Shown here: in pieces, positions 1 to 64,000 of the stretch | Layout of the letters: every line of letters begins with the position of its first letter | How positions within the stretch are numbered: position 1 is the stretch's first letter | Source: Minisyncoccota bacterium | Lineage (GTDB): Bacteria; Patescibacteriota; Minisyncoccia; Phycocordibacterales; JABMNX01 | Reading direction: 5' to 3' | Assembly: GCA_026195275.1 (NCBI GenBank) | Contig: JAPHQU010000003.1 | Location: 71,852 to 135,851 of the forward strand | Length of the DNA: 64,000 nt | Translations under genes and position numbers: made by a program | The notes under the pieces: model-generated | What the model saw: only the letters and a program-made list of their open reading frames with translations | What the model was told of the DNA's origin: nothing | Database searches by the model: none

Positions 1-1041
1 AATGCACTCACTAAGCGCTCAGTGCCGGCGGAGAATTTCCCTTTTTGCACCATCGACCCGTCGGTTGGTGTTGTCGCGGTGCCTGACCAGCGCCTTAATC
101 GTCTTACCGAACTCTCACACTCAAAAAAGACCATTCCAACCGCGATTGAATTTGTCGATATTGCAGGTCTTGTGAGGGGGGCCGCTGCCGGTGAGGGGCT
201 TGGCAATAAGTTCCTCTCGAATATCCGCGAAGTGGACGCGATTGCGCATGTCGTGCGTCTCTTTGAAGACGCCGATATTACCCACGTGCACGGCGGTATC
301 GAGCCGGTTGACGATATTGAGGTCATTAACCTTGAGCTTATCCTTGCTGATATGCAGACAGTCGGGAAACGACTGGAGTCTGTTGAGCGTGAATCGAAGC
401 GCGGCGAGAAGAGCGCGCTCTTTGAGCAAGGGACACTTAGAAAGATTGCACAAACACTCGAGGCGGGAGAGTTGGCACGACAGGCTGAGCTTGATGAAAA
501 AGAAGCTGAGGTAGTGAAGGGGCTTCACTTACTCACCATGAAGCCGATACTCTATGTTCTCAACAAAAAAGCGAACGCGCTTAATATTGATGAGGAAAAT
601 AATGAAAGATGGCGGTGTCTGGTGGACTTTGTCGAGCGCTCGGGTGCGCAATATGTTGTGGTGGACGCTGGTATCGAGCAAGAGCTCAAGGATGTCTCAG
701 AGGATGATCGGGCTGAGTTCTTGCGAGAGTTTGGTGTGGTTGAGGATGGTATCTCGAACTTTATTCGTGCGAGCTACACACTACTTGACCTTGTCACGTT
801 CTTCACCACCGGCGAAGACGAAACGCGAGCCTGGACAGTGAAGCGTGACAGCTCAGCACCGGAGGCGGGTGCGGCTATTCACACCGATTTTCGCGATAAG
901 TTCATTCGTGCTGATGTGGTGGCATACAACAAACTTATAGAAGCCGGATCCTATGCGTCAGCTCGTGAGAAAGGCTGGGTAGGTACTGAAGGGAAGCAGT
1001 ATATTGTCGAGGATGGCGATGTGATTGAGTTTCGCATTTAA
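1..1041 (+). CDS. ychF: Redox-regulated ATPase YchF (5' end outside window)
   Basis: Frame open from base 1 (NALTKRSVPAENFPFCTIDP); DIAGLV, GEGLGNKFL, C-terminal TGS-like GKQYIVEDGDVIEF. Confidence 0.96.
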   Translation, partial: NALTKRSVPAENFPFCTIDPSVGVVAVPDQRLNRLTELSHSKKTIPTAIEFVDIAGLVRGAAAGEGLGNKFLSNIREVDAIAHVVRLFEDADITHVHGGIEPVDDIEVINLELILADMQTVGKRLESVERESKRGEKSALFEQGTLRKIAQTLEAGELARQAELDEKEAEVVKGLHLLTMKPILYVLNKKANALNIDEENNERWRCLVDFVERSGAQYVVVDAGIEQELKDVSEDDRAEFLREFGVVEDGISNFIRASYTLLDLVTFFTTGEDETRAWTVKRDSSAPEAGAAIHTDFRDKFIRADVVAYNKLIEAGSYASAREKGWVGTEGKQYIVEDGDVIEFRI

Positions 1042-1158
1042 CAGTCTCTTCAGAATATGGATATTCTTTCTCTTCATCTGTTCGGAGAGTGATTTACGGA
1101 GTGGTGTTTTTGTTGTACGATTGGGAATATCTTTACCGGATAATAATATTTGATCATC

Positions 1159-2112
1159 ATGAATGAGACACAAGCCAAAGTGACGCCAAAAGATTTCTTT
1201 CTCTGGGTGGGAGCTATCGTCACGCTTTATATAAGTGCGGTGAGTTTACTCACGCTCATCTTCCAGTATATCGATAGGTTATTTGAGGATAAGCTTGATA
1301 CCTATGTTGATCCGTACTCTGGCGTCATTCGCTTTGCGATTGCATCTCTTATTATCATCTTTCCGCTTTACCTCTACTTCACACGGACCCTCAACAACGA
1401 CATGCGCAAAAACCCCGAGAAAAAGGAACTCTGGGTGCGTAGATGGTTGCTCTACTTCACGCTCTTTGTGGCCGGGGCGACGATTGTTGTCGACCTTATT
1501 GTGCTCATCAATACCTATCTCGGTGGTGAAGAGCTAACGATAGGATTCCTTCTTAAAATACTTTCAATCATTGTGGTGATTGGCGGTACTTTCCTCTACT
1601 ACTGGAATGACCTCAAGGGAGTGTGGGAGCACAATGAAAGTCTCTCAAAAAACGTTGGGGCTTTTGTATCGCTCTGTGTGCTCGGAGTAATTGTTTCTGG
1701 ATTCTTTATCATGGGCTCACCACAGACACAGCGTCTTATGCGCTTTGATCAGGAGCGTGTAAGGGACCTCAATTCGGTCCAGTGGCAGATCGTGAATTTC
1801 TATCAGCAAAAAGAACGTTTGCCTGAGTCTCTAAGTGAACTTGAGGATCCACTTACCGGTTTTGTCATTCCGACTGACCCGGAGACCAAGGATGCGTATG
1901 GATATATACCCGGTGACGAACTCACTTTCTCGCTCTGTGCAAACTTCAAGACTGAGAGTAGAGATTATGTTGAGTCGTCTGAGTATTCAGTGGTTCATAT
2001 TGGTCTTATGTACGATCGAGGTGACGAGTATTGGAAGCACGGAATTGGTGAGGAGTGCTTTATGCGCACCATTGATCCAGACAAATTTCCTCTTATTAAA
2101 GAGTTGCGCTAG
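1159..2112 (+). CDS. Multi-pass membrane protein (DUF5671-like N-terminus, pilin-like C-terminal domain)
   Basis: About 5 hydrophobic segments, then D..R..DL..pilin-like helix and FSLCANF motif; ATG at 1159 chosen over TTG 1150. Confidence 0.65.
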   Translation: MNETQAKVTPKDFFLWVGAIVTLYISAVSLLTLIFQYIDRLFEDKLDTYVDPYSGVIRFAIASLIIIFPLYLYFTRTLNNDMRKNPEKKELWVRRWLLYFTLFVAGATIVVDLIVLINTYLGGEELTIGFLLKILSIIVVIGGTFLYYWNDLKGVWEHNESLSKNVGAFVSLCVLGVIVSGFFIMGSPQTQRLMRFDQERVRDLNSVQWQIVNFYQQKERLPESLSELEDPLTGFVIPTDPETKDAYGYIPGDELTFSLCANFKTESRDYVESSEYSVVHIGLMYDRGDEYWKHGIGEECFMRTIDPDKFPLIKELR

Positions 2113-2121
2113 CGTTAACCC

Positions 2122-4956
2122 ATGAGAGAGTACGACCATACAGGGATAGAGAAGAAGTGGCAGAAGAAGTGGGCTGAAGACGGTCTGTATCACACCGGAG
2201 AAGATTCAAAGAAAGAGAAATGCTACGTTCTTGATATGTTCCCATACCCGTCGGGGGAAGGACTTCATGTTGGTCATCCAAAAGGATATATCGCAACTGA
2301 CGTGTACTCTCGTTTTAAGCGTATGTCCGGATGCAACACGCTTCACCCAATGGGGTGGGACGCGTTTGGTTTGCCTGCCGAGCAGTATGCTCTGAAGAAC
2401 AGAGTCCACCCTCGTGTTGCGGTAGAGAAGAACGTGGCGCGCTTTAGAGAGCAGCTCAGCAATATTGGATTCAATTATGATTGGGATAGAGAAATCAATA
2501 CCACTGACCCCGACTATTACAAATGGACACAGTGGATCTTCTTAAAATTACATGAGAAGGGTCTCGCATATGAATCGTACGAACCGATCAACTGGTGCCC
2601 TTCGTGTTTGACAGGTCTCGCGAACGAAGATCTTGAAGACGGAGCGTGCGAGCGTTGTGGGAGCGAGATTGAGAAAAAGCCGATTAGGCAGTGGGTGCTT
2701 AAGATAACTGATTATGCCGATCGTATGCTCGATGACCTCGAGCTGCTTCCCGAGTGGTCGGAGTCGGTTAAGGAGCTTCAGCGCAATTGGATCGGGCGGA
2801 GTCGGGGCGCACGGATTACTTTTAGTATTAGCGGAGGAGAGTCTGTAGATGTTTTTACAACACGCCCTGACACACTCTTTGGTGCAACATATGTGGTACT
2901 TGCGCCGGAACACGCTCTTGTTGCGAAACTTCTCGAGGACAAGGGCTCAGGAATAAAAAACCAGGAAGAGATACTTCGATATGTCGAAGTATCCGGTAAG
3001 AAGTCTGAACTTGATCGACTCGACGCAACAAAGGAGAAGACCGGGGTCAAACTGGAGGGTATTGTGGCGACCAATCCGGCAAACGGTGAAGAGGTGCCTG
3101 TTTTTATAGCCGATTACGTACTTGCCGGATATGGTACAGGTGCGATCATGGCGGTTCCTTCGCACGATGAACGTGACTTTGAATTCGCGAAGAAGTTTCG
3201 TTTGCCGATACGAGAGGTGGTCATACCAAACATCATTGACCACAGAAATCCGCCCGTTAACGGGAAGGAATCAAAGGAGCGTCAAAATGTGCATGCAATC
3301 GTGTATTACCCAAAAGAAGAGAAGTACCTTGCGTTGAAATGGAAGAAGTTTGATTGGATCACTTTCCCGATGGGCGGGGTTGAGGAGGGAGAGAGTGTTG
3401 AGGATGCTGCGCGGCGCGAGGTTGCCGAGGAGACCGGGTTCACGAACCTCAAGCTTGTAAAGGTGCTTCCAAATCGCGCGCGCGCGGAGTATTTTGCGGC
3501 CCATAAAGACGAGAATCGAATTGCATACACTTCTGCGGTCGTGTTTGAACTTATGAGCGAAGATCGCGTTCCCATAGATGAGACCGAGCAAGAACAACAC
3601 GAAATAATATGGCTCAACGAATCGATGCTCAACTACGAGAACATGACACATGCAGAGATTGGTGAATGGCAGCGGCAACTTGCCGGGGTTGAGATGTACT
3701 CCGGTCATGGTGTGCTTGTTGATTCAGGTGATTTTTCTGGCATGAACTCAGAGGAGGCAAAAGAAGCAATCACCAAAAAGGTTGGTGGTGAGATGACGGT
3801 TACGTATCGACTTCAAGACTGGGTCTTCTCGCGACAGCGATACTGGGGGGAGCCGATCCCGATTATTCATTGTGAGACGTGTGGTGCGGTCCCGGTTCCT
3901 GAAGAAGATCTTCCGGTGCTTCTTCCCGATGTTGAGCACTATGAGCCAACCGGCACAGGGGAGTCGCCACTTGCAAATATTGAAGGGTGGGTGAATACAA
4001 CCTGTCCATCGTGTGGTGGCGCGGGAACGCGCGAGACCAACACAATGCCGCAGTGGGCGGGGTCCTCTTGGTATTACTTGAGGTTTATGGACCCGCACAA
4101 TGACCATGCACTCGTAGAGAAAGGCGTGGAGAAGTACTGGGGGCAGGTCGATGTCTATGTTGGAGGGGTTGAACATGCAACACGGCACCTTATTTATGCT
4201 CGCTTTTGGCACAAGTTTCTCTACGACATTGGAGTTGTCTCAACCAAAGAGCCATTCAAGCGTCTCTACACTGTCGGTCTGATCCAGGCCGAAGATGGGA
4301 GGAAGATGAGCAAGCGATGGGGGAATGTGATCAACCCGGACGACATCGTCGAGAGAGTTGGTGCTGACACGCTTCGTGTATATGAGATGTTTATGGGGCC
4401 GTTTGGCAACTCGATCGCGTGGAGTACCGACAACACGATCGGCTCACGTCGGTTCATTGAACGCATATGGAAGCTCAAGGAAAAGATCGGTACCGGATCA
4501 GTTCCTGAGACTGTCTTCCATAAGACGATCCAGAAGGTGGGGTCTGATATTGCCACATTTAATTTCAATACTGCAATTTCGCAGATGATGATTTGTGCGA
4601 ACTGTGCTGAAGAAGAAGGACTTACTGAAGATCAATACAAGACACTTCTCGTACTCTTTGCGCCGTTTGCACCCCATGTTACTGAAGAGCTCTGGCATCA
4701 ACTTGGTGAGAAAGACTCAATACATCTCGAATCTTGGCCGCAGTATGACCAGGAGAAACTGGTCTCTGATATAGCTTCAGTGGTGGTACAGATAAACGGG
4801 AAGACACGTGGAGTGGCTGAAGTCGCTACTGGAGCTCTTGAAGCAGATGTTCTCAATCAGGTGCGAGCAGACAAAGCGTTCGCACGCTGGCTTGGGGAGG
4901 GAGAATTAAAGAAGGTCGTCTATGTCAAAGATAAGTTGATAAACTTAGTTATTTGA
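2122..4956 (+). CDS. leuS: Leucine--tRNA ligase with internal NUDIX domain insertion
   Basis: MFPYPSG..LHVGH (HIGH), FTTRPDT, GTGAIMAVP, SRQRYWGEPIP, KMSKR; NUDIX box GGVEEGESVEDAARREVAEETG. Confidence 0.97.
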   Translation: MREYDHTGIEKKWQKKWAEDGLYHTGEDSKKEKCYVLDMFPYPSGEGLHVGHPKGYIATDVYSRFKRMSGCNTLHPMGWDAFGLPAEQYALKNRVHPRVAVEKNVARFREQLSNIGFNYDWDREINTTDPDYYKWTQWIFLKLHEKGLAYESYEPINWCPSCLTGLANEDLEDGACERCGSEIEKKPIRQWVLKITDYADRMLDDLELLPEWSESVKELQRNWIGRSRGARITFSISGGESVDVFTTRPDTLFGATYVVLAPEHALVAKLLEDKGSGIKNQEEILRYVEVSGKKSELDRLDATKEKTGVKLEGIVATNPANGEEVPVFIADYVLAGYGTGAIMAVPSHDERDFEFAKKFRLPIREVVIPNIIDHRNPPVNGKESKERQNVHAIVYYPKEEKYLALKWKKFDWITFPMGGVEEGESVEDAARREVAEETGFTNLKLVKVLPNRARAEYFAAHKDENRIAYTSAVVFELMSEDRVPIDETEQEQHEIIWLNESMLNYENMTHAEIGEWQRQLAGVEMYSGHGVLVDSGDFSGMNSEEAKEAITKKVGGEMTVTYRLQDWVFSRQRYWGEPIPIIHCETCGAVPVPEEDLPVLLPDVEHYEPTGTGESPLANIEGWVNTTCPSCGGAGTRETNTMPQWAGSSWYYLRFMDPHNDHALVEKGVEKYWGQVDVYVGGVEHATRHLIYARFWHKFLYDIGVVSTKEPFKRLYTVGLIQAEDGRKMSKRWGNVINPDDIVERVGADTLRVYEMFMGPFGNSIAWSTDNTIGSRRFIERIWKLKEKIGTGSVPETVFHKTIQKVGSDIATFNFNTAISQMMICANCAEEEGLTEDQYKTLLVLFAPFAPHVTEELWHQLGEKDSIHLESWPQYDQEKLVSDIASVVVQINGKTRGVAEVATGALEADVLNQVRADKAFARWLGEGELKKVVYVKDKLINLVI

Positions 4957-5043
4957 GGACTCTTGACGCAAGACTAGACAAATGATAAAAATTAGGATAC
5001 ACTATTCCTCACATAGCAATATCAGTAATACACGGGTGGATAT

Positions 5044-6072
5044 ATGGCAAAAATCACATTTAAGCCAAAACAGGTAACACAAAAACTACTCGCGACGCTT
5101 CCTGAGCGCGCGAGGGATATTTTGATACGTCGATACGGTCTTGGAAAGAGCACGAAGAAGATGACACTCGAATCAATCGGTGAGCAGTACGGTATCACTC
5201 GAGAGCGCGTTCGCCAGATCGAGAATCACGCGCTCCAGAATATTCAAAGGTCAGATGTGTTTGAAAAATCAGAATCAGCATTCAAAGAACTTGAAATGTT
5301 GATTGATGCACTTGGTGGTGTCGTTGCGGAGGATGAACTTCTTGCGCAGATCTCAAAAGAAAAAGCTACTCAAAACCATCTCCACTTTCTCCTTGTGATT
5401 GGGACCACATTCAATAATAAAAAGGAAGATGCGGAGTTCGCACCTCGTTGGTTTGTTGATAAAGATCTGGCTGACCAGGTACACACAGCACTTAAGGATC
5501 TCTACACCAATATTTCAGACGATGATCTCATTCCCGAATCTCAGCTTATCGCGAATTTCTTGGAAAAACTTAAAGGCCTTAACGAGCAATACCGACAAGA
5601 AGAAATTCTCAAACGTTGGCTCTCACTCTCGAAGACTATCGCAAAGAATCCACTTGGTGAGTGGGGTCTTGCATCTTCGCCGAATGTCCGCGCAAAGGGT
5701 GTTCGTGATTTTGCGTATCTTGCCATCAAACATCATGGTTCACCGATGCACTTCACTGAGGTTGCTGAGGCTATCTCAGAACTCTTTAACAAAAAGGCAC
5801 ACGTAGCAACCTGCCACAATGAACTCATCAAGGACAAGCGGTTCGTGCTTGTTGGTCGCGGTCTTTATGTGCTCTCTGAGTGGGGCTACACTAGTGGTGT
5901 AGTAAAAGACGTGCTTCGCGCAATCCTCGAGAAGGATGGACCACTCACCAAAGAAGATATCCTTGACCGTATCCGCAAAGAGCGATACGTAAAAGACAAT
6001 ACCGTCTTGGTAAATCTCCAGGATTCCTCAATATTTACGAAGGATGAGGATGGGCGATATGCACTTGTCTAA
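5044..6072 (+). CDS. Sigma-70 region-4 HTH protein with C-terminal winged-helix-like domains
   Basis: LPERARDILIRRYGL..TLESIGEQYGITRERVRQIE; no sigma region 2 recognisable; FVLVGRGLYVLSEW wHTH-like motif. Confidence 0.75.
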   Translation: MAKITFKPKQVTQKLLATLPERARDILIRRYGLGKSTKKMTLESIGEQYGITRERVRQIENHALQNIQRSDVFEKSESAFKELEMLIDALGGVVAEDELLAQISKEKATQNHLHFLLVIGTTFNNKKEDAEFAPRWFVDKDLADQVHTALKDLYTNISDDDLIPESQLIANFLEKLKGLNEQYRQEEILKRWLSLSKTIAKNPLGEWGLASSPNVRAKGVRDFAYLAIKHHGSPMHFTEVAEAISELFNKKAHVATCHNELIKDKRFVLVGRGLYVLSEWGYTSGVVKDVLRAILEKDGPLTKEDILDRIRKERYVKDNTVLVNLQDSSIFTKDEDGRYALV

Positions 6073-6101
6073 GTGTGTTCAAATAATCCCTCGAAACCCA
6101 C

Positions 6102-6129
6102 AAAGAGCTGTTCTCTAGGCAGCTCTTTT
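6102..6129 (+). terminator. Intrinsic terminator
   Basis: AAAGAGCTG..CAGCTCTTTT hairpin downstream of the stop at 6072. Confidence 0.6.
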
Positions 6130-6147
6130 GCGGTATGATTTACAGTA

Positions 6148-7476
6148 ATGAGTTTCAATCCTTTTAAGATACTCGAGGATTTTGGTATCCCAACAATCGG
6201 TCTGGTGATCGCCTCTTTTTTTGTCTTACTTGGTATTGTCTACTACTGGACCCCCGCAGAGATGACCTTCACTCCTGCGGCTCGCTTGCTTCTTCTCTCT
6301 GCGCCGATCTGGGTGCCGATTATACTCAGTGTTACATTTTGGAAGATTTGGCTTGAATATATTCGTGCTAAGTTTATTAGCTCCCAGAAGCACGTGCTTC
6401 TTGAGATCAAATTGCCACGTGAAGTGGTGCGTTCTCCTCAAGCAATGGAGACCTTGCTCACCAACCTTCATATTGGGATGGGTGAGGGTACATTCATCAA
6501 CCGCTACATTGAGGGTAGGGTGCGCCCCTGGTATTCGCTTGAGATCGCCTCACTTGGTGGACGAATCCACTTCTTTATTTGGACACGTGCATTTCTCAGA
6601 GATGTAGTTGAGGCGCAGATCTACGGACAATATCCAATGGTTGAGGTACACGAAGTTGAGGATTACGCACAAAAACTTGGTTATCATCCTGATCGGTATG
6701 GTCTATGGGGGTGTGATTTCAAACTTACCGGCAAGGACGCGTATCCGATCAAGACGTACATTGATTACGGTCTTGATAAGGATCCAAAGGAGGAATATAA
6801 GATCGATCCGATGGCAGGATTCTTCGAGTTCTTGAGTCATATCGGGCCGGATGAGCAGATTTGGTTTCAGCTCATGATACGAATGAATAAAGACAAACTC
6901 CGTGAAGACCGAAAATATAAGAAAGGTGTGTTTTTTGTTGAGACCACGAGCTGGAAAGATGAGGCTAAAGAAGAAATAGAAAAGATTCGAGAGGAATCGC
7001 GCCCTGAAACCTCCGGAGATTTCCCCGGATTCCCCAACCCAACACCGGGGCAGACTGACAAGATCAAGGCGCTTGAACGGAGTGTTTCAAAACTGGGGTT
7101 TGATGCGGGTATGCGGGGTATCTACATCGCAAAGAAGGACGCGTTCAACCCATCGAACATCGCAGCTCTGACATCATCACTTAAACAACTGAACGCGAGT
7201 GATCGAAACGGTATTGCACCAACACGTTGGTTCACTGAGTTTGGCTACCCGTGGCAGGATATTTTTGGGAAGAAGCAGGAGAATTACCGCAAATGGATTA
7301 TTGATGCGTACCGTCGACGCTCGTGGTTCCATGAGCCATATAAGACACCCTGGTTTGTATTTAATACTGAGGAAATTGCAACGATCTTCCATTTCCCCGG
7401 TTCAGTTGTTCAGGCTCCGACCCTTGAGCGAATCTCATCCACGAAAGGAGAGGCGCCACCAAATCTTCCCGGTTAG
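6148..7476 (+). CDS. Conserved hypothetical membrane-anchored protein
   Basis: 442-aa ORF, 2 N-terminal TM segments; LLEIKLPRE, SLEIAS, YPIKTY, EEIATIFHFP, PPNLP motifs. Confidence 0.7.
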   Translation: MSFNPFKILEDFGIPTIGLVIASFFVLLGIVYYWTPAEMTFTPAARLLLLSAPIWVPIILSVTFWKIWLEYIRAKFISSQKHVLLEIKLPREVVRSPQAMETLLTNLHIGMGEGTFINRYIEGRVRPWYSLEIASLGGRIHFFIWTRAFLRDVVEAQIYGQYPMVEVHEVEDYAQKLGYHPDRYGLWGCDFKLTGKDAYPIKTYIDYGLDKDPKEEYKIDPMAGFFEFLSHIGPDEQIWFQLMIRMNKDKLREDRKYKKGVFFVETTSWKDEAKEEIEKIREESRPETSGDFPGFPNPTPGQTDKIKALERSVSKLGFDAGMRGIYIAKKDAFNPSNIAALTSSLKQLNASDRNGIAPTRWFTEFGYPWQDIFGKKQENYRKWIIDAYRRRSWFHEPYKTPWFVFNTEEIATIFHFPGSVVQAPTLERISSTKGEAPPNLPG

Positions 7477-7478
7477 AC

Positions 7479-8492
7479 ATGCGTGCATTTTCACAATTTC
7501 AAAGATCTTCTCTCAACGTCATCTCTTGGTGTGGTGGTTTCTTGTTTGGGACATCTGCTCGGCGCACAGCAACATCCTTGGTCCTTCTTTGTGTGTTGAT
7601 TGTCTATGTAGGGCTGATTACTGCGCCACGCAATTTTCCTTCGGGACACATTGTGACCATTGAGCGCGGTACAACCCTTGAAGGGATCGCACAGCAGTTA
7701 AAAGAGCGTGATGTCATACGTTCTCCACTCCTCTTTAGGAGTACGGTGATTCTGCTTGGTGGCGAAAAACGAGCGCATGCCGGAGACTATTTTTTCGAGA
7801 GGCCTGAAGGAGTCTTTCGGGTTGCGTACCGAATTGCACTCGGGCAGTTCGGCCTTGAACCGATTGTCGTCCGCATACCCGAAGGAGCGTCGGCAACCTT
7901 GGTTGCCGAACAACTTAGCGGGTCTCTTGACACCTTCGACGCAGATCTGTTTCTCGCATACGCACAGGCTGACGAGGGGTATCTCTTCCCCGACACGTAT
8001 CACTTCTTGCCGAACATTAGTGAGCAAGATGTATATCGCACAATGAGAGAGAATTTCAATCGGCGTATTGCCATCCTTACTGAGGAGATAGAGATGTTTG
8101 GCAAACCACTGGATGAGGTAGTTACCATGGCATCAATCATCGAGCTTGAGGGGGATGACCTTGAGACAAAGCGAAAGATCGCGAGCGCTCTCTGGAACCG
8201 TATTAAAATCGGGATGGCACTGCAAGTTGACGCTTCATTTGTCTACCTATTAGGAAAGGGGACAGCCGAGCTCTCTCTCTCGGACCTTGCGATTGACTCA
8301 CCATACAACACTTACACGAACACAGGGTTCCCACCGACACCAATTGCAAACCCGGGGCTTGATTCACTTCGCGCAGCAGTAACTCCAGCAGAGACTAATT
8401 ACCTCTACTACCTTGCCGATGAAGACGGAACAACTCATTTTAGTGAGACTTTTGAAGAACATAAATCCAAGAAAGAGCGTTACTTACCGTAG
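7479..8492 (+). CDS. mltG: Endolytic transglycosylase MltG (YceG-like)
   Basis: EGYLFPDTY, ASIIE, LQVDA, DSPYNTY, PPTPIANPG. Confidence 0.92.
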   Translation: MRAFSQFQRSSLNVISWCGGFLFGTSARRTATSLVLLCVLIVYVGLITAPRNFPSGHIVTIERGTTLEGIAQQLKERDVIRSPLLFRSTVILLGGEKRAHAGDYFFERPEGVFRVAYRIALGQFGLEPIVVRIPEGASATLVAEQLSGSLDTFDADLFLAYAQADEGYLFPDTYHFLPNISEQDVYRTMRENFNRRIAILTEEIEMFGKPLDEVVTMASIIELEGDDLETKRKIASALWNRIKIGMALQVDASFVYLLGKGTAELSLSDLAIDSPYNTYTNTGFPPTPIANPGLDSLRAAVTPAETNYLYYLADEDGTTHFSETFEEHKSKKERYLP

Positions 8493-8516
8493 AGGTATCT
8501 GTGATAGAGTAGGGGC

Positions 8517-9575
8517 ATGAAGAAAGGAAAAGGGCGAGTATTTGTCGGTGTCTCTGGGGGTGTAGACTCTTCGGTGTCTGCTGCCCTTCTCAAGAAAGCC
8601 GGATATGATGTGGTTGGTGTGTTCATTAAGGTATGGCACCCAGATTTCTTACCGTGCAATTGGGAGCGTGAGCGAATGGACGCGATGCGGGTGTGCGTAC
8701 GGCTTGGTATACCTTTCTGTACCTTCGACGCGGAAGCTGAATACAAAGAATTTGTTGCTGAGTATTTAATTCAAGAATACCGCAGAGGACGGACACCAAA
8801 CCCGGACGTGATGTGTAATAAACACGTGAAGTTTGGGAGTTTTCTTAATTTTGCGCGAGAAAGAGGAGCTGACTTTATCGCAACCGGACACTATGCGCGT
8901 GTCGATGAACGGGGTGGCTCCTATCGACTCCTTCAGGGAGTCGATAAAGAGAAAGATCAATCGTATTTCCTCTGGACACTCTCACAAGACGAACTCAAAC
9001 ACGTACGTTTTCCTATTGGTGAATATACAAAACCGGAAGTACGCAAACTTGCAAAGAAGTTCGGACTCTCGACTGCTGAGAAGAAAGATAGTCAAGGCAT
9101 TTGTTTCCTTGGCCCAGTCGATATGGAGGAATTTCTCTCACATTATATCGATACAAAACCTGGTGAGGTGATTACACAGGACGGCACGGTTGTGGGTAGA
9201 CATCATGGTGCGTTGATTTATACCATTGGGCAACGACACGGCTTCGAGATAACGGAAGCAGATACTGAGCGTAAGCCGTACTATGTGGTTGAAAAGCGTA
9301 TCCTCGACAATATACTCGTGGTCTCGCACAATCCAAACGACCCACAATTTAATAAAAAGGATGTAGTGCTTGAGAATAGTCATTGGGTCGCCGGTGCGCC
9401 GGAGGCAGGAAGGGAATACACAGCACGCTTCAGGCATCGCGGAGAGTTATACCCATGCACGGTGAAAGGAGACACCGTGAATTTCAGGGAACCGCAGAAC
9501 GGACTTGCGCGTGGTCAGTCGCTTGTCATATACGACAAGGAAGAGTGTGTTGGTGGTGGTGTGATCTCTTGGTAG
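8517..9575 (+). CDS. mnmA: tRNA 2-thiouridine(34) synthase
   Basis: SGGVDSSV, TPNPDVMCN, ATGHYAR, KDQSYFL, DSQGICF. Confidence 0.97.
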   Translation: MKKGKGRVFVGVSGGVDSSVSAALLKKAGYDVVGVFIKVWHPDFLPCNWERERMDAMRVCVRLGIPFCTFDAEAEYKEFVAEYLIQEYRRGRTPNPDVMCNKHVKFGSFLNFARERGADFIATGHYARVDERGGSYRLLQGVDKEKDQSYFLWTLSQDELKHVRFPIGEYTKPEVRKLAKKFGLSTAEKKDSQGICFLGPVDMEEFLSHYIDTKPGEVITQDGTVVGRHHGALIYTIGQRHGFEITEADTERKPYYVVEKRILDNILVVSHNPNDPQFNKKDVVLENSHWVAGAPEAGREYTARFRHRGELYPCTVKGDTVNFREPQNGLARGQSLVIYDKEECVGGGVISW

Positions 9576-9585
9576 ACTAAAAACA

Positions 9586-10437
9586 ATGGAGAAAGAAGTA
9601 CTCATCAAGAAGACTGACGGGAGCATGGAGCCGTTTCAGAGCGGCAAGCTTCGGCGCTCGCTTCGGCGCGCCGGCGCGAGTGACGAGCATGTTGAGGAGA
9701 TCGTCGCTGAGGTGCTCGGTATGCTTGAGTCGAGGATGAGCACGACACAGATTTACAAGAAAGCTCATTCTTTGCTCCGTAAAAAAGAGGCGTGCACAGT
9801 AACGGCGAGGTATTCGTTGAAAAGAGCAGTCTTCGCACTCGGGCCAAGTGGTTTCCCATTTGAGGCATTCATCGGTGAGTTGTATCAAGCAGAAGGATAT
9901 CGTGTGAGTAACAACGATATTCTTGAAGGTCGCTGTGTATCACACGAGACTGATATGCTTGCCACTTCAGACAACAAGACCATTGCCGCGGAAATAAAAT
10001 TTCACAATCGCCTGGGGATTAAGACCGACCTTAAAGCTGCTCTTTACGTAAAAGCGCGATTCGATGACCTTGTTGGTGTCTACGATAAGAAGCTGGATGT
10101 GACGATTAGTGAAGGGGTGCTTATCACCAATACGAAGTTTACAAGTAACGCCGAGCGTTACGGAACATGTGCCGGACTCTCGATGATATCATGGAGTTAT
10201 CCGCATAAAGATGGCAATCTGCACGCGAGGATCATTGGTGCCGGTCTCCATCCGGTAACTTGCCTCCCGTCTATCTCAAGCAGGGAGAAGCGAATCTTGC
10301 TTGAGCACAACCTTGTCTTGTGTCGTGACATAAAAGAACACTCGGGCGAGTTGGTCAGATACGGTATCTCAGAGAAAAAAATACCCGTACTCCTTGAGGA
10401 GGCGTCAACCTTGTGTCAGTCCTGCGAGAAAGTGTAG
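9586..10437 (+). CDS. ATP-cone domain fused to PD-(D/E)XK (Mrr-like) endonuclease fold
   Basis: N-terminal IKKTDGSMEPFQSGKL ATP-cone; GFPFE, HETD..AEIKFHN, ITNTKFT. Confidence 0.75.
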   Translation: MEKEVLIKKTDGSMEPFQSGKLRRSLRRAGASDEHVEEIVAEVLGMLESRMSTTQIYKKAHSLLRKKEACTVTARYSLKRAVFALGPSGFPFEAFIGELYQAEGYRVSNNDILEGRCVSHETDMLATSDNKTIAAEIKFHNRLGIKTDLKAALYVKARFDDLVGVYDKKLDVTISEGVLITNTKFTSNAERYGTCAGLSMISWSYPHKDGNLHARIIGAGLHPVTCLPSISSREKRILLEHNLVLCRDIKEHSGELVRYGISEKKIPVLLEEASTLCQSCEKV

Positions 10438-10465
10438 AATGGAACATATAAGTAGATATCTGCGT

Positions 10466-10987
10466 ATGCAATTCTTACCATCAAAAGAGAACCAGAAGCT
10501 CGTCTTTACATTCATTGCAGGGGCGTTTGTCGGTGTCTTTGTGTCATGGATGTGGGTGGCGACTCAAGAGGCTCTTGCTCCAACTACATCAATGGTTGAC
10601 GTTGAGGGAGAACAAGCTCTCGATGATCTAGACACACCTCCAGAGAACATCTTCTCTGGCGCGAATATTGATAATAAAGCGATAGTGGTTCCAGACCAAC
10701 GCCCCGGCACACAGGTGTTCATTGATACAGCGATACTTTCGGAAGATGGGTGGGTGGTGATTCATGAAGGAACCGCGAGCGAGATCGGTAATGCGCTTGG
10801 TGCTGCCCGGTTTGATGCTGGTGAACACAGTGGAGTTGTTGATCTTTTGCGTGCGACAGAGCCGGGGACTCTGTATCGTGCAGTACTCTATCGAGACAAC
10901 GGCGACCGCGAGTTTAACCTTGATGAGGATTTTCCATTCCTTCAGGACGGGAACCAACCAGTTCTCAGTACTTTTATTGTTCAGTAA
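10466..10987 (+). CDS. Hypothetical membrane-anchored protein with beta-rich C-terminal domain
   Basis: One N-terminal TM, acidic linker, GWVVIH..AVLYRDNGD..F; start codon uncertain. Confidence 0.6.
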   Translation: MQFLPSKENQKLVFTFIAGAFVGVFVSWMWVATQEALAPTTSMVDVEGEQALDDLDTPPENIFSGANIDNKAIVVPDQRPGTQVFIDTAILSEDGWVVIHEGTASEIGNALGAARFDAGEHSGVVDLLRATEPGTLYRAVLYRDNGDREFNLDEDFPFLQDGNQPVLSTFIVQ

Positions 10988-10997
10988 TATCTGACAC

Positions 10998-11507
10998 ATG
11001 GAGCCGATATTCTTTAGCTCAACCTTTATCATCTTCGGGAAGATCCTTCTTGCGGTCGTTCTTGGTGTGCTTTTAGGGACTGAGCGCTCAGTCTTTGCGA
11101 ACAAACGTGCAGGTATGCGCACGTACGCGCTTGTTTCGCTCGCAGCATGTCTCTTTGCAGTTATCTCAGTCCAGGTAACTTCGCAGTATCTTGGGCTCGT
11201 TACTTTCGACCCAATGCGTGTTGCTGCGGGGATCATCACTGGTATCGGTTTCCTTGGCACCGGACTTATCATTTTCCATGACAACAAGCTCCAAGGGCTT
11301 ACCACGGCCGCCGGGCTCTGGGTCGCGGCGGGTATCGGTCTTGCGGTCGCCTATGAGCTCTATGCGGTTGCGATCTTCACGACAATCATCACTGTTCTCA
11401 TCTTCTCGCTCCTCTGGAATCTTGAGGAGTGGTTTGGTCGTATCGCTGATACGCACCGACGTGTACGCCTTGAGCGCGAGCAACAAAAAGGAGAACCACG
11501 AGTTTAG
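10998..11507 (+). CDS. MgtC/SapB family membrane protein
   Basis: GTER..AGMRTYALV, DPMRVAAGIITGIGFLG, GLTTAAGLW. Confidence 0.92.
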   Translation: MEPIFFSSTFIIFGKILLAVVLGVLLGTERSVFANKRAGMRTYALVSLAACLFAVISVQVTSQYLGLVTFDPMRVAAGIITGIGFLGTGLIIFHDNKLQGLTTAAGLWVAAGIGLAVAYELYAVAIFTTIITVLIFSLLWNLEEWFGRIADTHRRVRLEREQQKGEPRV

Positions 11508-11512
11508 ACACC

Positions 11513-11546
11513 AAAAGGGCTCGTCAATTCTGACGAGCCCTTTTTT
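11513..11546 (+). terminator. Intrinsic terminator
   Basis: AAAAGGGCTCGTCA-ATTC-TGACGAGCCCTTTTTT. Confidence 0.75.
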
Positions 11547-11570
11547 CTTTGTGCTATACTAAGAGCAACT

Positions 11571-12431
11571 ATGGGAGCATTTTATAATCCGGACCGAGGA
11601 GCTGACTGGAATTACGGCGGTAGGAAGTGGCGTCTTTCTCGCTCGAAGATAGACCTCTTTATGGAGTGTCCTCGCTGCTTTTGGCTTGATAACAAGCTTG
11701 GTACGAAGCGTCCACCCGGATACCCACTCAACCTCAACATCGCAGTCGACACACTCTTAAAGAAAGAGTTTGATATTCACCGCAAGAACAAGACCCCACA
11801 CCCATTCATGGAAGAGTACGGGATTGACGCAGTGCCATTCCAGCACAAAGACATCGATCTTTGGCGCGACAACTTCAAAGGCGCTGAGTTTCTCCACGAG
11901 CCAACCGGACTTACAGTTTCTGGAGCAATTGATGACGTGTGGGTCTCGCCAGACGGAGAACTTATCATTGTCGACTACAAAGCAACGAGCAAGAATGGTG
12001 ACGTGAATCTCGATGCAGAATGGCAGGATGGTTACAAACGGCAGATGGAAGTGTATCAGTGGCTTTTCAGGCAAAATGGTTTCAAAGTCTCCGACACCGG
12101 CTATTTTGTCTACGTGAACGGACGCACCGACGTCGATCAATTTGACGGGAAGCTCGAGTTTGAGATCAAGCTCCTTCCATACACCGGCAAGGACACGTGG
12201 ATTGAGCCGGTACTCCGCGAGATTAAGGCGTGTCTTGAGAGCAATACAATTCCCGCAATCGGAAAAGAATGTGATTACTGCCCATACCGCGAAGTTGCCG
12301 GTAAAAAGCTCTTGAAAGTGCACACGGGGCAGGTTGGCGCAAAGAAGACTGAAGAAAAGCCTATTACAGTAAGAAAGGCAAAGGAGCCCAATGACACGAG
12401 CGAAGACGTCAAAACCGATTCACTGTTTTAG
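11571..12431 (+). CDS. PD-(D/E)XK nuclease, RecB/Cas4-like
   Basis: LSRSKI..CPRC, GAIDD..IVDYK, QMEVY, CDYCPY. Confidence 0.85.
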   Translation: MGAFYNPDRGADWNYGGRKWRLSRSKIDLFMECPRCFWLDNKLGTKRPPGYPLNLNIAVDTLLKKEFDIHRKNKTPHPFMEEYGIDAVPFQHKDIDLWRDNFKGAEFLHEPTGLTVSGAIDDVWVSPDGELIIVDYKATSKNGDVNLDAEWQDGYKRQMEVYQWLFRQNGFKVSDTGYFVYVNGRTDVDQFDGKLEFEIKLLPYTGKDTWIEPVLREIKACLESNTIPAIGKECDYCPYREVAGKKLLKVHTGQVGAKKTEEKPITVRKAKEPNDTSEDVKTDSLF

Positions 12432-12437
12432 AAAGTT

Positions 12438-12683
12438 ATGTTTACAAAGAGAGTACTAGACATCGTTCGAAATATTCCAAAAGGGGAGACGCTCTCGTAC
12501 AAAGAAGTCGCTTTCCGTGCCGGCTCACCCCGCGCGTATCGCAAGGTGGGGAGTATTATGAAGGCAAACTATGACCCTAACATTCCCTGTCATCGTGTTA
12601 TCAAGTCAGATGGCTCAGTGGGCGAATACAACCGCGGCAAGGAACAGAAATATGAAAAACTGAAAGCAGAAAAAGCCATTTAA
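12438..12683 (+). CDS. O6-alkylguanine-DNA alkyltransferase (MGMT family), C-terminal domain only
   Basis: IPKGETLSYKEVA..RAYRKVG..IPCHRVI. Confidence 0.88.
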   Translation: MFTKRVLDIVRNIPKGETLSYKEVAFRAGSPRAYRKVGSIMKANYDPNIPCHRVIKSDGSVGEYNRGKEQKYEKLKAEKAI

Positions 12684-12686
12684 GAG

Positions 12687-13367
12687 TTACGAGCACCAGT
12701 CGATTTTGCCGCGGCCGTACTTCTTTAAGTATTCGTTGGAGAGGGTAAAGTGGTTGTTGCCAAAGAATCCACGGTGTGCGGAGAGGGGGGAGGGGTGTGG
12801 CGAGGTGAGGACGAGATGCTTCGTGCCATCGATAAGCCACTGCTTTTGCCCGGCAAATGCACCCCAGAGCAAGAAGACAATGTGCTCGTAGTTCTCAGAG
12901 AGTGCCGAGATAACCGCGTCGGTAAATGTATGCCAGCCGTACTCTGCGTGTGAGTTTGCCTCGCCACTGCGTACAGAGAGCGACGCATTGAGGAGTAGTA
13001 CTCCTTGTTTCTCCCAGCGGGTGAGATTCGGGTCTTTGTTGCAGTCTTTGTGGTATTCAGACTCGATTTCTTTAAATATATTTTGAAGCGAGGGTGGCAC
13101 TCGGTTCTCAGAGTGAGTCGAGAACGCGAGGCCGTCGGCAACGCCCGGTGTGTGGTATGGGTCTTGCCCGAGGATAACGACGCGGACATCTTGCGGTTCG
13201 CAGAGCTCAAACGCGCGAAAGACTTGCTGAGGAGGAGGGAAGACCGAGCGCGCAAGATACTCCTCGCGCACCTTCTCGGCAAGCTCTGTAAAATATGGCT
13301 TATCAAACTCGTGAGCAATAAGCCTTTTCCACTCGTCTGGCACATGCACGTTTTCAGACCCTGTCAT
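12687..13367 (-). CDS. ung: Uracil-DNA glycosylase family 1
   Basis: GQDPYH, PPSLQNI, GVLLLN, HPSPLS. Confidence 0.97.
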   Translation of the reverse strand: MTGSENVHVPDEWKRLIAHEFDKPYFTELAEKVREEYLARSVFPPPQQVFRAFELCEPQDVRVVILGQDPYHTPGVADGLAFSTHSENRVPPSLQNIFKEIESEYHKDCNKDPNLTRWEKQGVLLLNASLSVRSGEANSHAEYGWHTFTDAVISALSENYEHIVFLLWGAFAGQKQWLIDGTKHLVLTSPHPSPLSAHRGFFGNNHFTLSNEYLKKYGRGKIDWCS

Positions 13368-13395
13368 ATTATCTCAAGTGTAGCAGTGGTGTATA

Positions 13396-13830
13396 ATGAA
13401 ATCTACTATGTGGGCTATTTACGCATTTATCTCGGCTATTACCGCGGCACTTGTCGCAATCTTTGCAAAGATGGGGCTTAAGGACATTGATTCGACGCTC
13501 GCAACAACCGTGCGCGCGATCATCATGGCGGGGTTCCTTATCATTGTGAGTTTCTTTTTAAAAAAATTCGACGGATTCTCACTCACAAGCTTTGGTGGAA
13601 AAGAATGGCTCTTAATATTCCTCGCAGGTATTGCGGGTGCGCTTTCGTGGCTCTTTTACTTTCTCGCACTTAAGACAGGGACGGCAAGCGGCGTCGTAGC
13701 AATCGACCGTATGAGCATTGTCTTCGTGGTGATCCTTGCTGCACTTTTCCTCGGTGAAGGATTCGGCTGGAAGGCGGTCATTGGCGCACTCCTTATGACA
13801 GGTGGCGCAATATTGATAACACTCCGATAG
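13396..13830 (+). CDS. EamA/DMT family transporter (single repeat)
   Basis: 5 TM segments; IFAKMGL..DSTLAT..R, GALSWLFYFLAL. Confidence 0.85.
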   Translation: MKSTMWAIYAFISAITAALVAIFAKMGLKDIDSTLATTVRAIIMAGFLIIVSFFLKKFDGFSLTSFGGKEWLLIFLAGIAGALSWLFYFLALKTGTASGVVAIDRMSIVFVVILAALFLGEGFGWKAVIGALLMTGGAILITLR

Positions 13831-13838
13831 GAGGGTGG

Positions 13839-15101
13839 TTACGAGAGTATTTCGCGGAGCTTTTCTTCGTCAATCCTTGGACCGATTCCGGCAAAGTGGT
13901 AATGCTCCGGCTTGAGGAGTTCCTTCGCAAGCATATGAACATCTTCAGTGGTAACCGCCGCCACGCTCTCTTTTAATTGCTCAAACGAACCGTCTTCTTT
14001 GTCGAGAAGTCTCTTTTGTGCAAAATGGAGCGCAACTTCCTCGGTATCTTCTGTTTTGAGGTCAAGTTTCCCGTTTATGTATGACCGGGCTTTCTTCAGC
14101 TCAGCGGTACTTATGCCGTCTTTGGCAATACGATTATACTCTTCACGAATGGCACGAGCAGCAGGAAGCACTTGGTCAAGACGCACACCGGCGCGCGTGG
14201 TAAGAAGTCCGGTGTCGGTGAACCCCTCGGCCTGGGTGTGTATTGAGTAGCAAAGACCTTTCTCTTCACGGATTGTCTGGAACATACGCGATGACATATT
14301 GCCACCAAGGATTGTGGCGAGCACCTTAAGGGTCGGGAACCGCTCATCGCCTCTGGGGACCGCACGGACGCCAAAGTTTATATGATACTGCTCGGTTTGT
14401 TTTTCTCGGATGGCGTATTTTTCTGTTGCGAGTTCATGGTCAAAAGGGGGCTCGTGTTTTGTTTGTGTTGTGTCATTGAAATGGAAATATCTCTCTAATT
14501 CGTCGAGATCTTTTTGTGTAACTGCCCCAGCGAGTGTGATTACGATATTTTCAGGGACATAGAGTCCATTACGAAATGAAAGAAAGTCCTCCCGCTTCAC
14601 TGACGTGATCACCTCCCGGGTGCCAATCTCGTCACGGCCAAGCGGCTGATCACCAAAGAGAACTCGCTCAAAGTCCCAAGCGACTTGGTAGATTGGCATA
14701 TCGAGATACATCGCCATCTCTTCAAGGATAACCCCGCGTTCTTTCTCTATTTCTTCTTCTGGAAACCGCGCATTAAGAAGCATGTCACTTAAGACTGAGA
14801 GCGCGGTTTTTTGATGCTCCTTACTCGCCTTAACATAATACCCAGCGACTTCCTTTGCGGTAAACGCGTTGAATTCGCCACCAACCTCGTCAATCGCTTC
14901 GCTCACTTCCTTTGGGGTTTTATACTTTTCACCGCCTTTGAAAAACATATGCTCAAGAAAATGAGCGATCCCGGCATTCGAGAGGTCTTCATATCGTGAT
15001 CCGGCGCCAGCGAGAATAAGAGCAGTGACGACATTTGTTCCGGGCATTTCTACCACTTGTAGCGTCAGACCGTTATCTAGTTTTCTCGTATGTAGTCTCA
15101 T
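13839..15101 (-). CDS. M16 family zinc peptidase (pitrilysin-like)
   Basis: GIAHFLEHMFFKG, NAFT, GGNMSSRMFQTIRE; start uncertain (15101-15110). Confidence 0.93.
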   Translation of the reverse strand: MRLHTRKLDNGLTLQVVEMPGTNVVTALILAGAGSRYEDLSNAGIAHFLEHMFFKGGEKYKTPKEVSEAIDEVGGEFNAFTAKEVAGYYVKASKEHQKTALSVLSDMLLNARFPEEEIEKERGVILEEMAMYLDMPIYQVAWDFERVLFGDQPLGRDEIGTREVITSVKREDFLSFRNGLYVPENIVITLAGAVTQKDLDELERYFHFNDTTQTKHEPPFDHELATEKYAIREKQTEQYHINFGVRAVPRGDERFPTLKVLATILGGNMSSRMFQTIREEKGLCYSIHTQAEGFTDTGLLTTRAGVRLDQVLPAARAIREEYNRIAKDGISTAELKKARSYINGKLDLKTEDTEEVALHFAQKRLLDKEDGSFEQLKESVAAVTTEDVHMLAKELLKPEHYHFAGIGPRIDEEKLREILS

Positions 15102-15189
15102 AACCATCACATAGTATCACACCACCATCTGCTTACACACCTCGGGTCAGTTTAACGCTGAAATGTAGTGTGATATACTCGAAAGCAAT

Positions 15190-15405
15190 ATGAATCTACT
15201 TTTTTGGGGACTCACTATAGGAATTATCGGTAAAGTCATTCTCGGTTTTACGGTTATGAGTGTGCACTGGAAGATTGTGAAAGAACACAAGATAGACAAA
15301 GCGGTACTTACCGAGATGCGGCGGGAGCGCAACCTTGCTCTTCTCGGTATTATTTTTATGCTCGTAGGATACATTTTGGAGCTGCTATTCTATGAATTCA
15401 TCTGA
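15190..15405 (+). CDS. Small 2-TM hypothetical protein
   Basis: 71-aa ORF preceded by TATACT, overlapping the alaS start. Confidence 0.65.
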   Translation: MNLLFWGLTIGIIGKVILGFTVMSVHWKIVKEHKIDKAVLTEMRRERNLALLGIIFMLVGYILELLFYEFI

Positions 15406-17278
15406 GATACGACAAAAATACCTAGACTTCTTTAACGAGCGCGGGCACGCGGTTATCCCGTCTTCTTCACTGCGTCCGGAGAATGACCCCACCACCCTCT
15501 TTACCGGCTCAGGGATGCAGCCCTTGTTGCCATATTTTCTCGGAGAGGAACACTCAAAGGGCACACGAGTCGTTAACTCACAGAAATGTTTTCGTGCTGA
15601 GGATATCGAGGAAGTGGGCGACAATCGCCATACCACTTTCTTTGAGATGCTCGGCAACTGGTCTTTTGGTGACTATTTCAAAAAGGAGCAACTCCCGTGG
15701 GTGTTTGGTTTTCTCACCGACGTCGTTGGGCTTAACCCACAAAAGCTCTATGTAACCGCATTCCTCGGAGATGAGGTGCTTGGTATTCCGAAGGATACTG
15801 AATCGGCAGATATCTGGAAGGAGCTCTTCAAAGGAAAGGGAATTAACGCAAGAGATGCCGAGATTGGTTCGGAAGAAGATGGTGGTAAGCGCGGCATGAA
15901 GGAAGGCGAGCGCATTTTCTACTACGATTCTTCTAAAAACTGGTGGAGTAGAGCAGGGAAGCCAGAGAATATGCCCGCGGGTGAACCGGGTGGCCCAGAC
16001 TCGGAGGTCTTTTATGAATTCACTGACATCGAGCATGACTCCAGATTTGGTGAGCACTGTCACCCGAACTGTGACTGCGGGCGCTTTATGGAGATCGGCA
16101 ACTCGGTGTTTATGGAGTACCTCAAGAAAGAAGATGGTTCATTTGAACCGCTTGCGCAGAAGAACGTCGACTTCGGTGGGGGGCTTGAGCGTATTGCCGC
16201 GGCAGCAAATGATGACGCGGATATGTTTAAAATTGATTCACTGAGAGGTATCATCTCTGAGATTGAAAAGGTTTCCGGTAAGTCATATTCAGAAGAACAA
16301 TACCGGGAAGATTTTCGGGTTATAGCAGACCATATGCGCGCCGCAGTATTTATGATTGACGACGGAGTATTCCCTTCAAACACTGAACAAGGGTACTTTG
16401 TTCGGCGGCTTATACGACGCTCGGTAATGAAGGTGCGCTCACTTAACTTAGCAGAATCCTTTCCGCTCGGAACCGTCGCTCATATTGTTGCAGAGGTGTA
16501 CAAAGATTTCTATCCGGCACTCAAAGAGAAGGCTGACATCATTGATAAGACGATAACCGAAGAAGAAACGAGGTTTAATCTCACCCTTGAAAAAGGGATG
16601 AAAGAATTTGAGAAGTTGAGCAGCAGCGACATCTCCGGACATGATGCATTTGTGCTCTTTACCACGTATGGTTTCCCGCTGGAGCTTACTGAAGAGCTTG
16701 CGGTTGAGAAGGGAATCTCGGTTGAGAAGGCAGCGTTCGATGAAGAGATGGAAAGACATCAAGAACTTTCTCGAGCCGGTTCCGAGCAGAAATTCAAAGG
16801 CGGCCTCGCTGACCAGAGCCAAAAAACGGTTGAGTACCATACCGCCACACACCTCTTGCTTGCGGGGCTCCGCAAAGAACTTGGTGATAATGTGCATCAA
16901 GCTGGCTCAAACATCACCAGTGAGCGACTGCGTTTTGACTTCACGCACCCGGAGAAAGTCGACCGAGAGACACTCGATCGCATTGAAGGGTTTGTAAACA
17001 GCGCAATCAAAGCGGGCGCACACGTTGAAACCGAGACCATGAAGAAAGAAGACGCAGAGAGTGACCCGACTGTTGAAGGGAGCTTCTGGGAGAAGTATCC
17101 GGACGAGGTAAAAGTCTACACGATTAGAGACGACAACGGCATTGTCTATTCACGCGAGCTTTGTGGTGGCCCCCATGTGGAGAATACCGCCACGATTAGA
17201 GGAGTGTTTAAGATCGTCAAAGAGAGTTCATCATCAGCTGGCGTACGACGCATCAAAGCTGTTTTGGAAGAGGATTAA
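15392..17278 (+). CDS. alaS: Alanine--tRNA ligase (short form lacking C-Ala domain)
   Basis: LFTGSGMQP, HTTFFEMLGNWSFGDYFK, GGGLER, HTATHLL, ELCGGPHV, AGVRRIKA at the extreme C-terminus. Confidence 0.96.
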   Translation: MNSSEIRQKYLDFFNERGHAVIPSSSLRPENDPTTLFTGSGMQPLLPYFLGEEHSKGTRVVNSQKCFRAEDIEEVGDNRHTTFFEMLGNWSFGDYFKKEQLPWVFGFLTDVVGLNPQKLYVTAFLGDEVLGIPKDTESADIWKELFKGKGINARDAEIGSEEDGGKRGMKEGERIFYYDSSKNWWSRAGKPENMPAGEPGGPDSEVFYEFTDIEHDSRFGEHCHPNCDCGRFMEIGNSVFMEYLKKEDGSFEPLAQKNVDFGGGLERIAAAANDDADMFKIDSLRGIISEIEKVSGKSYSEEQYREDFRVIADHMRAAVFMIDDGVFPSNTEQGYFVRRLIRRSVMKVRSLNLAESFPLGTVAHIVAEVYKDFYPALKEKADIIDKTITEEETRFNLTLEKGMKEFEKLSSSDISGHDAFVLFTTYGFPLELTEELAVEKGISVEKAAFDEEMERHQELSRAGSEQKFKGGLADQSQKTVEYHTATHLLLAGLRKELGDNVHQAGSNITSERLRFDFTHPEKVDRETLDRIEGFVNSAIKAGAHVETETMKKEDAESDPTVEGSFWEKYPDEVKVYTIRDDNGIVYSRELCGGPHVENTATIRGVFKIVKESSSSAGVRRIKAVLEED

Positions 17279-17364
17279 TTCTGCGTACTGGAAGGTTGAA
17301 AGGGAGGTTCTATTCGGTGTTTTTTCGTTGCTCTGGCTCTCTTCGCACACTATAATAAAAGACA

Positions 17365-18570
17365 ATGAAGTCTCTCAGTACACTTGCACGTTTGTTTAGA
17401 AGAAAGGCGGGTCACCGCACGGTTGTTATATTTGATATCGGGAGTTCCAGTGTGGGTGGTGCGGTGGCACAACTATCACATAACGCACCGTGTGTAACCT
17501 ACAGTGTCCGCCGGATGATCCCCCTCAGCAGTACACTTCACAAGGAGAGTTTCCCGGGGCAGCTTGCGGACGCTCTTGTGGAGGTGGCAAAAAATATTCA
17601 AAAAAACGGGCTCGTAGAACCGGGAGGGAAGAAATATATAATTCCACGCGAGATTGTTTGTGTTCTTGGCTCACCTTGGCATCAGACCCAGACGATCACC
17701 GCATCTGTTGAGCAGAAAGAGAGCTTCTTGGTGACTGACGCGGTTATGGATAATCTGCTCGCACAAATACAGGAAAAGAAAGAGAAAGACGAAAGAGAAG
17801 GGGCGGAGGAGATGGTGACCATTGAAGAGATGATTATCGAATCGTCGCTTAACGGGTACTCAACCCAGTCACCAATCGGGAAGACCGCACGATGCATTTC
17901 GGTTGCTTTTCTTGAAAGTTCAACATTCCAGGCCACGGAGAAACTGCTTCGAAAGGCTCTCTACGAAGTGTTTAGTCCATCCATTCCGCTTGCGTTTCGC
18001 TCATTTACTCTTGCATCGTTTTCGGTTGTACGAGACATCCTAAGTCCACACAATGATTTCTTGCTTATTGATGTGACCGGAGGGACGAGCAACATCTCAG
18101 TCGTGCACAATTCGATTCTATTAGATACCGCCAACATCCCTTATGGACGGAATACGCTGATTCAGAATATTACAAAGGCGACAGGGGCGATCCCTGAAGA
18201 ATCTCTATCACGCGTTAAACTCTTTTTTGCAGGAGGAGACGACCAAGAGCTTCAAGAGTTGATTGGTGCAGAGGAGGAAAGATGGCTTAAACATATTACA
18301 GAGGCTTGTAAAAGACTCTCTTTTGAAGCGGTGCCACTTCCGTCGAAGGTCTTCGTTATCTCAGATCCGGTATTTGGGTCTTGGTTTAAGACCGTCCTCG
18401 AATCTCCAGAACTCGCTCAATTCACCGTAACAAAGAAGCACTTCGAGGCAATATTAATCTCAGAGAAATCCCTCGAAGAGAAATGTTCTTTTGAGAGAAG
18501 TGTTCAAAAAGACGTCTTCCTTATGACCGACGCGCTGTTCTACAGTAGAGAATATGGGGCGCATCAGTAG
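17365..18570 (+). CDS. Divergent FtsA/PilM-like actin-fold protein
   Basis: VIFDIGSSSVGG (phosphate-1) and LLIDVTGGTS (phosphate-2-like). Confidence 0.65.
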   Translation: MKSLSTLARLFRRKAGHRTVVIFDIGSSSVGGAVAQLSHNAPCVTYSVRRMIPLSSTLHKESFPGQLADALVEVAKNIQKNGLVEPGGKKYIIPREIVCVLGSPWHQTQTITASVEQKESFLVTDAVMDNLLAQIQEKKEKDEREGAEEMVTIEEMIIESSLNGYSTQSPIGKTARCISVAFLESSTFQATEKLLRKALYEVFSPSIPLAFRSFTLASFSVVRDILSPHNDFLLIDVTGGTSNISVVHNSILLDTANIPYGRNTLIQNITKATGAIPEESLSRVKLFFAGGDDQELQELIGAEEERWLKHITEACKRLSFEAVPLPSKVFVISDPVFGSWFKTVLESPELAQFTVTKKHFEAILISEKSLEEKCSFERSVQKDVFLMTDALFYSREYGAHQ

Positions 18571-18626
18571 TCTATGCACAAGATGTATTTGGTAATAGAG
18601 GTAAGATTAAGGTAGACTAGGAGTAT

Positions 18627-19910
18627 ATGGAAAATGGCTTTGGAGATATTGTCCCACCGGAGCGTCGCTCAATCCGTAAGGTGAGCGTAGACAAAGGCGT
18701 GCGCCGGCGTGCGCCTCGTGAGAAGCGAGAAGTAGAAGAAACAACGCAACGACACCAAGCTCCACGAGGGAGGCGTGGCACATATCGTTGGGGTCTTTGG
18801 ATAATTGCGATTATCTCGATTCTCGTGCTCCTCTTTGCATTCTCATTTGCATTCTCAGGAGCAAAAGTTGTTGTCACTCCGAAACAGCGTTCGGTCTTGA
18901 TAGACGCGGAGTTTGAAGCCGCAAAAGTTCCAACCCTTGGCGGGATCGGGTATGAAATCATGACTATTGAGCGCGAAGGAAGCAGAGAGGTCGAGCCAAG
19001 CGGTGAAGCATATGTTGAAGAGAAAGCATCCGGCAACATTGTTGTCTACAACAACTACAACGAATCTAGTCAGCGGCTCATTAAGAACACCCGCTTTGAG
19101 ACCCCTGATGGTCTGATATACCGGATCAACGAATCGGTGGTTGTGCCGGGGCAGCGTATCGAGGAAGGCGTCATGGTCCCCGGAAGTATTGAGGTGACTG
19201 TTTATGCCGATGAGGCGGGAGACGATTATAATATTGGGCTTACCGATTTCACCATCCCCGGTTTTGAAGGCTCGCCTCGTTTTGAGAGCTTCTATGCTCG
19301 GTCAAAGACAGAAATGACCGGCGGCTTTGTTGGTAATAAGAAGACAGTCAGTCAAAGTGACGAAACGCAAGCGCGTGCGATGATCCAGGAGGAATTGACT
19401 GCACAACTTAAGAGTGAGGCGACCACACAAAAGCCCGAAGGATTTGAGCTCTACCCGGACGCACTCTTTATCGTCTTCTCGTCTCTTTCTGACGGGGAAC
19501 GTGGTACAAAAGCGGTAATCAGACAGAAAGCGACACTTTACGGTATTTTGTTTGATACGGATGATTTTGCTCAGCTTATTGCGGAGAATACCGTTGCCGG
19601 TTTTGACGGTGAACCGGTGGAGATCGTCAGTCCAGAGAAGCTCTCCTTCGTACTGGCTGAGAGTGACACTGAGCCGTGGGTTGGAGACGCTTTTCGTTTC
19701 ACTCTTAATGGAGAAGCGCACCTTGTATGGACTTTCGATACCGACCAGCTCAAGGAAGACCTTGCAGGAAAGTCGAAAGGGGCGCTAGAGACCGTGCTGA
19801 CCGGCTACTCAAGCATCGATGAGGCTCAGATCGTCCTCCGTCCATTTTGGCGGCAGACCTTCCCCGAGACAGTTAAAGATATCAAGATCGTTAAGGTGGT
19901 TGAAGAGTAG
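18627..19910 (+). CDS. Single-pass membrane protein with baseplate-J-like beta-rich ectodomain
   Basis: TM near aa 55-78; KASGNIVVYN..NTRF..VVVPG..VTVYADEAGDDYNIG..FTIPG..MTGG. Confidence 0.6.
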   Translation: MENGFGDIVPPERRSIRKVSVDKGVRRRAPREKREVEETTQRHQAPRGRRGTYRWGLWIIAIISILVLLFAFSFAFSGAKVVVTPKQRSVLIDAEFEAAKVPTLGGIGYEIMTIEREGSREVEPSGEAYVEEKASGNIVVYNNYNESSQRLIKNTRFETPDGLIYRINESVVVPGQRIEEGVMVPGSIEVTVYADEAGDDYNIGLTDFTIPGFEGSPRFESFYARSKTEMTGGFVGNKKTVSQSDETQARAMIQEELTAQLKSEATTQKPEGFELYPDALFIVFSSLSDGERGTKAVIRQKATLYGILFDTDDFAQLIAENTVAGFDGEPVEIVSPEKLSFVLAESDTEPWVGDAFRFTLNGEAHLVWTFDTDQLKEDLAGKSKGALETVLTGYSSIDEAQIVLRPFWRQTFPETVKDIKIVKVVEE

Positions 19911-19982
19911 GGACCACATCCACAGAGACCACTTGACGTGTTGTGCCGGTCTCTGGTAGTATGTGTCCACCTCGGTACGCAC

Positions 19983-20204
19983 ATGTCAGAGAATAAGACA
20001 AAACCTGAAGCGGTCACCGGAGTAGTGGACGAGGCCCTGCCAAACACACTTTTCCGGGTAACGCTTAATGAGAGCGGTGAGCAGATTCTCACCTACCTCT
20101 CGGGGAAGATGCGTATACACCGGATCAAGGTGCTTGTCGGCGACACGGTCGCTGTTGAGCTTGAACCGTACGGGGGGAAGGGACGGATCATTAAGCGACT
20201 GTAA
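19983..20204 (+). CDS. infA: Translation initiation factor IF-1
   Basis: EALPNTLFRV..LSGKMR..IKVLVGD. Confidence 0.95.
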   Translation: MSENKTKPEAVTGVVDEALPNTLFRVTLNESGEQILTYLSGKMRIHRIKVLVGDTVAVELEPYGGKGRIIKRL

Positions 20205-20323
20205 GGATACAGTGCGCTTGAGTGATCCATACTGCGCTATAGAGTGGAATCGATTGAGTAGTGGTTTTGAGATCCACACCATGGAAATGGAAAGCGCAAT
20301 TTTTTGTTGTCTTCAAAAAAACA

Positions 20324-20437
20324 ATGAAAGTAAAGGTTTCAGTAAAAAAGATCTGTGCAAAATGCCAAACCGTTCGCAGAAAGGGACGGCTCTATGTCAT
20401 TTGTTCTAACCCTCGCCACAAACAGCGACAGGGGTAA
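20324..20437 (+). CDS. rpmJ: 50S ribosomal protein L36 (not in the supplied ORF track)
   Basis: Hand translation [37 protein letters not shown]; lies between infA and rpsM. Confidence 0.96.
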
Positions 20438-20451
20438 TTTATATATACACT

Positions 20452-20832
20452 ATGCGAATCGCCGGAATCACCATCCCAGACAATAAGCGACTTGAGATCG
20501 GACTCACTGCCGTATACGGCGTTGGTCGTCCGCGTGCACTTGAGATCTTGGACGAGCTTAAAGTCGATTTCGGCAAGAAGCCGGGTGACCTCAAACCCGA
20601 GGAAGAGAGTGCAATTCGCGAGAAGATTGAATCATTCCTTATTGAAGGAGAACTTCGTCGAAGCATCTCAGGAAACATTAAGCGTCTTAAAGATATCAAT
20701 TCGTATCGAGGAAGCCGGCACGCAAAGAGTCTTCCGGCTCGCGGACAGCGGACCAAGACAAACTCACGAACAGTGCGCGGTAACAAACGAAAGACTATGG
20801 GATCCGGTCGTCGTACTGTAGAAAAGAAATAA
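20452..20832 (+). CDS. rpsM: 30S ribosomal protein S13
   Basis: RIAGI, SYRGSRH..LPARGQRTKTNSRT. Confidence 0.97.
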   Translation: MRIAGITIPDNKRLEIGLTAVYGVGRPRALEILDELKVDFGKKPGDLKPEEESAIREKIESFLIEGELRRSISGNIKRLKDINSYRGSRHAKSLPARGQRTKTNSRTVRGNKRKTMGSGRRTVEKK

Positions 20833-20836
20833 TCGT

Positions 20837-21271
20837 ATGGGAAAGAAACGCATTATCAAAAAGGCAGGTGGGGAAGCGAGCGCGGGACTCAAGTCGCGAT
20901 CTCTTTCTCGTATTCCGAAGAAGAAGCTTGATTCGGGGATCCTTCACGTGCAGGCAACCTTTAATAACACCAAGCTTCTTCTCACCGACAAGAACGGCAA
21001 CGCGGTCATGTCGTCTTCAAGTGGCGGACTTGGGTTCAAGGGCGCCAAAAAAGGCACACCTTTTGCCGCGGCAAAGGTGGGTGAACTTCTTGGAGAAAAG
21101 GCACAGATGATCGGCCTTAAAGAGGTTAACGTTGTTGTTAAAGGAGCTGGATCCGGGCGCGAGTCATCGCTCCGTGCGTTCTCAGCAAAAGGGATCGATA
21201 TAACCAGCATTAAAGACGTGACTCCGTTGCCACATAACGGACCGCGACCTAAGAAACCACGTAGGGTATAG
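20837..21271 (+). CDS. rpsK: 30S ribosomal protein S11
   Basis: ATFNNT, GFKGAKKGTPFAA, DVTPLPHNG. Confidence 0.97.
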   Translation: MGKKRIIKKAGGEASAGLKSRSLSRIPKKKLDSGILHVQATFNNTKLLLTDKNGNAVMSSSSGGLGFKGAKKGTPFAAAKVGELLGEKAQMIGLKEVNVVVKGAGSGRESSLRAFSAKGIDITSIKDVTPLPHNGPRPKKPRRV

Positions 21272-21275
21272 CATT

Positions 21276-21884
21276 ATGAAGATCGGACCAAAATACAAAA
21301 TAGCAAAACGACTCGGCGCAAGTGTTTTTGAGAAATGTCAGACACAGAAATTTGCGTTGTCTGAGTCGCGTCGCGCGAAGCGTCGTGGAAAACGACCCAA
21401 GCAGATTTCTGATTACGGGAAGCAGCTTCTTGAGAAGCAGAAGGTGCGCTTTACATACGGGGTTACTGAAAAACAGCTCTCTCGATATGTGAAGACGGGG
21501 ACTCAAGGCGCCCACGAACCGGCAAACAAGATCTACCAAGCGCTTGAATCGCGTCTTGATAACGTTGTCTATCGACTCGGTTTGGTCCCAACACGTCGTT
21601 TTGCGCGACAGATTGTCTCTCACGGACACATCACTGTAAACGGGAAACGGATGACCGTACCGTCATACACGGTGAGTGTCGGGGACGTGGTTACTGTTCG
21701 TGTAAACAGTAAAGAGAAGGGTCTCTTTACCGACCTCGAAGAGCGGTTAAAGAACTACACTGCGCCAAAGTGGCTTTCTTTTGACGAAAAGAAGCTTGAA
21801 GGCACAGTTGTCGCACTTCCTGAATTTTCTGGAGCGGATGCATCTATTGATATGGGACTGGTTCTGGAGTTTTATAGCCGATAG
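21276..21884 (+). CDS. rpsD: 30S ribosomal protein S4
   Basis: SDYGKQLLEKQK, LESRLDNVVYRLG, ARQIVSHGH, EFYSR. Confidence 0.97.
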   Translation: MKIGPKYKIAKRLGASVFEKCQTQKFALSESRRAKRRGKRPKQISDYGKQLLEKQKVRFTYGVTEKQLSRYVKTGTQGAHEPANKIYQALESRLDNVVYRLGLVPTRRFARQIVSHGHITVNGKRMTVPSYTVSVGDVVTVRVNSKEKGLFTDLEERLKNYTAPKWLSFDEKKLEGTVVALPEFSGADASIDMGLVLEFYSR

Positions 21885-21910
21885 TTTTATTCATCTTAAC
21901 TACATATATT

Positions 21911-22873
21911 ATGTCAGAGTACAACGTCGCACTTCCATCTAAACCACGCATCGTATCCGAAAAGGAGTTCGGGGGTGTCTATGAGATTGATGGTCTTTAT
22001 CCGGGATACGGGCACACGCTCGGCAACTCACTTCGCCGTATCATCCTTTCATCGCTTCCGGGAGCAGCTATCACTTCAGTGAAGATTGAGGGGGTTGATC
22101 ACGAGTTTTCAACCATTGAAGGAGTTCAGGAGGATGTGATCACCATCTTGCTCAACCTTAAGCGTGTGCGCATTCAAATGCTCTCAGATGAGCCACAACA
22201 GATGACCGTCAAAGTGAAGGGTCCAAAATCAATCACCGCGGCAGACATCGAGGCGCCGGGGCAAGTTGAGATCCTCAACCCAGAGCAGCCGATTGCTGAA
22301 GTTACCGGAAAAGGCGTTGACTTCTCAATTGAGATGACCGTAGAGCGTGGACTCGGTTATGTCGCAAAAGAAGCACTCAAGAAGGAGCGTGTCGAGGTTG
22401 GAGAAATCTCACTTGATGCGATCTTCACACCGATTCGCCGCGTGAACTACGAGGTAGAAAACATGCGCGTGGGAGACCGAACCGACTTTAACCGACTCCG
22501 TATTTTTATTGAGACTGACGGAACCATCACCGCAAAAGAGGGTCTCGAGAAGGCGATCGAGATCATGATTAACCAGCTACGCTCGATTGTTGGGTTCAAA
22601 GAAGAGGAACTTGCTCTCCCTGAAGAGGAAGCAATGGAAGAAGAGTCAAAAGAAGAAAAGAAAGAGGTTGATTCTGAGTTCCTCAAGACTCGCGTTGACG
22701 ACCTCGACCTCTCAGCACGAACCGCAAACGCACTTGATGGTGCAAATATCCGCACAGTCGGTGGGCTTGCGCGAAAGCGAGAAGAAGATATCCTCTCAAT
22801 CGAGGGTATCGGACAAAAAGGTCTCCAGGAGATCAAGCGGGCGCTTAGCAACTTTGGCGTCACCCTTAAGTAA
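21911..22873 (+). CDS. rpoA: RNA polymerase alpha subunit
   Basis: GYGHTLGNSLRRIILSSLPG, HEFSTIEGVQED, alpha-CTD LDLSARTAN. Confidence 0.97.
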   Translation: MSEYNVALPSKPRIVSEKEFGGVYEIDGLYPGYGHTLGNSLRRIILSSLPGAAITSVKIEGVDHEFSTIEGVQEDVITILLNLKRVRIQMLSDEPQQMTVKVKGPKSITAADIEAPGQVEILNPEQPIAEVTGKGVDFSIEMTVERGLGYVAKEALKKERVEVGEISLDAIFTPIRRVNYEVENMRVGDRTDFNRLRIFIETDGTITAKEGLEKAIEIMINQLRSIVGFKEEELALPEEEAMEEESKEEKKEVDSEFLKTRVDDLDLSARTANALDGANIRTVGGLARKREEDILSIEGIGQKGLQEIKRALSNFGVTLK

Positions 22874-22879
22874 CACACC

Positions 22880-23236
22880 ATGAAGCATACAGCACACGGA
22901 AGAAAATTTGGACGCGTTCGAAAGGTACGAGTAGCACTCATCCGCTCACTTGCTCGTGCGCTTATTCTTCATGGGAAGATCGAAACAACCGAAGCGAAAG
23001 CTAAGGAGGTTCAGCGTTTTGTTGAGAAATTGATAACTCTCAACAAGAAGGGGGCTCTCGCTTCATATCGATTGACGATTGCTCGTTTAGGGTGCGACGA
23101 TCGCGTCGCAAAGAAGTTGAAGGAAGAGATTGCACCGAAGTACGCGGAGCGAGCAGGCGGGTACACTCGCATCACCAAACTTCATACGCAGTCAACGCAT
23201 GATGCGCGTAAAATGGCAGTAATTGAATTTGTATAG
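22880..23236 (+). CDS. rplQ: 50S ribosomal protein L17
   Basis: IETTEAKAKE, GGYTRI, DARKMAVIE. Confidence 0.96.
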   Translation: MKHTAHGRKFGRVRKVRVALIRSLARALILHGKIETTEAKAKEVQRFVEKLITLNKKGALASYRLTIARLGCDDRVAKKLKEEIAPKYAERAGGYTRITKLHTQSTHDARKMAVIEFV

Positions 23237-23240
23237 GCTT

Positions 23241-23585
23241 ATGGAACACACTATCGACGCACAAGGAAAGAATCTCGGACGTGTAGCAAGCGAAGCGGCA
23301 CACCTTCTCATGGGCAAGGATACAACCTCGTTCCAGAAGAATGTCGTTGCAGACGTGACGGTTAAGATTGCGAACGCTGACAAGCTTGCGATTTCACCGG
23401 AGAAGGCGTCAAAGAAAGTCTACACACACTACACCGGACACCCGGGCGGCCTTCGCAAGCGCACACTTGAAGAAGTTGTCGAGAAGAAGGGTGTGGGAGA
23501 GGTGCTCCGCATGGCGGTTTATGGTATGCTTCCGGGGAATCGGTTGCGCGCCAAGCGAATGAAAAACCTGATCATCGAAGAATAG
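23241..23585 (+). CDS. rplM: 50S ribosomal protein L13 (short, 114 aa)
   Basis: [27 protein letters not shown]. Confidence 0.95.
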
Positions 23586-23589
23586 TATT

Positions 23590-24000
23590 ATGGCAGACAT
23601 GAAACATAAAGAAGAATATATCGAGACTATCGGACGCCGAAAAACGGCAACCGCACGCGTGCGTATTTCTAAGACAAAAGATTCATCGATTGTGGTAAAC
23701 GAGAAAGATCTTGCAACACATTTTCCTACAACAGAACTCCAGAAAGTTGCTGAGTCGGCTCTCACACATGCTCCTGAAGGAGAAAATTTCAAAGTAACCG
23801 CGAAGATAGTAGGTGGTGGCATCCACGCACAGGCGGAAGCCCTCCGACACGGCGTTGCTCGCGCACTCACTAAGTACAATGAAGAGCTCCGTAAGGGACT
23901 CAAACAGGCAGGGTTCCTCAAGCGAGATCCACGAATGAAGGAGCGTAAGAAGTTCGGACTTAAGAAAGCGCGCAAGTCTCCACAGTGGAGCAAGCGATAG
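23590..24000 (+). CDS. rpsI: 30S ribosomal protein S9
   Basis: [29 protein letters not shown]. Confidence 0.97.
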
Positions 24001-24097
24001 TCGCACACACTTTTTTTGCGGCCGCACAGAGCCTTACGCAATTGGTATACACCATACATACTAGAACATTGGTGTATACCATTATGTACGCAACAGT

Positions 24098-24673
24098 ATG
24101 CCAAAGAAGAAGATAGAAAAAATCGATACAGATACACAAGACATTGAATCAGTCGATGATGTTGTTCTTGAAGAAGAAGGTCTTGGGGTTCTTGATAAAC
24201 TCAAGAAAGTGCAAAAGAAGCTCAAAGAATGCGAAAAGGAGCGCGCTGAGTACCTCGATGGGTGGCAACGTGCTCGAGCAGACCTGGTAAACCGGGAGAA
24301 AGAGGCAGTAGTGGTGCGTACAGAATTAACTTCACGCGCACAAGAGGAAGTGTTTGAGCAGTTGTTTCCAATCCTCGATAGTTTTGACATGGCGTTCGCC
24401 AACAAGGATGTTTGGGAGTCAGTTGACAAGAACTGGCGTGTCGGTGTTGAGCACATCTACTCACAGGCACTTCAGGTCTTGAAAGATGCGGGAATTTCAG
24501 TTATTGATAATGCCGGGGAAGTAAACGACCCCGCCATACACGAAGCAGTCAAAACACAGGAAGTGGCAGAAGAAAAAGACGACGGGCGCGTACTCGCTGT
24601 CCTTCAGAAAGGGTACCGGAAGGGCGAGCGCGTATTGCGTCCCGCAAAGGTTATTATTGGAAAAAATAAATAA
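24098..24673 (+). CDS. grpE: Nucleotide exchange factor GrpE
   Basis: [29 protein letters not shown]. Confidence 0.95.
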
Positions 24674-24681
24674 ATAGTACT

Positions 24682-26589
24682 ATGGGAAAAATTTTAGGTA
24701 TAGACTTAGGAACAACCAACTCCGCAATGGCGTACGTTACCGGCGGAGAACCAACTATTGTTGAGAATGCCGAAGGAACACGCACCACGCCGTCAGTCGT
24801 TGCTGTTTCTAAGACGAACGAACGGCTTGTGGGCACACTCGCACGACGTCAGGCAGTCACGAACCCACAGAACACTATTTACGGTATTAAGCGATTCATT
24901 GGGCACCGTTTTGAAGATACTGCAGTACAGAAAGACAAAGAGACGGTTCCATACAACATCAAGAAGGGTGGCGACAATGGTGTGCTTGTTGAGCTTAATG
25001 GCAAAGACTACCGCCCAGAAGAGGTGTCAGCAATGATCCTCCAGAAGATGAAGCAGGACGCAGAAGCAAAGCTTGGTGAGAAGATCACTGAAGCGATTAT
25101 CACCGTTCCTGCATACTTCGACGATTCACAGCGCAAAGCAACAAAAGACGCCGGGAAGATTGCCGGACTTGAGGTGAAGCGCATCATCAACGAACCAACA
25201 GCGGCCGCGCTCGCATACGGATTTAATAAAAAGAAAGACGAGCAGATTGTAGTCTTCGACTTTGGTGGTGGAACCTTCGACGTCTCGGTTCTTGAGGTTG
25301 GTGATGAAGTTATTGAGGTAAAATCAACCGATGGTGACTCCCACATGGGCGGTCGCGACATCGACCAGGCGATTATTAAGTGGATTGTTGATGAGTTCAA
25401 GAAGGAAAGCGGTATCGACATCAGCAAAGACCCGCTCGCGCTCCAGCGACTTGATGAGGCAGCTGAGAAAGCGAAACTCGAACTCTCAACCGCAACTGAG
25501 TCAGAGATCAACATCCCGTTCATCACCTCAGATGCGACTGGTCCAAGACACCTCTTGCTCAAACTTACCCGCGCAACACTCGAAGAGCTCGCAAAAGAAT
25601 ACATCAATCGCTCAATTGAGATCACCAAGCGCGCGATCGAAGCGTCACCGTTTGAGATCAAAGATATCGACGAGGTGATCCTCGTTGGCGGGCAGACTCG
25701 TATGCCGAAGATTGTCGAGCGCGTAAAGGAACTCTTCGGTAAAGAGCCGAACAAGTCGATCAACCCGGACGAGGTGGTTGCGCTCGGTGCAGCAATTCAG
25801 GGCGGTATCATGCAAGGAGACGTAAAGGACGTACTTCTTCTTGATGTGATCCCGCTCTCGCTCGGTATCGAGACTCTCGGCGGTGTCGGAACCAAGCTTA
25901 TCGAACGCAACACGACCATTCCGACCTCAAAATCGCAAACATTCTCAACCGCAGCCGACAACCAGACCTCAGTTGAGGTGCACATTGTTCAGGGGGAGCG
26001 TTCGATGGCAGCTGACAACAAATCGCTCGGGCGATTCATTCTTGAGGGTATTCCACCGGCACCACGTGGCACACCACAGGTTGAGGTAACTTTTGACATC
26101 GACGCAAACGGCATCCTCAACGTGACCGCAAAAGACAACGCGTCAGGAAAGGAGCAGTCGATCCGCATAGAAGCACAATCAGGACTCTCAGATGAAGAAG
26201 TTGAGAAGATGAAGCAGGATGCTGAGGCGCACGCAGACGAAGACAAGAAAAAGAAAGAGCTTGTTGATGTCCGCAACACGTCTGAGCAACTCATTTACAC
26301 CGCAGAGAGCTCGGTTAAAGAGCACGGTGACAAGGTTGGTGAAGATGTAAAGAAAGAGATCGAGGAGAAGGTCGCGGCGCTTAAAGAGGTGAAAGACAAA
26401 GACGATCTCGACGCACTCAAAGCGGCATCTGAAGCACTCAGCACATCGCTCGCAAAAATCGGCGAAGCAATGCAACAGCAAGCACAATCTGAGACCCCTC
26501 CACAAGACGCAGAGCAGAAAGGAGAAAGCACCGGAGAAGAGAAACCGGGCGAAGAGCCAAACAACGACTCATCAGAAGAAAACAAATAA
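24682..26589 (+). CDS. dnaK: Chaperone DnaK
   Basis: [36 protein letters not shown]. Confidence 0.98.
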
Positions 26590-26602
26590 CCTAACATAAA
26601 TT

Positions 26603-26633
26603 AAAAATCTTGACGTCGGACGTCAAGATTTTT
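26603..26633. repeat. 31-bp palindrome, copy 1 of a dispersed family (terminator-like)
   Basis: AAAAATCTTGACGTC-G-GACGTCAAGATTTTT. Confidence 0.85.
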
Positions 26634-26677
26634 GGGATTGGCGTTGATTTTTAGCTAAAGATGCGTACAATAGCCAC

Positions 26678-27760
26678 ATGAGTAACGACTACTACAAGGT
26701 ACTTGGTGTCGCAAAGAACGCGAGTAAAGAGGAGATCAAGAAAGCGTTCCGCAAACTCGCTCACAAGTACCACCCGGACAAAAAGACGGGTGACGAGAAG
26801 AAGTTCAAAGAAGCAAGTGAGGCGTATAGCGTCCTCTCTGACGATAAAAAGCGCGCCGAGTACGATGCGTACGGCCGCGTATTCTCCGGCGCCGGCGGAG
26901 GACAACAAGGCACAGCAGGAGGCGGCTTTGGTGGTTTTGACTTCTCCGGATTTCAGCAAGGCGGCTTCCAGGGCGGTGTTGACCTTGGCGACATCTTCGG
27001 TGATATCTTTGGCGGCGGATTCGGCGGTGCTCGCCGAGCACGCGGACGTGATATCTCAATCGATCTTGAACTCTCATTTAAAGACGCTGTCTTTGGTGTA
27101 GAGCGACGAGTCCTTATCACCAAGACATCAGGTTGCGACACTTGTGGTGGATCAGGAGCCGAGAAAGACTCTGGTTCAGTGACCTGCTCAGCCTGCAATG
27201 GCAAAGGGCGTGTGCATGAGAACAAACAGTCGCCATTTGGCACGTTCACGAGCGTGCGATCTTGTCAGGAGTGTTTTGGCACCGGAAAGGTACCAAAAGA
27301 GAAGTGTAAGACCTGCAAGAGTGAGCGTGTCGTGCGTAAACAAGAGGAGATTGTGGTGCGCGTGCCGGCTGGCATCAACAACGGCGAGATGATCCGCCTT
27401 TCCGGTGGTGGCGAAGCGGTGCCCGGCGGCGACGCCGGAGATCTCTACGTGAAGATTCACGTGCACCCGGATCCAAACTTCCATAAAGAAGGCAACAACC
27501 TCATCACCACGCTCAATGTGAAGCTCTCTGATGCACTCACCGGCAGCGAATACTCTTTGAAGGCACTCGACGGAGATGTGGTAAAGGTAAAAGTGCCACA
27601 AGGGGTGGGTTTTGGCGAAGTAATTCGCGTAAAAGGGAAGGGGGTACCGTCAGGATTCTCACACGGCGATCTTCTGGTGAAGATCAATATCGATATGCCG
27701 AAGAAATTAGGCAGAAAAGCAAAAGAAGCGGTTGATATTCTACGGAAAGAGGGCATATAA
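26678..27760 (+). CDS. dnaJ: Chaperone DnaJ
   Basis: J-domain HPD, G/F-rich linker, CxxCxGxG zinc-finger repeats. Confidence 0.97.
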
Positions 27761-27767
27761 TATATAG

Positions 27768-28265
27768 ATGCAAATCTTTGACACACTCTCAGGAGCGCTC
27801 ACGACAGACGTACTGATAATCGCGGCGGTCTTCGGGGCGCTCTTTTTCTTTGCCGCCAAACGCGGCAAGAGCAGAAGCATTGCGCTTATGCTCTCGATCT
27901 ACGTTGCTATTCTCTCATTTTTAAGCTTTCCGTTTCTTGATGAATTAACACTTCTCAAGAGCTCAGAAGTACAAGTGACCCTCTCACACATCGCCGTCTT
28001 TGCGCTCGGCACCTTCCTTGCGTACCTTATCATCAAGCGAAGTGTGTACGCCGAGTATCCGGGAGGTGCCGCACAAAAGTTCCTTCAAGCAGGGATACTT
28101 GCCGCCGGTTCAACCGCACTCCTCTTTGCGTTCGCATACCACACCCTCCCCGTTGCAACCCTCTACGACTTCAACCAGTCAATCGACAACCTTTTCTCAT
28201 CTGCCTACTTCTTCTACTGGCTCGTTGCTCCGCTTGGGGGATTGTATTTGGTGACGCGGCACTAA
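27768..28265 (+). CDS. Hypothetical membrane protein (about 5 TM)
   Basis: Hydrophobic 165-aa ORF; TATAAT 6 nt before the ATG. Confidence 0.65.
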   Translation: MQIFDTLSGALTTDVLIIAAVFGALFFFAAKRGKSRSIALMLSIYVAILSFLSFPFLDELTLLKSSEVQVTLSHIAVFALGTFLAYLIIKRSVYAEYPGGAAQKFLQAGILAAGSTALLFAFAYHTLPVATLYDFNQSIDNLFSSAYFFYWLVAPLGGLYLVTRH

Positions 28266-28355
28266 TCGATATTCGACGTAGTCAGACCACATTGAGTGTA
28301 ATGGGTGTGGAGTAGGGTGTTCAGAAGCGCCGATTTCTGGTACAATTTCCCTCAT

Positions 28356-29300
28356 ATGACGGGTAAAAAGCGACTTCTTACGGGATTACAACCCTCAGGC
28401 ACACTCCACATCGGGAACTACTTTGGTGCGCTGAAGCCTTTTGTCGACCTCTACGGCGAGTACGAGAGTACACTCATGATCGCTGACCTCCACGCACTCA
28501 CCTCTATCAAAGACCCGGAAGCGCTCCGCACGAATATCCTTAACGTTATCAAAGACTACATTGCCGCCGGCGTTGACCCGGAGCAAGTGACTATCTTTAA
28601 GCAGTCTGACGTGCCGGAGCACACCGAGCTTGGTTGGGTCTTTAACTGTTTGGTAACCGTGCCGTTCCTTATGCAAGCGCACGCGTACAAAGACAAAGTT
28701 GCGAAGGGGCTTGAGGCAAACGCGGGGCTCTTCACGTACCCTATGCTCATGGCGGCAGACATCTTGCTCTACGACACCGACGTGGTGCCGGTGGGCGAAG
28801 ACCAGCGTCAGCACGTCGAGTACGCGCGCGAAGCAGCAGGGAAGTTCAACAGCACCTTTGGCGAGCTCTTCTCAACACCAAAGGAGATGATCCTCAAAGG
28901 GGTCGGCGTGGTGCCCGGCACTGACGGGCAGAAGATGAGCAAGAGCTACGGCAACACTATTCCACTGTTTGCTACCAAAGACGAGATCGCAAAAGCGGTG
29001 ATGAGTATTGTCACTGACTCATCGGGTGATCGCCCGGAGAATGTGTACGCGATCCATAGACTCTTTAAGAGCGAAGAAGAACTCGCGCCGCTCTACAAGG
29101 AGAACACGGGCAACTACAAAGCACTCAAGGAGGCACTCATCGAAGATATCGAGGCACACATTGCACCAATGCGTGAGAAGCGTGATGCGATTACTGACGG
29201 TGAGGTGAAGGCAATCCTTGAGAAAGGTGCTGAGAGAGCACGTGTTCGCGCGCAAGAGAAGCTGGCGGCAGTGCGAGCGAGCATTGGTGTAGCACTGTAA
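28356..29300 (+). CDS. trpS: Tryptophan--tRNA ligase
   Basis: GLQPSGTLHIGNY, YPMLMAADIL, VPVGEDQ, KMSKS. Confidence 0.97.
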   Translation: MTGKKRLLTGLQPSGTLHIGNYFGALKPFVDLYGEYESTLMIADLHALTSIKDPEALRTNILNVIKDYIAAGVDPEQVTIFKQSDVPEHTELGWVFNCLVTVPFLMQAHAYKDKVAKGLEANAGLFTYPMLMAADILLYDTDVVPVGEDQRQHVEYAREAAGKFNSTFGELFSTPKEMILKGVGVVPGTDGQKMSKSYGNTIPLFATKDEIAKAVMSIVTDSSGDRPENVYAIHRLFKSEEELAPLYKENTGNYKALKEALIEDIEAHIAPMREKRDAITDGEVKAILEKGAERARVRAQEKLAAVRASIGVAL

Positions 29301-29338
29301 TAGGTTGTAGGGATTAGGTTTTAGATACTAGAAAAAAC

Positions 29339-30676
29339 ATGGAAAGAATAGAAAGAACATTGATCGGCGACCTGCGAGAGCACATCGACGAAGAGGTAAC
29401 CATCTCTGGGTGGGTCGACACCGCACGCGACCAGGGCAAGATGGCATTTTTTGATTTCCGTGACCGCACAAGTATGGTACAAGGTGTCGTCTTTGGTAAG
29501 CCTGAGGTGCTCGAGGTCGCGAAGACACTCCGCCCCGAGTGGGTGGTCTCGGTCTCCGGCAAGGTGAACAAACGCCCCGAGAAGATGATCAATGAGAAGG
29601 TTATGAACGGCGATATTGAGCTTGAGATTACCGGTATTGAGGTCTTGAGTGCGGCACACGAGCTTCCGTTTGATATGGATGCCGAGCTCAACCTCGACAC
29701 CTACCTCGACAATATGCCGCTCACGCTCCGCACCGGGCGTAGCCGCGCAATATTCAAAGTACAAGCAGAGATCGTCCGTGCGTATCGCACAGCACTCACT
29801 GAGCTCGGCTTCACTGAGTTTCAAGCACCAAAGCTTGTCGGCGACGATGCTGAAGGGGGCGGCAACGTCTTTAAGGTGGACTATTTCTATGATAAGGACG
29901 CGTACCTCGCGACCTCGCCACAGCTCTACAAGCAGATCATGGTCGGCGTCTTTGAGCGCGTCTTTGCAACCGGCAACGTCTTCCGCGCAGAAAAACACAG
30001 CACAACCCGTCACCTCAACGAGTACACGTCGCTCGATGCCGAGATGGGCTTTGTGAAAGACCACACCGACGTAATGACCACGCTCAGCGAAGTCGTCCGT
30101 CGTGTCTTGAAGCACCTTGAGGAGACGTGCGAAGCGGAGTTTAAAGTCATTGGTGCAACCTTCCCTCAGATGCCTGAAGTAATCCCGGTGATGAAGCTTC
30201 GCGAGGCGCAAGAGATTATCAACAAAGAGACGGGTGAAGACTGCACAAAGGAGCCGGACCTCGAGCCCGCGCACGAGCGATGGCTCTCAGAGTACGCGCT
30301 CAAAGAGCACGGCTCAGACTTTATTTTCATTACCCACTATCCGGTCTCAAAGCGCCCGTTCTACACCTACGAAGACGAAGAAGACCAAGGATTCACCAAG
30401 AGCTTCGACCTGCTTTTCCGCGGTGTCGAGCTCTCAACCGGTGGACAGCGCGTAGACGACCATGACCAGCTCGTAGAGAAGATCAAAGATAAGGGGCTCA
30501 ACCCGGAGAGCTTCTCATACTACCTCCAGGCATTCAAGTACGGCCTACCACCACACGGCGGATGGGGGATGGGGCTTGAGCGTCTCACCGAGAAGATGCT
30601 CGGACTCGATAACGTAAAAGAAGCGACACTCTTCCCGCGAGAGATAAACCGCATCGACACACTCCTTTCAGAATAA
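29339..30676 (+). CDS. aspS: Aspartate--tRNA ligase, archaeal/eukaryote-type (probably non-discriminating)
   Basis: 445 aa, OB fold, SPQLYKQ, FRAEKHSTTRHLNEY, PPHGGWGMGLER; no GAD insertion. Confidence 0.9.
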   Translation: MERIERTLIGDLREHIDEEVTISGWVDTARDQGKMAFFDFRDRTSMVQGVVFGKPEVLEVAKTLRPEWVVSVSGKVNKRPEKMINEKVMNGDIELEITGIEVLSAAHELPFDMDAELNLDTYLDNMPLTLRTGRSRAIFKVQAEIVRAYRTALTELGFTEFQAPKLVGDDAEGGGNVFKVDYFYDKDAYLATSPQLYKQIMVGVFERVFATGNVFRAEKHSTTRHLNEYTSLDAEMGFVKDHTDVMTTLSEVVRRVLKHLEETCEAEFKVIGATFPQMPEVIPVMKLREAQEIINKETGEDCTKEPDLEPAHERWLSEYALKEHGSDFIFITHYPVSKRPFYTYEDEEDQGFTKSFDLLFRGVELSTGGQRVDDHDQLVEKIKDKGLNPESFSYYLQAFKYGLPPHGGWGMGLERLTEKMLGLDNVKEATLFPREINRIDTLLSE

Positions 30677-30688
30677 CCACACATCAAC

Positions 30689-32092
30689 ATGAAGATCACA
30701 GTCACCGCAAAGAAAGCATCGACGCGCCCGAAGGGCGTTGTTCGTATTACGCTCTCTGAGAAAGGGCAGACTAAGTTCATCGAAGCAGACGGAGTGACCG
30801 AATTGCGCATTAAGGTTGGTGCGATCAAGAAAGACGAGCGACGAAAGTTCGTAAAAGCGGTGCGCCGTGTGGTGCGCACCGCACAGCAGTACCAGTGCGA
30901 GAAAGTTGCTATCGACCTCAATGAGTTCACCCGCTTCACTGACCTCTCCGGCAAAGAGCTCGGCTCGACCATCACTCAGAACCTCGTCATGGCCGCCTAT
31001 GAGTTCCGTAAATTCAAAACCAAACCTAAAGATGGATGGAAAGATATTAAGGAACTCTTCTTCGCTAGCGTCTCCGCGAAGACAGTGTCTGAAGGAGCCC
31101 AAGAGGGTATCGTGATTGGGGAGATGGTAGATGAGTGTCGCACGATTGCAAACACGCCGGGAGGAGATATGACTCCAACATCGCTTGCCGCAGAAGCAAA
31201 ACGACTGGCGAAGGGTACCGGGGCTTCTGTGCGTGTGCTTGGTAGACGCGATATGGAGCGTCTTTCCATGGGAGCAATTCTTGGTGTTGCAAAAGGTTCT
31301 GTCGAAGAGCCTAAGTTCATCATCATGGAATACAAAGGGGGGAAGAAGTCTGAACGTCCAGTGGTACTTGTTGGGAAGGGGGTCACCTATGACACCGGTG
31401 GCATCAACCTCAAACCCTCATCTGCGCTTCTTGGGATGCACTTTGATATGTCCGGAGGATCAGCGGTCATGGCAACAGTTGCGCTTGTGGCAAAGCTCAA
31501 GCTCAAGAAGAATGTCATCGGACTTATTCCGTCGGTTGAGAATATGGCGTCCGGAAGCGCGGTGCGCCCCGGAGACGTGCTTACCACTATGTCAGGAAAG
31601 ACGGTTGAGGTCCTCAACACTGACGCCGAGGGGCGTCTCATTCTCGCTGACGCGCTCACCTACGCGAAGCGTTATAACCCAAAGCACGTAATCGATGTCG
31701 CCACACTTACCGGGGCATCACTTGTCGCGCTCGGACAACATACCTCAGTGGTGATGTCTCGCGATGACGCGTTTGCCTCGAGGCTTATTGAGCTCGGCGA
31801 AAAATCAGGTGACTACCTCTGGCGACTGCCGCTCTGGGAAGAATATGAAGAAGAGGTGCGCGGCCAAGTTGCTGACATCGCAAACTTGAGCACTAAGAAC
31901 CCGCAGTATGGTGGTGCCATCAATGGCGGCATTTTCCTACTTCAGTTTGCAAAAGATTTCATAAAGGATTGCTCGTGGGCACACATCGACATCGCCCCGC
32001 GTATGACCACGATTCCGAGCGACAACCTTGCCACTGGTGCGGCGGGGGAGCCGGTGCGGCTCTTGACCCGCTTCATAGCTGACCTTACATAA
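30689..32092 (+). CDS. pepA: Leucyl aminopeptidase (M17)
   Basis: VGKGVTYDTGG, DMSG, NTDAEGRL, DVATLTG. Confidence 0.93.
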   Translation: MKITVTAKKASTRPKGVVRITLSEKGQTKFIEADGVTELRIKVGAIKKDERRKFVKAVRRVVRTAQQYQCEKVAIDLNEFTRFTDLSGKELGSTITQNLVMAAYEFRKFKTKPKDGWKDIKELFFASVSAKTVSEGAQEGIVIGEMVDECRTIANTPGGDMTPTSLAAEAKRLAKGTGASVRVLGRRDMERLSMGAILGVAKGSVEEPKFIIMEYKGGKKSERPVVLVGKGVTYDTGGINLKPSSALLGMHFDMSGGSAVMATVALVAKLKLKKNVIGLIPSVENMASGSAVRPGDVLTTMSGKTVEVLNTDAEGRLILADALTYAKRYNPKHVIDVATLTGASLVALGQHTSVVMSRDDAFASRLIELGEKSGDYLWRLPLWEEYEEEVRGQVADIANLSTKNPQYGGAINGGIFLLQFAKDFIKDCSWAHIDIAPRMTTIPSDNLATGAAGEPVRLLTRFIADLT

Positions 32093-32094
32093 AA

Positions 32095-32838
32095 ATGGAC
32101 GAGGAGTTTAAGATAAAAATCGAAGGGTTTGAAGGTCCGCTGGACCTTTTGCTTTCCCTTATTGAAAAGCGCAAGCTCCCAATCAATGACGTATCGCTGG
32201 CAGCGGTGACCGACGAGTATATTCAGTTCATTGAGAGACAGAAAGACTTTCCACTCTCACAAGCATCACACTTTGTACTCATTGCCTCGACACTCCTCCT
32301 TATCAAATCAAAGTCGCTTCTCCCAACACTCAACCTTACCGAAGAAGAGGAAGAGGACATCGAGAAACTTGAAGAGCGCCTCAAGCTCTACAAGCGCACC
32401 AAGGAACTGTCCGTGCATATCTCGGAGCGTTTTGGGAAACGTGTATTGCTCAGTGCACAGGACAGTAAATCGTTTGAGCCGGTCTTCTCCCCACCTCAAG
32501 ATGCAACACTCGCCTCACTTGGCGAGGCTGTGGCACATGTCATCGCGGCGCTTCCTAAGGTAAAAGCGGTTCCCGAGGCAATCGTTAAGAAAGTCGTGAG
32601 CCTTGAAGAGATGATCGACAACCTCACCGATAGGGTCACAAAGAACCTCCGCATGAGCTTCTTTGACTTCTCGAAGGCCGGTAAATCCATCGACAAGGAA
32701 GAGAAGGTCGAGGTTATTGTGGGATTCTTGGCTCTGCTTGAGTTGGTAAAACAGGGTATAATAAATGCAACACAAGAGAATAAATTCTCAGATATAACCA
32801 TGGAGACCGACACTGTCGGTATTCCTAAGTATGAGTAA
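32095..32838 (+). CDS. scpA: Segregation and condensation protein A
   Basis: FEGPLDLLL, LLLIKSKSLLP, FLALLELVK. Confidence 0.94.
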   Translation: MDEEFKIKIEGFEGPLDLLLSLIEKRKLPINDVSLAAVTDEYIQFIERQKDFPLSQASHFVLIASTLLLIKSKSLLPTLNLTEEEEEDIEKLEERLKLYKRTKELSVHISERFGKRVLLSAQDSKSFEPVFSPPQDATLASLGEAVAHVIAALPKVKAVPEAIVKKVVSLEEMIDNLTDRVTKNLRMSFFDFSKAGKSIDKEEKVEVIVGFLALLELVKQGIINATQENKFSDITMETDTVGIPKYE

Positions 32839-32840
32839 GT

Positions 32841-33398
32841 ATGAACGAAAGTCTCTCAGCACAACTCGAAGCAGTACTCTTCTTTAAGAATGAACCCTTG
32901 AAGAAGACTTGGCTCGCAAAAACCCTCGGCAAGACCGAAAGCGAGATTGACGCCGGAGTCGCAACGCTCAAAGAACAGCTTTCCGGTCGGGGTATCACCC
33001 TTATGGAGAAAGATGGGGAAATAGCGCTCCGTACCGCACCCGCGTACAGTGAGTCGCTTATGGATATCCGTAAAGACGAACTTGCGCGTGACCTCGGTAA
33101 GGCTGGCCTTGAGACACTCTCGATCATCCTCTATCGCGGTCCGGTAACCCGCGCAGACATCGACTACATCCGCGGTGTGAACTCCACTTTTATCCTGCGA
33201 AGCATGCTCATCCGCGGACTTGTAGAGAAGGTCACCAACCCGAAAGACGCCCGTGCGTACTTGTACCAGCCGACCTTTGAGCTTCTCTCATACCTGGGAG
33301 TATCTTCCGTGGAAGAGTTGCCCGAGTATCAGGAGGTGCGTGCAGAGATTACTGTATTTGAGACGCAGAAAGAAGAAAAGGAAGAGCAAGCAGCATAA
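32841..33398 (+). CDS. scpB: Segregation and condensation protein B
   Basis: LEAVLF, LETLSIILYRGPVTRADIDYIRGVNS. Confidence 0.94.
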   Translation: MNESLSAQLEAVLFFKNEPLKKTWLAKTLGKTESEIDAGVATLKEQLSGRGITLMEKDGEIALRTAPAYSESLMDIRKDELARDLGKAGLETLSIILYRGPVTRADIDYIRGVNSTFILRSMLIRGLVEKVTNPKDARAYLYQPTFELLSYLGVSSVEELPEYQEVRAEITVFETQKEEKEEQAA

Positions 33399-33400
33399 CC

Positions 33401-34426
33401 ATGGAAGACCTACAGACACAAAACAATATCCCGGAAGACAATACCCCAGAAGCACCGCAGGAGCGCGCATCTGAGGAGACGATTATCGACCCACAGACAC
33501 TGCTTCGCGTAGGCTTGCTCGGAATCGTGCTCGTTATCATCGTGTACACCTTTGGTGAGCGAGCGCTTCCGCGCTTCTTTTCAACGGCAGCGGTTGTAGT
33601 GTCTGATACGCAGATAGAGGAAGCGATCGACCCTTTTACTCTCATCAACATCGAAGCCTCTGCCGCATATGTATATGACTTCTCAAATGACGAAGTGCTC
33701 TTCGCGAAAAATGAGTCTGCACAGCTCCCGCTCGCGTCTCTTACCAAGGTCATGACCGCGCTCGTAGCTTCTGAGAAAGTCTCAGCAGATACCGCGATCG
33801 TACTAAGTGATAAATCAATCGCAGTTGACGGTGATAGCGGTCTTAAGGCAGGGGAGGTGTGGAACTTTAAAGATCTCCTCGACTATACACTCGTCGTCTC
33901 TTCCAACGATGGCGCACACGCGATTGCCGGTGTGGCAGGCTCGTTTGAACGATCCACACAAGCCAATGAGAAAGACTCACATGCGGCTTTCGTCGAGCTT
34001 ATGAATGCAACAGCTCAAGAACTTGGGTTATTGCAGACCTACTTTATTAATGAAAGCGGACTTGATACGAATACCGAGGTGAGTGGGGGCTATGGCTCCG
34101 CGCAAGATATGGCGACGTTGCTTTCGTTTGTTGTGAGTGAGCGACCACATCTTCTCGAGGCAACCTCTTTTAATACTCTTCAGTTTGCTTCAGAGGACGG
34201 GTTCATCTACAATGCGACAAATACAAATGCCGCGATTGGTGTCATCCCGGGAATCATCGCCTCAAAGACCGGATATACCGAACTTGCTGGCGGTAACCTC
34301 ATGGTTGCATTTGATGCGGGAATCAATCGACCTATTGTTGCGATTGTCCTCGGGTCGAGCTTTGACGGGCGGTTTAGCGATATGGAGCAACTCGTGAACG
34401 CGACACTTACTAAAATAATCCAGTAA
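33401..34426 (+). CDS. D-alanyl-D-alanine carboxypeptidase (S11)
   Basis: ASLTK (SxxK), SSND (SxN), SKTGYT (KTG); N-terminal TM. Confidence 0.9.
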   Translation: MEDLQTQNNIPEDNTPEAPQERASEETIIDPQTLLRVGLLGIVLVIIVYTFGERALPRFFSTAAVVVSDTQIEEAIDPFTLINIEASAAYVYDFSNDEVLFAKNESAQLPLASLTKVMTALVASEKVSADTAIVLSDKSIAVDGDSGLKAGEVWNFKDLLDYTLVVSSNDGAHAIAGVAGSFERSTQANEKDSHAAFVELMNATAQELGLLQTYFINESGLDTNTEVSGGYGSAQDMATLLSFVVSERPHLLEATSFNTLQFASEDGFIYNATNTNAAIGVIPGIIASKTGYTELAGGNLMVAFDAGINRPIVAIVLGSSFDGRFSDMEQLVNATLTKIIQ

Positions 34427-34428
34427 TC

Positions 34429-35517
34429 ATGGGAACCATAGTAATCATCGACATTGTACGCGTCATTGTGCCGGCGGCGCTGGCATTCTTTATTGGAATT
34501 ACGATTACGCCGGTTATTGCGCATTATCTCTACAAATACAAAGCGTGGAAGAAGAAAGCAGGGAAGGGTGTTGGCTACGGCGGAGGGGCTACCCCGATTT
34601 TTGATGAACTTCATAAAGGGAAAGATACCGGGACTCCGCGCATGGGCGGAATCGTCATCTGGGCGAGTGTGTGTATCACAATTATCGGCATTTGGTTCCT
34701 TAACGTGATCGGCCCGAACCCAATCCTTGAGAGCTTCAACTTCCTCAGTCGAAGCCAGACGTGGCTACCGTTCTTGGCACTCATGGTCGGTGCTATTGTT
34801 GGACTCGTCGACGACGTTCTCGTCGTGCGTGGCACCGGGAAGCACTTTGCTGGTGGTCTCCCGCTCTCACAACGACTCCTTACCGTGGGGTCTGTCGCGC
34901 TCTTCGCCGCATGGTGGTTCTACGACAAACTTGAAATCAGTAGTATCAATATCCCATTCGACGGCTCACTTGAACTCGGTGTGTTCTTCATTCCATTTTT
35001 CGTACTCGTCGCACTCGCAATTTACGCAAGTGGCGTCATTGACGGTATCGACGGTCTCTCTGGGGGCGTGTTTGCAACCATCTTCGCGGCATATGCCGGT
35101 ATCGCGTTCTACCAACAGCAGTACGACATCGCAGCACTCTGCGCGACTCTCGTTGGCGGTATTCTGGCATTTCTTTGGTTTAATATCCCACCGGCGCGTT
35201 TCTACATGACCGAGACTGGCATCATGGGGCTCACCATGGCGCTCACCGTGGTCGCATTTATGACCGACGTGCTCGGCGAGGGGAACGGCGTCTTCGCGCT
35301 TCCTATCGTCGGACTCCTTCTCGTCTTTACCGTACTCTCTGTGGTGATCCAGGTTACTTCAAAGAAGCTTCGGGGAGGGAAGAAGGTTTTCAAGGTTGCA
35401 CCGCTCCACCACCACTTTGAAGCGATTGGTTGGCCGGGCTACAAGGTCGCCATGCGCTACTGGGTCATCAGCATCATCTGCGCCGTATTGGGCATCATCG
35501 TCGCCCTAGCAGGGTAG
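34429..35517 (+). CDS. mraY: Phospho-N-acetylmuramoyl-pentapeptide transferase (divergent)
   Basis: TPRMGG, GLVDD, DGIDGL, APLHHHFE; next to ftsW-murG. Confidence 0.9.
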   Translation: MGTIVIIDIVRVIVPAALAFFIGITITPVIAHYLYKYKAWKKKAGKGVGYGGGATPIFDELHKGKDTGTPRMGGIVIWASVCITIIGIWFLNVIGPNPILESFNFLSRSQTWLPFLALMVGAIVGLVDDVLVVRGTGKHFAGGLPLSQRLLTVGSVALFAAWWFYDKLEISSINIPFDGSLELGVFFIPFFVLVALAIYASGVIDGIDGLSGGVFATIFAAYAGIAFYQQQYDIAALCATLVGGILAFLWFNIPPARFYMTETGIMGLTMALTVVAFMTDVLGEGNGVFALPIVGLLLVFTVLSVVIQVTSKKLRGGKKVFKVAPLHHHFEAIGWPGYKVAMRYWVISIICAVLGIIVALAG

Positions 35518-35645
35518 AGTTCGAATCCCAGACAGCCAGTAAGTCAAACACCTCACTCATGTGAGGTGTTTCTTCCGGCTATTATGAGCTCTGTTTGGGT
35601 AAACGCCTCATACGTATGAGGCGTTGATTTGGTATACTGATACAC

Positions 35646-36737
35646 ATGAAGACTATGGATCGGCCGCTTTTGCTTATCACTGTGATACTCGCGGTGGTCG
35701 GTTTCTTTATTTTTACCTCGGCTTCGCTCGGGCTCCTCGCGCGTGAAGGGCCACGCTTTTCTTCTATAGCGTTCAACCAGATATTCTTTGGTATGATATT
35801 GGGCACCGCGGCGCTCCTCCTCACTTCAAAGATACGTTTTCGCATGTGGAAGATGTACGCACCGTATATATTCGGTCTCTCGATACTTGCGACCCTCCTT
35901 GTGTTTATACCCGGGCTCGGGCTTGAGCTCCATGGCGCAAAGCGCTGGGTTGAAGTATTCAAGTTTTCATTCCAACCCGCTGAGATCCTCAAACTCGGAT
36001 TTGTTATCTACCTCGCCGCATACCTCGCCGGAGCACGACAAAGGCTTCATGAGTACCGCCACGGGCTCATTCCGTTTGCGCTCATTCTCGGCGTGCCGAG
36101 TCTGATCTTACTCCTGCAACCGGACACCGGGACAGTGCTGGTAATCGCGTCAGCCGCCACGGCGATGTACATCGTCGCAGGAGGAAAGATTCGTGATCTC
36201 CTTATTCTTTTTGTTATAGCAGTACTCGCGCTCGGAGCGCTTGTGTATCAGCGTCCATACCTACGCGACCGTGTTGAGTCATACATCAGTCCTGAAAAGC
36301 ACCTACAAGAGTCGGGCTACCAGCTCAATCAGTCACTCATTGCAATTGGCTCCGGTGGCATCTTCGGGCGCGGCTTCGGACAAAGCATCCAAAAGTTCAA
36401 CTATCTTCCTGAGCCGATAGGGGACTCAATCTTCGCGGTAGCGGCGGAAGAATTCGGCTTCCTCGGGGCGCTGGTGCTTATATTCCTCTTCCTTGCATTT
36501 TGCTTCCGGGGACTCAAGATTGCTTCCCGAGCACCAGACTATTTCAGTGGACTCTTGGTTGTGGGTATTGTTATACTGATTGTATCGCAGTCTTTTATCA
36601 ATATCGGTTCCATGCTTGGCGTTTTCCCGCTGACCGGTTTGCCACTGCTCTTTATCAGTCATGGTGGCACTGCGCTTCTATTCGCTCTTGCATCGGTCGG
36701 TATTGTCTTGAATATCTCTAAGTATCAAAAACATTAA
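35646..36737 (+). CDS. ftsW: SEDS family protein FtsW
   Basis: GAKRW, FQPAE, LQPD, LPEPIGDSIF, TGLPLLFISHGG. Confidence 0.92.
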   Translation: MKTMDRPLLLITVILAVVGFFIFTSASLGLLAREGPRFSSIAFNQIFFGMILGTAALLLTSKIRFRMWKMYAPYIFGLSILATLLVFIPGLGLELHGAKRWVEVFKFSFQPAEILKLGFVIYLAAYLAGARQRLHEYRHGLIPFALILGVPSLILLLQPDTGTVLVIASAATAMYIVAGGKIRDLLILFVIAVLALGALVYQRPYLRDRVESYISPEKHLQESGYQLNQSLIAIGSGGIFGRGFGQSIQKFNYLPEPIGDSIFAVAAEEFGFLGALVLIFLFLAFCFRGLKIASRAPDYFSGLLVVGIVILIVSQSFINIGSMLGVFPLTGLPLLFISHGGTALLFALASVGIVLNISKYQKH

Positions 36738-36740
36738 TCT

Positions 36741-37871
36741 ATGCGTATTGTCTTTACAGGAGGAGGAACCGGCGGACATTTCTACCCAATCATCGCAGTG
36801 GCTGAGAAGGTGCGCTCGATCGCAGCTGAGCAGAAACTCTTGCCCCCAAAGATGTACTACTTCGGACCAGAACCGTTTGACGCACGAGCGCTTTTTGAAC
36901 TCGACATCGAACACCGCTACAGTAGCGCCGGCAAGATGCGCACATACCCGTCGATCTGGAATTATATCGATATGGCAAAGACGCTCTGGGGTGCCTTTCT
37001 CGCGCTTATACAGCTTTTTGTTATCTATCCGGATGTCGTCTTCAGCAAGGGAGGGTATGCGAGTTTCCCAACGGTATTTGCGGCACGCCTCCTGCGCATC
37101 CCGGTGGTGGTACACGAGTCAGACGCAGTGATGGGGCGGGCAAATGCCTGGGCGGCAAAATTCGCAGACAGTATCGCCATCTCATACCCCGGTGTCGCAA
37201 AAGAGTTCGGCGACGAGCGCGTGGCGCTCACCGGTAACCCAATCAGAGAGGATCTTTTCCGCCCAGAGAAGGAGGGTGCCTTTGAGTATCTTAATCTCGA
37301 ACCAAGTGTTCCGGTTATTCTCATTCTCGGTGGCTCGCAAGGTGCACAAGCGATAAATGACACGGTCATCGACGCGCTCGCCGAGCTTCTGCCGCGCTTC
37401 CAAGTAATCCATCAGACCGGTGAGAAGAATCTTGAGAGTGTGGAGCGTCGTGCATCGGTGCTCCTAGCTGACCCTCAACAGAAGAGGCGCTACCACACCT
37501 TTGGTCTCTTAAACACGCTCGCGCTCCGCATGGCCTACGGCGCTGCAGACCTTGTTATATCTCGCGCCGGTTCAGGTGGAATTTTCGAAACCGCAGCAGC
37601 GCACAAACCAAGTATCATTATCCCGATACCACGAGACATCTCACGTGACCAAAGCACGAACGCGTTCTCATATGCGCGCTCCGGTGCCGCCATCGTGATT
37701 GAGCAAAACAATCTCACGCCACATCTGCTCTCAAGCGAGATAATCCGACTCTTCGATAATCCTGATGAAATGGAGAAGATGGGGAAGGCTGCTGAAGGAT
37801 TCGCGCGATCAGACGCCGCCAATGTTATCGCGAAGAAGTTGGTCAACATCGGTATTGAGCACGAAAACTAG
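36741..37871 (+). CDS. murG: MurG glycosyltransferase
   Basis: GGGTGGH, KGGYAS, HESD, GNPIR, GGSQG, ISRAG. Confidence 0.95.
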   Translation: MRIVFTGGGTGGHFYPIIAVAEKVRSIAAEQKLLPPKMYYFGPEPFDARALFELDIEHRYSSAGKMRTYPSIWNYIDMAKTLWGAFLALIQLFVIYPDVVFSKGGYASFPTVFAARLLRIPVVVHESDAVMGRANAWAAKFADSIAISYPGVAKEFGDERVALTGNPIREDLFRPEKEGAFEYLNLEPSVPVILILGGSQGAQAINDTVIDALAELLPRFQVIHQTGEKNLESVERRASVLLADPQQKRRYHTFGLLNTLALRMAYGAADLVISRAGSGGIFETAAAHKPSIIIPIPRDISRDQSTNAFSYARSGAAIVIEQNNLTPHLLSSEIIRLFDNPDEMEKMGKAAEGFARSDAANVIAKKLVNIGIEHEN

Positions 37872-37878
37872 AACTGTT

Positions 37879-39243
37879 ATGTTTTTTCTAAAGAAACTAT
37901 TTTCATCTAAAAAAATGGTCACGCGCATCGCACCAAGTCCGACTGGGCTTTTCCATGTGGGAACGGCACGCTCAGCACTCTTTAATTATCTTGTTGCTAA
38001 AAAATATGGAGGTGAGTTTATCGTGCGCATTGAAGACACTGACCGAGAACGCAGTAAGCCCGAATACGAGAAAGATATCCTTGATGGCATGGAATGGCTC
38101 GGACTTTCATGGGACGCGCTCTATCGCCAGTCTGAACGGACCGATATTTACACGAAATATCTTAAAAAACTCATCAGGAGTGGTCATGCGTATATCTCTA
38201 AAGAAGAAAGTAAAACAAAGCCGGGGGAGACAGTCGAAGTGGTGCGGCTCAAGAACCCCGGTGAAGACGTTACTTTTACCGACCAGATCCGCGGGGAGAT
38301 AACGTTCAATACTGCCGAGCTAGGGGATTTTGTCATTGCGAAGTCACTCACCGAGCCGCTCTATCATCTTGCGGTTGTTGTTGACGACTTTGAAATGGGA
38401 GTGACCGACGTGATCCGCGGAGAAGACCATGTCTCAAACACCCCACGACAGATCCTTATCCAGCGCGCTCTGGGCATCAAGCAACCAAAATATGCCCATA
38501 TTCCACTCATTTTGGCCTCAGATCGCTCAAAACTCTCTAAACGGAAGGGAGCAACCTCTATCACCGAATACCGCAAATTAGGCTACCTCCCCGAAGCGCT
38601 TGTGAACTACCTTGCGCTCCTTGGCTGGAATCCGGGAACCGAGAAAGAGGTCTACACGCTCGACGAGCTTGTGTGTGACTTCTCACTTGAACAGGTGCAG
38701 AAAGGTGGTGCTATATTTGATACCCAAAAACTTAACTGGTTCAACAAAGAACACGTCAGGGGGTTGCCGCACGAAAAACTTCTCTCGCTAATCGAGAGCG
38801 CTCTCCCGAAGCGTGTGAAGGAACTGCCACAATACTCAAAAGAACGCTTAGATAAAGCGAGCAAGGTGTTCATTGAACGTGTTGAGTCTCTCAGTGAACT
38901 CACCGAGCTCGCTGAAGCAGGGGAGTTTGATTACTTTTTTGACACCCCCAAGATGGAAGCAAAACTCTCTTGGAAAGATGACCCAATAGAGAAGAGTACT
39001 GGGAACCTCAGCGGTGTGCTTGAGCGTATTGATGTGGTTCCAGAAAACACATTCACCGCTAGCTCAGTAAAGGAAGCTGTTTGGGATTTTGCGGGAGAGC
39101 AGGGGAGGGGGTCAGTGCTCTGGCCGATGCGTGTCGCGCTCTCAGGAAAAGATAAATCTCCCGACCCATTTGAGCTCTCTGAGATACTCGGGAAGGATGA
39201 GACAAGTAAGCGCTTGCGAGACGCGTATGAAAATAGACTTTAA
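37879..39243 (+). CDS. gltX: Glutamate--tRNA ligase
   Basis: RIAPSPTG..HVG, RIEDTD, IRGEDH, KLSKR; start 37879 or 37915. Confidence 0.96.
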   Translation: MFFLKKLFSSKKMVTRIAPSPTGLFHVGTARSALFNYLVAKKYGGEFIVRIEDTDRERSKPEYEKDILDGMEWLGLSWDALYRQSERTDIYTKYLKKLIRSGHAYISKEESKTKPGETVEVVRLKNPGEDVTFTDQIRGEITFNTAELGDFVIAKSLTEPLYHLAVVVDDFEMGVTDVIRGEDHVSNTPRQILIQRALGIKQPKYAHIPLILASDRSKLSKRKGATSITEYRKLGYLPEALVNYLALLGWNPGTEKEVYTLDELVCDFSLEQVQKGGAIFDTQKLNWFNKEHVRGLPHEKLLSLIESALPKRVKELPQYSKERLDKASKVFIERVESLSELTELAEAGEFDYFFDTPKMEAKLSWKDDPIEKSTGNLSGVLERIDVVPENTFTASSVKEAVWDFAGEQGRGSVLWPMRVALSGKDKSPDPFELSEILGKDETSKRLRDAYENRL

Positions 39244-40570
39244 TATTACACAAACCCTGCTTGCGATACTCATGCTGGCATCCTTTGGTGTTGGTGCTTC
39301 GTTCGTGTCCGCACAAAGTGTGGATGAGCTTAAGGGGCAAATCACTGATTACAACACGAAGATCGCTGAGCTTGAAGCCGAGATCGCCAAGTATGAAGCA
39401 CAGCTTTCCGAGATTGGCGGAGAGAAACAAACACTTCAAAAAGCTGTTGATGAACTCCGCGTGTCCCGCAAGAAGCTTCTCACCAATATACAGATCACGC
39501 AGAACCGCATCTACTCAACCACACTCCAGATCGAGGAGTTGGGAGGCGAGATTGTCGACAAACACAGCAGAATCGAGAACGGGGCAGAGGCGGTCGCGCG
39601 TTCTCTTCGTCACATCAATGAACTTGAGTCACAGTCGATGATTGAAGCGGTACTCGGACACGATACTCTTAACGAATTCTGGGATGATCTTGAGACCATC
39701 CAACAGTTCCAAACCAGGATCGCTGCCGAGGTGCGGGAACTCATTAGGCTTAAGACGGAGCTTGAGACAACGAAGAAAGCGTCTGAGCGAAAAAAGGCTG
39801 AGCTGACGAATTACAATACCGAACTCTCAGGACAAAGAGTGGTACTCGAAGGCACGCTCTCTGAGACAAGCGTAAAGTTTAAGAGAACCGCACAAAAAGA
39901 GTCCGAGTACCAAGCGCTTCTCAATGAGAAAATAGAAGCTCGCGAGAAATTTGAGAGCGAACTCCGCGATATCGAGTCACAGCTGCGCGTCATTATCGAC
40001 CCGAGTAGCATCCCACCAATCGGCGCTGGGGTGCTTCGCTGGCCGTTTAGTGAATCATATATGTCAAAGTGTCCTTCGTATGAAGGTTACCTTGGCAATA
40101 TCTATTGTATTACCCAGTACTTTGGCAACACGCCATTTGCATCAAAGAACCCACAAGTCTACAACGGAGGAGGACACAGCGGTGTCGACTTCCGCGCCTC
40201 AACCGGAACCAAGGTACAAGCAGCACTCGCCGGTACTGTCGTTGAAACCGGAGACACCGACCTACAACGCGGTTGTTATTCATATGGAAAATGGGTCCTT
40301 ATTAAACACAACAACGGACTCTCGACACTCTACGCACACCTCTCACACATCTCCGTGCGTGCGGGAAAAGGAGTCGGAACTGGAGAAGTGATTGGCTTTA
40401 GCGGAAACACCGGTTACTCAACCGGCCCACACCTCCACTTTAGTGTCTTTGCGAGTCAGGGTGTCCAAGTAGTACGCCTCGGAGACGTGAAGAAAATCAC
40501 CAACTGTAGTGATGCACGCATACCAGTTGCGCCACATGACGCGTATCTTAATCCGCTTTCATATCTCTAG
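39227..40570 (+). CDS. Secreted coiled-coil M23 peptidoglycan endopeptidase
   Basis: Signal peptide, long coiled coil, HSGVD, YAHL, STGPHLH. Confidence 0.9.
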   Translation: MKIDFNITQTLLAILMLASFGVGASFVSAQSVDELKGQITDYNTKIAELEAEIAKYEAQLSEIGGEKQTLQKAVDELRVSRKKLLTNIQITQNRIYSTTLQIEELGGEIVDKHSRIENGAEAVARSLRHINELESQSMIEAVLGHDTLNEFWDDLETIQQFQTRIAAEVRELIRLKTELETTKKASERKKAELTNYNTELSGQRVVLEGTLSETSVKFKRTAQKESEYQALLNEKIEAREKFESELRDIESQLRVIIDPSSIPPIGAGVLRWPFSESYMSKCPSYEGYLGNIYCITQYFGNTPFASKNPQVYNGGGHSGVDFRASTGTKVQAALAGTVVETGDTDLQRGCYSYGKWVLIKHNNGLSTLYAHLSHISVRAGKGVGTGEVIGFSGNTGYSTGPHLHFSVFASQGVQVVRLGDVKKITNCSDARIPVAPHDAYLNPLSYL

Positions 40571-40668
40571 GGTTTGACCTGTGGAATACTTTGTTGTGCT
40601 TCAACACCCTGGATGGGAGAATTAGTATAGGTCGTATTTATACGTTTCTACAAAGTACATATAGCTAT

Positions 40669-40893
40669 ATGGATATGCTCAATAAAGCTGCGTGGCTTCT
40701 CGTCGTCATTGGCGCACTCAACTGGCTCCTCTTCGCTCTTACCGGAGCTGATGTTGGATCATGGGTTGGTGGCATGGACGGAACCATTGCAAAAGTCATC
40801 TACATCCTCGTAGGACTCTCAGGAGTATGGATGATCGTCTCAAAATTCATGGGAGGCGGATCAGACATGAATACGGGTGGTCAGCAGATGTAA
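40669..40893 (+). CDS. DUF378-like small membrane protein
   Basis: LVVIGALNW..IYILVGLSG. Confidence 0.8.
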   Translation: MDMLNKAAWLLVVIGALNWLLFALTGADVGSWVGGMDGTIAKVIYILVGLSGVWMIVSKFMGGGSDMNTGGQQM

Positions 40894-40911
40894 TCTCCAC
40901 TACCATTCACT

Positions 40912-40941
40912 CAAAACACCCCGCATCAGCGGGGTGTTTTG
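40912..40941. terminator. Bidirectional intrinsic terminator
   Basis: CAAAACACCCCGC-ATCA-GCGGGGTGTTTTG between convergent genes. Confidence 0.7.
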
Positions 40942-41006
40942 TTTGTAAAAAGAAAACCCACCCACAGAATTACTGGGGTGGGGTAGAGAGAGGTCATCTC
41001 TTTTGT

Positions 41007-41309
41007 TTAGTTACCATCCATGAACACAGGACTGGGGAAGTGAAAAGTCCGCGGCTCAGTCTTCTCTTCTTCTGAGAGCGGAGTCACCGTAAAGCTGGTC
41101 AACACTCTTACATCAGGGAGCTTTACGGACGCATCAGAGTCTGTCAGATCCGCATAGAATTGCGAGGCGGGAATGAATTTATAGTGCCGCTCCACCAGAG
41201 CCTCTTCCTTCATATCGCCCTCCAAGGCAGCAAGCATCTGGAGAAGAAGCCACGTTGGGTCTATGGGTTGTTCTTCCGTGACACTCGATATTTTCTCTTT
41301 TTCAGCCAT
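41007..41309 (-). CDS. Hypothetical acidic protein (ORFan-like)
   Basis: 100 aa from an ATG preceded by GAGGAGG. Confidence 0.55.
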   Translation of the reverse strand: MAEKEKISSVTEEQPIDPTWLLLQMLAALEGDMKEEALVERHYKFIPASQFYADLTDSDASVKLPDVRVLTSFTVTPLSEEEKTEPRTFHFPSPVFMDGN

Positions 41310-41692
41310 AACACCGGCCTCCTCTAGGTCAAAAGCACTTCTAGAACAACTAAACACTAATGGGACAGGGGAGTCAACAGGTAGAAAGAAAAATCCCACA
41401 ACAGGTGTGAATCGAGAATGCAATCTTCAGGAAGCAAATCGCGGATGTAAGGAAAGTCAATAAAAAGAAAAATCCTATATAAACCTATATAAAGCTGTAA
41501 GGACTCTGTTGATGCGGAGTTTTTTCTTATTCCTTATCAGATGTACTTTTATAGTAGTTTATTAGAGCGCAAAAGATATATTGTGCGACACTTAGGTAAT
41601 TTAAATATATCCACAGATAAAGGATCTCTGCTCTTCTCCCCTTGTAATAAATTGCCTACACTAAAGATATTACCCCCCTATTAATAAATGGC

Positions 41693-42082
41693 ATGAAAGT
41701 ATTAACTACACTAGTCCCTTGGGCACCACTTGTTGCACGTGTACTCGTCGGCGGTATGTTTGTTATGTCTGGAATGGACAAAGTTACGAACTTTACTGCA
41801 GTAGTCGCCTTTGCCGGTTCAGCCGGTCTCCCCTCACCCGGCGTGGCTGTTGCCATTGCAATTGCGGTTGAGGTCCTCGCCGGACTCTCGGTGCTCCTCG
41901 GGTATCGGATTTTCTGGGGCGCAGTGGCGCTTGCCGTGTTTACCGTAATTGTCTCATTCGTCTTTCATGGAGACTTCACCGACCAGATGCAGCAGATCAT
42001 CTTCACCAAGAATATGGGTATTGTCGCGACGCTCCTTTATATGATGCGCTTTGGCTCCGGCAAACTCTCAATTGAGAAGTAA
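41693..42082 (+). CDS. DoxX family membrane protein
   Basis: ARVLVGGMFVMSG..K, AVEVLAG, KN..I..G. Confidence 0.88.
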   Translation: MKVLTTLVPWAPLVARVLVGGMFVMSGMDKVTNFTAVVAFAGSAGLPSPGVAVAIAIAVEVLAGLSVLLGYRIFWGAVALAVFTVIVSFVFHGDFTDQMQQIIFTKNMGIVATLLYMMRFGSGKLSIEK

Positions 42083-42099
42083 TCCCCTTTCCACAAGAC

Positions 42100-42137
42100 A
42101 AATACAAAACCGCCCCTCTCGGGGCGGTTTTGTATTT
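42100..42137. terminator. Bidirectional intrinsic terminator
   Basis: AAATACAAAACCGCCCC-TCTC-GGGGCGGTTTTGTATTT between convergent genes. Confidence 0.8.
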
Positions 42138-42141
42138 CTTT

Positions 42142-42561
42142 TTATCGGGCGAGTGCGAGCGTCTGAGTGCCCCAACATTTCTTTGAGTACTTCCAAGGCT
42201 TAAGCCCCATGGTCTCATAAAGGTGTCGTGCATATTCAAGATTACCCTCCAGTGTGTAGAGGTCAATGCCCATCTCGAGCGCATCATGTAGATGGTACTG
42301 CTCGTTGATTTGCATCACCCCGACATCGCGCCGGTTTTCCTCACCGCGGAGAGTGTTCCCGTCTTCGTCATACTGACGAAAACGAGACTCACATTGCGCA
42401 ACTTCCGCCATCTCCGGAATATCTGAGAAGTATACGCGAACGTACTGCTCAACATATGCTGAAGACTTCTTAAGTGACGCTATCTCCCCTGCCTGAACCG
42501 CTTCCGCAGAGGAAGGGCTTGTGACTGCGGTGATCATAATTGCCAAAAGTGTAATAATCAT
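42142..42561 (-). CDS. Secreted lysozyme-like/lytic transglycosylase-fold protein
   Basis: Signal peptide; VAQCES (catalytic Glu), GVMQIN, G..PW. Confidence 0.72.
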   Translation of the reverse strand: MIITLLAIMITAVTSPSSAEAVQAGEIASLKKSSAYVEQYVRVYFSDIPEMAEVAQCESRFRQYDEDGNTLRGEENRRDVGVMQINEQYHLHDALEMGIDLYTLEGNLEYARHLYETMGLKPWKYSKKCWGTQTLALAR

Positions 42562-42643
42562 AGATTTTTTTGGTCTGGTAACTTGTCTTACACGACAAAG
42601 GCGTCATATAAAACAAAAAACTCGGCGGTGCCGAATTTCTTAA

Positions 42644-42671
42644 ATTCTAACATATTTATACCTTTTGTCAA
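42644..42671 (-). promoter_or_regulatory. Sigma-70 promoter
   Basis: TTGACA-16 nt-TAGAAT on the minus strand. Confidence 0.55.
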
Positions 42672-42720
42672 TACTCCACAATAGATCGGGGTTCGCGTCA
42701 ACCACTGACCACCGCGTGGC

Positions 42721-42831
42721 TTATATAAGCCCTCTTATGAAGTTCATGAGCGTTATCGCCGTACTGGCGACACCAGAAATTAGTGCCAACGATTGTTTAT
42801 CTTGATACCACTTTTTTGCTCGAGAAGACAT
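42721..42831 (-). CDS. Putative 36-aa small peptide
   Basis: MSSRAKKWYQDKQSLALISGVASTAITLMNFIRGLI; TATAAT 12 nt upstream. Confidence 0.4.
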   Translation of the reverse strand: MSSRAKKWYQDKQSLALISGVASTAITLMNFIRGLI

Positions 42832-42877
42832 GTTGTATGCTCAATTATATCTACGACCCTATAAGGTGTCTCTTCTG

Positions 42878-43588
42878 TTATACACACACCTTGTCCATGA
42901 TAGCCTCATACGCCTCATCCACCGAATCAACAATGGTAAAGAGGTTCATGTCACCCGGAGATATGGTCTGGTGTTTCTCCAAGAGCTCTTCCTTAAGCAA
43001 AGTCACTAATGGCGTCCAATACTCTTTACCAAAGAGAATAATCGGGATCGGCTCGATCTTTCGTGTCTGCACCAATGTGACGATCTCAAAGAATTCATCA
43101 AGTGTACCAAAACCACCGGGAAAATAGATGTATATTTCTGACGCAAATGTAAGCATTACTTTTCGTGAAAAGAAATAATGGAAATCCTTTGCTTCAGTGG
43201 TGTAGTGGTTTGCTGACTGTTCCTGCGGGAGAGAGATATTCATACCAACCGAGTGCCCGCCTGCGTCATAAGCCCCTTTGTTGGCAGCTTCCATGATGCC
43301 GGCTGCGCCACCGGTGATGATTGCGAACCCCGAACGTGAAAGCCGACCGGAAAGTTCTGTCGCTAACTGGTACTCTTCACTGTCTGGTAGGCTACGAGAA
43401 GACCCGAAGAAAGTTGCTGCTAGGTCATACTTTTCAAGTATCTTTAGTCCTTCAGTGAATTCGATAGCGATCCTTCCGACTCGCTCAGCGATAGACTCTT
43501 CTTCTCCGTTGCGCGGGTATTTCAGTCGATTGATTGCGCAGATCTTTAGCTCCTCTTCCCCTTCTCGTTTTATCTTTTTTCCATCCAT
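42878..43588 (-). CDS. LOG family (Rossmann-fold) nucleotide phosphoribohydrolase
   Basis: FFGSSR, ITGG..GIMEAAN, FFSRKVML, PGGFGTLDE. Confidence 0.9.
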   Translation of the reverse strand: MDGKKIKREGEEELKICAINRLKYPRNGEEESIAERVGRIAIEFTEGLKILEKYDLAATFFGSSRSLPDSEEYQLATELSGRLSRSGFAIITGGAAGIMEAANKGAYDAGGHSVGMNISLPQEQSANHYTTEAKDFHYFFSRKVMLTFASEIYIYFPGGFGTLDEFFEIVTLVQTRKIEPIPIILFGKEYWTPLVTLLKEELLEKHQTISPGDMNLFTIVDSVDEAYEAIMDKVCV

Positions 43589-43636
43589 AGTTCTTATGCT
43601 AATTTCATCCTATTGTACCTCATATTCTACTGTGTA

Positions 43637-44230
43637 TCACCCGTTGAGCCACGGAATATCGAAACTCTCAAACTGTGGGAGGAGCTTCTTGTCGTAAAGC
43701 AGACGTGAGGCGACCTCCGCATGCAAAAGTGCATCCTCGAGGGCGTTATGTGCCCCAGCCCGCCCAGGGACCCCGACATACTGTGCAATCGTATCAAGAT
43801 CGAGTGCCGAGCGATGCTTCTCCGTTGGCGGGGTAAGCCCGCGGCGCACCATGTGCATATAACAGAGTGTGTGCGTGTCGAGTGTACGGTACGCGAGCGG
43901 CCAATCGAGCTTCGCGCGCTCAGCTCCCGCCTTAATGAAGTCGCGGTCAAATGACGGGTTCTGCCCCGCGAGTGTCCGATCGTCAGTGTCCCCCACCCAC
44001 GCGAGGAACGCTCGTACAATCTCAGCTTCGGTCTTCTTGCTCGAATCGGTGACTTCCGCTTCACTGAAACCACTAACCTCAAGGGCTCCATCCATGATGT
44101 GCGCACCATCCCAGATACGACACTCGTCATAGAACTGGTTGGTGGGATTATTGAAATCGAGTGCTCCGATTGAGATAATCGAATGTTTGTGATACTCAGT
44201 TCCTGACGCTTCAATATCGAGAATGATCAT
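43637..44230 (-). CDS. DEDDh 3'-5' exonuclease
   Basis: LDIEASG, NPSFD, HNALEDA. Confidence 0.88.
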   Translation of the reverse strand: MIILDIEASGTEYHKHSIISIGALDFNNPTNQFYDECRIWDGAHIMDGALEVSGFSEAEVTDSSKKTEAEIVRAFLAWVGDTDDRTLAGQNPSFDRDFIKAGAERAKLDWPLAYRTLDTHTLCYMHMVRRGLTPPTEKHRSALDLDTIAQYVGVPGRAGAHNALEDALLHAEVASRLLYDKKLLPQFESFDIPWLNG

Positions 44231-44246
44231 AGAGATAGTTTATCAT

Positions 44247-44639
44247 CTATTCCAACCCTTCACAGTTAGACGCGGGAATATACCCTGCGGCCCGAGCAGC
44301 AGCGGCCGAGGGAAAAGTGACCTTATTCACCTCAGCAATGCGCTGCGCACCGGAACACCACGGAAAGTGGTACTTATCGCTGTTTTTTGACCCAACCACC
44401 GCCTCAGACCCGGTGATTAGGACACTTTTCGCCTCCCCCACCCCATCAGTAACTGAAGCACTCTGTATTTCAGGATCCACTATAAAAACCGGGACTTTCT
44501 CGACCTCAAGTGCTGAGAGTCGCCCAAGTCCAAAGCCGGCTGAGCCTACAAGGATCACAATAGCCACGATTACCAGATCTGCCGGTGGAAACATGAAGAA
44601 ACCCTTGATTTTTACGAGCATTTCTCGTATACTCTCCAT
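44247..44639 (-). CDS. Membrane-anchored protein with Ada metal-binding-like C-terminal domain
   Basis: [10 protein letters not shown]; [22 protein letters not shown]. Confidence 0.7.
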
Positions 44640-44667
44640 ACTAAATAAGTATAGCAAGCAAAGAAGT

Positions 44668-44940
44668 ATGGCACATAGAAAAGCGGGTGGTACAGCAAAA
44701 AACCTGCGCGACTCAAATCCAAAATATCTTGGAACAAAACTCTACGATGGCGCGATGGCAAAGATCGGCTCTGTTATCGTGCGCCAGCGCGGCACCAAGA
44801 TCCTTCCCGGCAAGAATGTCGGACTCGGCAAGGATCACACTCTCTTTGCACTCAAAGAGGGTGTGGTGAAGTTCCGCAATCAACGCAAAATCCGCTTCGA
44901 CGGAAAGAAGCTTGTGAAAAAGGCAGTTGATGTCGTGTAA
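44668..44940 (+). CDS. rpmA: 50S ribosomal protein L27
   Basis: [24 protein letters not shown]. Confidence 0.96.
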
Positions 44941-44959
44941 ATAAATCTCATCTCAAAAT

Positions 44960-44990
44960 AAAACCACCCGATACATATCGGGTGGTTTTT
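44960..44990. terminator. Bidirectional intrinsic terminator
   Basis: AAAACCACCCGATA-CA-TATCGGGTGGTTTT between rpmA and rplI. Confidence 0.75.
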
Positions 44991-45008
44991 GTTTTTCTTC
45001 CAGAAGAT

Positions 45009-45455
45009 CTATTCTACTGCAGTGACGACAAGTTTGAATTTTGCTGATTGGTTGCCGATAGATACGCTGATGACATGCTTCCCCGCTTCCTTGATTGGTC
45101 GATTAAGGTCGATTGACCCCTCTGGCAGCGTAATGTTTGTCTGCTTCTCTAGTTCTTTAAGTATGTCTTTCTCGGTTAAGCCTTTGAAAAGATATCCCTT
45201 TTCATTTGCCTTAACAGGAATCTCAAGCTCAAGCGACTTGAGTTCCTTAAGCTCCTTCTCAAGGAGGTCCGCCTGAATCTGCTCTTCTGCAGACTCATCT
45301 TTCTTCTGTTGCTCAATCTCCTTTATACGTTGTGGTGTTGCACGCTCTGCAAGTTGATTAGGAATTAAGAAGTTCATTGCATACCCGTCAGAAGCCTCTT
45401 TCACCTCATACTTCTTTCCGGTCCCTTTCACATCTCTGAGTAAGATAATTTTCAT
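45009..45455 (-). CDS. rplI: 50S ribosomal protein L9
   Basis: MKIILLRDVKGTGK..DGYAMNFLIP..PIKEAG. Confidence 0.94.
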   Translation of the reverse strand: MKIILLRDVKGTGKKYEVKEASDGYAMNFLIPNQLAERATPQRIKEIEQQKKDESAEEQIQADLLEKELKELKSLELEIPVKANEKGYLFKGLTEKDILKELEKQTNITLPEGSIDLNRPIKEAGKHVISVSIGNQSAKFKLVVTAVE

Positions 45456-45471
45456 AATATTTGATATACGT

Positions 45472-46719
45472 TTATAGAGAGAGTAAGAATTCAGCAGCCT
45501 CTTCAGTCTGTCGGTCCACACCGGATTCAACGTCCTTTGCGGTGAGCTCAACCACAAGGTCCGGCTCAAGACCCTCATCAGAGATCGAATTGCCATTCGG
45601 TGTAAGCCAACGCGCAACCGTGACCTTAAGAGTGGTGTCGTCAGTGATACTCACCAATTCCTGAACTGAACCTTTGCCGAACGTCTGCTCGCCAATCAGT
45701 GTCGCGACACCGTGTTCCCGAAGGGCACCAGCGAGGATTTCGGACGCCGATGCTGAACCTCCGTTAACGAGGATAACCATCTTTAGGTTGTCGTTGAATA
45801 CATCGTATCCGCGCGAGCGGTAAACGGTTGGTTTCTCATTCGGTCCGAAATTCTCCTCAACCACTACTTTGCCCACCGGCAAAAACCAGCTCGCCATATC
45901 TACCGCTATTTCAAGATAACCACCCGGGTTGCCACGCAGATCAAGCACCAGCTTGTCCGAACCAGAGAGAATAAATTCCCGAAGTGCGTCACGGAAAAGA
46001 TATTGTGACACCGCCGAGAAGTTGTAAAGCTGTATCACGAAGACTCCATCGTCGCGAAGCCCCGCACCGTCTCCTGGGTCAGTGCTGATAGTGGGGATCT
46101 GTATCACATCACGGACAACCGGTATAAAGAGAGGTCCAGGCTCTCCGTCTCGCGCTATGGTGAAGACCACCTCAGTTCCGCGTTCACCACGGATAAGCTT
46201 TACTGCCTGCTCCACAGAAAGTGCGTGCGTGTCTTTGCCATCTATCTCAATGATCCGATCTTCACTTTTGATGCCTGCGCGATATGCTGGTGTATTTTTA
46301 AGTGGCGCAACAACAGTAAGCACACCATCGCGCACCGCAATCTCCATACCCACCCCCTCGAAGTTGCCACTGATGTCTGCCTCAAATATCTCCGCGTCAG
46401 CCGGTGGGAAAAAGACTGTGTGGGGATCACCGAGTGAACTTGCGAGCCCCTGAATCATACCCCATACTCGGTCTTGGTCGCTCGCCATGTCAGTGCTCGA
46501 TGCTGAAACATACTTCTCTTCAAGAACATTCCAGGCACGCCACACCGGAGTAAAATCAACATCAGCAGGCTGTTCCGCGGATCCTGGTGAGACAACAGAG
46601 GCGACACCGGATCGCCACAGATCTTCACCAACGTACACACCAAAACCAAAGGCGCCGACAACAAGGAAAAGCGTTGAGGAGATGAGGGTGGTGCGGTTGT
46701 ATCCTTGGATAGATTTCAT
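45472..46719 (-). CDS. Carboxyl-terminal processing protease (S41A, PDZ)
   Basis: LDLRGNPGG, SASASEI, TFGKGSVQ. Confidence 0.94.
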   Translation of the reverse strand: MKSIQGYNRTTLISSTLFLVVGAFGFGVYVGEDLWRSGVASVVSPGSAEQPADVDFTPVWRAWNVLEEKYVSASSTDMASDQDRVWGMIQGLASSLGDPHTVFFPPADAEIFEADISGNFEGVGMEIAVRDGVLTVVAPLKNTPAYRAGIKSEDRIIEIDGKDTHALSVEQAVKLIRGERGTEVVFTIARDGEPGPLFIPVVRDVIQIPTISTDPGDGAGLRDDGVFVIQLYNFSAVSQYLFRDALREFILSGSDKLVLDLRGNPGGYLEIAVDMASWFLPVGKVVVEENFGPNEKPTVYRSRGYDVFNDNLKMVILVNGGSASASEILAGALREHGVATLIGEQTFGKGSVQELVSITDDTTLKVTVARWLTPNGNSISDEGLEPDLVVELTAKDVESGVDRQTEEAAEFLLSL

Positions 46720-46967
46720 AGCAGTACAAGTTGGATTATTAGCAACGCAGAGTGAGCGAAATGAGAAAGCTTTGCTTTCTCATTTCCGAGCCGAGGCACT
46801 AATATAAGATGTAGTGCTCTCATTATCGCAAAATCATCCCCCAAAATCAATCACAGGGTCTCTCGCCTCCTCGTGACCTCCTCCATCACAGGAGTGTCGC
46901 GTGTCCGGTGCATTGTCTGTGTATGGTGTCGTTGTAAGAACACGCATGAGTGGTATACAATACATAC

Positions 46968-47882
46968 ATGATATCAGTCTATAAGCACAAACATCTCACC
47001 TGGGTCGACGTTGAGTCCCCTACTTCAGATGAGGTGCGCGAACTCATGGAAACCTACAAGGTAGATCCACTGATTGCCGAAGAGCTTCTCCTCCCAACAC
47101 TCAAACCGCGAGTCGAGGTATATCCCAATTTTATCTACCTCATCCTCCACTTCCCTGCCTTTCGCCATACACACACCGGCGACCCCAACCAAGAGGTCGA
47201 TTTTATCATTGGAAAAGATTTCATCATCACCACACGCTATGACAGCATTGACCCACTACACAAATTCTCAAAGGTCTTTGAGGTAAATTCAGTCCTTGAT
47301 CGAAGCGATATTGGAGAGCACGCCGGCTACCTCTTCTTTTATATGCTCCGTAAACTCTATAAGTCTATCGAGCATGAACTTGAGTACATTACGGACTCGC
47401 TTGAAATCATCGAGGAGGATATCTTTGAAGGGAAAGAAAAAGAAATGGTGGTCGCACTTTCAAACGTGAGTCGTGACCTGCTTAACCTTAAGCAAGCGCT
47501 CAATCCGCACCATGAAGTTCTCAGTTCATTCTCTGATGCGGGGAAAGTATTCTTCGGAGAATCCTTCGGCAAGCACATCAACTCAATCATGGGTGAATAT
47601 TACCGCATAAAGAATCAAGTCTCGGTAAACCTTGATACCTTACACGAGCTCCGAGAGACAAACAATTCACTTCTCTCCACGAAACAAAACGAGGTTATGA
47701 AGGTTCTCACGATTATGGCATTCGTCACCTTCCCGCTCTCGCTCATTGCATCTATTTTTGGTATGAATACTGCGTACATCCCCATAGTTGGAGGACCGCA
47801 CGACTTCTGGATAGTGCTCAGCATCATGGGCGTTGCCACTTTCTTCATGTTTGTATTCTTTAAACGAAACCGTTGGCTGTAA
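46968..47882 (+). CDS. corA: CorA family Mg2+ transporter
   Basis: NEVMKVLT..IFGMN signature and two C-terminal TMs. Confidence 0.9.
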   Translation: MISVYKHKHLTWVDVESPTSDEVRELMETYKVDPLIAEELLLPTLKPRVEVYPNFIYLILHFPAFRHTHTGDPNQEVDFIIGKDFIITTRYDSIDPLHKFSKVFEVNSVLDRSDIGEHAGYLFFYMLRKLYKSIEHELEYITDSLEIIEEDIFEGKEKEMVVALSNVSRDLLNLKQALNPHHEVLSSFSDAGKVFFGESFGKHINSIMGEYYRIKNQVSVNLDTLHELRETNNSLLSTKQNEVMKVLTIMAFVTFPLSLIASIFGMNTAYIPIVGGPHDFWIVLSIMGVATFFMFVFFKRNRWL

Positions 47883-47890
47883 ATCCCAGT

Positions 47891-49411
47891 ATGTCTTTTT
47901 CACTTTTCTCATTTCTCAACTTCAAGAAAGATACACACGCCGACACGCCGAAAAAAAAGTCTGCGCCACTTTTTCTTTATAACACTCTCTCAAAAGAAAA
48001 AGAGGTCTTCAAGCCGATCCGCCCTCACGAGGTCGGGATGTATAGCTGTGGGCCAACTGTCTACGACTACGCACACATTGGCAATTTACGCACGTACGTG
48101 TTCTCAGACGTACTGCGAAGGGTGCTTGAGTACAACGACTACAAAGTGAAGCATGTTATCAATATTACCGACGTTGGACATCTTACTTCAGACGAAGACG
48201 CGGGCGACGATAAGATGATGCTTGCCCTCGCGCGTGAAGATCTTCCGGCGACGCTCACCAACATGAAAAAAGTTGGGAGCATCTACATGCGCGCGTTCAA
48301 GGATGACCTTAAAGAACTCAACATAAAAACACCATCTGCTTATCCTCGCGCAAGTGAGCATGTGGAGGGACAGATCGCCTTTATCAAGACTCTCGAAGAG
48401 AAAGGCTACACATATACCCTTAAGGATGGCGTATATTTCGATACAGAAAAATTTGCTGCGTACGGCGCACTTGGCGGCATTAGCAAAGAAGAGAGCGAGA
48501 CAATTTCTCGCATCGGTAAAAAAGAAGGTAAGCACCGCCAACAGGACTTCGCGCTTTGGAAGTTCGGGAAGGACACCACCCCCTCTGGGAAACCCCTAGG
48601 ATGGGAGTCGCCGTGGGGCGTAGGCTTCCCGGGCTGGCACATTGAATGTTCCGCCATGTCGACTCAGTACCTCGGCAAACACTTCGATATCCACACAGGC
48701 GGCATCGACCACATCGCGATCCACCACAACAACGAGATTGCGCAGACCGAAGCGATTACCGGCAAGAGATTCGTGAACTATTGGCTCCACTCGGCATTCC
48801 TCACCGTCGATGGTAAAAAGATCTCTAAATCACTCGGCAACACCTACTACCTCCGCCACGTCATTGATCGTGGATTCGCACCTTTTGCGTTTCGCTACTG
48901 GCTTTTGACCGCGCACTACCGTTCAGAGATGAATTTCACCTGGGATGCGATTGAGGGTGCGTACACCGCCCTTGTGAAGCTCCATAAGCAATTCCTTGAT
49001 CTCGGTGCGCGAAACGGCACCATTAACCAAAAATATAGCGCGCGCTTTCGTGAAGCAATCAATGATGACCTCAATACCCCAAAAGCGATTGCGATCCTTT
49101 GGGAGCTCGTGGATGATGACACTGTAGATAAAAAAGACAAACGCATAACCATGCTTGATATGAACCGTGTCTTGGGTATTGGTCTCATTGAATCGTACAA
49201 ACAAATGAAGAATATGCTCGCTGGCGAAACCAAGAAGATAGAGGTCAAGAAAGCGCCCGAAGAAGTTCAAGAGCTGATAAAGGAACGCGAAGAAGCCCGC
49301 GAGAAGAAAGACTGGAGCGCTGCAGATACACTCCGTAAAGAGATCGCAGAGAAAGGATACGATGTCTCCGACACGGAAAAAGGACCTGAGCTGACAAAAC
49401 GTTCTGCATAG
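47891..49411 (+). CDS. cysS: Cysteine--tRNA ligase
   Basis: YSCGPTVY..HIGN, PGWHIECS, DIHTGG, KISKS. Confidence 0.97.
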   Translation: MSFSLFSFLNFKKDTHADTPKKKSAPLFLYNTLSKEKEVFKPIRPHEVGMYSCGPTVYDYAHIGNLRTYVFSDVLRRVLEYNDYKVKHVINITDVGHLTSDEDAGDDKMMLALAREDLPATLTNMKKVGSIYMRAFKDDLKELNIKTPSAYPRASEHVEGQIAFIKTLEEKGYTYTLKDGVYFDTEKFAAYGALGGISKEESETISRIGKKEGKHRQQDFALWKFGKDTTPSGKPLGWESPWGVGFPGWHIECSAMSTQYLGKHFDIHTGGIDHIAIHHNNEIAQTEAITGKRFVNYWLHSAFLTVDGKKISKSLGNTYYLRHVIDRGFAPFAFRYWLLTAHYRSEMNFTWDAIEGAYTALVKLHKQFLDLGARNGTINQKYSARFREAINDDLNTPKAIAILWELVDDDTVDKKDKRITMLDMNRVLGIGLIESYKQMKNMLAGETKKIEVKKAPEEVQELIKEREEAREKKDWSAADTLRKEIAEKGYDVSDTEKGPELTKRSA

Positions 49412-49455
49412 GTTACTATCTTCCCAGACCCATTGGAGGATTAAAGGAGGATGCA

Positions 49456-49851
49456 ATGTCCTTAAGAACTGACAGGTTAAAAACTGACAGGCTCCACGCC
49501 TTAGCTTGGACCCTTATTATATTGGTCATGTCGGTCGGATTGGGGTTGACCACCTCTCTCATTGTTCCGGCACTTAACGTGTGGGGACATATCTTCTTTA
49601 CGCTAGTCTTTTTTGGAATCCCGGCCCATCTGATGAGGCACCGTTACTATGGGCGTGTCGTCGTCTATGCGGGCATGGAAAGCGGCCCGCTAATCGCACT
49701 GGGGATACCTTTCCTGATATGGCCCTTTGCCTATCTCTTCCTCGGACAGTTGATCTGGTGGGGGGGGGTTCTGGTGGCGATTCTGTTCATTATGCTGGGT
49801 ATTTTCTTCGTATACAAAGGTCTCTTGGAGGGGCCTATCTACGGATGGTAG
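49456..49851 (+). CDS. Hypothetical 4-TM protein
   Basis: Hydrophobic 131-aa ORF with AAGGAGG SD. Confidence 0.6.
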   Translation: MSLRTDRLKTDRLHALAWTLIILVMSVGLGLTTSLIVPALNVWGHIFFTLVFFGIPAHLMRHRYYGRVVVYAGMESGPLIALGIPFLIWPFAYLFLGQLIWWGGVLVAILFIMLGIFFVYKGLLEGPIYGW

Positions 49852-49930
49852 AACACAATCCCCAGGTAAGTCACATAAAGCGCAGGATAGCAATATCCTG
49901 CGTTTTTTTGTGTGTGATAAGATAATCCTA

Positions 49931-51304
49931 ATGGCAAAAGAACTCAGACTCCCCCCACAAGACATTGATGCTGAAAAGGCACTCCTTGGATCAATCATGC
50001 TGAAGCCTGAGGCGATGCATGAGATCGTAGATTTGGTACGCCCGGAAGCATTTTACAGTGAGAAGCACCGCATCATCTACACAAACATGAATGAGCTTCT
50101 CGAGAAGAATGAGCCAATCGACATCCTCTCTCTCTCAAGTAAATTAAAAGAAAAGAAACAGCTCGATTCAGTTGGCGGTGGCTCCTACCTCAGTGAGCTG
50201 GTCAATTTCGTGCCGTCTGCAGCAAACATCAAACACTATGCGGACATAGTGCAGAAGAAGGCAATGATGCGTAACCTTATTGGCGCAGCAGACCATATTA
50301 GCGAACTTGGCTATGAAGAAAGTAACGATATTGAATACGTACTCGATAGCGCACAATCAAAGATCCTTGAGGTAACTAACTCCCCCACACTCCAGAAATT
50401 CGTCGAGATCAAGGATACCCTTGCCGAAGCATGGGAGCGCCTTGAACACCTCCACCGGTCGAAAGATGAGATACGAGGTGTCAGGAGTGGTTTCCGAGCG
50501 CTCGATGATCTTCTCGCCGGATTCCAGAAATCAGACCTCGTCATCCTCGCCGCGCGTCCGTCAATGGGGAAAACCTCACTCGCTCTTGATATCGCCCGAC
50601 AAGCGGCGGTCCACCACAAGGTGCCGGTGGGTATCTTCTCACTTGAGATGAGCTCACAGCAGCTCGTTGACCGCATGCTCGCGGCTGAGTCACACGTCAA
50701 TGCCTGGAAGCTCCGCACCGGAAAACTCTCCACTGATGAAGAGTTCGACAAGATCCAAGAAGCACTCGGCACCCTCTCGCAGGCGCCGATTTATATCGAT
50801 GATAAGTCTTCAAGCAACGTTCTTCAGATGCGCGCAATCGCACGCCGCCTCAAGCATGAAAAAGGGCTCGGGCTCGTCATTATCGACTATCTCCAGCTCA
50901 TTATGCCGACCAACTCGCGCAACTCAGACTCTATGGTTCAGCAAGTAACCGAAATCTCACGCGCACTTAAAGGAATGGCACGCGAGCTTGATGTGCCGGT
51001 TATTGCACTCTCTCAGCTCTCGCGTGCAGTTGAACAACGCCGTGGTAAGCCTCGTCTCTCCGATCTCCGCGACTCCGGGTCGATTGAGCAGGACGCCGAC
51101 GTGGTCATGTTCATCCACCGCGATGACCGGATGAATGAGAATTCAGACCGCCCAAACATTGCCGAGATCCTTGTTGAGAAGCATCGAAATGGTCCTGTCG
51201 GCAGTGTTGAGCTCTACTTCGATGACAGACGATCGACTTTCCTCTCAATCGATAAGAGCGACTTCCATGGTGCAGAATCATCAACAAACACGGACGATTT
51301 CTAG
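49931..51304 (+). CDS. dnaB: Replicative DNA helicase
   Basis: AARPSMGKT, FSLEM, IDYLQL, LSQLSR, SGSIEQDAD. Confidence 0.97.
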   Translation: MAKELRLPPQDIDAEKALLGSIMLKPEAMHEIVDLVRPEAFYSEKHRIIYTNMNELLEKNEPIDILSLSSKLKEKKQLDSVGGGSYLSELVNFVPSAANIKHYADIVQKKAMMRNLIGAADHISELGYEESNDIEYVLDSAQSKILEVTNSPTLQKFVEIKDTLAEAWERLEHLHRSKDEIRGVRSGFRALDDLLAGFQKSDLVILAARPSMGKTSLALDIARQAAVHHKVPVGIFSLEMSSQQLVDRMLAAESHVNAWKLRTGKLSTDEEFDKIQEALGTLSQAPIYIDDKSSSNVLQMRAIARRLKHEKGLGLVIIDYLQLIMPTNSRNSDSMVQQVTEISRALKGMARELDVPVIALSQLSRAVEQRRGKPRLSDLRDSGSIEQDADVVMFIHRDDRMNENSDRPNIAEILVEKHRNGPVGSVELYFDDRRSTFLSIDKSDFHGAESSTNTDDF

Positions 51305-51315
51305 ACGCAGTCTCT

Positions 51316-51924
51316 ATGAATACTATTCACAAACTAACCCAGCTTTTTACACGCTTTCCGGGGATTGGTCCGCGCCAGGCCGGCCGTTTTGTCTATTTTC
51401 TACTCGCCTCCCCGCAGAGTTATCGCAATGAGCTCGTTGAATTAATACGAACACTCAAAGAAGAAACGAAAGTCTGCCCCTCGTGTATGCGTTTTCACTC
51501 GGGTCAGGGCGAATTATGCACGGTGTGTGCCGACTCAAGTCGCGATGCATCATCCCTCATGCTCGTTGAGAAGGATGTTGACCTCGACAATATAGAACGA
51601 ACCGGCAGCTACACCGGCCGCTACTTTGTAATTGGTGGCACCGTCCCGATACTCGACAAGACACCTGAGCGCTCAATTCGAGAGAAGGAACTCCTTGAGG
51701 TGGTGAAGGAACGCACCGGAGAGGGACTTAAAGAGATTATTCTCGCGTTCTCAGTAAATGCCGAAGGAGAGAACACCGTGAATCACGTGCGGAGACTGCT
51801 CACTCCCCTGCTTCAGCAGCACAAGATAAGACTCTCGACTCTTGGACGCGGCCTCTCCACCGGTTCTGAGCTTGAATACTCAGATAGCGAGACCATCAAA
51901 AGCGCACTCAAGAATCGTGCTTAG
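51316..51924 (+). CDS. recR: Recombination mediator RecR
   Basis: PGIGPRQA, C4 zinc finger, Toprim-like EGENT, GSELEYSD. Confidence 0.93.
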   Translation: MNTIHKLTQLFTRFPGIGPRQAGRFVYFLLASPQSYRNELVELIRTLKEETKVCPSCMRFHSGQGELCTVCADSSRDASSLMLVEKDVDLDNIERTGSYTGRYFVIGGTVPILDKTPERSIREKELLEVVKERTGEGLKEIILAFSVNAEGENTVNHVRRLLTPLLQQHKIRLSTLGRGLSTGSELEYSDSETIKSALKNRA

Positions 51925-51972
51925 AAAAACATTGAAGCCTCCTGCTCTATGTTATAGTAAAATCAATTACAA

Positions 51973-52422
51973 ATGAATGAACTATTAATAATTCAGACAA
52001 TCCTAGTTGCTGCGGCCATTATATCTGCCGTGGTGGCCGTAGCTGCTTGGCTTCAAAACAGACAAGTTATTCGCCTGGCAAATACCCCGATATTAATCCC
52101 AACTTTCAGGAGGGAGAGGAATGGAGAAAATGAAAATGTAAGAGTTAGAATAAACAACAATCATGACAGGGGTATAGCCCAGCATGTTAGTGTTAGGATT
52201 TTTGGTGGCAAGCTTACTCGAGAAGAATCAAAGACTGATGAGTTTCTTGCTCCAGGCTATGGAACCGACATTTATATACTAGCGGGTAATCCAGACGGTT
52301 GCCGATTTGAAGTGAAATACCAAAACATCTTTAAGCAAGAAGTACAAGTTTGTGGATCCGTCCATGAGGTGACAAGAGGACATTTTGACCTTCAGAGTAT
52401 CAATTTCCTGATAGATTTCTAA
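51973..52422 (+). CDS. Hypothetical single-TM protein
   Basis: 149-aa ORF, N-terminal TM, visibly more AT-rich than its neighbours. Confidence 0.6.
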   Translation: MNELLIIQTILVAAAIISAVVAVAAWLQNRQVIRLANTPILIPTFRRERNGENENVRVRINNNHDRGIAQHVSVRIFGGKLTREESKTDEFLAPGYGTDIYILAGNPDGCRFEVKYQNIFKQEVQVCGSVHEVTRGHFDLQSINFLIDF

Positions 52423-52441
52423 ACAATTACTCCTTATTATT

Positions 52442-52469
52442 AAAAAACCGCCCCTCGGGGCGGTTTTTT
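52442..52469. terminator. Bidirectional intrinsic terminator
   Basis: AAAAAACCGCCCC-TC-GGGGCGGTTTTTT. Confidence 0.8.
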
Positions 52470-52478
52470 CTTTCTCTA

Positions 52479-52919
52479 TTACTTAAGCGCGTCAATGCGT
52501 ACTTTTGCGTATGGTTGACGGTGTCCGTACTTTCTCATGTATCGGCTCTTTGATTTGAACTTGATGACGTTGATCTTCTTTGCTTTCCCCTCTTCAACAA
52601 ATGACGCGGTAACCTTCGCCCCATCGATATAAGGAGTACCGACAGTCGTCATGTCTTTACCATTGTCTACCAAGAGCACGTTCTCAAATACAATCTTGTC
52701 CCCTTCTTTGTGCTCTGCGGGAAGCTTTTCAATAGTGAGAACATCACCAACAGAGACCACATACTGCTTGCCGCCGGTCTCAATCACCGCGAATTCCCCA
52801 GTATCTGGAGTGTTTTTCACGGGCGCCTGCTTGGCTGGAGCTGCTTTCTTTTCAGCCTCCTTTGCGTCCTTCTTTGGCGCTCGCTTTGTCTCTTTTTCTG
52901 TTACTTTCTCAGCTGTCAT
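52479..52919 (-). CDS. rplU: 50S ribosomal protein L21 with Lys/Ala-rich N-terminal extension
   Basis: FAVIETGGKQY, VGTPY, GHRQPY. Confidence 0.95.
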   Translation of the reverse strand: MTAEKVTEKETKRAPKKDAKEAEKKAAPAKQAPVKNTPDTGEFAVIETGGKQYVVSVGDVLTIEKLPAEHKEGDKIVFENVLLVDNGKDMTTVGTPYIDGAKVTASFVEEGKAKKINVIKFKSKSRYMRKYGHRQPYAKVRIDALK

Positions 52920-53005
52920 AGTGGTGGCTATAATACCCAAAAACCGCCAAAAAAGCAACACTTCCCGATACCACCGGAGCCCTTTGCACCACCAATCTGC
53001 ATCTC

Positions 53006-53030
53006 AAATCTTAACGTCGACGTCAAAAAC
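53006..53030. repeat. Degenerate copy of the dispersed palindrome
   Basis: AAATCTTAACGTCGACGTCAAAAAC versus AAATCTTGACGTCnGACGTCAAGATTT. Confidence 0.55.
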
Positions 53031-53149
53031 AAAAACGCCAGGCACACCTGGCGTTTCTCTGAATGTGGCGCTCCTCAGCCATAAAAAACGCCAACCTGAG
53101 GTTGGCGTTTTTTGTAGGTGCCAAAGGGGCCAAGAGTGCGTAGTGGAGA

Positions 53150-54244
53150 CTAATCCTCCTTCTCCGGCCTCCCTACCCCAAGCGCTTCGATGCCAACATC
53201 CGAGCCGGTGATGCGGAGTACGTCCTTGTCGATCTTACCCAGCTCCTTCTGTGCGCTGTTGTAGTGGTTCACGGTTGTCCCCAGTGAATTGCCAAGCTTC
53301 TTGAAGTACTCATCATACGCCTTGAGGTGTCGTGAGAGGTCTTCCACCTGCTTACCAATCTGTTTTGCGGACTCCTCTACCTTGAACGCACGGAAACCGT
53401 AAAGTACCGACTGGAGGTACGCCGCAAATGTTGTCGGCGAGACGATGATTACGTTCTTGTCTTTGTATGCATAGTCGATGAGCGAGCGGGTATTTACCTT
53501 AACTGAACCGACCTCGTTAACCAAAAGATCGTAGTAGATTGCCTCAGCAGGTATGTACATGAACGCAAACGGGAGTGTGCCGTCTTTAGGGCGAATATAT
53601 TTCGCAGTCTCGTCAATTCGCTTCTTAAGATCATTCTTAAATTCTCTCTCAAGCACCTCACGTTGCACATCATCAGTCTCATCCGCAAGCCGGCGATAAT
53701 TGTCGAGTGAGAACTTCGCATCAATCGGAATAAGTCCATCTTTCGTCTCAATGACCGCATCCACGGTCTCCCCTCCCGGGAATTGGTACTGTGTCTTATA
53801 CGCGGTTGCAGGCAGAATATTCTCAAGCGCGAGCTGAAGCGATGCTTCGCCGAGGTTGCCGCGCTGTTTCTGGTTTTTGAGCACCTTCTCGAGGTTCTGA
53901 AGTTGCTCGGCAACAGTGAAGACTTGTTTGGAGGATTCTGAGACCTCAGTCACTCCTTTCACAACACTCATAAGCCGCTCACTGACTTCTTTATTGATAT
54001 CGCGCATCAACCGCTGACTCTCGGTGAATTGGGTCTTCACCGACTCACGCATGGTCTCGGTGCCTTCACCGAGCTTGCGGTCCATAGTATTGCGAAGCTC
54101 CTGGAGCTCGCGTTGCATAAGGAGGATACCCTCGCGCTCGCCCGCCCCGTCATTTTTTTTACCTTTTAAAATGAACCACAAGATAAAGGCATTGAATATT
54201 ACAACGATGAAAATGAGAAATGCGAGAGCGGTGAAGTCGATCAT
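53150..54244 (-). CDS. rmuC: DNA recombination protein RmuC
   Basis: N-terminal TM, coiled coil, RGNLGE, IDAKF, FAFMYIPAE, VSPTT. Confidence 0.92.
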   Translation of the reverse strand: MIDFTALAFLIFIVVIFNAFILWFILKGKKNDGAGEREGILLMQRELQELRNTMDRKLGEGTETMRESVKTQFTESQRLMRDINKEVSERLMSVVKGVTEVSESSKQVFTVAEQLQNLEKVLKNQKQRGNLGEASLQLALENILPATAYKTQYQFPGGETVDAVIETKDGLIPIDAKFSLDNYRRLADETDDVQREVLEREFKNDLKKRIDETAKYIRPKDGTLPFAFMYIPAEAIYYDLLVNEVGSVKVNTRSLIDYAYKDKNVIIVSPTTFAAYLQSVLYGFRAFKVEESAKQIGKQVEDLSRHLKAYDEYFKKLGNSLGTTVNHYNSAQKELGKIDKDVLRITGSDVGIEALGVGRPEKED

Positions 54245-54256
54245 GTGCTCATTCTA

Positions 54257-56944
54257 TCACCCTCTCTTGCGCCGCTCAAACAAGAAATATTTGGTGGTTT
54301 CAATAACAAGAAGGTTGAACAGGCCGACTCCCACAAGAGCTATCCACTCAAAAAGTGATAGCGGAACGAGCGAGAGGAGCTTCTGAAGCGGTGGCAGCGT
54401 TGCCGCACCAACGAGGAGTACGGTACTTACGATAAGCGCACGAAAGAGGTACGTATTGCTAAAGAGACGTATCTTCCAGATCGGATAATGCAGGTTCTTG
54501 AACGAGAAGGCAAAGAATATCGAATCAAGTGACAATGCAATAAACATGAAGGTGCGCACCTCATCAATAGGAAGGTTAAGCGAGAGCAAGAAGAAGTAGA
54601 GCGCGACCAAGAAGACACTGGTAACAACTGCAATGATGGCGATCAACTCTTTTACCCGAGTGGTAAGGATTCGTTTCGAAAGATTATCGCGTGGATCGCG
54701 ACGCATAACACCTCGCTCAGCACCCTCAAACGCAAACGCAAAACTCATGAAGCCTTCCTCGACAATATTTGCCCAAAGGATCTGCCCTGGCAAAAATGGA
54801 AGCGGTGCACCAACAGCGAGCGCACTTCCGATTACAATAATCTCACTAAACCCGGTTGAGAGCAGGTATGAAACGATCTTCTTAAGATTATCAATAATCC
54901 GCCGCCCTTCTTTGATCGCACCCGTAATAATCGAAAAACTATTATTGATCAATACAATGTCACTCGCTGCCTTTGCCACCTCAGTGCCACTTCCAACCGC
55001 AATGCCGATATCCGCGCTCATAAGCGCTGGTGCGTCATTTACCCCATCACCGGTCATCGCAACCACCTCACCGTGGTCCTTGAGGACGCGGGTGATATGC
55101 AGCTTGTGTTCAGGGAGTACGCGCGCGAAGATCGGCGTATGCATAACCGCATCGTACAATTCTTCGTCAGAAAGCCGTTCAATGTCACTGCCGGTAAGTA
55201 CCCCGCTCTCCTCGTCGGCTATCCCGGTCTCAAGCGCAATTTGCCGCGCGGTCTTTGCGTTGTCTCCCGTTACCATAACCACCCGCACACCAGCACTACG
55301 CACTTCGCGGATTGACTCGGCAACGTCGGCACGTACCGGGTCGGAAAAAGCGATCAGACCAATAAACACAAGACCCTGTAAGACCGCTTCATCCGGATCA
55401 TTGGTCGGAATCACATCAAACCCAACATCTCGCTTAGCAAGCGCAATAAATCGATACCCGTCAGCACTCATTGATTGCTGCCAGCGCATAAACCGCTCTC
55501 TTGACTCAGGAGTGAGGCGACGCGACTTCCCTTCATAGAGCAGGTGTGTTGACCGCTCCAAGAGCGGCTCCGGTGCGCCACTTACATACAAGACGTTCGA
55601 CGTCTTCCCTTCTCCGCTATGAAGAGACGCCGCAAAACGCCGCCGTGACTCAAACTGCAAAAAATCAAGTCGCGGCGATTCTCGGAAAATACCCTCTTGC
55701 AAGATGCCCACATCTACTCCGGCAGACACGAGCGCTTTCTCTACAGGTCGACCGTGGATGATAATCTGCTCTTCCTCCTCTTCCCCGGCAGACCCTTCAC
55801 GTCGCTCGATAAATGCATCAGATGCCAATATGGCTGACCTAAGGAGGGTGTAATTATCTCCAATCGAATCTGTGTTCTTGTGGTCCATCCCCTCAAGAGT
55901 ATAGAGACCACTCACACTCATCTTCGCCTCAGTGAGCGTCCCTGTCTTGTCGGTAAGAATGATCGTTGTTGAACCCAATGTCTCGGCAGCAAGGAGATTA
56001 CGCACCAGACCACCCCGCTTCAAGATTGATTCCATACCGACCGCAAGCACAACAGTAACCGCTGCCGGCAACCCCTCAGGCATTGAGGCGATCGCAATCG
56101 CGACTGTGATCAGGAGCATGTCGACAATCGTCTCTCCGTGGAATACCCCAAGGAGAAAGATGAGCGCTGTCGCGCCAAGGATCACATACAAGAGGAAACG
56201 AGCGATGTACCGGACATTCTGCTGTAGCGGCGTACGACGAACCTCAACCAACTGGAGTCCTGAGGCAATACCACCAACTTCGGTCTCGTCTCCAGTCTTG
56301 ACCACAACCCCCGTTCCATAACCGGAAGCGACGAGTGTTCCCATCCACACCATATTGTCCCGCTCAGCAAGAGGTGTCGCTTCCTTGTGGATTTGACCGG
56401 CATCCTTTCGCACAGAAACCCATTCCCCCGTAAGCGCCGCCTCGTTCATATACATGTCCCGGTCATGTATCAGGCGCATGTCAGCGGGAGCGGACATGCC
56501 ACCTTCCAGAATCACCACGTCCCCAGGAACAATACTGATTGCGGGGACGACCATGCGCCGTCCGTCACGCAACACGGTTGCTTCTTTGCTTTGTGATGCG
56601 TTGAGCTTGTTGAATGCCTGCGACGCACGACGCTCCTGAAGAGTTCCCACGGCAACATTTATGAAAAGCGCCACCACGATGACGAGCGCATCAAGATACT
56701 CTCGCAAAAAGAGCGTGAGGAGCCCCGCCACAAGCAAGATAAAGACCAACGGGTTCCCAAACTGATTCAACATCAAGCCAAAGACTCCACGCACTTTCTC
56801 CTGGGTCAGTTTGTTCTCCCCGTAGGAGATAGTGCGAGAAGAAACTGTTCCCGCCGAAAGGCCCTGGTTGCGATCAGTTTGGAGTATCTGTAGGACCTCT
56901 TCTTCAGAGAGTGTGTGCCACTGGTGTGACGAGTTGTTTTTCAT
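54257..56944 (-). CDS. Cation-transporting P-type ATPase (P2-type)
   Basis: LTGE, PEGLP, DKTGTLT, TGD, GDGVNDAP. Confidence 0.95.
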   Translation of the reverse strand: MKNNSSHQWHTLSEEEVLQILQTDRNQGLSAGTVSSRTISYGENKLTQEKVRGVFGLMLNQFGNPLVFILLVAGLLTLFLREYLDALVIVVALFINVAVGTLQERRASQAFNKLNASQSKEATVLRDGRRMVVPAISIVPGDVVILEGGMSAPADMRLIHDRDMYMNEAALTGEWVSVRKDAGQIHKEATPLAERDNMVWMGTLVASGYGTGVVVKTGDETEVGGIASGLQLVEVRRTPLQQNVRYIARFLLYVILGATALIFLLGVFHGETIVDMLLITVAIAIASMPEGLPAAVTVVLAVGMESILKRGGLVRNLLAAETLGSTTIILTDKTGTLTEAKMSVSGLYTLEGMDHKNTDSIGDNYTLLRSAILASDAFIERREGSAGEEEEEQIIIHGRPVEKALVSAGVDVGILQEGIFRESPRLDFLQFESRRRFAASLHSGEGKTSNVLYVSGAPEPLLERSTHLLYEGKSRRLTPESRERFMRWQQSMSADGYRFIALAKRDVGFDVIPTNDPDEAVLQGLVFIGLIAFSDPVRADVAESIREVRSAGVRVVMVTGDNAKTARQIALETGIADEESGVLTGSDIERLSDEELYDAVMHTPIFARVLPEHKLHITRVLKDHGEVVAMTGDGVNDAPALMSADIGIAVGSGTEVAKAASDIVLINNSFSIITGAIKEGRRIIDNLKKIVSYLLSTGFSEIIVIGSALAVGAPLPFLPGQILWANIVEEGFMSFAFAFEGAERGVMRRDPRDNLSKRILTTRVKELIAIIAVVTSVFLVALYFFLLSLNLPIDEVRTFMFIALSLDSIFFAFSFKNLHYPIWKIRLFSNTYLFRALIVSTVLLVGAATLPPLQKLLSLVPLSLFEWIALVGVGLFNLLVIETTKYFLFERRKRG

Positions 56945-57007
56945 TGCCTCTTCAGTATATCAAAACTATCATTGAATATGCGGCACAAACTGTTAAAATA
57001 GAATCAT

Positions 57008-57460
57008 ATGTTATCTCAAGATATCCGAAGTGAATTGACTGTAGCAATGAAAGCGCGCGATGAGGTCCGTCTGCGAGTTCTTCGTGGACTTCTTGCAGCG
57101 TTCACCAACGAGCTTGTCGCAAAAAAACAGAAGCCGGACGCGCAGATCTCTGACGACGACGCACTCGCGGTTATTAAGCGCGCAGTAAAGCAGCGACAAG
57201 ATTCTATCGAGCAATTTGAAAAAGGCGGTCGTGCTGATCTTGCGGATGTTGAGCGTGCTGAGCTCGAGATACTTGAAGCCTACCTCCCTGAGACAATGAG
57301 CAAAGACGCAATCGAGGAAGTCGCCCGCGCTAAGAAAGAAGAACTTGGGGTCAGCGATAAATCAAAGATGGGTATCCTTATGGGGGCGGTCATGGCAGAG
57401 CTCAAGGGCAAAGTAGACGGCAAAGACGTCAAAGATGTCGTGGAAAGCATTCTCGCGTAG
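57008..57460 (+). CDS. GatB/YqeY domain protein
   Basis: AMKARD, KQRQDSIEQF..GGR.DL, YLP, MGILMGAVM. Confidence 0.92.
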   Translation: MLSQDIRSELTVAMKARDEVRLRVLRGLLAAFTNELVAKKQKPDAQISDDDALAVIKRAVKQRQDSIEQFEKGGRADLADVERAELEILEAYLPETMSKDAIEEVARAKKEELGVSDKSKMGILMGAVMAELKGKVDGKDVKDVVESILA

Positions 57461-57461
57461 G

Positions 57462-57491
57462 TTGACAAAACTTATTTTTGTGTAGTATAAT
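57462..57491 (+). promoter_or_regulatory. Consensus sigma-70 promoter
   Basis: TTGACA-18 nt-TATAAT. Confidence 0.65.
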
Positions 57492-57522
57492 TATAGTAGA
57501 TTAACATTGTGGGAGACCGACA

Positions 57523-57741
57523 ATGGACGAACACATTCTAGAAGAGGCATGTAAGCTCATCGAAACCATGGGCTACACACCGGAGGACGCTGCGAAGAAG
57601 GTGGTAGATACGGACCTTCCCGAATCCGCACGGGAGATACTGATGAGGGAGGTCGTAGAACACCCGAACACACAGCGGGCTCACAGAAAACTTGAAGAGG
57701 CTCGGGAAGCATATAAATCTCTTTCGCGTCGCTTCGGATAA
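57523..57741 (+). CDS. Small hypothetical protein
   Basis: 72-aa ORF after a consensus promoter and GGGAG. Confidence 0.5.
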   Translation: MDEHILEEACKLIETMGYTPEDAAKKVVDTDLPESAREILMREVVEHPNTQRAHRKLEEAREAYKSLSRRFG

Positions 57742-57849
57742 GCAAGCAGTTTCTGAGCAACACCATGTGGTGTCAGCAGAGACTGCTTTTCTTTTTTGTT
57801 TGTTGTGTATAGAATCAAAGACAGACACAACTGAAACACGGAGGTCTCA

Positions 57850-58200
57850 ATGGGCTTTACTAACGATGAGGTGGTTAAGGCTCGCAAAGCGGTGGAGAAA
57901 GAGACAGGACTCACGCTGAGTCATGAGCTTCTCTACTCACTCGTGAGGAAGGTTGAAGAGAACAAAACTCAGATGTCCTTCCCTGAAGCACTTCGTTTTG
58001 CGCTTAACACACTCAACATCCACGAGGAGGAGACCCGGAGCGTATACAAAAAAGCAGTCGGTAAACTCTTCGGAAGTCATGGTGGTAGAAAAGCAGCACG
58101 AAACCGAAGATCCGGACCCCCTCCCCAAAAACGCCCTCGTCCAACTGTGGTAGGAACGATTGTGGAAGAAAAAGGGGGACAATTCTCTTTCAAAGTATAG
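57850..58200 (+). CDS. Hypothetical basic protein
   Basis: 116-aa ORF, GGAGG SD, terminator directly after. Confidence 0.6.
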   Translation: MGFTNDEVVKARKAVEKETGLTLSHELLYSLVRKVEENKTQMSFPEALRFALNTLNIHEEETRSVYKKAVGKLFGSHGGRKAARNRRSGPPPQKRPRPTVVGTIVEEKGGQFSFKV

Positions 58201-58233
58201 AAGCGACCTGCGGAAGCAGGTCGCTTATTTTTT
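58201..58233 (+). terminator. Intrinsic terminator
   Basis: AAGCGACCTGC-GGAA-GCAGGTCGCTTATTTTTT. Confidence 0.75.
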
Positions 58234-58240
58234 GAGACAT

Positions 58241-58888
58241 TCACTCGAGGCGCTCAGCATCCTCGACATTAAACTCGCCAACTTTCGTACGGCGCAGGTC
58301 GTTGATAGTCGCGGGGTATCCGAGCTTACGACCAAGCTCTTCGGCAAGCGAGCGGATGTAGACACCACTTGCCACGTCAAACAGGATGCGCAAAGTCGCC
58401 CTTCCCGCACTCACCTCGATTTTCTCTAACTCGGCGCAATACACCTCCATGTCACGAAGCGGCGGGGTAACCTCTCTACCTGCGCGCGCCTCCTTGTAGA
58501 GACGCTTCCCACCCATCTTTACCGCTGAGTAAACAGGAACTGGAAGCCGCAACACACCAACCATACTTCTTAGAGCATTTTGCACATCTTCTTCTTTTAG
58601 ATATTCAACCGTCTTGCTCTCGATCACCTCCCCTTCCCTGTCTCCTGTGCTTCGCCGCTCCCCAACAAGCACGTCAGCAACATAAGTTTTAGGAAGCCCG
58701 ATCAGATCGTTGAGCTTCTTTGTCGCCTCCCCAACCCCAATCAGCATCAGACCACTTGCGAGCGGGTCGAGTGTCCCTGCATGCCCCATCTTCTTCACGC
58801 CGAGCCGCCTTCTGAGTCGTCTGATAACGTCAAATGAGGAGATGCCTCTTGGTTTATCAATAAGAAGGATGTTGTTTGTCTCTTCCAT
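58241..58888 (-). CDS. truB: tRNA pseudouridine(55) synthase (no PUA domain)
   Basis: IDKPRG.SS, GHAGTLDPLASG, YSAVK, SGVYIRSL. Confidence 0.95.
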   Translation of the reverse strand: MEETNNILLIDKPRGISSFDVIRRLRRRLGVKKMGHAGTLDPLASGLMLIGVGEATKKLNDLIGLPKTYVADVLVGERRSTGDREGEVIESKTVEYLKEEDVQNALRSMVGVLRLPVPVYSAVKMGGKRLYKEARAGREVTPPLRDMEVYCAELEKIEVSAGRATLRILFDVASGVYIRSLAEELGRKLGYPATINDLRRTKVGEFNVEDAERLE

Positions 58889-58889
58889 A

Positions 58890-59840
58890 CTATATATTCA
58901 TCATAATAAGAAAGAGGTATACAAAATAACTCAATACAAGAAGGATTCCTTCTCTGCGAGAAAGCACGCCGCGCTCGCCAGTGAAGAGCGCGAGAACTGC
59001 GACAACAACCGCAACGATGACAGCAATGATGATATCGAGCGCGATGTGTTCAATGACCGCAATTGGTTTAATGAGCCCTGTGATACCCAAGATACCAAGA
59101 AATCCGAATATATTTGAACCGATAATATTACCAACCGCGATTCCTTTCTGTCGTTTCATTAGTGCAACAAGCGAGACCGTCAACTCCGGAAGAGAGGTGC
59201 CGACACCGACCACAGTAAGCCCAATGATAACCGGCGACACCGAGAGAAAATGAGCTATCGCCTCAGCTCCAGAGACGACCCACTGACCACCAACGAAAAC
59301 TCCAATCATCCCCACAAAGAGCATCACTACTGAGGCAAATGTTGCAAACACCTGATAGTCTCCCTCGTCACCCTCAATTGCTTTGCGTTTAAGCATAAAG
59401 ACGAACCAGATCACGAATATTACAGAGAGCAGCACACCCTCGAGACGTGTGATCCCCACAAAATCTTGGTCACCCAGGATCGGCAACAGCACAACTAGCG
59501 AGGACGCAAAGACCGCACCAATATTAATGAAGATATCTTTATACCACTCCCGCCGTATAAAGATGGGAGAGAAGGCCGCTACCAATCCCAGAATGACGAG
59601 CAGATTGAAGGTGTTCCCGCCAATGATCGCCCCAATGCCGATATTGTTCCCCGCAAATGAAGATGAGATACTTACCGCAAGTTCAGGAATCGAAGTGCCA
59701 AGACCAACAATTACGATTCCAATGACCCATGAAGAGATCTTGAGGATGCGCGCAATCGAGACAGCACCACTAACGAGGATGCGCGCACTCGTGATAAGGA
59801 TCGCAAAACCAACAATAAAAAGTAGAAGTTCGAATGCCAT
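58890..59840 (-). CDS. Calcium/sodium antiporter (CaCA, YrbG-like)
   Basis: Two alpha repeats GTSIPEL and GTSLPEL, GNIIGSN. Confidence 0.92.
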   Translation of the reverse strand: MAFELLLFIVGFAILITSARILVSGAVSIARILKISSWVIGIVIVGLGTSIPELAVSISSSFAGNNIGIGAIIGGNTFNLLVILGLVAAFSPIFIRREWYKDIFINIGAVFASSLVVLLPILGDQDFVGITRLEGVLLSVIFVIWFVFMLKRKAIEGDEGDYQVFATFASVVMLFVGMIGVFVGGQWVVSGAEAIAHFLSVSPVIIGLTVVGVGTSLPELTVSLVALMKRQKGIAVGNIIGSNIFGFLGILGITGLIKPIAVIEHIALDIIIAVIVAVVVAVLALFTGERGVLSRREGILLVLSYFVYLFLIMMNI

Positions 59841-59924
59841 ATGCACCAAGTATAAAGTTAAAAGTTGGAAGTTGCTAGGCGGAGCCTGGTCCGATTTCAC
59901 CGAAAAAGTTGAAGCTGAAACAAA

Positions 59925-59951
59925 AAATCTTGACGTCCGACGTCAAGATTT
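59925..59951. repeat. 27-bp palindrome, copy 2 of the dispersed family
   Basis: AAATCTTGACGTC-C-GACGTCAAGATTT, the reverse complement of 26605-26631. Confidence 0.85.
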
Positions 59952-59979
59952 AATGAGAGCACGCCCAGGGAGACAGTGT

Positions 59980-60498
59980 TTAGTCTTTAACAACAAAGCG
60001 ATACGGTTTCTCCGTCCACTCCTCAGCAGAGCGGATACCGATACGTGGAGTACGTACGATATCATCTTTCTTGATCTTTACCCCCCGGTCTTCGACCCAC
60101 AGACCCGCGTCTTTACCCAACTGCTTCCTATTGAGTGTACGAGTGATACTCAGTTTTTTGGTAAGCCGCCCTGGTCCATTGATCTCTGAGACACCTCGAA
60201 TGAGGACCGCGGCCGGATACTCCAACGGCCCCGTAACAATATTGAGCATATAGTGCATGCCATACGTGAGGTACACATAAATAGTCCCCGCCTCACGGAA
60301 CATCACCTCGTTGCGCGCCGTCTTCCCACGATGAGCGTGCGACGCTTTATCCTCAAAACCATCGTACGCCTCGACTTCAGTGATCAGGTGCCTATATTCT
60401 TTCCCGCAGATCCTCCGCACCAAGATCTTTCCAAGGAGCTCCTCCGCCACAGTAGGTGTCGGACGTGCGAAGAATGTTGGTGTCAGTTCTTTATTCAT
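59980..60498 (-). CDS. 3-methyladenine DNA glycosylase (MPG/AAG family)
   Basis: ITEVEAY..DKASH, YVYLTYGMH, AVLIRG, GPGRL, PRIGI. Confidence 0.93.
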   Translation of the reverse strand: MNKELTPTFFARPTPTVAEELLGKILVRRICGKEYRHLITEVEAYDGFEDKASHAHRGKTARNEVMFREAGTIYVYLTYGMHYMLNIVTGPLEYPAAVLIRGVSEINGPGRLTKKLSITRTLNRKQLGKDAGLWVEDRGVKIKKDDIVRTPRIGIRSAEEWTEKPYRFVVKD

Positions 60499-60620
60499 GT
60501 GGATAGTATACACAGTATACACGCATTGACACCATACGGTATCGTGTTACTATACTTTAGTCACACGATAGGTGACATCCGCTACGGCGGTTTTTTGTTC
60601 TTTATGGAAAGGAGTTCGCA

Positions 60621-61295
60621 GTGAACGATCAAAATAGCATGCAGGGCGGCATCGGCGAGACAAAGCCGTTCCAACAGGTCATTCTTGACATGTTGGATCC
60701 AAAAAACAAGAACGAATATGCGGTCTCAACCGCACAAGGACTATTCCTTGCTCGCGCCGCGTTCGCGGCACTCACCACACACGTCTTTGCGACCGAGATA
60801 TCGGGTACTGAAGATCTGGAGAAGATACTCGCCTACCAAAGGATGGCGGCAGAAAATCTCCAGATCACCAGTGAGACACTCGATGCGGTGCTCGACATCA
60901 TCGAGTTCCGATCAAAAAGCAATGAGATCAACCTCAGCCTCCACCCGGCGCACCAGACTCTTGTGAAGATCCTGATGACGCTCGGTACCAAGGAGTGTCT
61001 GGTATCAGCAACCGCGCCAATCGTGGTGATGGGTGACGATGCGAAGAAAGGGGTGTTCAACACCCTTTGCGATCTCGTCACCAAAATGGACATACCCGGA
61101 TACGCGCAGCAAAGTCTTCTGGACGCACTCAACGAAAATGGTTGGCGTCTCGGCTTCAACCTGGACAACACACACTTGGTTTCTGCGACCGATTCGCTCA
61201 AACGGCGAATGGGCATCAACACGGAAGACACTGCTTCGGCCGACTTTGACGTCGTCTCGAGACAGCCGGATGCGGACAATATCGCGGCTCAATAA
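60621..61295 (+). CDS. Hypothetical helical protein (ORFan-like)
   Basis: 224-aa ORF, GTG start after AAGGAG, followed by a terminator. Confidence 0.6.
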   Translation: MNDQNSMQGGIGETKPFQQVILDMLDPKNKNEYAVSTAQGLFLARAAFAALTTHVFATEISGTEDLEKILAYQRMAAENLQITSETLDAVLDIIEFRSKSNEINLSLHPAHQTLVKILMTLGTKECLVSATAPIVVMGDDAKKGVFNTLCDLVTKMDIPGYAQQSLLDALNENGWRLGFNLDNTHLVSATDSLKRRMGINTEDTASADFDVVSRQPDADNIAAQ

Positions 61296-61334
61296 AAACT
61301 CCTTTCATTCACCCTCTTTCACAGAAGGTACACC

Positions 61335-61373
61335 CCGCCCACCGAGGTATTCTCGGTGGGCGGTTTCTTTTTT
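61335..61373 (+). terminator. Intrinsic terminator
   Basis: CCGCCCACCGAG-GTATT-CTCGGTGGGCGG followed by a T-rich run. Confidence 0.75.
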
Positions 61374-61397
61374 GATAGCATCTTTTGTATTATGTAG

Positions 61398-61551
61398 ATG
61401 AGTCGCCACCTCAATGAAGTCTCTTCATTGAGTGCTGGCGTCCTCGGAGGGGGCGGACTCGATCTGCTTGTGCATGCAACGTGCACACCCCGTAGCGACC
61501 GTTCTGCCCCCTCCACCCCACCCTTCCCGGCGTCCACACGCCGGGTTTTTT
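61398..61551 (+). ncRNA. Candidate structured small RNA, family not recognised
   Basis: Two long hairpins with G-U pairs on the + strand, ending in a CCCGGCGT/ACGCCGGG hairpin and a T-run. Confidence 0.35.
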
Positions 61552-61560
61552 ATTTTTAAC

Positions 61561-61578
61561 TGGTGACCCTACGGGGAA
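61561..61578 (-). repeat. Duplicate of tRNA-Glu 3' end, carrying CCA
   Basis: 61563-61578 identical to 61766-61781; minus strand reads TTCCCCGTAGGGTCACCA. Confidence 0.9.
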
Positions 61579-61766
61579 GGCGTCAGGTTTCTAAGCTCTC
61601 GCCACACCCCATAGGGTGTGGCAATCACTAAGAACCTCCTGCCCGGACTCGGCGACAAGCCTCCGCCTGCGGCGGATCTTGTATACCGCCTCCGTCTTTC
61701 GATTCCCCGTAGGTAACCCTGCAGACACTAAAAAGCCGATGCTTTGCATCGGTCTTTTAGTGTCTG

Positions 61767-61838
61767 TGACCCTACGGGGAATCGAACCCCGGTTTCATCC
61801 GTGAGAGGGATGTGTCCTAGCCGCTAGACGATAGGGCC
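61767..61838 (-). tRNA. tRNA-Glu (anticodon CTC), CCA not encoded
   Basis: GGCCCTATCGTCTAGCGGCTAGGACACATCCCTCTCACGGATGAAACCGGGGTTCGATTCCCCGTAGGGTCA folds to a cloverleaf; anticodon loop CT-CTC-AC. Confidence 0.95.
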
Positions 61839-62001
61839 TAATAGTACTGCTTTTATTCTGAGTGTCCAATGAGAGTTTGTGCATCTCACCCAGGACACAT
61901 CCCTCTACGAGGGCTTGCCCTATCGTCTCGTAAACATCGACGATTTCCTCGCGGTTGCGAGGAACCGGATGAAAAGCAAAGCAGTTTGCTTTTCATTCCA
62001 A

Positions 62002-62022
62002 TAGCCGCTAGACGATAGGGCC
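62002..62022 (-). repeat. Duplicate of tRNA-Glu 5' end (21 bp)
   Basis: Identical to 61818-61838. Confidence 0.92.
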
Positions 62023-62056
62023 AAATTTCAATGCCCCACATGTGTGAGGCATTGAT

Positions 62057-62085
62057 AGAATACTACATTTTTTTGGTCTTGGCAA
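62057..62085 (-). promoter_or_regulatory. Probable promoter of the tRNA-Glu locus
   Basis: TTGCCA-17 nt-TATTCT on the minus strand, about 35 nt upstream of the outer 5' duplicate. Confidence 0.5.
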
Positions 62086-62092
62086 AATAACC

Positions 62093-63373
62093 TTACCGCT
62101 TGAGCCATTCTGCCTCTTGTCGCACCAAGAGCTCTGGAGCCTGTTTGGGGTCTGCGAGAGCGGCTTTTACCGCTTTCTCAAGACGGATAGACTGCGACCC
62201 TTTTATGAACGCGACATCGCCCTTTTCAAGGACTCGCGCAAGCTCCTCCCCCGCCTGTGTCGCATTATCAAAGTGTAGTGCATTCTGTTCATTAAAACCA
62301 TGCTCAATGGCGCTCTTCATAATATCGCGCGCTCGGATACCGACAGTGATTAGTCGGTCGGCGCACTCAGGTATCATCTCACCGATCTTACGATGCTCTT
62401 TTACGGAATACGAACCGAGCTCGAGCATGTCACCAAGTACCGCAAATTTCCTTCCTGAGACAGAGAGTTTTCGTAAGACAGTGAGCCCCTCACTAAGAGC
62501 TGCTGGAGAAGAATTGTAACTATCATCGATAATGACTGACTTGCGGACTCCCTCAAGAACCTTCATGCGTCCTGCCGGGGTCTTGTGCTTCCCTGCCGCA
62601 TCCGCCATGGTCGCCATATCAAGCCCAAAAGAGGAACCCACCGCAAACGCGGCGAGGATCGGATAGATATGCTGCCTCCCAAGCGCGTCGTGAGTTACTA
62701 CCGGCACACTACTCCCCCGACTATCAACACGAAATGTCATCAATCGCTCATGGAGACGATATGTCTCGTGCGAAGCAAGAAATGTCGCGCCTGCTTCAAA
62801 ACCAAAAGTAGTGGTTGCGTGCCGGTGTTTTTCTCTGAACGCCATGACACGAGGGTCATCTCCGTTCAAAATTAGTGTGCCCTCAGGCTTGAGCGCATCA
62901 ACAAGATATTCTTTTTCGCGAACAACCTCCTCCGGAGAATCAAAATATTCAACATGCACCGGCACCTCCGGAAGTGCCGTTACCACCACCGCGTCTGGCT
63001 TAAGCCACTCGGTAATCTTCTGTATGTCGCCCGGTCGATCAGCGCCGACCTCGAGTACCAACCATTTCGGATAATGGTTTTTAAGTGCAATGAGCAGGAA
63101 TCCTTCGACGATATTCTTTGTCCAGAGAAGCGGATTATTCCACGCGTTACTACATCCGAGGATAGTAAGGGGTACGCCAATGTCACTATTAAAACTCTTC
63201 TCGCTCTTGCGCACAAAATGCTTCGCGCTCATTATCGAAAAAATCGCGTCTTTTGTTGACGTCTTCCCTACACTGCCCGTAACAGCGATGATCTTTGGTC
63301 GATACTTCTTCAGGACCAGTGTCGCCTCAAGACGCAAAATGACAACGATGATTTTTTTAAAGAATGATTTCAT
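62093..63373 (-). CDS. murF: UDP-MurNAc-tripeptide--D-Ala-D-Ala ligase
   Basis: AVTGSVGKTSTKD, DDSYNSSP, VLGDMLELG, IKGS. Confidence 0.92.
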   Translation of the reverse strand: MKSFFKKIIVVILRLEATLVLKKYRPKIIAVTGSVGKTSTKDAIFSIMSAKHFVRKSEKSFNSDIGVPLTILGCSNAWNNPLLWTKNIVEGFLLIALKNHYPKWLVLEVGADRPGDIQKITEWLKPDAVVVTALPEVPVHVEYFDSPEEVVREKEYLVDALKPEGTLILNGDDPRVMAFREKHRHATTTFGFEAGATFLASHETYRLHERLMTFRVDSRGSSVPVVTHDALGRQHIYPILAAFAVGSSFGLDMATMADAAGKHKTPAGRMKVLEGVRKSVIIDDSYNSSPAALSEGLTVLRKLSVSGRKFAVLGDMLELGSYSVKEHRKIGEMIPECADRLITVGIRARDIMKSAIEHGFNEQNALHFDNATQAGEELARVLEKGDVAFIKGSQSIRLEKAVKAALADPKQAPELLVRQEAEWLKR

Positions 63374-63392
63374 GTAGATATATTCATCCGCG

Positions 63393-64000
63393 CTACCGGT
63401 CCGGTGGGATATCATAATAATTGATCAGGAAATTCACCGTATCCATAAAGGGGTGTGTGAGTGTGTTCGACGCATAACGCACCTCCTTCGGCTCGATAGT
63501 AAATAGGAAGACTAGGAAACGGGCGTCATACGCCGGGAAATAGCCAAAAAATGAGTGGAGGTACCTATCACCATAGTACCCTCCCTCCTCAGGGTTCGCA
63601 ATTTGCGCAGTACCGGTCTTCGCGGCGACACTATAGTTGTCTAGGGCAACTGTCCCGCCAAGAAGTGCCTCGTCAACAACCCGAACGAGCATGCGAGTGA
63701 TCTCTTCGGATGTACTATTTTTTATGACATAGGTATCGTCGACGTGACTCACTTTCTTAGAGAGTCCGGTCCGATAACGTACCTCCTTGACCAGATGCGG
63801 GGTCGCTAATCTCCCCCCATTTGCAAGCGTCCCTAATGCGCGCACAGTCGCGATGGGAGTCATTGCAATTCCTTGCCCAAACGACGCAGTTGCATACTCG
63901 ATGGTGCGAGGGCTCTTAAGGTTTCCTATCAACCCGACCCCCTCGCCCGGAAGATCGATCCCTGTCTCTTCACCAATTCCATAGCCGAGGAAATACTCGC
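63393..64000 (-). CDS. Class B penicillin-binding protein (FtsI-like), 5' part outside window
   Basis: TGIDLPGE, SFGQG, AKTGTAQ; frame open to the window edge. Confidence 0.9.
   Translation of the reverse strand, partial: EYFLGYGIGEETGIDLPGEGVGLIGNLKSPRTIEYATASFGQGIAMTPIATVRALGTLANGGRLATPHLVKEVRYRTGLSKKVSHVDDTYVIKNSTSEEITRMLVRVVDEALLGGTVALDNYSVAAKTGTAQIANPEEGGYYGDRYLHSFFGYFPAYDARFLVFLFTIEPKEVRYASNTLTHPFMDTVNFLINYYDIPPDR

Follow-up and report, generated by a model that had tools for sequence, protein, structure and literature searches.

A tRNA-Glu gene flanked by members of two separate, likely mobile mini-element families in a Patescibacteria genome

The tRNA-Glu locus

The locus is encoded on the minus strand of the window, by which we mean the entire 64,000-nucleotide stretch of DNA analyzed. 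The genome to which the window belongs was scanned as nine contigs comprising 600 kb. An intact tRNA-Glu(CTC) gene occupies positions 61838-61766 according to ARAGORN, and Rfam places a tRNA-Glu at 61838-61767 with a score of 59.9 bits. No other credible Rfam family was found between positions 59000 and 64000, where the only matches are to tRNA and to an overlapping, sub-threshold mascRNA. Copies of both ends of the gene are located on its two sides. The 5' copy is a 25-nucleotide repeat (62026-62002 versus 61842-61818, 96% identity) with an offset of 184, and the 3' copy is a 16-nucleotide repeat (61578-61563 versus 61781-61766, 100% identity) with an offset of 203 that is followed by the nucleotides CA. 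The locus also carries three perfect inverted copies of tRNA sequence, corresponding to tRNA nucleotides 53-68 (61713-61698, 16 nucleotides), 21-35 (61906-61892, 15 nucleotides) and 2-13 (61928-61917, 12 nucleotides). The features are listed here from upstream to downstream.

62093..63415, minus strand: Mur ligase (murF-like), the upstream neighbor and synteny marker (ORF, Pfam)
62057..62085, minus strand: outer sigma70-like site, TTGCCA-17-TATTCT (2 sites versus 0.5 in shuffles)
62028..62055, minus strand: leader hairpin (a similar hairpin precedes the paralogous tRNA-Glu(TTC))
62002..62022, minus strand: displaced copy of tRNA nucleotides 1-21, ending in the D-loop (repeat comparison)
61919..61999, minus strand: module B core, made up of three hairpins, with a conserved CTGC loop on the first
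61917..61928, minus strand: antisense to tRNA nucleotides 2-13, overlapping the conserved end of module B
61892..61906, minus strand: antisense to tRNA nucleotides 21-35 (15 nucleotides for its own allele versus 6-8 for other Glu alleles)
61841..61868, minus strand: inner sigma70-like site, TGGACA-16-TACTAT, 2 nucleotides upstream of the tRNA
61766..61838, minus strand: intact tRNA-Glu(CTC), CCA not encoded (ARAGORN, Rfam)
61722..61766, minus strand: terminator-like hairpin abutting the tRNA 3' end
61698..61713, minus strand: antisense to tRNA nucleotides 53-68, its last base being the first T of the T-loop
61580..61700, minus strand: module A core, two long composite stems
61561..61578, minus strand: displaced copy of tRNA nucleotides 58-73 plus CA (CCA end)

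Downstream of the locus, a 224-amino-acid ORF on the plus strand (60621-61295) has no Pfam match.

A previous sequence-only reading of this region had described a tRNA-Glu lacking CCA, duplications of both of its ends at these two offsets with CA after the 3' copy, densely base-paired spacers that hold no convincing ORF, and the absence of an integrase from the window. ARAGORN, Rfam and the repeat comparison agree with the first two points. The 476-nucleotide stretch has a fold z-score of -13, with 0 of 100 shuffles equally stable, and the ORFs that overlap it are only 51-62 amino acids long. No integrase lies between the end repeats, and the three integrase matches in the genome are all on other contigs. 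Two further claims require some adjustment. Inverted tRNA copies are present in the spacers as reported, but the 12-nucleotide example is only partly target-derived, because it overlaps the conserved end of module B that is also found beside non-Glu tRNAs. Likewise, the promoter-like motif before the outer copy exists, but a second such site directly precedes the inner gene.

The same reading saw in the outer copies the marks of the original gene ends, which they may or may not be at this locus. As a general mark of the original outer end, CCA performs poorly, given that these nucleotides terminate just 2 of the 14 full-length outer 3' copies. CCA is encoded in 4 of 29 other Glu genes, most tRNA genes of the window genome lack it, and the genome carries a PolyA_pol-family gene whose protein is probably the CCA-adding enzyme. 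Moreover, the inner gene has its own promoter-like site, though the -10 element ends 2 nucleotides before the tRNA, and its own terminator-like hairpin immediately after it. In several relatives, the 5' copy is accompanied by a duplicated leader. The outer copies span only tRNA nucleotides 1-21 and 58-76, and no tRNA can be made from them.

Two families of units and their targets

Unit A (3' side). An iterated profile search yielded 10 copies of unit A at nine loci in the window genome, G000, after removal of two reverse-strand self-hits and one match at E 0.41. These are located at both Glu genes, at Phe, His, Ser(GCT), Leu(TAA) and Leu(GAG), the last of which has two, as a remnant at Gly(TCC), and at the end of clpP (Pfam CLP_protease). 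The core at clpP is preceded by a 12-nucleotide perfect antisense arm, and the final codons of the gene are repeated there. In the stretch L198:709-1005 (G000:C1) these codons occur in triplicate; the first interval between them contains module A, and the second contains a perfect palindrome.

Of 201 genomes belonging to the order, 40 contain a match to the module A core (E≤1e-4). Among the 30 best unit A loci, 24 have a tRNA no more than 330 nucleotides upstream, representing 13 amino-acid classes, and the remaining six are cut by contig ends or occur in arrays. The arms follow the local tRNA and not others. Specifically, the antisense arm has a mean match of 12.2 nucleotides to its own tRNA versus 5.5 to others, and the direct copy 14.3 versus 5.7 (n=24 and 0 of 10,000 permutations for each, values that overstate the case because the genomes are related). 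The direct copy is 14-19 nucleotides long in most of the 24 loci and 16 nucleotides long at the window locus. It begins at C56 in 16 of the 24, and the antisense arm stops at T54 in 15. On a purely geometric reading, these joints, offset by 2 nucleotides within one T-loop, look as if the core had capped a staggered end. Double-sided changes occur in 14 of the 23 predicted pairs of the core, in an alignment of the 19 of 22 cores that have delimitable ends.

Unit B (5' side). The first 87 nucleotides of unit B have matches in 115 of 301 genomes (E≤0.01), many of which involve the first hairpin only. The 30 stretches with an exact match to a module B motif comprise 28 whose titles name Patescibacteria lineages and two titled 'bacterium', a distribution that places the family, and presumably the window genome, among the Patescibacteria. 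At 19 of the 30 best unit B loci there is a downstream tRNA (Glu, Ser, Gln, Val, Phe, Cys or Leu) whose own 5' copy is joined to the core, and 21 of the 30 exact-motif loci are likewise organized. The core is joined after the first 10-23 nucleotides of many tRNAs, with the joint following a GG that is mostly in the D-loop (nucleotides 18-23) and falling after nucleotide 10 in some Leu genes. The direct copy matches 15.5 nucleotides of its own tRNA versus 6.5 of others, and the antisense arm 6.4 versus 4.7 (n=19 and 0 of 10,000 permutations for each, again overstated by relatedness). At Leu loci with the joint after nucleotide 10, the antisense arm varies with the first bases of the tRNA, and thus unit B is a mirror of unit A. 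At Glu loci the antisense arm corresponds to nucleotides 21-35, which is off the mirror position predicted by a simple model. There it follows the allele, with a match of 15 nucleotides to its own tRNA versus 6-8 for five other Glu alleles. Covariation supports the module B fold, in that double changes affect 9 of 20 pairs, with 93% of cells paired, among 21 aligned cores (0 of 500 shuffles), compared with 42-53% of cells in slid alignments.

Unit B also occurs downstream of tRNA-Thr, within a copy of the 3' part of the gene (L043, L057), and 3 of 30 loci have module B within a 23S rRNA gene (L049, L050, L065). At six related loci, Rfam matched only tRNA and LSU rRNA. At the L057 locus, module B is immediately followed by a GIY-YIG-like ORF, recognized by eye and framed by inverted repeats, which sits in the T-loop of a dead copy of tRNA-Thr. 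In the three 23S rRNA examples, all in the 5' domain, the arm of the first module B hairpin resembles the native 23S sequence at that place, and a second sense 23S copy comes after module B in L050 and L065. Judging from this likeness, the first hairpin may be derived from, or guided to, 23S rRNA.

Separate occurrence of the two units. A and B are different families that occur separately. From 30 Glu loci ranked by tRNA sequence alone, we removed the window's own and three with short flanks. Units were scored by an end copy of at least 11 nucleotides within 330 nucleotides or by a profile match, a rule that includes other families and that missed one stacked 5' array lying beyond 330 nucleotides. 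By this tally, 14 of the 26 other Glu loci have neither unit, 10 have a 3' unit only, one has a 5' unit only and one has both. This single double locus compares with an expectation of about 0.85 if the two were independent, and so the nesting is a coincidence. Hence, the sequence-only reading of a single 'tRNA within a tRNA' gives way to an intact tRNA-Glu(CTC) accompanied by two inserts that are independent of each other. The layout itself is real, and it is not a new kind of tRNA gene. Double-sided Glu loci occur independently elsewhere (L007, L014, L024), and among 11 Glu loci adjacent to a Mur ligase gene, only that of the window has a 5' unit.

Other tRNAs and other genomes had been suggested as places to look for further end duplications and for empty alleles. 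Both exist, as the two units recur in dozens of genomes with conserved folded cores, making the layout far from unique, and the 14 unoccupied Glu loci provide the empty alleles. Occupancy, contrasted here between species and not strains, is patchy, and the units are often decayed. Because units come and go between relatives, they are likely to be mobile.

These distributions also bear on the proposal that the locus produces a regulatory precursor whose alternative folding or splicing gates tRNA-Glu maturation. At equilibrium, the full 462-nucleotide RNA is indeed predicted to lose the cloverleaf, which costs 15.1 kcal/mol to force (9.7 from the 5' part plus 5.4 from the 3' part). However, the tRNA plus its first hairpin has a normal predicted fold, and a device needed for maturation is difficult to reconcile with the unoccupied Glu loci or with units at unrelated tRNAs, clpP and 23S rRNA. 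Splicing fares no better. Rfam gives no match at the locus to an intron family, as would be sought for a group I, group II or BHB intron, and the outer pieces do not sum to a complete, split tRNA, since both lack the anticodon arm. We regard control of maturation as very improbable.

Paralogs and assembly. The 3' units of the two Glu genes are 99% identical over 153 nucleotides, whereas the tRNA bodies are 84% identical, which suggests recent copying between the paralogs. An assembly break, at which contigs C1 and C4 start, falls within the Glu(TTC) member of this near-identical pair, and this could be taken as a sign that the window locus is a misassembly or a one-off template-switch duplication. 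However, the window's copy of unit A lies in the interior of its contig between unique flanks and shows two differences from the paralog. Given also the recurrence of each unit in dozens of genomes and the independent double-sided Glu loci, an artifact or single accident of this type is highly improbable.

Several other observations concern the same genomes. A leader hairpin is shared by the two tRNA-Glu paralogs within each of three genomes and differs between genomes (window 62055-62028 and G000:C1:146-198; L069 and L076; L070 and L077), which suggests concerted evolution of the Glu flanks. Partial tRNA copies, which may lie on either side of the gene, are fused at their anticodon loop or T-loop to a third family of modules (L015, L026, L014 and L016, and on G000:C4 upstream of tRNA-Cys). 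The small contigs C3, C7 and C9 of G000 differ from the others in the tRNAs or integrases they carry; C7 opens with a second tRNA-Ser(CGA) beside an integrase. These contigs may be islands or foreign DNA.

A possible mode of movement

Each unit consists of a conserved folded core plus a sense and an antisense copy of the end of the adjacent gene, and is characterized by fixed joints and patchy occupancy. We assign a probability of roughly 0.6 to the reading that the locus is a tRNA-Glu gene flanked by one member each of two likely non-autonomous mobile families, probably of single-stranded DNA, whose arms are rebuilt from the target at each insertion. By this mechanism, the tRNA gene would become exposed as single-stranded DNA and would be cut at a fixed point, in the T-loop for A and, for B, behind a GG that is mostly in the D-loop. 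One of the broken ends would be joined to the core, and the antisense arm would then be written at a nearby hairpin by fold-back synthesis. Repair on the intact strand would yield one complete gene and an adjacent dead partial copy, and gene conversion might subsequently spread copies between tRNAs that share the same end. Alternatively, the match between arms and target could be kept up by such later conversion instead of being written at insertion. The cutting enzyme would be supplied in trans, and the leading putative candidate is a small stand-alone GIY-YIG (Ssn-like) nuclease.

The sequence-only reading had anticipated tiny non-autonomous tRNA-targeting elements with complementarity to their target. 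This idea is supported, except that the end of clpP (for A) and 23S rRNA (for B) are also targets. That reading had further assigned the complementarity to an element RNA. The complementarity is present, but the loop evidence leans toward single-stranded DNA. On the tRNA-sense strand, C-GNA-G triloops number 5 in A versus 0.39 in shuffled sequences and 10 in B versus 0.28, with none on the other strand. DNA mini-hairpins of this type are far more stable than their RNA counterparts, according to the available part of PMC13037366. As a counterpoint, the hairpin before A is also enriched in GNRA tetraloops (4 versus 0.29), and the bias toward the sense strand fits RNA equally well.

Accordingly, some weight must be given to elements that operate at the RNA level, which would be co-transcribed with the tRNA, excised by tRNA-processing enzymes via the copied ends, and act as small RNAs or reverse-transcribed movers. 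Every target seen is a transcribed gene, including the 23S rRNA genes at 3 of 30 module B loci, and the folds lie on the sense strand. The antisense arm of unit A is also able to pair with its outer copy in predicted folds. In E. coli, repeats of a comparable layout (TLRs, see below) that lie behind 5S rRNA are transcribed, processed, and bound by Hfq and CsrA (PMC8144298, in part). However, RVT_1 (PF00078) has no match in the window genome, a terminator-like hairpin stands ahead of unit A, occupancy is patchy with frequent decay, and the triloops are of the DNA-stable type. We consider an RNA-level element unlikely, though worth keeping in mind.

Candidate enzymes. A co-occurring recombinase or nuclease had been proposed as something to look for, and the outcome is mixed. 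Family searches of the window genome revealed three Phage_integrase genes, one Y1 gene and three small GIY-YIG genes, with no match to the IS110 DEDD recombinase (PF01548). Of 27 small GIY-YIG loci, 8 have a tRNA or tmRNA no more than 400 bp away, but no enzyme is tied to A or B. Unit B is near none of these 27 loci, and unit A is near two, each time across a tRNA and not flanking. One GIY-YIG gene of the window genome, about 85 amino acids long, is located between two copies of the first 11 nucleotides of tRNA-Val(GAC), each in a fold-back hairpin, upstream of the intact gene (G000:C1:1190-1555, L033). Similar layouts are seen in L113, L137, L138 and L139. The Y1 transposase was rejected as a candidate, being encoded by a single gene in the window genome that is not near A or B. 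Short perfect palindromes frame a Y1-like gene at G000:C5:48700-49500 (L081), one also lies inside the ORF, and the arrangement looks RAYT-type.

A broader generalization is more tentative. A and B might exemplify a class of protein-less single-stranded DNA mini-elements, with 3' and 5' mirror forms, in which both arms are rewritten from the host gene at each insertion and a small GIY-YIG nuclease acts in trans. This class, whose existence we consider somewhat doubtful, would include ancestors or analogues of the E. coli TLRs.

Relation to known systems

Islands that use a tyrosine integrase to target tRNA genes displace a partial copy of the gene end and leave one intact gene, with the joint in the T-loop. 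Unit A and unit B might be deletion remnants of such islands, in which case the copies would be att sites. The 3' copy of unit A does start in the T-loop, one of the recognized sublocations for integrases, and one of the three Phage_integrase matches in the genome adjoins a tRNA-Ser. However, island remnants leave unexplained the antisense arms, the 5' mirror form, the folded cores conserved across 13 tRNA classes, and the clpP and 23S sites. Exact motif scans for both modules also found neither core in viral contigs. Unlike the islands, A and B are smaller than 200 bp and have no integrase. We find an origin from islands very improbable.

REP/REPIN sequences with their RAYT, and other mini-elements derived from IS200/IS605, are gene-less hairpin units thought to move as single-stranded DNA with the enzyme supplied in trans. 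To our knowledge, they neither duplicate nor mirror their target. The sole Y1 gene of the window genome has short palindromes of its own, not A or B.

The Ssn GIY-YIG nucleases with their NTS/SRM hairpin repeats resemble A and B in the use of strand-specific DNA hairpins and in the proposed cleavage just outside the hairpin. SsnA cuts single-stranded DNA a few nucleotides upstream of a hairpin and on one strand only, as described in the available part of PMC11893778, a paper whose main text has no occurrence of 'tRNA'. Small GIY-YIG genes do adjoin tRNA fragments in the genomes examined here. The cores of A and B differ from Ssn repeats in being multi-hairpin units of 80-120 nucleotides, in having target-derived arms, and in not flanking GIY-YIG genes. 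The degenerate SRM motif is absent from 61501-62100 and occurs at five scattered places across the window genome.

No description of the Patescibacteria A and B units was found in the open-access literature, supplements and subscription papers aside, and they do not appear in the available parts of PMC1564403 or bioRxiv 10.1101/2024.07.17.603846. On a practical note, their dead copies break assemblies and yield false tRNA fragments in these genomes.

The closest parallel is provided by the tRNA-linked repeats (TLRs) of E. coli, a family of 22 members that is defined by the 3' copy and has no known function (PMC8144298, in part). In these repeats, the 18-19 bp at the 3' end of the unit are identical to those that end the tRNA or rRNA gene upstream (same source). 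Unit A has a 3'-end copy of this type, 16 nucleotides long at the window locus. Like unit A, the E. coli TLRs (the 178-bp repeats of tyrT/tyrV, and rtT; RrA/B/F) are gene-less and lie behind tRNA or rRNA genes. The tyrV repeat, which has a period of 178, carries at +59 a stretch of 10 nucleotides antisense to the T-arm strand, then a structured core and finally a 19-nucleotide direct copy of the 3' end, and this is the layout of unit A. At the tyrT locus, the sole TLR locus compared, the best blastn match to unit A has an E-value of 0.69 and there is no module A profile match. The window has no Rfam RtT match at E≤1. Because sequence similarity is lacking, unit A is TLR-like in layout, yet we do not class it as a TLR.

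The available part of PMC8144298 describes TLRs with 3' copies only, and with neither antisense arms nor mobility. The Patescibacteria units differ from TLRs in that they also include a 5' mirror family and a protein-gene target. Thus, the window locus holds two independent members of undescribed Patescibacteria mini-element families, whose layout is a variant of that of the TLRs, extended by a 5' mirror form. If their arms are written from the target at insertion, this would be a mode of movement used by no described insertion sequence or island. Although TLRs have been known in E. coli since 1978, their function and origin have been unexplained for more than 45 years (PMC8144298, in part), and A and B may explain them. 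The Patescibacteria families add to the TLR layout empty alleles, many targets, base-exact joints, covarying cores and a 5' mirror, and with these features the origin of such units becomes testable.

Follow-up and report, generated by a model that had tools for sequence, protein, structure and literature searches.

The 5′ spacer of the tRNA-Glu(CTC) gene studied here is a copy of element A, a small, tightly folded element without protein genes that belongs to ultra-small bacteria (Patescibacteria). The copies of this element share a scaffold with a conserved fold, begin at a GG junction, occur at many different targets, carry a guide that matches the target in a characteristic register, and are accompanied by a rebuilt tRNA gene beside or inside the element. 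These features suggest, at about even chances in our judgement, a non-autonomous, self-guided element of folded single-stranded DNA that is inserted in trans after GG and rebuilds the tRNA gene it enters.

Architecture of the tRNA-Glu(CTC) locus

The window is the whole stretch of DNA that was analysed (64,000 nucleotides), taken from a host genome of 600 kb; the features below lie on its minus strand unless noted. The intact tRNA-Glu(CTC) gene (61767–61838) has no encoded CCA. The 5′ spacer is bounded by a direct copy of tRNA nucleotides 1–21 (62002–62022), the 5′ remnant left by the interruption of the gene; likewise the tRNA 3′ end, CCA included, is repeated directly at 61561–61578, where it closes the 3′ spacer as the 3′ remnant. 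Since remnants close both spacers, the locus is an intact tRNA gene between two inserts of 184 and 203 bp. The left junction (61997–62001) reads TT and then GGA, with the crossover between tRNA nucleotides 21 and 24; within this range the exact point is ambiguous in the Glu subfamily.

The conserved 78-nt scaffold A (61919–61996) consists of hairpin 1, hairpin 2, stem 3, and AGG. Hairpin 1 (61969–61996, 12 bp) has a near-invariant loop region and is likely to serve as a protein-binding site. Hairpin 2 (61945–61964) varies in sequence with compensatory changes, and the loop of stem 3 (61922–61944) holds a whole tRNA gene in some homologues. A masking strand (61909–61914), which repeats a short stretch of the anticodon stem in sense orientation, pairs with the guide's 5′ part. 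The guide (61892–61906) is 15 nt long, antisense to tRNA nucleotides 21–35, and covaries with the local tRNA-Glu in homologues. A second masking arm (61862–61867) pairs with the 3′ part of the guide and is not conserved in homologues. A weak promoter-like site (61841–61868; 9/12, a consensus match only) lies just before the intact tRNA. No ORF was found inside element A. Upstream of the locus, a hairpin (62028–62055) is shared with the tRNA-Glu(TTC) gene of the same genome, an empty paralogue that keeps this hairpin and lacks scaffold A.

The neighbours of the locus are murF and a 224-aa ORF (60621–61295, plus strand), and no integrase gene adjoins the att-like site. The ORF matched no Pfam family and gave no usable Atlas match. 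More hairpins lie between this ORF and the 3′ remnant (61323–61553), at 61335–61363, 61410–61432, 61446–61514, and 61526–61545. At about 32–40 kb in the window, the GC skew changes sign from positive to negative, in the manner of a replication terminus.

The earlier note had described three inverted tRNA segments in the 5′ spacer and proposed multi-segment target recognition. The segments are present and 100% complementary to tRNA-Glu(CTC): 61892–61906 to nucleotides 21–35, 61917–61928 to nucleotides 2–13, and 61966–61974 to nucleotides 38–46. With the 16-nt segment of the 3′ spacer they give antisense coverage of 52 of the 72 tRNA nucleotides, and the local pairing partners and an extra 8-bp hairpin were likewise confirmed (z = −4.5 as RNA). 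When the spacer was shuffled 3000 times with dinucleotides preserved, no antisense match reached 15 nt, and one of at least 12 nt arose once; matches of at least 9 nt arose in 2.3% of the shuffles, so that the 9-nt segment alone is weak.

Recognition by three segments did not survive the comparison with homologues, because two of the segments are scaffold (the 9-nt one fully, the 12-nt one mostly) and only the 15-nt segment is target-specific. The 3′ arm of hairpin 1 accounts for the 9-nt segment, which is unchanged in 58 of 123 copies; among these, the window's copy alone has a nearby matching tRNA. Most of the 12-nt segment comes from stem 3, of which it takes the 3′ arm, and from the conserved AGG. 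Its pairing with nucleotides 2–13 of tRNA-Glu averages 9.1/12 in Glu rows (n = 11) and 7.4/12 in non-Glu rows (n = 43, four mis-called rows included), three of which reach 10; only the window's copy reaches 12/12. The 12-nt segment is mostly scaffold and may be slightly adapted to the target. The earlier note had also asked for homologous spacers and for covariation between segments and target, and had named the lack of homologues or of a conserved scaffold as grounds for abandoning the idea. Homologues exist, they share a conserved scaffold, and one segment covaries as a guide would.

The 3′ spacer belongs to a second family with a mirror-image layout of intact tRNA, hairpin, guide, scaffold, and 3′ remnant. 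Element B starts with a 21-bp terminator-like hairpin (61722–61766), followed by a guide antisense to tRNA nucleotides 53–68 (61698–61713) and by scaffold B (61579–61697), which is conserved and forms a family separate from scaffold A. The element B family was found in 43 of 201 genomes, and in 12 of 17 copies at least 10 of 13 positions pair across the T-loop junction (Glu, Phe, His, Ser, Ala, and Arg tRNAs). A scaffold 98.5% identical to that of element B begins contig C4 of the same genome, and probably continues the element B copy behind tRNA-Glu(TTC) on contig C1. Element B is also seen at two protein-gene ends of this genome (C1:134000–134080 and C4:2600–2760), where an antisense piece and a direct repeat of the gene end accompany it; we take the two genes to be clpP and ftsZ. 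Several contigs of the genome end within these elements (C1:1–52, C4:1–135, and the end of C6), and assemblies probably under-count the elements as a result.

Upstream 5′ copies without scaffold A are found at tRNA-Met (C1:60167–60340), tRNA-Ile(GAT) (C2:5630–5850), tRNA-Thr(TGT) (C2:64910–65111), and tRNA-Val(GAC) (C1:1480–1629) of the same genome, and the Met and Thr(TGT) loci have antisense pieces in addition. These four loci are further families with the same logic.

Fold, distribution, and insertion sites of scaffold A

The alignment of scaffold A contains 42 of 54 candidate copies, after removal of four mis-called, four near-duplicate, and four long-loop rows. In these 42 homologues 98.4% of the cells of the three-hairpin fold pair, compared with 41–51% in slid controls; two-sided changes occur in 14 of the 26 scaffold pairs, with 168 compensatory cells. 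The predicted three-hairpin fold is strongly supported by this covariation.

Scaffold A was detected with a covariance model in 67 of 151 genomes of the order, and BLAST found homologues of the 5′ spacer in 127 of 401 genomes of the order, mostly of hairpin 1 only. Outside the order such homologues are rare: a pattern search of 301 class genomes found three, the genome studied here among them, and this genome alone had one among 151 genomes drawn across the phylum. No Rfam 15 family matched the spacer or the scaffold up to E = 10; only the tRNA was matched. The literature that we searched does not describe the element, although a description could still stand in subscription papers, or the motif in preprint supplements as an unnamed cluster; two language-model preprints of 2026 mention neither Patescibacteria nor CPR in their main text. 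A phage origin was considered and rejected: the hairpin-1 pattern had no match in viral contigs, and none of the 120 viral-contig loci given by a shorter motif has the extended hairpin or the scaffold.

The partial 5′ copies that precede scaffold A come from tRNAs for Glu, Gln, Ser, Leu, Thr, Val, Lys, Phe, Cys, Tyr, Ile, and Ala; the scaffold is also found in 23S rRNA, inside the 3′ family (element B), and inside other repeats. Sorted roughly by sequence pattern, 122 distinct copies fall at 77 tRNA, 6 rRNA, 19 repeat, and 20 other sites. The left end lies after GG or GGA in 110 of these 122 copies. The junction is at the D-loop GG in most tRNAs, at nucleotides 9–10 in many Leu tRNAs, and at nucleotides 21–23 in Gln and Glu tRNAs. 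Among 28 D-loop copies, 17 return to the target sequence at +2 behind the scaffold before folding back (18 rows, from which one spurious self-match was dropped), and in all 17 valid resumed copies the T at +1 is replaced by A or G.

The position of the intact tRNA should be noted, since it varies between copies: downstream of the scaffold, upstream of it, or within the loop of stem 3. The last arrangement is seen in ten Gln copies and in the genome studied here, where a second scaffold-A copy (L007, C4:17459–17700) holds tRNA-Leu(TAG) in its stem-3 loop, flanked on either side by decayed tRNA pieces. Tandem units of element A also occur. As empty alleles, five murF-linked tRNA-Glu loci are without scaffold A, and it is present at two others (L041 and L136). 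In 23S rRNA, a single site close to the 5′ end carries scaffold A as an intervening sequence without a guide (L057, L128, L132, L204, L205, and L055). A third repeat family, located after tRNAs, is a frequent host of scaffold A insertions (L051, L062, L063, L112, L116, L118, L129, L139, L187, and L203).

In one genome, G130, five scaffolds with 80–99% identity are found at Val-TAC, Lys-CTT, Lys-TTT, Thr-TGT, and Ser-GCT, and behind each of them comes a guide that matches the tRNA at that site. The scaffolds at Ser and Lys-TTT share 98.8% identity and have unrelated guides. Scaffold identity is higher between different targets in the same genome (mean 0.81, 21 pairs) than between different genomes at the same target (0.72, 88 pairs), though the nearest neighbour of a scaffold goes about as often with genome (4 of 13) as with target (3 of 13). 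The Ser guide module is found again in other families, which makes gene conversion of the scaffold an alternative to fresh retargeting in G130.

The guide and the proposed mode of insertion

Judged from sequence, the 15-nt segment is a swappable guide that matches its own tRNA across the insertion point. Of the 49 non-nested copies for which a cognate tRNA exists, 34 show a significant antisense duplex (p ≤ 0.01 versus shuffles) and all 34 duplexes span the junction, which is favoured by a test window centred on the junction. The cognate tRNA scored above every other tRNA type in 26 of 35 guides of an earlier set, and at nine Glu loci the guide and the mask follow three variants of the anticodon stem. 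In 26 non-Glu guides (including that of L096, probably a false register), Watson–Crick pairs are found at −4, −3, −2, +1, +2, and +3 in 26, 25, 25, 26, 25, and 25 cases, respectively. At −1, the G just before the junction, only 6 of the 26 are Watson–Crick, the others being 16 G-A, 3 G-G, and 1 G-T. The guides match seven different target triplets at +1 to +3, even though the remnant does not contain these positions. In the Glu subfamily, to which the window's copy belongs, the guide lies mostly 3′ of the junction (+1 to +10), with the −1 position paired in 7 of 8. The guides derive from about five related lineages, and all these counts overstate their independence. We consider it likely, from these matches, that the guide directs the element to its insertion site by base pairing.

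The remaining 15 of the 49 copies have no significant guide, and no guide is visible in the copies of scaffold A in 23S rRNA or inside repeats, indicating that a guide is not needed for insertion. Such insertions agree with the main rival explanation, a guide-independent mobile hairpin at GG sites, whose antisense piece arises by fold-back template switching and is kept as a seal of the remnant or a shield of the intact copy. The resumption of the target at +2 to +5 after the scaffold, turning then into the antisense piece, is what template switching would leave, and in non-Glu copies the greater part of the guide can pair in cis with the remnant and the mask. However, copying yields perfect complements, whereas 20 of the 26 guides (Leu, Ser, Val, Cys, Lys, and Thr) are mispaired at −1, and the +1 base of the resumed target is changed in every valid case. 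In the short Leu and Ser forms, moreover, positions +1 to +3 of the guide have no cis partner yet match the intact tRNA. We regard the fold-back account as serious, if unlikely.

In the self-guided mode of insertion, the scaffold, guide, spacer, and tRNA 5′ piece would be excised or copied as a single-stranded circle, and a protein would bind hairpin 1. The guide would then anneal across the GG junction to an empty tRNA gene, on its non-template strand, and in most non-Glu copies the G before the cut would stay mispaired. Strand transfer would occur after GG; the old 5′ end would stay behind as the remnant, and the 5′ piece brought by the element, often with upstream sequence, would restore the full tRNA. 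Access to the guide would be controlled by the short hairpins that cover it. The conserved fold, the GG junction, the guide duplexes with their register, the occurrence of the scaffold at many tRNAs, the tandem units, the empty alleles, and the G130 set count for this mechanism. It is weighed down by the guide-less copies, the apparently missing replication-strand bias, the lack of a recurrent mobiliser, the resumption at +2, the different guide register of the Glu copies, and the non-independence of the lineages.

The strand carrying GCGNAGC bears on the nature of the mobile form. This motif is found on the tRNA-sense strand 39 times and on the other strand once in the 5′ family (95 segments), and 22 versus 0 times in the 3′ family (27 segments). 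The available text of PMC13037366 describes GCGNAGC as forming extraordinarily stable DNA mini-hairpins and a related tetraloop as much less stable in RNA. The location on the sense strand together with the stability as DNA favours, and does not prove, a single-stranded DNA form.

These triloops speak against an RNA-level unit, which would be either a pre-tRNA leader whose antisense piece invades the tRNA to control folding or processing, or a ribozyme-like module that inserts as RNA. Every orientable copy of element A lies on the sense strand of its tRNA or 23S rRNA, which favours such a unit, and no clear replication-strand bias is seen: local GC skew, a noisy measure, is positive on the element strand in 48 of 82 copies. 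G-U-type wobbles outnumber A-C pairs 23 to 11 in the guide duplexes. The minimum-energy fold of remnant, spacer, and tRNA contains the guide–tRNA pairing, whereas the centroid keeps the anticodon and T arms. A leader that sequesters the tRNA, as the earlier note had offered alternatively, is thus thermodynamically possible; it leaves the copies in 23S rRNA and inside other repeats unexplained. The patchy presence, the tandem copies, and the insertion into other repeats fit mobility rather than regulation, no reverse transcriptase was found in the genome, and no ribozyme family was matched. An RNA-level unit is improbable on this balance.

An HUH/Y1-type enzyme is the best candidate for the mobilising protein, by analogy only. 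Neither an autonomous version nor a recurrent neighbouring mobiliser was found among 473 ORFs in 90 loci, where one Y1 match lies in a flank. The recurrent neighbours are housekeeping genes; a serine recombinase occurs in four loci, and one small ORF, which we take to be GIY-YIG-like, in three. Y1 genes are present in 49 of 67 carriers versus 41 of 84 non-carriers of scaffold A (Fisher p = 0.003, with kin not independent), and were not found in the element-rich genomes G130, G059, and G127. The genome studied here has one Y1 gene and three tyrosine recombinases. The Y1 gene, which encodes 230 aa and is RAYT-like, is flanked by, and contains, its own perfect palindrome (L068:1140–2060; contig C5, about 49 kb), and this palindrome is different from scaffold A.

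The three tyrosine recombinases would suit a further explanation, in which the element is a minimal attP-type relic of tRNA islands of tyrosine or serine recombinases, or a folded single-stranded attP for a host Xer-type recombinase. The remnant and the rebuilt tRNA resemble the attL/attR pattern of integrated islands. One scaffold with unrelated targets and three different tRNA positions is unlike att sites read by a protein, and no integrase was found in or beside the elements in the 90 loci. We consider this origin very improbable. Still harder to credit is that the spacer is an orphan bridge RNA of an IS110-family recombinase, in line with the analogy drawn in the earlier note. A constant scaffold, a target-matched part, and a dinucleotide core are shared with bridge RNAs, as far as the accessible part of PMC11208160 describes them. 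The architecture, however, has one continuous antisense guide outside the scaffold instead of paired sense and antisense guides in two loops, and already largely refutes this reading; no IS110 gene (PF02371) was found in the genome studied here or in any of five element-rich genomes.

Bridge RNAs are known to program insertion through base pairing, and IS608 has been engineered in vitro to do so. If the self-guided mode is true, a natural element of less than 200 bp with a modular guide points to an enzyme for guided, break-free insertion, and explains both the tRNA genes lying amid their own fragments in streamlined genomes and the assembly breaks at these places. The claim is directly testable, since the substrates are of oligonucleotide size. 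We tentatively picture, at a little under an even chance, a natural, self-programmed, protein-less mobile DNA, in which a constant single-stranded scaffold is joined to a swappable DNA guide of 11–17 nt, a trans-acting enzyme is directed to insert at any chosen site behind a GG, a designed mismatch marks the cut, and the essential gene entered is repaired. Together with the mirror-image 3′ family it would possibly, with similar reserve on our part, constitute a DNA-guided integration system not yet described.

Comparison with known systems

Islands and prophages that integrate into tRNA genes rebuild the interrupted tRNA with a piece that they carry, leaving a remnant at the far end. Element A likewise rebuilds its target gene and leaves a direct-repeat remnant. 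It differs in its size (about 100–190 bp), the absence of an integrase, the crossover on the 5′ side, and the many unrelated targets.

Element A resembles the IS200/IS605 family, represented by IS608, in its terminal hairpin and in using base pairs with its own strand to choose the target (PMC5934647 and PMC6006769, in the parts available); the pairing of element A is read from covariation. Wild-type IS608 has a second hairpin that blocks extended pairing 3′ of the left-end hairpin, and engineered IS608 was retargeted to 12–17-nt sites by such extended pairing, according to the available text of PMC5934647. The extra pairing 3′ of the left-end hairpin and the masking hairpin over the pairing region are further likenesses to the engineered form described there. 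Contrarily, element A encodes no TnpA Y1 transposase, with or without TnpB, its natural guide of 11–17 nt spans the insertion point, it carries a replacement tRNA end, and no tetranucleotide guide is seen at the 5′ foot of the hairpin. IS608 insertion is tied to the lagging-strand template (PMC5027513, accessible part), whereas the noisy local GC skew shows no clear lagging-strand bias for element A (48/82 copies).

REP, REPIN, and BIME sequences with their RAYT (TnpA-REP) proteins are similar as short, non-coding palindromic repeats that are thought to be mobilised in trans and that nest in other palindromes (available portions of PMC3733652 and PMC6006769). The GTAG/GTGG or CGTC tag of these repeats, as given in the same portions, is absent before hairpin 1 of element A, where the bases are target-derived and have only GG in common. 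Element A also differs in its low copy number, defined tRNA positions, and target-specific guide, and the Y1 gene of the genome studied here is not flanked by the same repeat.

With the bridge RNA of IS110, in the account accessible in PMC11208160, element A shares the constant scaffold, the target-matched segment, and the dinucleotide core. Its single antisense guide lies outside the scaffold. It has no donor-binding loop, no pair of loops for target and donor that both hold sense and antisense guides, and no recombinase, and the target end is duplicated. The internal guide sequence of group I introns offers a likeness in the antisense guide across the junction and the non-standard pair at the site (PMC3984707, in the text available). 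Compared with the introns outlined there, element A is far too small; its 78-nt three-hairpin fold contains neither a P3–P7 core nor the wider P3–P9 catalytic core with the G-binding site in P7. Since the tRNA is rebuilt in DNA, no splicing is needed. Element A lacks defining features of IS200/IS605 elements, REP/RAYT systems, bridge RNAs, group I introns, and integrase islands, and works most like a guided single-strand transposon.
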